NCBI GenBank assembly: GCA_048881705.1
Contig: JBHLSH010000061.1
Coordinates: forward strand, 1-23,650
Direction of reading: 5' to 3'
DNA from: Candidatus Heimdallarchaeota archaeon
GTDB taxonomy: Archaea > Asgardarchaeota > Heimdallarchaeia > Hodarchaeales > Hodarchaeaceae
DNA length: 23,650 nucleotides
How positions within the stretch are numbered: position 1 is the stretch's first letter; each line of letters opens with the position of its first letter. This document shows, in pieces, positions 1-23,650 of the stretch. The notes below the pieces were generated by a model. The model was not told where the DNA came from. It saw nothing but the letters and a program-made list of their open reading frames with translations, and searched no databases. Position numbers and translations under genes: made by a program.

Positions 1-2
1 TA

Positions 3-1721
3 TCTAGCTTAATTGATGAACCTAAGGAAGATATGACAAGCCACCAGGCATCGCTTGCCTATCTCAGAGGCCATGAAGAATACCTGAAGGGGAAGGTGGC
101 ATCTGGTATAAATTCTCTAGAAGAGAGCCTTAATCTCCGATCAGGTCTCTTAAGTCAGTATAATATCGTTGAGAGCTTGACTGGTCTTGGTTTCGCGCAT
201 ATGTATTCGACTGGAAAAACAGATCTGGCGTTAGATTATTTCACTAAAAGCCTAGCGGCCAGTGAAAAGCTTGGGAATTCGACCGCGATTGCCCATTCCC
301 TGAACAGGTTGGGCGTCTACTACTGGGAGACAAACAATTTTGACAAGGCTCTTGCATATTTTGAGAAAAGTCTCGCCCTCTATCAAGAATTAAAGAACCC
401 CTTATGGATCGGGGGCCTCAGTAATAATATTTCGTTGGTATATCGGAGGAAAGAGAATTATGATTTAGCTCTGAACTACCTTGAAAAAGCCCTGGCCGCG
501 GATGAAAAGCTTGGCAACCTAGGAGGAGTAGGTACTGTTCTTGGAAACATAGGGGGGCTATATGCACTTAAGGGAGAACCGTCTGTTGCGATTTCCTATC
601 TAGAACGGAGCTTAGAAGTTAGGGAGAAAATCGGAGAGAAACTCGCGATCGCTTATGGCCTACAATCCTTGGGACACGCACATATCTATTGGACTGGGGA
701 CCTCGGCGCAGCTCACGAATATATAAACCGGAGTTTGGCTTTAAGCAGAGAATCTGGGGGGGAACTTGCGGAAGCTTGGGGATTAAATTATCTGGCCACC
801 ATTTATTCTTTACAAGGCGAGCTGGAACTGGCATTAGAAAAGGCCCAAGCAAGTTTGATGATATTTTCAAGAATTGGATACAAATCAGGATTAGTCGATT
901 GCCAGTGCATTTTAGGGATTATTTATCGGGATATGGGAGAATATGACCTTGCCAAAGAGAATTTAGCCAAAAGTATGGATCTGATTAAAAAAATCACCGT
1001 AGGAGGAAGTACCGCGCTTTGGACCTCTTTTCTTTTGATCCATCTGATACTAGTCTCTCAAAGCCTGAACGATATAGACTTGGGTCAAAAATACCTGAAC
1101 ATGATGAAAGAAATTCAACAAGAAAGTAAAAACAAATATGTCAGTCTCAGAGCTCGGCTTGCAGAGGGGATAGTGCTAAAGATGAGCGATCGAGCAGCCC
1201 AGAAATTTCAAGCTCAGAAAGTGTTCGATGAAATCGTCAATGAAGAGGTTCTTGATATTAATCTCACCGTTCTAGCGATGCTCAATCTCTGTGAACTCCT
1301 AATTCTCGAAATGGAATTTTCCAAAAAGGCGGAAGACATTCTTGACGAGGTAACATCGTTATCCGAAAGATTCCGTGAAATCGCGGAGAAACAACAATCA
1401 TCTGCACTTATTGTGATGGCCCAACTCCTTCAGGCCAAGCTAGCCTTAGTTCAAGGTGCTGATTTTGCAGAAGTCAGCCATCTCTTGAGCTCTGCGAAGG
1501 TATTAGCTAGTGAAAAAAAATTAGGTACCCTACTTAACCAAGTTAATGCAGAAAAGGAGGCCGTCCAGGCGCGGCAGGACACGTGGAATGACTTAATCCT
1601 TCGTAAAGCTACCGTCCATGAGCGAATTTACCAAGCTCGTGTTGTTGACTGGCTAAATGAAGCGAAAAAGATCCAGGGTACATGGGTACGTCCTTCTACG
1701 GCGGATCGGATGGATCAATAG
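3..1721 (+). CDS. TPR-repeat protein with conserved helical C-terminal domain (5'-truncated by window edge)
   Basis: The frame of ORF 33..1721 has no stop back to base 3 (SSLIDEPKEDM...). Its start aligns inside the downstream paralog (QASLAYLRGHEEYL vs QASLAHLEGYQEFL), so the true start lies left of the window. Repeated TPR signatures are present (ALDYFTKSLA, ALAYFEKSLA, ALNYLEKALA, AISYLERSLE). Confidence 0.85.
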   Translation, partial: SSLIDEPKEDMTSHQASLAYLRGHEEYLKGKVASGINSLEESLNLRSGLLSQYNIVESLTGLGFAHMYSTGKTDLALDYFTKSLAASEKLGNSTAIAHSLNRLGVYYWETNNFDKALAYFEKSLALYQELKNPLWIGGLSNNISLVYRRKENYDLALNYLEKALAADEKLGNLGGVGTVLGNIGGLYALKGEPSVAISYLERSLEVREKIGEKLAIAYGLQSLGHAHIYWTGDLGAAHEYINRSLALSRESGGELAEAWGLNYLATIYSLQGELELALEKAQASLMIFSRIGYKSGLVDCQCILGIIYRDMGEYDLAKENLAKSMDLIKKITVGGSTALWTSFLLIHLILVSQSLNDIDLGQKYLNMMKEIQQESKNKYVSLRARLAEGIVLKMSDRAAQKFQAQKVFDEIVNEEVLDINLTVLAMLNLCELLILEMEFSKKAEDILDEVTSLSERFREIAEKQQSSALIVMAQLLQAKLALVQGADFAEVSHLLSSAKVLASEKKLGTLLNQVNAEKEAVQARQDTWNDLILRKATVHERIYQARVVDWLNEAKKIQGTWVRPSTADRMDQ

Positions 1722-1748
1722 AATCCAATTGTCGTTCTAGATCTAATT

Positions 1749-3849
1749 TTGGTTAAAGATATTCCTATTAAATTTTGGGATTTTGGGATAACCAAGATTA
1801 AAAATCCACAGAAATCCCATCAACTTATGCGAATAGCGGAGATAAAAGACCTGATGGAACGGGGAGAATATAACCGAGTCCTTACCGTTATAGAGAGCTT
1901 AAAGCCAGAAGATGAATTGAAAGGAATTATACTCCACGGGAGGATTCTAGAACGCAAGGGGGAACTGATCAAAGCAACAAGAATTGCAGAGGAGGCGTAC
2001 CGACAATGCAAAAAACGCGGAACAGAGTATCAAAAACTGAGGGCCCTCCTAAATTTGGGGTACGCACATCCGGCACAAAGAAATCAAGCAGAATTAGTTA
2101 AGGTATTGCGTGAAGCAAAAGAAACATTCAGGAAGGTTGAATTTGATTCACAAGATGATCTGAAGGAATGTCAGGCCTCCCTAGCTCATCTAGAAGGATA
2201 TCAAGAATTCTTGAATGGCAGTGTGGAATCATCAATCAATAGACTAAAAACGAGCTTGCAAATTAGAGAGAAGTTGTATAGTCAATGGGATATAGTGGAA
2301 ACGTTAACCGCTTTAGGTTTTGTTCATATTGAAGCAACGGGAAATAAAAAATCCGCGATTGAACATTTATCGCGTGGTCTATCGATTAGTGAAAAACTTG
2401 GGAATTCCACAGCAATTGCTCATTCTCTAAACCGATTAGGAGTTTACTATACTGAGACAAATGACTATGATAGGGCTTTCTCATTTTTGAAAAGAAGTTT
2501 GGAACTATATCAAGGATTAGAAAATCCTCATTGGGTAGCAGGTTTATCAAGTAACATAGCGTGGATTTATCGTAGCCAAGAGAAATATGACCTGGCACTG
2601 GAATATTTCGTAAAGGCTTTGAATTACAATGAAAAACTGGGAGCAAAGAGAGGAATAGCCATTAATCTCTCTAATATTGCGTGGCTATTTACTTTCAAGG
2701 GAGACCCAAAAAAAGCTATAAGCTATCATCAAAAGTGTTTAGATATTCGAAAAGAGATAGGAGAAAAGGCTTTCCATTGCTGATAGTTTATTGGGAATCG
2801 CAATTACCAATATATACTGGACGGGGGATCTAGGGAAGGCGATTCAAGACCTGAACATGAGCGTGTCTATCTGTGGCAAAATTGGTAGTGCTCCTCGCAA
2901 GGCAGGGTCATTACTTTTGGGTTCATATGCTTACACTCTGCAAGGAGATCTAGATACCGCCCTAAGCATGACCAATAAGGCTATGACTATTTTCTCTGAG
3001 ATTAACCATGAACGGGGGATTTCAAATTCCTATGCATTTCTAGGGATTATTCATCGATATCAAGGCAAGTTAGAATTGGCAAGAATAAATCTGGAAAAGA
3101 GCTTTGATTTATTTAAACAAATGAGCCGAGGAGGAAGTAATAACTTCCAGGGATTCTATCTCTGGTCTTCCTTCCTCCTGGTGCATCTCGTTCTGGTTGC
3201 TCAAAGCCTAGATGATTTTAGCCTGGCTGAAAAATATCTGAAACAATTGGAAGATTCTCAGGTGAAAAGCCGCAGCAGGTTTGTCAATGTCAGAGCTCGG
3301 TTTGCGAAAGCCATCGTTTTAATCATGAGTAAGCGTGCAGTACAAAAATTTCAAGCCCAGCAAATATTCGCAGAAATTATTGACGAAGAAGTACTAGATA
3401 TTAATTTGACTGTTGTGGCAATTTTAAATTTATGTGAACTGCTGATTCTGGAAATTAAACTCGTAGAAGACCCGGAAGAACTCCTCCGAGAAATAACAGT
3501 GCTTTCTCAGCGATTTACTGAAATTGCTGAGAAACAACAATCAGCGCCACTCGAAGTAACAGCTCTTATTCTAAAAGCGAAATTATCCCTGATAGAAGGT
3601 GGATTCGAAGAAACAGATACTCTTTTGAGCAAAGCGAAGACAATCGCGGCTGAAAGGAAACTAGGAAGCCTTCTATCAAAAGTTACCGCAGAACATAAGG
3701 CAGTTCAGGCTGAGATAAATAGATGGCATGATCTGATTTTTCGCGAAACATCTTTGCATGAACGAATAATAAAAGCGCGTGTAACTGACTGGCTGAATGA
3801 AGCGAAAAAAATTCAGGGTGCCTGGGTTCCTCCCTCCGCGGATTTGTAA
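1749..3849 (+). pseudogene. TPR-repeat protein, paralog of 3..1721, split by a single-base insertion (ORF pieces 1749..2783 and 2791..3849)
   Basis: Removing one G at 2768-2769 (GGA GAA AAG [G] CTT TCC ATT GCT GAT) gives GEKLSIADSLLGIAITNIYWTGDL, gap-free against GEKLAIAYGLQSLGHAHIYWTGDL of the upstream paralog. The start may be TTG 1749 or ATG 1827. This could be a real frameshift or a sequencing error. Confidence 0.8.
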
Positions 3850-3870
3850 ATCACTAGATGAGAACGCGGC

Positions 3871-5832
3871 TCATTCGCCAAAAATTGTTTCTACTAATCC
3901 CCGTATCTCCTGATCATCGGAAAAGTCCATTTGGAAGCGAGCTTCTCCAATCGTGTAGTCTGGAAATGTTTCAGTGAGTTGGAGAAGCTTGATTCGTTGA
4001 CCGACGGTAGCTTCGTCTCCATCTATAACTAGGGAAAAAATCAGCGGATCCCGATGACCAATCAAAACCAGAGTGTCCTTGTATCGAATTTCATGGAGCT
4101 CTTTCAGTTCAAGAGATCGCGACATTGTATTAATGGCGGAAATTAATCCGGAAATCAACAATCTGTCAATTTTGATTGCCAAATCAAAGTAGTAGACAAA
4201 AACGGGAAGTGAAGACTCTGACTCTAGTATAAGAAGATAAAGGAGATCACTTTCTTTCTCATCAATTTGCCAGCGACTTCGATGAGCAATATGGAGTATT
4301 TGATTTAGGTAGTCAATTGCACCTAAAGTATCCAGTTGAGAATTAGGAAGAAGGTTCAGATCAATGCTAGTAATTAACCATTCATGCTCCGTAGAGAAGA
4401 ATTCGATATCCTGACTGTTTTGGGTCTCTTTCATCAGCCTATTTGCTTGACGGGCATCTCCAGCCATCGCACTGGTGACGGCTTGCAAAACCTTAGAAAT
4501 ATAAGACCACCCTGTCAATGATTGGCCCTCAACGAGTACCCGTAATTCATCCGCCACTGTAGAAGCTTCCTGAATGATATGTTCGGCCTTACGCCAGAAA
4601 TAGATTTCGAGCCGTAAGATTATTATTTCTGCTAAGCATTCCAGATACTGATAAATGTCTGTCTTTTTATAGAGCTCGGAAGCAGTTGAAAATAAGTCTA
4701 GCGCCAAAGCGAAGTTACAAGCGTGCTTTTCAATGGTGGCAGAAACACGAAAGAACTCGGGCTCGTGACCGCCCTCAAACTTGATCCAATCAGCTGCCAT
4801 TCCTTTTGTTAGGATGTCGCGCGCGGTATCGATGTCTCCCTTTACGGCCATAAACTCTGTAAAGAGATAAACTCCTTCTCGTGATGGGATTTTATTTCTT
4901 TCAAACAGTTTATATGCAGATTCAGCGTGGCCAACCGCTTCATCTAGATTGCCAATGTCATAGGAGAGGTTTGCCAAGCTATTTTCCAAATGATAAAGCT
5001 GGAGAGGTTCCACGTCCCCTTCGAGCTCTTTTTGCTTTCTCAAGACCTGTATGAGAATAGCATAGGATTCTTGGTATTTTCGTTCTTTATAATAAGATTC
5101 CCCGAGCTGCTCACTAGTTTGAAATAAAAAATTGAAGTTGGAAAAAACCTCAAATTTCTCAAGTGATCGAATCAGATAATCTTGACCTTTGGAGAGGTCT
5201 CCCCATTGATTATGCCAGGAACCGATAGCTAGCTCAAGTAAGCCCGTAAAAAATCTATTATTACTGAAAATGGGATTGGATAGTTGCTTTTTGGCCTCAT
5301 CTTTCAAGATGGTTGCATCTTTACGATTTTGATTTTGCTCATAAGCGGAAAGGAGTAAGAATATGAACAAAGATGAGAACAACGGATCTTCGTCAATCAT
5401 TTCCTGAGAAAGATTTGATAAAAGACCGATTACGCGCGAATATCTGCCTTCTTGCCATTCAAGCCAAGAATATGCCACCAAGAGTTCCTTTGTTGATATC
5501 ATGGTTCTATCGGACTGCGCAGTTGGTAATTCTTGGCCAACCGTTGCTGAGAGAAGGTAGCCTAATTTTAGATTGTTTTCAAACACCCAGAGGGAAATTT
5601 CATTCAAAATCGATTGTATCAGACGTCTATTTCCAGTTAAAAACGCGGACTCCGCTAGAAAACTAGAAACAGCGTCGTTAGGCTCTAAATCGGATTGGAA
5701 AGCATAGAACTTAGATATTAATTGCCCGAACGGATGTGACTCGCACCTATCATCTAGCCAGTCTTTCAGGGGTGTAGGAAGGATTAGATATTGCTCTGTA
5801 AGTTCTGGGTATAGATCTGGAAATCGTTTCAT
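3871..5832 (-). CDS. TPR-repeat protein with C-terminal longin-like domain
   Basis: 653-aa ORF with central TPR-like helices (GQDYLIRSLEKF, AVGHAESAYKLF, ALDLFSTASELY). The last ~120 aa follow the longin pattern b-b-a-b-b-b-a-a with the helix DRLLISGLISAINTMS. Confidence 0.7.
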   Translation of the reverse strand: MKRFPDLYPELTEQYLILPTPLKDWLDDRCESHPFGQLISKFYAFQSDLEPNDAVSSFLAESAFLTGNRRLIQSILNEISLWVFENNLKLGYLLSATVGQELPTAQSDRTMISTKELLVAYSWLEWQEGRYSRVIGLLSNLSQEMIDEDPLFSSLFIFLLLSAYEQNQNRKDATILKDEAKKQLSNPIFSNNRFFTGLLELAIGSWHNQWGDLSKGQDYLIRSLEKFEVFSNFNFLFQTSEQLGESYYKERKYQESYAILIQVLRKQKELEGDVEPLQLYHLENSLANLSYDIGNLDEAVGHAESAYKLFERNKIPSREGVYLFTEFMAVKGDIDTARDILTKGMAADWIKFEGGHEPEFFRVSATIEKHACNFALALDLFSTASELYKKTDIYQYLECLAEIIILRLEIYFWRKAEHIIQEASTVADELRVLVEGQSLTGWSYISKVLQAVTSAMAGDARQANRLMKETQNSQDIEFFSTEHEWLITSIDLNLLPNSQLDTLGAIDYLNQILHIAHRSRWQIDEKESDLLYLLILESESSLPVFVYYFDLAIKIDRLLISGLISAINTMSRSLELKELHEIRYKDTLVLIGHRDPLIFSLVIDGDEATVGQRIKLLQLTETFPDYTIGEARFQMDFSDDQEIRGLVETIFGE

Positions 5833-5902
5833 CTCAATATCCCGAAGAACTGAGTTCAGCTTGAGTTATCTATTTTGCATTAACATTGGAGCACCACTAA
5901 CT

Positions 5903-6322
5903 CTAGAGTCGCATAACCATTACGATGGCATTACCATCCACAACTACTATACCGTCCTGGTTCGTGCATGTGGTTTTCAAGGTGATTCGTGCATTTTGAT
6001 CATCCTTATTTAGGACTTCAACCCTGGTAGTGATCGTATCTCCAATTCGGACTGGTTTTAGGAAGTTAACTTCTTGTTTTAGGTATACACTACCCGCCCC
6101 AGGTAATTTCATGGCTAAAACAGTAGAGATGAAAGAAGCTGAAAGCATGCCGTGTGCTATTCTACCTTTGAAAAAGGTTGTTCTGGCAAAGCTTTCATCC
6201 AAATGGAGAGGATTGTGATCCCCGCTTACGTCTGCAAACCGTTGGATATCAGCTTCTGTGATTGTTCTTGTATAATCAGCGCTCTGGCCTATCTGAATCT
6301 CGTCGTACGTCAGTTTTTTCAT
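5903..6322 (-). CDS. MaoC-family (R)-specific enoyl-CoA hydratase (PhaJ-like hotdog fold)
   Basis: Contains the hydratase-2 motif SGDHNPLHLD...IAHGML and FLKPVRIGD in 139 aa. Confidence 0.9.
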   Translation of the reverse strand: MKKLTYDEIQIGQSADYTRTITEADIQRFADVSGDHNPLHLDESFARTTFFKGRIAHGMLSASFISTVLAMKLPGAGSVYLKQEVNFLKPVRIGDTITTRVEVLNKDDQNARITLKTTCTNQDGIVVVDGNAIVMVMRL

Positions 6323-6337
6323 AAAACCAGCTCATGT

Positions 6338-6826
6338 TTAAATGTCGGTAGATTGCTTGGGGGGCCAATCACCGATGCATTGACGAATTGTGACCATCTG
6401 ACCAAGATGATATGACATATGTTGCAAGAGGGCAGCAAAGAGCTGTATGGTAGATAATTCAGGTTTTCCGATAGGGATTTGAGCAAAATCTACCGTGTTT
6501 AATAGTTCCAGAGTTTCATCAAACCTGGTACGAAACCTGGTTAGCAAGGTTTCGAATTCAAAATTGTTTTCCATATCCTCTTGTTTAGGCCAGTTTATGG
6601 TTTCTTCAACCTCACCCCAATTGGGACTTTCACCTTTGATATGCTTAAGGAAAGTATCGTGCCATACAATTGTATGGTGAAGTAATTCCCAACAGGAATG
6701 TGGGACGTTTTGGGGTTTTTTTCGGGCGTTATCTGGGGTTAAACCGACTATTACCTTTTGAGGGTCTAAATGAGTATATCTGCCACGAAGTCCCCCTGAA
6801 ATCGCTCTTATTAACGTATTTTGCAT
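6338..6826 (-). CDS. DinB/YfiT-family four-helix metal-binding protein
   Basis: Motifs WELLHHTIVW and LQHMSYHLGQM match the DinB His-triad pattern. It lies 15 nt upstream of the MaoC gene on the same strand. Confidence 0.8.
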   Translation of the reverse strand: MQNTLIRAISGGLRGRYTHLDPQKVIVGLTPDNARKKPQNVPHSCWELLHHTIVWHDTFLKHIKGESPNWGEVEETINWPKQEDMENNFEFETLLTRFRTRFDETLELLNTVDFAQIPIGKPELSTIQLFAALLQHMSYHLGQMVTIRQCIGDWPPKQSTDI

Positions 6827-6953
6827 GGTCTCATTACACTTCTTGGACTTCTAATAATTTTTTGGAAGGAATTAACAAAATATGAATTTTAATCCCCTGA
6901 ACGTCTATCCGTGAAATTTCGCAGTAAGAGAAACGGTTTCTGCGATCTGGGCC

Positions 6954-7000
6954 TTTATATACTACAACCTAATTGCGTCCACCATCCTTTTGATGGTGAT
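6954..7000 (+). promoter_or_regulatory. Archaeal TATA box and Shine-Dalgarno site for the P-type ATPase
   Basis: TTTATATA at 6954-6961; GGTGAT at 6995-7000, 7 nt before ATG 7008. Confidence 0.55.
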
Positions 7001-7007
7001 AAATAAC

Positions 7008-9812
7008 ATGGCCGTGGAGTTCCATACCTTAGACCGAGACCAAATTGCGAAAAACCTTGATACAGATCCAGTTAATGGATTGTCTACCGAGGAGGCCAAA
7101 AAACGGTTCGAACGTGATGGTCCGAACGAATTAGTAGCCACAGAGAAAGTTTCTCCTCTGAAAATGTTCCTTTTACAGTTCAAAGATTTTATCGTATTCC
7201 TATTGGTTGGTGCGACCGTAGTCTCGATTATTTTTGGAGAATACATCGAAGCTTTGATTATTTTAATCATCGTGATCCTTAATGGCGTTTTGGGCTTCGT
7301 TCAAGAGTATCGCGCCGAGGAAGCCCTCGAAAAATTGAAACAACTAACGGGTGACGATACAGTAGTAGTACGAGATGGCCGAGAAATCCGTGTCGATACT
7401 CGAGATTTGGTTCAGGGTGATTTATTGCTACTTTGGGAAGGAGAAACAATCGCCGCAGACGCCCGAATTATTGAAGCGAGCCGACTTCGCATAGAAGAAG
7501 GCATATTGACAGGGGAGTCGGTACCAGTTGATAAAACTGTTGATGTGATCTCTGATCCAAAAATCCCTTTGGCAGACAGAATTAATTCGGTTTTTATGGG
7601 AACCACAACGGTGAAGGGACGTGGAAAAGCTATCGTTACTCGTACGGCGATGGCAACGGAAATGGGGAAAATTGCAAAATCAACCGTCGAAACAGAGGAA
7701 CAACCAACCCCCCTGCAGATTCAACTAGATCGATTGGGGAAAATCCTTGGGGTCATTGTACTCCTTGTAGTGGGGATTGTTTTAGTGTTTCAACTCTCAT
7801 ATATTGAGGGAGATCTCATTGAAGGATTGGAAGGAGCCATTGAAACGGCAATAGCTCTGGCCGTATCTGCTGTTCCTGAAGGACTCGCAGCGGCGATAAC
7901 CTTGACCCTAGCTATTGGAGTGCAAAAGATGGCTAAGAAAAAGGCCATTATTCGGAAATTGCCCGCGGTCGAGACTTTGGGGAGCGTCGAAGTAATCTGT
8001 ACAGATAAAACAGGCACTTTAACCCAAAATAAAATGACCGTACAGCGGTTCTGGACCCCGTCTGACGGGATGATTGAGGTCACAGGAACGGGATACACTC
8101 CAAAAGGGGCCTTCATTCAAGTTGCGCGGGAGAATAGGATAGATATAGCCAAATATAAAGGATTATATCAAGCTGTGAAGGCTGGGGCTTTATGTAATAC
8201 GGCTTCAGTCAATTATTCGTATAAATCCAATTCCTGGGAATGCGAAGGTGACCCCACGGAAGGGGCTTTGATTGTGGCAGCGATGAAGAGTGGCTTGCTG
8301 GACCGTTGGGAAGAGGGATATGAGTTAAAAAAGGATGGGGAGATTTTCTTTGATAGCGATCGAAAACGAATGTCAATGGTATTCAAACGGCACAGACCAG
8401 GGTTGGAAGAAACGTGGGGTTTTATGAAGGGCTCACCCAAAATTATCTTGGATCAGTGTTCACATGTCCTCCATGAAGACAAGGCCATTTCATTAACAGA
8501 CGAAATTCGTGAAGAAATTCTGAGTAACAACTCTGCTTTGGGCAGTAGGGCTTTTCGTGTGCTCGGATTGGCGCAAAAACAATTACCTAATGATCTGAAG
8601 GTATTCAATGAGGCAACTGTTGAAACAGGAATGGTTTTCGTTGGATTGGTAGGTATGATCGATCCACCTCGCGAGGAAGTCGAGACAGCAATCGCTAAAT
8701 GCAAGAATGCAGGGATACGCGTAATCATGATTACGGGGGATCAACTAGATACTGCCCTTGCTATTGCTCAATCGTTAGATCTCAAACCATACGAGGATAC
8801 ATTTTATCTCGCTCATACTTCTGCGGAACTAGAGGCCATGAATGATGAGGAATTTAAGGCTGCAGTCTCGGATCTTGACGTCTGCGCTCGTGCATCCCCT
8901 GGGATTAAGAGACGTATAGTTGAAACTCTCCAAGACGATTTTGGTCATGTCGTAGCTATGACGGGAGATGGTGTTAATGATGCTCCAGCTTTAAAGAAGG
9001 CAGATATTGGTGTTGCCATGGGTATAACAGGAACCGATGTGGCACGGGAAGCCAGTGATATGATACTGGCCGATGATAATTTTGCTAGCATAGTTGCGGC
9101 AGTGGAAGAAGGAAGAACTATATATGACAATATGAAAAAATTCATAAGATATCTTCTCAGTAGTAACTTTGATGAAATTTTGGTAGTCTTCACGGCGACA
9201 GTTATCTTAGGGTTGCATTCTCCATATCTTGCATTAGGCATTCTTTGGATCAATCTCCTAACAGACGGATTACCCGCCTTGGCATTGAGTGTTGATCCCG
9301 GAGACCCAGATATTATGAAGAGGAAACCTCGTGGAAGAGAAAGCGGAATGATGGGAGAGATTTTGGGTTTTAGTTTGATCGCAGGGATTATTTCGTTTGG
9401 CGCAACCATGATTTTGTTCTTGTCCTTTTCCCCTGCCATACTGCTTGTTTCGAGCTCCCCCGGCCCAGAATTAACCGTTGCAAGGACACTAGCATTGACT
9501 GTTTCCGTGATTTTTGAATTGGGTCAGGTATTTGTTTCAAGGGCTCCTGACGATAAGAGTGTATTTACGACTAATCCTATCAGTAACATTTATCTACTCT
9601 TAGCGGTGGGTACCGCCTTCATTCTCCATCTCTTCATTATGTATGTTGGCCCTCTTGCGTCAATCTTTCAATTGGCCCCGTTGTCAATCAACCAATGGAG
9701 TATGATCTTCGGGATCGTAATCATCGGTATTATCTTATTAGATGTGGCTAAAGTGGGACTTCACAGGATTTTAGAGAGAACATCTCCCGATGGGGTAGCT
9801 AAATCCGCATAG
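7008..9812 (+). CDS. P2A-type cation-transporting ATPase (SERCA-like Ca2+ ATPase)
   Basis: Motifs TGES, VPEGL, DKTGTLT (phosphorylated Asp), KGSP, DPPR, MITGD and TGDGVNDAPALKKADIG are all present. The start was moved from TTG 6990 to ATG 7008 because of the GGTGAT site. Confidence 0.95.
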   Translation: MAVEFHTLDRDQIAKNLDTDPVNGLSTEEAKKRFERDGPNELVATEKVSPLKMFLLQFKDFIVFLLVGATVVSIIFGEYIEALIILIIVILNGVLGFVQEYRAEEALEKLKQLTGDDTVVVRDGREIRVDTRDLVQGDLLLLWEGETIAADARIIEASRLRIEEGILTGESVPVDKTVDVISDPKIPLADRINSVFMGTTTVKGRGKAIVTRTAMATEMGKIAKSTVETEEQPTPLQIQLDRLGKILGVIVLLVVGIVLVFQLSYIEGDLIEGLEGAIETAIALAVSAVPEGLAAAITLTLAIGVQKMAKKKAIIRKLPAVETLGSVEVICTDKTGTLTQNKMTVQRFWTPSDGMIEVTGTGYTPKGAFIQVARENRIDIAKYKGLYQAVKAGALCNTASVNYSYKSNSWECEGDPTEGALIVAAMKSGLLDRWEEGYELKKDGEIFFDSDRKRMSMVFKRHRPGLEETWGFMKGSPKIILDQCSHVLHEDKAISLTDEIREEILSNNSALGSRAFRVLGLAQKQLPNDLKVFNEATVETGMVFVGLVGMIDPPREEVETAIAKCKNAGIRVIMITGDQLDTALAIAQSLDLKPYEDTFYLAHTSAELEAMNDEEFKAAVSDLDVCARASPGIKRRIVETLQDDFGHVVAMTGDGVNDAPALKKADIGVAMGITGTDVAREASDMILADDNFASIVAAVEEGRTIYDNMKKFIRYLLSSNFDEILVVFTATVILGLHSPYLALGILWINLLTDGLPALALSVDPGDPDIMKRKPRGRESGMMGEILGFSLIAGIISFGATMILFLSFSPAILLVSSSPGPELTVARTLALTVSVIFELGQVFVSRAPDDKSVFTTNPISNIYLLLAVGTAFILHLFIMYVGPLASIFQLAPLSINQWSMIFGIVIIGIILLDVAKVGLHRILERTSPDGVAKSA

Positions 9813-9846
9813 GACTCACAAATGAGGATTTAAGTTTGATCGCGAT

Positions 9847-12800
9847 CTATTTGCGGTTTTTTCGCAGACTTTCCAGAACGATTTGCTGATGGCTAATATT
9901 GAGTCCAAAGCAAAGAACGGATAGAATGTCAACAGAATCGCCCAGTATATCTGTTCTCTTGTTTAGGATTTGAATTCGAGAGCTAACATTTTGATAACTT
10001 TCATGGACCTTCAGATTCTCCGCCTCTGAAATATAATAGCTCCTTTGGATCGTTTTTCTTATTTCGGGCCATTTTTTAATACCAACGACTTCCATTAATC
10101 TTATAGAAGCTTCTCTCTCTATTAATTTTGTTTCATATGCCGCTTCGGTTTGAAAATGGGTTTGAAGACGTTCGACAAACCCTTGTTGCAACTCTTGAAC
10201 CTTAATCTTCATCTTTATGATGTTTTGAACCGTGATCGCTACTGCATCATGGTAACCATGATCTTCATGAGCTTCCATATATAGATTAATCCCTTTTTGA
10301 ATGCTTTTTACAATTTCATTCTTCAGGCCTGATCTTGGAGGCCCATCGAAAGCCAATATTGCATCAATTGATTTCTTGACGTAATTTCTAAACTGTTGTA
10401 GTTTCGATTTTGGAGTATCGAATTTTATGACAGGAATCGGTATCTTCGATGAATAAGGGAAATCCATGACTCGAGAAGTTTCCGTCGTTTTGCTAAATAG
10501 GACATTTGCGAGATAGAAAGACGGAATAGGGCTATTTATAATTCCACAGAGGAAATGCAAGGAATATAGAGAGTTTTTAGGCAAGATAATATTAACTAGT
10601 TTTTCAGTTGTGCATAAATCTCCATTCGGATCTACATAAGCTACTAGACGGTTTCCACGCAACACTTTGAGGAAAAGACGCCTTTTAAGAATTTTATCAG
10701 CCCGCTTACGTAATCGAAGATGACGATCAGACGAAAGATCTAATAGGTGGTACCTGATAATTTGGTAGGATTTTACATGAGGAACGCGGTCAATCCAGAC
10801 ATATTGCCCGTCAGTTTTCGTTCGGAGGAGTGATTTTAACGAATAGGTGAGATCGGTAATTACGGTCCTTTTAACTTTATTAGGAATATACATACCTCGA
10901 AATATACATCGTTTGGATCCAATGATCTCCCCCAATGGAACAGACGAAAGGGATATCCGTTTAACTACATCCAGTTCATTGGATGACATCCCCCGAAAAA
11001 GCAGGACCTCATTTTTATGATAGAAATCTGAGGGTATTGAATGATCGGCGCGAATTACTTTTCGAAGCGCTAATCTGTTGTTGGGATGTGCTACCGCAAT
11101 TTCAACCTGTTTTTTTGGCTTTTGATATTCGGTCAATCCTCCAATCAGGCCAATTGTTTCAAAATTGACATTAGCAAATGATAAACCTATATCCAGAACA
11201 TTTCGAATTCGAGTTTTACTTAACAATACCGCTCGAACATCCCTCCATTGCGAATAGAAAGCGAAACTTTTCGGAAGGATAAGCCCGAACCGCTTTGAAA
11301 TCGTTAGAATAAAAACCAAGAAATATGCTGCAGAGTCTTTATGAGTTCTATACAAGTTTTTATAATATTTCTTAAGTTTTGGTGGTATATATGCACCATA
11401 TGGAGGATTGGTGATGACTAAGTCAAATCCTTGATCCAGAGCTGATGAATTATCATCCCAGTCCCAAAATTCTGCATCAGTATGAAAATATTGGAGGTTC
11501 TTTGCTTCGTTCATCACTTCCTTAAGCAATGGGGTTGGCGACTCCAATTTACTCCCCTTTAGAAGGGACAATATGCTTTCAATTACTCTTCCCTGAAGTG
11601 ATATATCATTTAGAGCACAGTGAATCCTTGTCCATTGACAAATATCGAACACGAGTTTCATAATTTCCCTATTGCCTTGTCGCAGCATGGAATATACCAG
11701 ATCATCCTTAATCCTGATCCTAGACAGAAATTGCCGAACATCACACCAGCGTACCCCCAAAAGGGGATTTCCAACACAGATCCGATTGTCCAAATATGAG
11801 TAGTCCATTGGATGCGCTGATGACGTTATCCAAAGCGAAAACTTGGTTATGTCCACCGCAATCGGATCAAGATCAATTCCGTAGAGGCAATGTTTTAGAA
11901 TCAACCACTCAAAATGGTCTCTGGAACTCCTCAAATTGTGACTGACGAGAGGTTCAAATCTATATTCTTGACCCATGAGTCCATAAAATGTACTGAATAT
12001 CTGCCTTGCCCATTTCTTAAGAACATTGAACGTTTCGAGTAAAAACAGTCCCGTTCCAACAGCTGGATCAAGGATTTTAAGTTCAAGCAATTTGGCTAGC
12101 GGATCAATTTCACGGAGTTTCTTTATCTTCTCCTCATAGCCATCTTCTGTATTAGACTGAAGAATTTCAATTTCAGACTGAAAATTCTGGTTGATTCGCA
12201 TTAAAATATCATTAAGGGCATTATTAGTCAGGTACTGAACGGCATACCTAGGAGAGTAGTAGGATCCTGAAAATTTTTGATTATCCTTTCTTCCTTCGGC
12301 TGAAGTTAATGTCAGTCCCTTGGAATTATTTGAGATGTTATATTGAAGGGTTAGCTCATAGATTTCACCAAGGAAAGCCGGAGGTAGTGTGCTGTAGTTT
12401 ATCCAGACAGAAACATCATCGGATACTGCGAATCTAGAGAGAGAATCGATCAATCTTGCCATGGAATGATCAGAAATTTGAGCTTGATCTATGAATACGT
12501 CATGTTTAATGTTGAAGATCCAGCTTTTCCATGGGATTCCGTGGCTAGAAGAAGAGGGTAATCTTAATCTTTGACAAAGCTCCTGAAATGATTTGAACAA
12601 ATTATAAATGGAGTCACCAAATGATTTATGATCCTCATATGCATTTTCGATCCTTTTTCTCAAAACAACGTATTGGGGGTATTCAGAATTGATCTGTACT
12701 GAAAAGCGATCCTCGACAATCATTATAATGATGAGGCGCAAAATGAATATAACCGCGATATTGTAGATTTTGTGCAATTTATTCGAAAAGTGATCTTTTC

Positions 12801-12912
12801 CATTTTTATAGAACTCGTCAATCAAAATAGGTAATGATTCCTCAATAATTGTTGTCTTTAGGTGCAAAATGATTTCATTGGTTTTTTGAGGAGAATTTTT
12901 CATTGTTCTCAT
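9847..12912 (-). CDS. Type IIG/Eco57I-like N6-adenine DNA methyltransferase, no recognisable N-terminal nuclease domain
   Basis: Motifs GSYYSP (motif X), ILDPAVGTGLFL (SAM binding), LYGIDLD and DLVITNPPYG (catalytic). A TaqI_C-like specificity region follows (FLCGIINS...IPIP) with a helical tail. Confidence 0.85.
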   Translation of the reverse strand: MRTMKNSPQKTNEIILHLKTTIIEESLPILIDEFYKNGKDHFSNKLHKIYNIAVIFILRLIIIMIVEDRFSVQINSEYPQYVVLRKRIENAYEDHKSFGDSIYNLFKSFQELCQRLRLPSSSSHGIPWKSWIFNIKHDVFIDQAQISDHSMARLIDSLSRFAVSDDVSVWINYSTLPPAFLGEIYELTLQYNISNNSKGLTLTSAEGRKDNQKFSGSYYSPRYAVQYLTNNALNDILMRINQNFQSEIEILQSNTEDGYEEKIKKLREIDPLAKLLELKILDPAVGTGLFLLETFNVLKKWARQIFSTFYGLMGQEYRFEPLVSHNLRSSRDHFEWLILKHCLYGIDLDPIAVDITKFSLWITSSAHPMDYSYLDNRICVGNPLLGVRWCDVRQFLSRIRIKDDLVYSMLRQGNREIMKLVFDICQWTRIHCALNDISLQGRVIESILSLLKGSKLESPTPLLKEVMNEAKNLQYFHTDAEFWDWDDNSSALDQGFDLVITNPPYGAYIPPKLKKYYKNLYRTHKDSAAYFLVFILTISKRFGLILPKSFAFYSQWRDVRAVLLSKTRIRNVLDIGLSFANVNFETIGLIGGLTEYQKPKKQVEIAVAHPNNRLALRKVIRADHSIPSDFYHKNEVLLFRGMSSNELDVVKRISLSSVPLGEIIGSKRCIFRGMYIPNKVKRTVITDLTYSLKSLLRTKTDGQYVWIDRVPHVKSYQIIRYHLLDLSSDRHLRLRKRADKILKRRLFLKVLRGNRLVAYVDPNGDLCTTEKLVNIILPKNSLYSLHFLCGIINSPIPSFYLANVLFSKTTETSRVMDFPYSSKIPIPVIKFDTPKSKLQQFRNYVKKSIDAILAFDGPPRSGLKNEIVKSIQKGINLYMEAHEDHGYHDAVAITVQNIIKMKIKVQELQQGFVERLQTHFQTEAAYETKLIEREASIRLMEVVGIKKWPEIRKTIQRSYYISEAENLKVHESYQNVSSRIQILNKRTDILGDSVDILSVLCFGLNISHQQIVLESLRKNRK

Positions 12913-13440
12913 TGTATCCCATAAGTAATATTATGTATTCATCATGCGTTGGACGTGATAAAGCCCATAAGGCATATTTTATTTTAAATTGAGTGCCTCT
13001 CCTATAGCTTCCTTTCAGATGGATTAATACCTGATCAAAATACCCCTTAATACCAACCTTTTGTTATACAAGCCACCTAAGTTTTTTTAATGGGTTCTAA
13101 CGAAGAAAATCTTCTTGAAATAGTATATAAGCCAAGTTAGCTTCATGGATCACGTAATTATGACTTCGTGGTTTATTATCGGCTCTAAATCGGCGACTTT
13201 TCCTGAATAACTTGGCTTCAGTATGTCAGTATTGCTCACACCTATTCTATTTTTACCTGGCGGCCCAAGTTCCGATTTCCATCGAAATCCCAAAATCGAT
13301 TTTCCTGACTCCTTTTCTAATATCTAAGAAAATAGAATTAAGTCCGGAAATAATTATGTCAGCAGAAGTAAACCTCTCTTAACTTTTTCAGTGGATAGCA
13401 TACTTCATGTGTATTGGGGAGAGGACGTGATTAGAAACTA

Positions 13441-13525
13441 AAACCTTTTAAACAGAATGATTTTTGTCGCGAGCTGTAATCACCCTATCAGAAACTTAAA
13501 AATATACCATAAGGAGAAAAGGTGA
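13441..13525 (+). promoter_or_regulatory. BRE/TATA-like promoter and SD site of the histone gene
   Basis: AAACC-TTTTAAAC at 13441-13453; GGTGA at 13521-13525, 5 nt before ATG 13531. Confidence 0.5.
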
Positions 13526-13530
13526 GAACC

Positions 13531-13962
13531 ATGGCAAATACATTTGCAAAAGCTAGAGTAGAATCGATTGTTAAAGCTGCTGGAGCTGAACGTATTTCAG
13601 CAAAAGCTATCATGCGTTTAGACGACCTTACATCGGAATTCGGTACTAATGTATCCAAAACCGCAATTAATCTCGCACAAACGGCTGGTCGTAAAACCGT
13701 GCAAGCTGAAGATATTAAGTTAGCTGTAAATAAGACGGGCGCACCCAAAAGTTCCCCAACGGACCCGAAATCGCGTGCATTTGCGAAAGCAAGAGTAGAA
13801 CGAGTTATCCGAGAAGCCGGTGCTTCTCGAGTTTCGGGTGATGCCGTAGAGTACCTCAACAAACAGCTCGAGGCTTACTGCTATACATTGGCCAAATCAG
13901 CAATTGAAATTGCACGTCACGCCAAGCGTAAGACGGTTAAAGACACCGACATTATGGTTTAG
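13531..13962 (+). CDS. Archaeal histone doublet (two tandem HMf-type histone folds, 143 aa)
   Basis: Two repeats, FAKARVESIVKAAGAERIS...AGRKTVQAEDI and FAKARVERVIREAGASRVS...HAKRKTVKDTDI, each match HMfB (IIKDAGAERVS...RHAGRKTIKAEDI). They are joined by a ~15-aa linker. ATG 13531 is preferred over GTG 13522 because of the SD site. Confidence 0.95.
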   Translation: MANTFAKARVESIVKAAGAERISAKAIMRLDDLTSEFGTNVSKTAINLAQTAGRKTVQAEDIKLAVNKTGAPKSSPTDPKSRAFAKARVERVIREAGASRVSGDAVEYLNKQLEAYCYTLAKSAIEIARHAKRKTVKDTDIMV

Positions 13963-14002
13963 TTTCATTCTATTGAAACTAAAACGTAGATATTTCAGTA
14001 AT

Positions 14003-14024
14003 TCTTCCCTTTCTTTTCTTTTTT
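14003..14024 (+). terminator. Oligo-T archaeal terminator after the histone gene
   Basis: Pyrimidine tract TCTTCCCTTTCTTTTCTTTTTT starts about 40 nt after the TAG at 13962. Confidence 0.6.
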
Positions 14025-14115
14025 ATCATCACGACGAATTCTTCTGATTAGGTACATTTCTAATTTCCCCTAGCCGCAAGAGGATTTTGAAATCGTCTCC
14101 AACTTAGCGAATGAA

Positions 14116-16044
14116 GTGAATTCGGCTCAGAAACGGAAATCACTGGGCCAATATAGCACTCCAGATCTTATAACTTCTTATATGGTCACACGAACGCTAG
14201 ATCTATGGTACAAAACGGAAAATAACACCAGATCATTAACAACCGTTCGTATTCTTGATCCTGCGTGCGGAACGGGATCTTTTCTCGCACAGGCCCTGAA
14301 ACATCTGCTTACAATATATCAAAAGGAATTTCCCGAAGAAGAAGATCCTCGTTTTTTAAAAAGAAAGATAATTGCCAATAATCTATATGGTATTGATATT
14401 GATCCATTAGTGATAAACAAAACTCAGATGGAGGTTGCCGAGGGGTACAAAGGAAATGTGAAGCTCTTTGACGCACTCATGCCTCCACCCGGTTTCAGGA
14501 TGAAGGCTTATTCCCCCCCGAAGACCAAACATCTTAGAAATGAATATAGGAATTTGTTTATAACAAAATCAGATGACAAAAGGTTAGAAAAGCTCATTAA
14601 AGAGATTTCACAACTGGAAACGACAACTAGCAACCAGGTTATGGCAGAAATCGCTTCTGTGTTCGGTAAGATTCCTGATATGTCACCTCCCATGCGCTGG
14701 GAGGCCGTGTTTCCTGAAACAAATGGCAAGTTCTCAATCATTTTAGGGAATCCCCCATGGGGTGGAATATTACCCTATCCACGCCAGTTTCTAGAACTGT
14801 ATGAAGTTGGATTGAAGCAAGTTGATACATGGAGCCTTTTTCTGGAGAGAAGTATTCTTGCTTTAGAAGAGGGCGGCATGCTAGGATTTGTGCTCCCTAA
14901 TACCCTGCTGCTCAATGAAAACTATTTTGAAGTCCGTCAGCTTATACTTGAGAAGTGTCTAATCCATGAAATAGTAAATCTCGGAGAAAGGATTTTTCCC
15001 AATGTCACCCAACCTAGTATGATGATCATCCTTCAAAGACACCCTATTAAAACTCTTGAAAGACCAATTGAGACTCAAATTGTAAACCAAATTCCTAATA
15101 ACATGAGGAAAAGACTACAAAATGAGGAGGCATCTCTATTCGACCTCCCATATCTAACCTGTCCCCAGGAATATTTCCACGGGGGAAAATACCTGCATTT
15201 TGATATATTCTCTGTCGGCCATGAGAAGTTCATCAAATCTATGGAAAGCGATTCTCGGTCAAAAAAAATTTCGACAAAACCCTTGGGGGATCTTGTTATC
15301 AATGGGAGAGGGGTCGAAATAAATCACGAAGGAAAAATAGTACTTTGTAAGAGCTGTGGAATGTGGAATTCTCCAATAACTAGCCGCTCGGGCCCAGGAA
15401 TCAAAAAGTGCGCTCACTGCAATGACAATATTACCGAAAAAAATCCAAAGGATCATATAGTTTATGATACGCCACAAGAGAACACAGCACCTTTTCTTAC
15501 TGGACGGGATATTCATAGGTACCTAATACGTCCTCCCAAATACATTGACCTTACGAGACCTGGAATTCAATACAAACAACCTGGATTATTTGAGGGAGAG
15601 AAACTCCTTCTGCGAAAAACGGGAAATAAAATCAATCTGGCGTTGGATACTCGAAATCATTGGGTAAATCAGGTTGTCTACATTTTCAAACTCCGAGAAG
15701 GGGCGCCAATATCATTAGAATTTCTTTTGGGGGTACTTAATTCGAAATTGATGCAGAAGTACTACAATTATAAGTATGGAGATCCCTATCGCAGGGAGTT
15801 TCCTCATTTTACTCAAGGAAAATTCTTGCAACTTCCCATTAAACTTCCTCATTCGACTGAAGAGTATACCATGGCCCGTAGAATAGGAAAACTAGCCAAA
15901 TCGTTGCAGGAACTGTCGCAGAGCGTCGAATCTAACAATTTTCAATCCCAATTATCGATAGAAGTTCGGTCACTTTTCAGCTCGCGTGATGCGGATCTTG
16001 AAGAATTAGTACTTTCCTATTATAATATGGAAAATGAATCTTAA
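14116..16044 (+). CDS. TaqI/Eco57I-like N6-adenine DNA methyltransferase with zinc-ribbon insertion
   Basis: Motifs GQYSTP, ILDPACGTGSFL, LYGIDID and IILGNPPWG, plus LGFVLP and a TaqI_C-like tail (KLLLRKT...FLLGVLNS...QLPI). A CKSC-x17-CAHC insertion lies at 15346-15420. GTG start; an in-frame TAG sits at 14071. Confidence 0.85.
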   Translation: MNSAQKRKSLGQYSTPDLITSYMVTRTLDLWYKTENNTRSLTTVRILDPACGTGSFLAQALKHLLTIYQKEFPEEEDPRFLKRKIIANNLYGIDIDPLVINKTQMEVAEGYKGNVKLFDALMPPPGFRMKAYSPPKTKHLRNEYRNLFITKSDDKRLEKLIKEISQLETTTSNQVMAEIASVFGKIPDMSPPMRWEAVFPETNGKFSIILGNPPWGGILPYPRQFLELYEVGLKQVDTWSLFLERSILALEEGGMLGFVLPNTLLLNENYFEVRQLILEKCLIHEIVNLGERIFPNVTQPSMMIILQRHPIKTLERPIETQIVNQIPNNMRKRLQNEEASLFDLPYLTCPQEYFHGGKYLHFDIFSVGHEKFIKSMESDSRSKKISTKPLGDLVINGRGVEINHEGKIVLCKSCGMWNSPITSRSGPGIKKCAHCNDNITEKNPKDHIVYDTPQENTAPFLTGRDIHRYLIRPPKYIDLTRPGIQYKQPGLFEGEKLLLRKTGNKINLALDTRNHWVNQVVYIFKLREGAPISLEFLLGVLNSKLMQKYYNYKYGDPYRREFPHFTQGKFLQLPIKLPHSTEEYTMARRIGKLAKSLQELSQSVESNNFQSQLSIEVRSLFSSRDADLEELVLSYYNMENES

Positions 16045-16100
16045 TGGAATGCTTTCTACTGGTAAATAGGTAATAATCCTGTGACGAAAAGTATTCAAGT

Positions 16101-16114
16101 AATAAATTTATAAG
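16101..16114 (+). promoter_or_regulatory. TATA-like box upstream of the zinc-finger microprotein
   Basis: AATAAA-TTTATAAG, about 65 nt before ATG 16180. Confidence 0.4.
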
Positions 16115-16179
16115 AGAGGAAGTCCATTTGAACACCAGAGGGAAATTAACCCATAAAAACAAGATGATTTCATTTGAAC

Positions 16180-16317
16180 ATGCTTGGTCCGTGTAAAAAG
16201 TGTGGAAAACTCATGCGGAGGCCACACCCTTCCGGTACATGCAAAGAATGTCGTAAAAAGGAGTCATCACGGTTTCCTGGAACTCCAGATCTCCCCGAAC
16301 CTTTACGATATGAATAA
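16180..16317 (+). CDS. 45-aa CxxC-x12-CxxC zinc-finger microprotein (not in the supplied ORF track)
   Basis: ATG 16180 to TAA 16317 reads MLGPCKKCGKLMRRPHPSGTCKECRKKESSRFPGTPDLPEPLRYE. It has two Cys knuckles, sits in an intergenic gap and has an upstream TATA-like box. Confidence 0.7.
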   Translation: MLGPCKKCGKLMRRPHPSGTCKECRKKESSRFPGTPDLPEPLRYE

Positions 16318-16467
16318 ATTGAGAGATCGGTCATTTTCTCATTTGTTCGGCCTTAATGCTACCGACTCAAGTTTTTATTGTATGAATATACACACGGCCC
16401 CAACGTTGTAAAGAATCGTAACGTTTATCTGTTAATACGATAAGGATGAAATCCATGGTGTTTTACA

Positions 16468-17805
16468 GTGACTCGTGATCTATTCAAGCAATATGACCAT
16501 ATAGAGGAAGCTCTACAAGAAGGTATAGACCCTGAAGAATATATAATTGGTACTTACATGGTTCAGCTTGGCCCACGTATGGATCCGTGGTATTTGGGAC
16601 GTGCCGCCGCCATGGAACAGTCCACTGGTACATGGGTACCAGTTCCTGCTAATACCCCAGAATTGAGAGCCAAGTACGGGGCCAAGGTGGTCGGAGTTTA
16701 CGAAGTTCCCTCATATGAGTTTGAAATCCCGAAAAAGGTGGAGAGAAGAAATTACATTTATCAGATCGCTTTTCCAATGATCAATCAAACCGATCAAATC
16801 GGTCTAATGTTGACCGCAACGATTGGAAACATCTCAATGGGAGGTAGGCTCAAGTTACTAGACCTTCGTTTTCCAAAAAAGTGGATTAAATTATTTAAGG
16901 GACCAAAATTCGGAATTGGCGGTTTACGGAAACTTCTCAAAGTTCCTACGAGACCTCTCTTGAATAACATGATTAAGCCATGCAGTGGATGGACCCCAGA
17001 AGTTGGTGCGGATCTTTTCTATAACGCCGCTTTGGGCGGTTGCGATGTCGTTAAAGATGATGAATTAATCGCAGATATGGATTACAATCGTCTTGCGGAC
17101 CGCGTCCCCCTGTTCATGGAAAAAGTAGACCAAGTACGAGAGGAAACGGGCGAGGAAACTCTTTACACCGCGAATATCACGGATAAATTAACCAAGCTAA
17201 AGGAAAATGCGCTGGTCGTTCAGGAAGCGGGCGGAAATGCCCTAATGGTGAATTATCTGGTGATTGGATTTCCCGCCTTACGTATGTTAGCAGAAGATCC
17301 GGAAATAAAATTGCCCATATTGGGGCATATGGATTTTGCGGGTGCCTTTTACGAGAGTCCTTACTCGGGTGTATCGAGTTTTTTGATTATGGGTAAGCTT
17401 GCTCGCCTTGCAGGGGCCGATATTGTCGTATATCCTGCTCCTTATGGAAAGGCTCCGTTTTTGAAGGAAAAGTATGTTGGGATCGCTCGAGCTCTTCGAT
17501 ATCGTATGCATGGTCTAAAGCCAACTCTACCCATGCCCTCTGGCGGCATAACGCCCGGCATGGTACTTAGAGTGATGAAGGATCTTGGATTTGACGTGAT
17601 GATCGGATCTGGTGGGGGCATTCACGCTCACCCAAATGGCCCAGTAGCGGGTGCAAGGGCATTTCGCCAAGCCATTGACATAGGCATGGCTGAACTGGAC
17701 ACTGCAATGGAAGATTTCGAAGATTACGTTGAAGAGCATGAGGAAGAATACCCAGAACTAAGTGTTGCTATGGAGACATGGGGAGTTTCCGATACACGTT
17801 TGTAA
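16468..17805 (+). CDS. RuBisCO-like protein (form IV RLP)
   Basis: Motifs MEQSTGTW, IGNIS, IKPCSG, VKDDE (carbamylated Lys), GHMDF, PYGK, MPSGG and GGGIHAHPNG. Residues equivalent to RbcL K177, R295 and H327 are replaced. GTG start with GGTG 7 nt upstream. Confidence 0.92.
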   Translation: MTRDLFKQYDHIEEALQEGIDPEEYIIGTYMVQLGPRMDPWYLGRAAAMEQSTGTWVPVPANTPELRAKYGAKVVGVYEVPSYEFEIPKKVERRNYIYQIAFPMINQTDQIGLMLTATIGNISMGGRLKLLDLRFPKKWIKLFKGPKFGIGGLRKLLKVPTRPLLNNMIKPCSGWTPEVGADLFYNAALGGCDVVKDDELIADMDYNRLADRVPLFMEKVDQVREETGEETLYTANITDKLTKLKENALVVQEAGGNALMVNYLVIGFPALRMLAEDPEIKLPILGHMDFAGAFYESPYSGVSSFLIMGKLARLAGADIVVYPAPYGKAPFLKEKYVGIARALRYRMHGLKPTLPMPSGGITPGMVLRVMKDLGFDVMIGSGGGIHAHPNGPVAGARAFRQAIDIGMAELDTAMEDFEDYVEEHEEEYPELSVAMETWGVSDTRL

Positions 17806-17833
17806 GCCCCAGACGATCTGGAAACTCCTCCTC

Positions 17834-18160
17834 TTATTTTCCGCCTGCTGCTGGAGGAAAAATGGCAAGAATATCTTTATCGGCGAGTTTACTTTCCGTT
17901 CCTTTTATAAACTTAATGTTCCTGCCATTTAGTAGAATTACGATTGAATCTTGCAGATTTTCGTGCTCCTTATCCTGAAAAACTTCGTTACTTATTTTGG
18001 GATAGGTCTGGCAAAGCGCCTGTAGTAACGAAAGCACTGTCGTATCAGGATCAATCTCTTTTTCAACTTCTTTGACCCCAGCCAATTTTCTGAACGAGGC
18101 AAAAAACTTAATTATGACCTTTGCCGGTTCCTGTTTGGCATCGTCCATTTTTTCGTTCAA
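17834..18160 (-). CDS. moaD: Archaeal MoaD/SAMP ubiquitin-like (beta-grasp) protein ending GG-K
   Basis: VIIKFFASFRKLAG...LLNGRNI...DILAIFPPAAGG matches SAMP1/archaeal MoaD. The 3' end reads GGC GGA AAA TAA. TTG 18160 overlaps the upstream stop (TTGA); ATG 18148 is an alternative start. Confidence 0.9.
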   Translation of the reverse strand: MNEKMDDAKQEPAKVIIKFFASFRKLAGVKEVEKEIDPDTTVLSLLQALCQTYPKISNEVFQDKEHENLQDSIVILLNGRNIKFIKGTESKLADKDILAIFPPAAGGK

Positions 18161-19953
18161 CCCCTTCTATCGTTTCTGCTAAAGATTTGACGTAGGATTA
18201 GGGGTATATCACGTGCATTTGCGGCTGGAAATATTTCCCCACGAGTCTCTTTTGCAATAATTCCGGCCACAAAGTCATTTACTTCAGGCGGCATTGTGAT
18301 GATCTTCAATCCTGGTAAACGCCATGCAATGACCGAGGGTACCTTTCCTGCATTGACATCGCAGTCACTCATCAAAAAGGCGGTATATTTGCCATGCTTT
18401 CGTTCTCCAAGTTCTTCTATGGCAACTTTTAATCCTAGATAAATATTCGTCAATCCCTTTGGGGTAAGGGAAAATATCTGTTCCACCAGGGTTTCAGGAG
18501 ACATTTCTATATCAAATCGTTTTAAGACGTGTCCTTTTGTTCCAAAGTGAATAACAGCAATATTTTGAGTATCAAATATATGTGACACCGTTGCGGCCAG
18601 GGCCGCAGCTAGTACTACCTTTTTTCCGCTCATCGAGTAACTGGAATCAATAATTAAAAGGGCAGAATGATCGGCTCGGGCCCGATTGAAAACTCTCAAT
18701 GCCTCGAATTTTCGTATGGGATCCTCCATCACCTTTTCGATGGTTCCATCAAGATCGAAATCAAGAAACTCCCTCTTTGGTCTTTCAGAAACATATCTGG
18801 GTATATTTCGTCGTATACCCAGAAGTTCACTTGTTTCCTGTATAAGTAGTCGGGTTGCCCAATGCACCACGCGCTTCCGAACATCAGCCTGCAGCTCGAG
18901 TAAAACTGACCCGACCATTTCGATCCTGTCAGTCCCATGTTCCTGGGCAAAATTATCTATTCCCTTTCCTTGCAGGTTCCCCTCTGCCTCATCCGTTGTA
19001 ATGGCGACCTCTTCATCAACTAAGATCGATGAATCTTCATCCGTCATTTTTTTTTTGAGAATTTCCCAATCCTCCAGATCATCTGGAAATGCGAGCTGAT
19101 TCGCGGTTAGAATTTGGAGAAGAAGTTCTTCTATGATATCTTCTGCTGAACGATCGCTGCTCGGGTCGATCCATATCTTTCCTGATAATGCAGCCCAGGC
19201 CGCGTCACGAAGAACTTCAAAAGAACTCCGCTCGCTTCCCAATTCCACCAAACTGGAGACTATTGTGACAAGATCCATGGCTCCGCGCACAGATGCTCCT
19301 TGCTTTATTTCGGGATGCATGCGAGTAGCCCGTACTAATTGTACCGCAATCCTGATGAATTGGGATTGTATTTCAGGATTTGTTTCTCGTCGTACAATCT
19401 CCTGTTCCTCAACTTCCGTTTGATAATGCATTTGGATACGAATTAAGCGATCAAAAAGGGCACGGCTAATTCGTCCTACACCAACGTCATCGAAAGGATT
19501 TTGGGCCAATACTACCCTAAAATGCTTGTGGGCTTTAATCTGGCCGATTCTTGGAACAACAAGAACATTTTCTTCAATGGCGCGAATCAACGTGTTGCTG
19601 GCATCTGGTGCCATTCGGTTGAATTCATCCACGTAAAAGATCCCACCTTCCTCCATGGCTTTATACAAAGGCCCCTTAATGAAATATTCTGGCTGCATTC
19701 CGTGCTCCAAAACAAGGGCTGGATCGAAGTTCCCAACAATCTTGGCTGGTGTCAGATCTGCATTTCCTTCCATTATATACAAAGGAAGATTCGAGTTTTC
19801 AGAAATTTCTGTTAAAATTGTAGATTTAGAAGTACCTGGGGCTCCCTCTAAGAGAATGTGTTTTCCCGCTTCTAAACATGCAATGATCAATTCAAGTTCT
19901 CTCCTTCTACCAACCACCGCATCTCGAGTGTTTATTAGCACATCCCTAAACAA
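18157..19953 (-). CDS. MoxR-family AAA+ ATPase fused to a vWA (MIDAS) domain
   Basis: Walker A variant GAPGTSKST, Walker B FYVDE, sensor I AQNP, Arg finger ALFDR and lid SVRG. After an acidic linker comes a vWA domain with DSSYS, GLTN and MSD MIDAS residues. Confidence 0.9.
   Translation of the reverse strand: MFRDVLINTRDAVVGRRRELELIIACLEAGKHILLEGAPGTSKSTILTEISENSNLPLYIMEGNADLTPAKIVGNFDPALVLEHGMQPEYFIKGPLYKAMEEGGIFYVDEFNRMAPDASNTLIRAIEENVLVVPRIGQIKAHKHFRVVLAQNPFDDVGVGRISRALFDRLIRIQMHYQTEVEEQEIVRRETNPEIQSQFIRIAVQLVRATRMHPEIKQGASVRGAMDLVTIVSSLVELGSERSSFEVLRDAAWAALSGKIWIDPSSDRSAEDIIEELLLQILTANQLAFPDDLEDWEILKKKMTDEDSSILVDEEVAITTDEAEGNLQGKGIDNFAQEHGTDRIEMVGSVLLELQADVRKRVVHWATRLLIQETSELLGIRRNIPRYVSERPKREFLDFDLDGTIEKVMEDPIRKFEALRVFNRARADHSALLIIDSSYSMSGKKVVLAAALAATVSHIFDTQNIAVIHFGTKGHVLKRFDIEMSPETLVEQIFSLTPKGLTNIYLGLKVAIEELGERKHGKYTAFLMSDCDVNAGKVPSVIAWRLPGLKIITMPPEVNDFVAGIIAKETRGEIFPAANARDIPLILRQIFSRNDRRG
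19047..19056 (-). repeat. A10 homopolymer at the AAA/vWA junction (candidate slippage site)
   Basis: The minus strand reads CTC AAA AAA AAA ATG ACG GAT GAA. This is the longest homopolymer I noticed in the window (others A8 or shorter). Confidence 0.9.
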
Positions 19954-19986
19954 GTGTCACCACTGGGGTGGGTCAAAGATGAATAG

Positions 19987-19996
19987 ATTATAAAAA
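19987..19996 (-). promoter_or_regulatory. TATA-like box for the MoxR-vWA/SAMP operon
   Basis: The minus strand reads TTTTTATAAT about 34 nt upstream of TTG 19953, which is preceded by GGTGA. Confidence 0.45.
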
Positions 19997-20107
19997 CGTA
20001 ACCTTTCGGGTTTCTTGGGCCAGGAAAAACTCTAATATTGGTTCGAAGCATTGTTATAGGATCCTACCTTTAAAGGAACATAATTTCAAATCATTGGTGA
20101 TTTAAGT

Positions 20108-21571
20108 ATGAGTACATATCAGAAACCTGATATTAAAACAGACTTCTCTAATATGCCTGTTTGGCTCTGGGTGATCATTGCGCTTGGATTGTACCTCTTC
20201 GGGGGATATGCATTTTTTGATGTAATTCTTGATCCTGCAAACCAAGAGATTTTCACAGCCATTGGCCAAACCCTGGCTATCTTGATTCCTCTCTCACTAC
20301 CGTTTCTACCTCTCTTTCTATTGTTTGGAGTACTATTTCTCATTGTTACATTCATTCTTGCGTATGTGATTGTATGGATCATGTCAAAACTGGCTCAAGA
20401 GGTAACTATAGCTGTCTCTATACTATTTCCTATTGTTCTGATTGCAGTAGGTGGGTTACTAGCGACTGCAGGGGCCGCGTCATCTGATTCTGAAACTGCA
20501 GGTCTCCTTTTTGTCGGCATATTCATTGCTGGTTTTGGAGTCCTTCTCTTAGCATTTGTAATATGGAAATTTACAGTCATCAAACGGAGCGGCCAATTTG
20601 TCGAATTTTCTGCTCAGTTAGTGCTGGCAGAAAAGGCAGTTTTGGCGATGCCAGTTCTACTTGGTTTATATTCAATCGTGACTGGCTTTTTCATGCTGTT
20701 CGGATTCATCAAAATCGTAACTCTGTTTTCTGTATACAACCCGGCCACAGATGCCGTGGAATGGAGTGCCCCTGGAATTTTGGCCGCTATAATATTCGAA
20801 TACGTCTACTTGATAGTTTATCTTGGGATATATTACAGCCTTTCTGCGGCAGTCATTTCTTATGCAAGTGATTGGTACCGGGGATTGGATCCTGATTTGA
20901 ATTCTGCCATGAAAGATGTCACTCAAACATTACCAGTTATCATCAAATTCGCTTTTGCTATGGCTACAGTAAAGATCATTATATCAGCAGTGACTCAGAG
21001 CGGACGTCAAGCTATGAGTAGTCAACGTGGACAGGATAACATAGGCGCTGCCATTGGAGGTTTCATTTTTGCTGCTATTGGAGGTTTCTTTATTTCTATA
21101 TTGGGAGCAATTTGGATGTTCTTGAATTACTTCACGCTAGTTTCGATCGTCCAAAATAAGCGGCACCTCACGGATTCTATCAAAGATTCTGCAAAAACGA
21201 CATGGAACTCATTGCTTGATGTACTGGTTGGAGAATCTGGATTTGGTCTTACTACCTTCATTTTTATGATTATAAACAGTATTTTATGGGTTGTTACAGG
21301 TTTTGGCCTCGGCTGGGCAGTTGGTCAGAATATTGGATACGGTATAGTAGTCGGGGTTATCTTCTTCATACTAGGAAGCCTCCCCTATAGTGTTGTAACA
21401 ATGCCCATGAAAGTCGCGTTTCGCACATTTATCTATTCATTTGCGAAAGATACTGTTGAAGGATTTAAGAAACCGAGTAGATTACCTACCGAACTTCGAG
21501 GCGAATTGAACGAACTCCGTAAAAGGGAAGTCAAGCGCCGCGGCATGCGAGATCCATCACAATACTTCTAG
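20108..21571 (+). CDS. Polytopic membrane protein resembling choline-transporter-like (CTL/SLC44/Pns1) or DUF6159 proteins
   Basis: 487 aa with roughly 9-10 hydrophobic segments. AVISYASDWY, LNYFTLVSI...SIKDSAK and VGESGFG recall conserved blocks of these families. GGTGAT lies 6 nt before the ATG. The CDS is secure; the family call is tentative. Confidence 0.55.
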   Translation: MSTYQKPDIKTDFSNMPVWLWVIIALGLYLFGGYAFFDVILDPANQEIFTAIGQTLAILIPLSLPFLPLFLLFGVLFLIVTFILAYVIVWIMSKLAQEVTIAVSILFPIVLIAVGGLLATAGAASSDSETAGLLFVGIFIAGFGVLLLAFVIWKFTVIKRSGQFVEFSAQLVLAEKAVLAMPVLLGLYSIVTGFFMLFGFIKIVTLFSVYNPATDAVEWSAPGILAAIIFEYVYLIVYLGIYYSLSAAVISYASDWYRGLDPDLNSAMKDVTQTLPVIIKFAFAMATVKIIISAVTQSGRQAMSSQRGQDNIGAAIGGFIFAAIGGFFISILGAIWMFLNYFTLVSIVQNKRHLTDSIKDSAKTTWNSLLDVLVGESGFGLTTFIFMIINSILWVVTGFGLGWAVGQNIGYGIVVGVIFFILGSLPYSVVTMPMKVAFRTFIYSFAKDTVEGFKKPSRLPTELRGELNELRKREVKRRGMRDPSQYF

Positions 21572-21586
21572 GCTTCAATTCCAACC

Positions 21587-21611
21587 TTTTCTCTCCTTTT
21601 TCTCTTTTTTT
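21587..21611 (+). terminator. Oligo-T archaeal terminator
   Basis: TTTTCTCTCCTTTTTCTCTTTTTTT starts 15 nt after the TAG at 21571. Confidence 0.65.
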
Positions 21612-21921
21612 ATGGGCACGCTATTCAAAACGCTACAATAGAGATCTAGGTAACCCGTCGAATAATTATAAACACTACGGACTCCTGTTTCGATCTTCTC
21701 GCTTTATTGTGACGTGTGTTGCAAAAGATATTCCTGTTTGCCGCATCTAGCCCTTAAACGGGAGTAGTGTGGGCGGTATCTTTACAGGGGAATTCTCGAG
21801 TTTACGTTTAGCAGATTAAGGTTACGAGGTTTTTCCGATAGTAATGACATCCCAGATTTACTAGTCGGATACGATTCTCGTTTACCAGCAGGGCTTTTCT
21901 TCTGTTTAGTGGAATTTCTTG

Positions 21922-22524
21922 TCATTCAGCTACAGGCGGTGTAGCAATTAATTCCTCAAATTTTATTTCTTCTCCCAAGAGAAGGTGAACTTTCGAGGCC
22001 AACCGTGAGACCGTTGTTTTGGCGTTTCCCTCTTTGTCCACAAAAATTAAAAGGGTAGATAAATCGGATCCAGGCGCAATTTCGTAATCCATTTCCAGCT
22101 GATAGCGATTCACCATGCCTATCATATCGAGAGGAATAATATGGATTCGAATAACTTGAACCTGGTTTTTCAAGATCTCTTGTTCCCTTTTCCATCGTAA
22201 GAATGCTGATCCCAATATTATTCTTCCCTCTTTGCCATTTTTCACCAAGGTGTATTCCATCCATCCCACCTCTCGCAGTGCAACCAACAGACAGCCGCCT
22301 CCAAACATAAAAACAATTGAAAGGTAGGGAAAGAGCTCGCTCTGAATAACTCCCAGAGTAAGGAGGGCCCATATTCCACTCGCCTCCGCAAACGTCAGTA
22401 ATCCCCAAACAAAGAGGATTTGAAACATTAAGCCAAGTATGAGAAAGAATAACGCGGTTATCCGGTTCCCACTCCTGATAATTCGGAGTTCCTTTGGATC
22501 AGTATCAAATATTTCAGTTGGCAT
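21922..22524 (-). CDS. Hypothetical membrane protein (two N-terminal TM segments, soluble C-terminal domain)
   Basis: Two hydrophobic stretches are followed by a beta-rich soluble region. ATG 22524 is preferred to GTG 22533 because of AGGTG upstream. It starts 18 nt after the acyl-CoA synthetase stop. Confidence 0.7.
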   Translation of the reverse strand: MPTEIFDTDPKELRIIRSGNRITALFFLILGLMFQILFVWGLLTFAEASGIWALLTLGVIQSELFPYLSIVFMFGGGCLLVALREVGWMEYTLVKNGKEGRIILGSAFLRWKREQEILKNQVQVIRIHIIPLDMIGMVNRYQLEMDYEIAPGSDLSTLLIFVDKEGNAKTTVSRLASKVHLLLGEEIKFEELIATPPVAE

Positions 22525-22542
22525 GGATTTCACACCTTCTTT

Positions 22543-23649
22543 CTAAGAATGATGTTTGTTGAGTTCTTCTTCTCTCAACCGTTTCTTATCCATTTTTAGG
22601 ATTCTCGTTAATGGGATATCAACCCGAAAGTCGATTTCTCGAGGGACAGCGTAGGGTGGTAGCTTTTCTTTGCAAAATGCAATGATTTCAGCCTCCGAAA
22701 CCTCCTGCGTATCCTTGGGAACTATTATGGCCTTAACTCGTTCACTTCCTGGACGCTCTGGATCAGGGATTCCAATTACGCCTGCCATTCTTACAGCAGG
22801 ATGTTCATAGAGGATTTCCTCGATTACTTGAGAATATACTTTCATGCCTGATACGTTCACCATGTCCTTCATACGATCAACGATCCAGAAATAACCGTCA
22901 TCGTCCATTTTAGCGATATCACCGGTTCTAAGCCAGCCATCAGGCTCAAGACCCTTTCCTGGTTCAGGATAATATCCTTTCATGACTTGGGGCCCTCTAA
23001 TCCAAATTTCTCCAGGGTCACCAGTATCAACCTCGTCTCCCGTATCTGGGTCAACCAATTTTACCTCAGTGTCAGGAATAGGTACTCCGACTGATCCCTC
23101 CTTACCTTTGGCAGACATAAATCCTGTAATTTTTGAGACTCCGGAGAGATCTACATGCGTACATGGACTAGTTTCCGTCATACCATACCCCTCGGCCATA
23201 GGAACTCCAACTTTTTCTTTAAATTTCCTCGATATATCAGGGGCCAGAGGGGCCGCACCAGAAAAGAATAAGGTCTGAGATCTCTTTAGCTCATAACCAA
23301 GCAATTCCATGTAATGAGTTGGGACCCCGAATACTCCAAAAGGCCGCGTGTCTTTGATTATGTCAGCGATTCGCGCTATATCACGAGCATCCATAAGGAT
23401 AGCTCTTAGTCCCCAGGATATCGCAGCGTGAAGTACCCAATGGCCATATTGATGAAAAATCGGAACACAGATCAAAAATGCTGATTTACCTTTTGCGCCT
23501 GCTTCAAGTGGTTTTAAAAACCAGTGAAGTGCTTGAATAACATTAGTGGTAATGTTATAATGAGTAAGCATGGTTGCCTTTGGTTTTCCAGTGGTTCCAC
23601 CTGTAAAAGGAAGAAGAGCTAAATCCTCTTCAGGATTAATCTTGATAGG
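22543..23649 (-). CDS. fadD: Long-chain fatty acid--CoA ligase (AMP-binding enzyme), 5'-truncated by window edge
   Basis: The frame is open from the window end and reads ...LALLPFTGGTTGKPKATMLTH (AMP-binding P-loop). It also has EGYGMTETSP, GWLRTGD, DRMKDM and the C-terminal catalytic Lys region (LTRILKMDK). Confidence 0.9.
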   Translation of the reverse strand, partial: PIKINPEEDLALLPFTGGTTGKPKATMLTHYNITTNVIQALHWFLKPLEAGAKGKSAFLICVPIFHQYGHWVLHAAISWGLRAILMDARDIARIADIIKDTRPFGVFGVPTHYMELLGYELKRSQTLFFSGAAPLAPDISRKFKEKVGVPMAEGYGMTETSPCTHVDLSGVSKITGFMSAKGKEGSVGVPIPDTEVKLVDPDTGDEVDTGDPGEIWIRGPQVMKGYYPEPGKGLEPDGWLRTGDIAKMDDDGYFWIVDRMKDMVNVSGMKVYSQVIEEILYEHPAVRMAGVIGIPDPERPGSERVKAIIVPKDTQEVSEAEIIAFCKEKLPPYAVPREIDFRVDIPLTRILKMDKKRLREEELNKHHS

Positions 23650-23650
23650 C

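Follow-up and report, generated by a model that had tools for sequence, protein, structure and literature searches.

By ‘the window’ is meant here the whole stretch of DNA that was analysed, i.e., 23,650 nucleotides of contig JBHLSH010000061.1 of a Candidatus Heimdallarchaeota archaeon (Hodarchaeales; Hodarchaeaceae). At 13531..13962 on the + strand (stop codon included) is found an open reading frame, the translation of which is a protein of 143 aa consisting of two histone folds in tandem, that is, a histone ‘doublet’. Both folds are recognized by Pfam as PF00808, the archaeal histone/CBF-NFY fold, at residues 5-66 (E 1.9e-12; 47.7 bits) and residues 84-141 (E 5e-14; 52.7 bits), with each score exceeding the curated cut-off of 21.4. 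Fold 1 (13543..13734, + strand; residues 5-68) is a full-length histone fold with a four-helix-bundle face that is variable and lacks histidine. A 15-residue linker rich in proline, lysine, serine, and threonine follows (TGAPKSSPTDPKSRA; 13735..13779, + strand; residues 69-83), and then fold 2 (13780..13959, + strand; residues 84-143), which combines an invariant histidine face with a helix 3 that is cut to three residues. The doublet is a real and conserved gene for a basic protein, with a pI of 9.9 in the window and of 9.5-10.0 across all orthologues, which fuses two histone folds and is predicted to bind DNA. An earlier note had read this gene as a histone doublet in an Asgard genome, a reading that is borne out by the two PF00808 folds and by the Hodarchaeales orthologues described below. 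Its description of the linker as rich in K, S, P, and T holds as well, with six positions (G70, P72, K73, P76, T77, and K80) invariant among 34 orthologues; that the linker might be a site of modification is speculation.

Upstream of the gene, at 13516..13525 (+ strand) and 5 nt before the ATG, is a Shine-Dalgarno-like motif, GAAAAGGTGA, which recurs 5-10 nt 5' of the start codon at almost all of 19 orthologous loci. As the alternative GTG at 13522 falls inside of this conserved motif, the start is the ATG at 13531. At 14002..14024 (+ strand), 3' of the stop codon, is a pyrimidine/oligo-T tract, likely an archaeal terminator. Archaeal transcription is terminated by oligo-T tracts, and a T-rich run of at least 12 nt is seen 11-70 nt past the stop codon at 18 of the 19 loci. 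Given both a conserved ribosome-binding motif and such a tract, the doublet looks like a transcription unit of its own. The idea that doublet and downstream methyltransferase might be a single operon is disfavoured by the conserved oligo-T tract intervening between them.

Orthologous loci display a conserved order of genes: P-type ATPase, doublet, Eco57I/TaqI_C-type N6-adenine methyltransferase, (ABC_cobalt), and RuBisCO-like protein. Within the window, this N6-adenine DNA methyltransferase (14116-16044, + strand; 642 aa) carries Eco57I, N6_Mtase, and TaqI_C domains and is too short at its N-terminus to accommodate a nuclease domain as well. It is 75% identical to its counterpart in genome G061, where the doublet is 100% identical, and it holds its position while diverging fast, like a restriction-modification or defence gene. 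Another methyltransferase, of the Eco57I/MmeI type (9847-12912, - strand; 1021 aa), possesses about 260 residues ahead of its methylase domain and is found between P-type ATPase and doublet only in the window genome and in G061. It looks like an insertion, as at other loci the ATPase directly precedes the doublet.

A word-indexed search recovered 34 full-length orthologues of the doublet, 140-148 aa in length and 72-87% identical, those that are named being Hodarchaeales or Hodarchaeota. From an exhaustive search of representatives came a single additional full-length relative that is more distant, P0044 (50% identical). In a survey of 83 genomes from the window's class, the doublet is present once per genome in 16 of the 21 other genomes of the window's genus and is absent from all 61 genomes of other families. 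The five genomes of the genus in which it was not found are 70-86% complete, and it is present in single copy in every one that is at least 87% complete; the doublet is, that is, a core gene of this genus. The six histones of the cultivated Hodarchaeales strain HC1 do not include a doublet, and HMpC of that strain, which was considered as a candidate, is instead a 72-aa singlet. The window's genome encodes four singlet histones in addition to one 364-aa protein with an N-terminal histone fold, and the genomes of relatives carry 4-9 singlet histone genes. That 364-aa protein (L007:1480-2571, on contig C30 of the same genome) begins with a PF00808 domain (E 4e-7), continues with a long extension, and ends with a Lys/Arg-rich C-terminal tail; histone-Roadblock/LC7 fusions have been mentioned for Hodarchaeales (Hocher and Warnecke 2024, PMC10919886).

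An AlphaFold2 model of the doublet, built with the 34-orthologue alignment, is of a pseudodimer (pLDDT 89.5; pTM 0.84), i.e., helix-loop-helix-loop-helix twice over with the two folds paired within one chain. Model and Pfam domains are thereby in agreement as to this being a histone doublet in the sense of two folds that pair intramolecularly. Helix 2 is 28 residues long in both folds, helix 3 of fold 2 consists of residues 138-140 only, and the linker is the least confident part (block pLDDT 66). Neither fold possesses a complete four-helix-bundle face, that is, both His49 in HMfB numbering and a helix 3 of about 10 residues. The best Foldseek match to the model is 1F1E, which is HMk of Methanopyrus kandleri (TM 0.78; rmsd 2.6 Å over 137 columns). 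Next in rank are single-chain H2B-H2A chimeras and Melbournevirus doublets. The whole chain aligns with HMk by sequence as well (E 4e-10).

The closest solved relative of both folds, taken individually, nevertheless is HHoB (PDB 9QV5, 9QV6, 9QV7; E about 1e-16, ~45% identity). This is a tail-less Hodarchaeal singlet of 68 aa, the homodimer of which has two identical faces and polymerises into open as well as closed hypernucleosomes. Fold 1 aligns with it one to one and without gaps (PDB 9qv5; E 2.5e-16), and fold 2, of which HHoB is the best PDB match (E 6e-16), is offset from HHoB numbering by 79. Doublet and HHoB share the residues that contact DNA, along with an R54-D61 clamp: R9, K/R15, R21, R54, K55, and T56 (HHoB numbering) do not vary in either fold across the 34 orthologues, and neither does D61 of the RKTxxxxD loop 2 motif. 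It is from these contacts, along with the basic pI, that we infer binding to DNA. The small loop 1 residues, G18 and G97, likewise are invariant. Of the two folds, only fold 2 has chains of eukaryotic histone H4 among its PDB matches (E 7e-6 to 1e-4; ~59 residues), a comparison of fold 1 with the PDB having returned no H4 chain at E 0.001 or better. Residues 129-136 of fold 2 (window 13915-13938) read RHAKRKTV, of which HAKRKTV is the loop 2 sequence of H4 as well. This likeness is probably convergent, as the motif is present also in unrelated archaeal singlets.

In HMfB numbering, fold 1 displays S10, G16, R19, L46, T49, R52-K53-T54, D59, and L62, with fold 2 displaying R10, G16, R19, I46, H49, R52-K53-T54, and D59. 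The chain of fold 2 then ends at position 62, which is valine in the window protein and proline in 33 of the 34 orthologues. Upon translation and alignment, every one of the residue calls on which the earlier note had based its description of an asymmetric doublet, with the tetramerisation histidine found in fold 2 only, turned out to be correct. Over their whole lengths the two folds are 43% identical as proteins. Both also open with FAKARVE, and 13541-13563 and 13778-13800 are identical at 21 of 23 nt. This match might be viewed as indicating a recent duplication or gene conversion, but that reading was rejected: the FAKARVE peptide is conserved, and of its seven codons five are identical between folds where 2.6 would be expected from window codon usage (P = 0.059). 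Over all residues common to the folds, 12 codons are identical versus 8.1 expected. The 21 of 23 nt encode FAKARVE, which does not vary in either fold, and the match therefore does not count as separate evidence that a duplication took place.

A tree of fold domains, resting on 68 columns, recovers fold 1 and fold 2 each as monophyletic (support 94 and 95, respectively), with both inside of a clade of HHoB-like Hodarchaeal singlets (support 91). The folds thus are placed with local singlets and not in common descent with the Methanopyrus or haloarchaeal doublets, to which identity is 22-34%. The free tree does not have folds 1 and 2 as sisters; constraining them to be so improves the likelihood, and the constrained tree survives the AU test (p 0.70). 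The intragenic duplication that had been suggested for this gene therefore is compatible with the tree, but the DNA identity that had been cited in its favour is not evidence for it. The simplest history would be that a local HHoB-like singlet was duplicated in tandem or fused when the genus arose, with the two halves diverging thereafter. The more distant relative, P0044, is a protein of 150 aa found on one 3-kb metagenome contig (SRR14699982). Both of its folds have the His, its C-terminal helix 3 is of full length, and its linker has a G..SP.PK pattern in common with that of the doublet; it may represent either the symmetric state that existed prior to divergence or instead an independent fusion. 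A search for further symmetric doublets such as P0044 found none.

Other histone genes of these archaea offer several observations in their own right. Lys-rich, N-terminally tailed singlets of the same genus, i.e., L034 (G050 C9:529816-529995) and L043 (G049 C36:2589-2765), have Asn in place of the tetramerisation His (…EITNNSGRKT), and so do the tailed HMpB.1 and HMpB.2 of strain HC1, loss of this His being recurrent among Hodarchaeal paralogues. As helix 1 of the tailed paralogues (ARVERIIRDAGAFRVSADAV) resembles helix 1 of fold 2, the doublet's linker might descend from a short tail. In genome G064, just downstream of the doublet, there is a decayed HHoB-like singlet gene (L015:2050-2230), which reads LIREAGAKRVSTD, a stop plus frame change, NRLNEVLTDYGTNISHYAVEITSLYG, a stop, and then KTIKESDIKLAATK. 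It occupies the methyltransferase's usual place, with the contig ending soon after.

The HHoB dimer-dimer interface, as listed in a cryo-EM study, supplies a reference against which the faces of the two folds can be compared over the 34 orthologues. In the open state, that interface consists of Y44, E47, I48, H51, R54, D61, and K68, with the closed state adding L64 and Q67 (Ranawat et al., bioRxiv 10.1101/2025.05.24.653377). At HHoB position 51, fold 1 has A (15), T (12), S (6), or N (1) and never H, whereas fold 2 has H in 34 of 34; the loss of His from fold 1 that had been noted for the window protein is, that is, consistent throughout the family (0 of 34 retaining it). Fold 1 similarly has T, S, A, N, G, or E at position 44, eight different residues at 47, and F, L, or A at 48, versus S in 33 of 34, E or D, and I (30) or M, respectively, in fold 2. 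R54 and D61 are fixed in both. At position 64, fold 1 has L, F, V, or I, with S, G, or N at 67 and K68 in 31 of 34, while fold 2 has a terminal P at position 64 (33 of 34) and lacks 67 and 68 altogether, the chain ending three residues past the helix 3 Asp in 34 of 34. In the doublet's own numbering, S123, I127, H130, R133, D140, and terminal P/V143 of fold 2 are invariant or nearly so. Relative to HHoB, fold 1 thus has lost Y44, E47, and H51 and fold 2 has lost Y44, L64, Q67, and K68.

Constraint on the two faces is correspondingly unequal. Across the C-terminal half of helix 2, column entropy over the 34 orthologues averages 1.10 bits in fold 1 as opposed to 0.26 in fold 2, and the corresponding means for helix 3 are 0.81 and 0.17. 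The two folds have similar values in helix 1, in loops 1 and 2, and in the N-terminal half of helix 2; at HHoB positions 44, 47, 48, 51, and 64, column entropies in fold 1 are 1.5-2.4 bits. The same is seen with non-synonymous differences per site, which at the face are 0.234 (fold 1) versus 0.054 (fold 2) and outside of the face are 0.115 versus 0.101. These are non-synonymous proportions only rather than dN/dS ratios, as synonymous sites are saturated (pS 0.68-0.87). The doublet as a whole is under purifying selection, differing from the G061 copy by 19 synonymous and 0 non-synonymous changes. As a control, 20 HHoB-like singlets were taken from five genomes of the same genus, representing several paralogue groups. 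All 20 of these have Y44, I48, R54, D61, and L64, and 18 of them have H51. It therefore is fold 1 that has lost a constraint which polymerising relatives retain, with fold 2 keeping constraint, though on a surface that has been remodelled (Tyr44 to Ser, along with a shortened helix 3). The 34 orthologues are close kin from one genus, and the variation sampled by these measures therefore is shallow. The constraint on fold 2 shows, furthermore, that this surface matters and not what binds there.

Doublets as such are not new to this group. Histone doublets with high pI have been reported from Hodarchaeales, were found to be absent from Lokiarchaeia, and have had their function stated as unknown (Hocher and Warnecke 2024, PMC10919886). 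In its tandem folds, Hodarchaeales origin, and high pI, the protein studied here belongs to that same family. Asgard doublets also figure, next to the Methanopyrus type, in a review from 2026, and the notion that fusion may relax one half of a histone pair, giving rise to an asymmetric dimer, is an old one (Henneman et al. 2018, citing earlier work). Hocher and Warnecke (2024) provide no description of the interfaces; the present analysis adds the asymmetry at individual positions, the differing constraint on the two folds, the shortened helix 3, the confinement to a single genus, and the synteny. In comparison with the literature searched, the residue-by-residue comparison with HHoB, the finding that constraint is relaxed specifically at one face, and the unique C-terminal truncation appear to be new.

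HMk has the same architecture as the doublet, i.e., two folds joined by a linker into an intramolecular pseudodimer, but it is only 28-29% identical, has a pI of 4.9 rather than 9.9, possesses no His in either fold, and retains a full-length C-terminal helix 3. As both of the doublet's folds nest among Hodarchaeal singlets, the doublet is a fusion independent of HMk. Nine other doublets, mostly acidic and with an N-terminal EFS motif, were recovered as well, and presumably resemble the haloarchaeal type. Of these, none has the His in its N-terminal fold while eight have it in the C-terminal fold; asymmetry of this polarity therefore is a recurrent property of doublets. The truncation is not: three residues follow Asp140 in the present doublet versus 6-15 after the equivalent position in every other doublet compared.

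Two further kinds of archaeal histone each share one aspect of the doublet. A non-His residue at position 49 marks the so-called ‘capstone’ variants of Methanobacteriales, with unstable dimer-dimer interfaces and a predicted stop to oligomer extension (Stevens et al. 2020, PMC7776873). Capstones, however, are singlets, so that a homodimer loses both faces, whereas the doublet loses one face of a pseudodimer that is covalently fixed, which would make for a directional cap. The capstone marker at 49 also is an acidic or bulky hydrophobic residue, unlike the A, T, S, or N of fold 1. The α3-truncated, or face-to-face, histones (Schwab et al. 2024, PMC11390915) have a helix 3 of about three residues as seen in fold 2. 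As defined, however, these histones combine a helix 3 of 3-4 residues with a helix 2 that is shortened by 4-5 residues (PMC11390915), whereas helix 2 of fold 2 is full length, at 28 residues, and its sequence is of a nucleosomal type near to HHoB. The truncation of fold 2 is convergent with that of α3-truncated histones and affects one fold only.

The following role can be proposed. The two folds, paired within one chain, would constitute a basic, tail-less histone pseudodimer, together binding about 30 bp of DNA as does a dimer of HMf or HHoB. Only the four-helix-bundle face of the C-terminal fold would be kept as a specific protein-protein surface, made up of the last part of helix 2, where His130 lies, together with the Arg133-Asp140 clamp and a helix 3 that is very short and terminates in Pro, with the equivalent face of the N-terminal fold having presumably drifted. 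With only one ‘live’ face, the doublet would join one other histone unit but could not pass the chain on. That unit could be a second doublet, resulting in a closed dimer spanning about 60 bp, or it could be the end of a hypernucleosome of abundant HHoB-like singlets, on which the doublet would dock and thereby halt growth. There is precedent for components of this scheme: fixed particles of four folds are reported to form when archaeal doublets, HMk among them, dimerise (PMC9145170), and histones with a truncated helix 3 still pair, using this short helix together with the end of helix 2 (PMC11390915). We infer such one-sided pairing, by which doublets would bound rather than extend histone chains, from comparison of sequences, and regard it as about equally apt to be right or wrong. 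Selection on the two faces is very unequal, as the one-sided pairing envisaged in the earlier note predicts, but the fold 2 face which that note had relied upon is not canonical. With Tyr44 replaced by Ser, Leu64 by a terminal Pro, and Gln67 and Lys68 missing, the pairing of fold 2 may be weak, or its partner may be another one. Fold 1, for its part, could still pair loosely, as its hydrophobic residues at 48 and 64 are kept along with R54 and D61.

From a different perspective, then, the doublet might still polymerise, forming open-ended hypernucleosomes either head to tail, with fold 2 against fold 1 of the next unit and one His-Asp pair per junction, or interspersed with dimers of singlets, and so be an architectural variant that merely tunes stability. 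Fold 1 indeed keeps R54, D61, K68, and a hydrophobic residue at both 48 (F/L/A) and 64 (L/F/V/I), the small loop 1 residues that allow close stacking of gyres (G18 and G97) are invariant, and all DNA contacts are kept in both folds. Tailed singlet paralogues, both of the same genus and of HC1, also are without the His, those of HC1 being abundant chromatin proteins. A junction surface should be conserved, however, yet positions 44, 47, 48, 50, and 51 of fold 1 are among the protein's most variable, and these are positions that are fixed in polymerising singlets. Fold 2, moreover, lacks the distal half of helix 3 which supplies L64 and Q67 (closed state) as well as K68 (open state). We consider polymerisation to be unlikely, though far from negligible.

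Deviation of both faces from the HHoB interface could be read instead as indicating that neither of them pairs histones at all. The doublet alone would then be a 30-bp DNA-bending pseudodimer with a low-abundance regulatory or site-marking role, as with haloarchaeal doublets, and its fold 2 surface would bind a non-histone partner. The histones of Haloferax volcanii, at less than 0.1% of total protein, are consistent with transcriptional regulators rather than with packaging (preprint 10.64898/2026.07.02.735847), and the doublet is found as one copy per genome versus 4-9 singlet genes. The doublet is strongly basic (pI 9.9), however, and close in sequence to a proven hypernucleosome former, HHoB, whereas the Methanopyrus and haloarchaeal-like doublets recovered have a pI of 4.9-7.9, with one at 9.0. 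What fold 2 conserves (E/D47, I48, H51, R54, and D61) is exactly a histone-histone interface set, and the strong, conserved ribosome-binding motif of the gene hints at good expression. A solitary role accordingly strikes us as decidedly unlikely. Very improbable is a further reading, that of doublet plus downstream N6-adenine DNA methyltransferase as a chromatin-plus-methylation module. An Eco57I/N6_Mtase/TaqI_C methyltransferase does lie on the same strand, 60-160 bp downstream, in all 18 loci with enough sequence (15 genomes of the genus, the window's own included, plus 3 other contigs). But P-type ATPase, doublet, methyltransferase, and RuBisCO-like gene all keep their order, so that the adjacency may be merely inherited with the neighbourhood as a whole, and at 18 of 19 loci an oligo-T, terminator-like tract separates the two genes. 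The methyltransferase, furthermore, shows only 34-43% identity between genomes, compared with 75-86% for the doublet and 69-77% for the ATPase, which is fast-changing, restriction-modification-type behaviour rather than that of a co-adapted partner.

One-sided pairing, if it occurs, can be taken a step further. The polymers that histones normally form in archaea have no fixed end, unlike the bounded nucleosomes of eukaryotes, and a covalent dimer with one live and one dead face would be the simplest device for turning an endless polymer into a bounded particle. Such a step is said to lie on the road to H3-H4 according to the doublet hypothesis of Malik and Henikoff. A pseudodimer with a single competent face could set the size of histone-DNA particles in this one genus of Hodarchaeales, whether as a closed, tetrasome-like (doublet)2 unit or as a directional cap, and thereby be an independent archaeal re-invention of the bounded-nucleosome logic of H3-H4, with P0044 as the state before asymmetry. 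That fuller reading we hold tentatively, and think on the whole somewhat doubtful. Its weight is limited as well because the family already has been published, is found in one genus, arose late from local singlets, and has a polarity that recurs in other archaeal doublets. The bearing on nucleosome origins that had been suggested for this gene consequently stands by analogy but not by descent: with both folds nested among local singlets and the doublet present in one genus only, this is a late fusion and an analogue of H3-H4 rather than its forerunner. The doublet, that is, illustrates a principle and does not represent an ancestor. As a basic, conserved, HHoB-like doublet in Hodarchaeales, it nonetheless is an experimentally tractable model, standing beside the solved structure of HHoB, and if the above reading is true then the logic of the bounded particle would have been re-invented in the lineage that is closest to eukaryotes.
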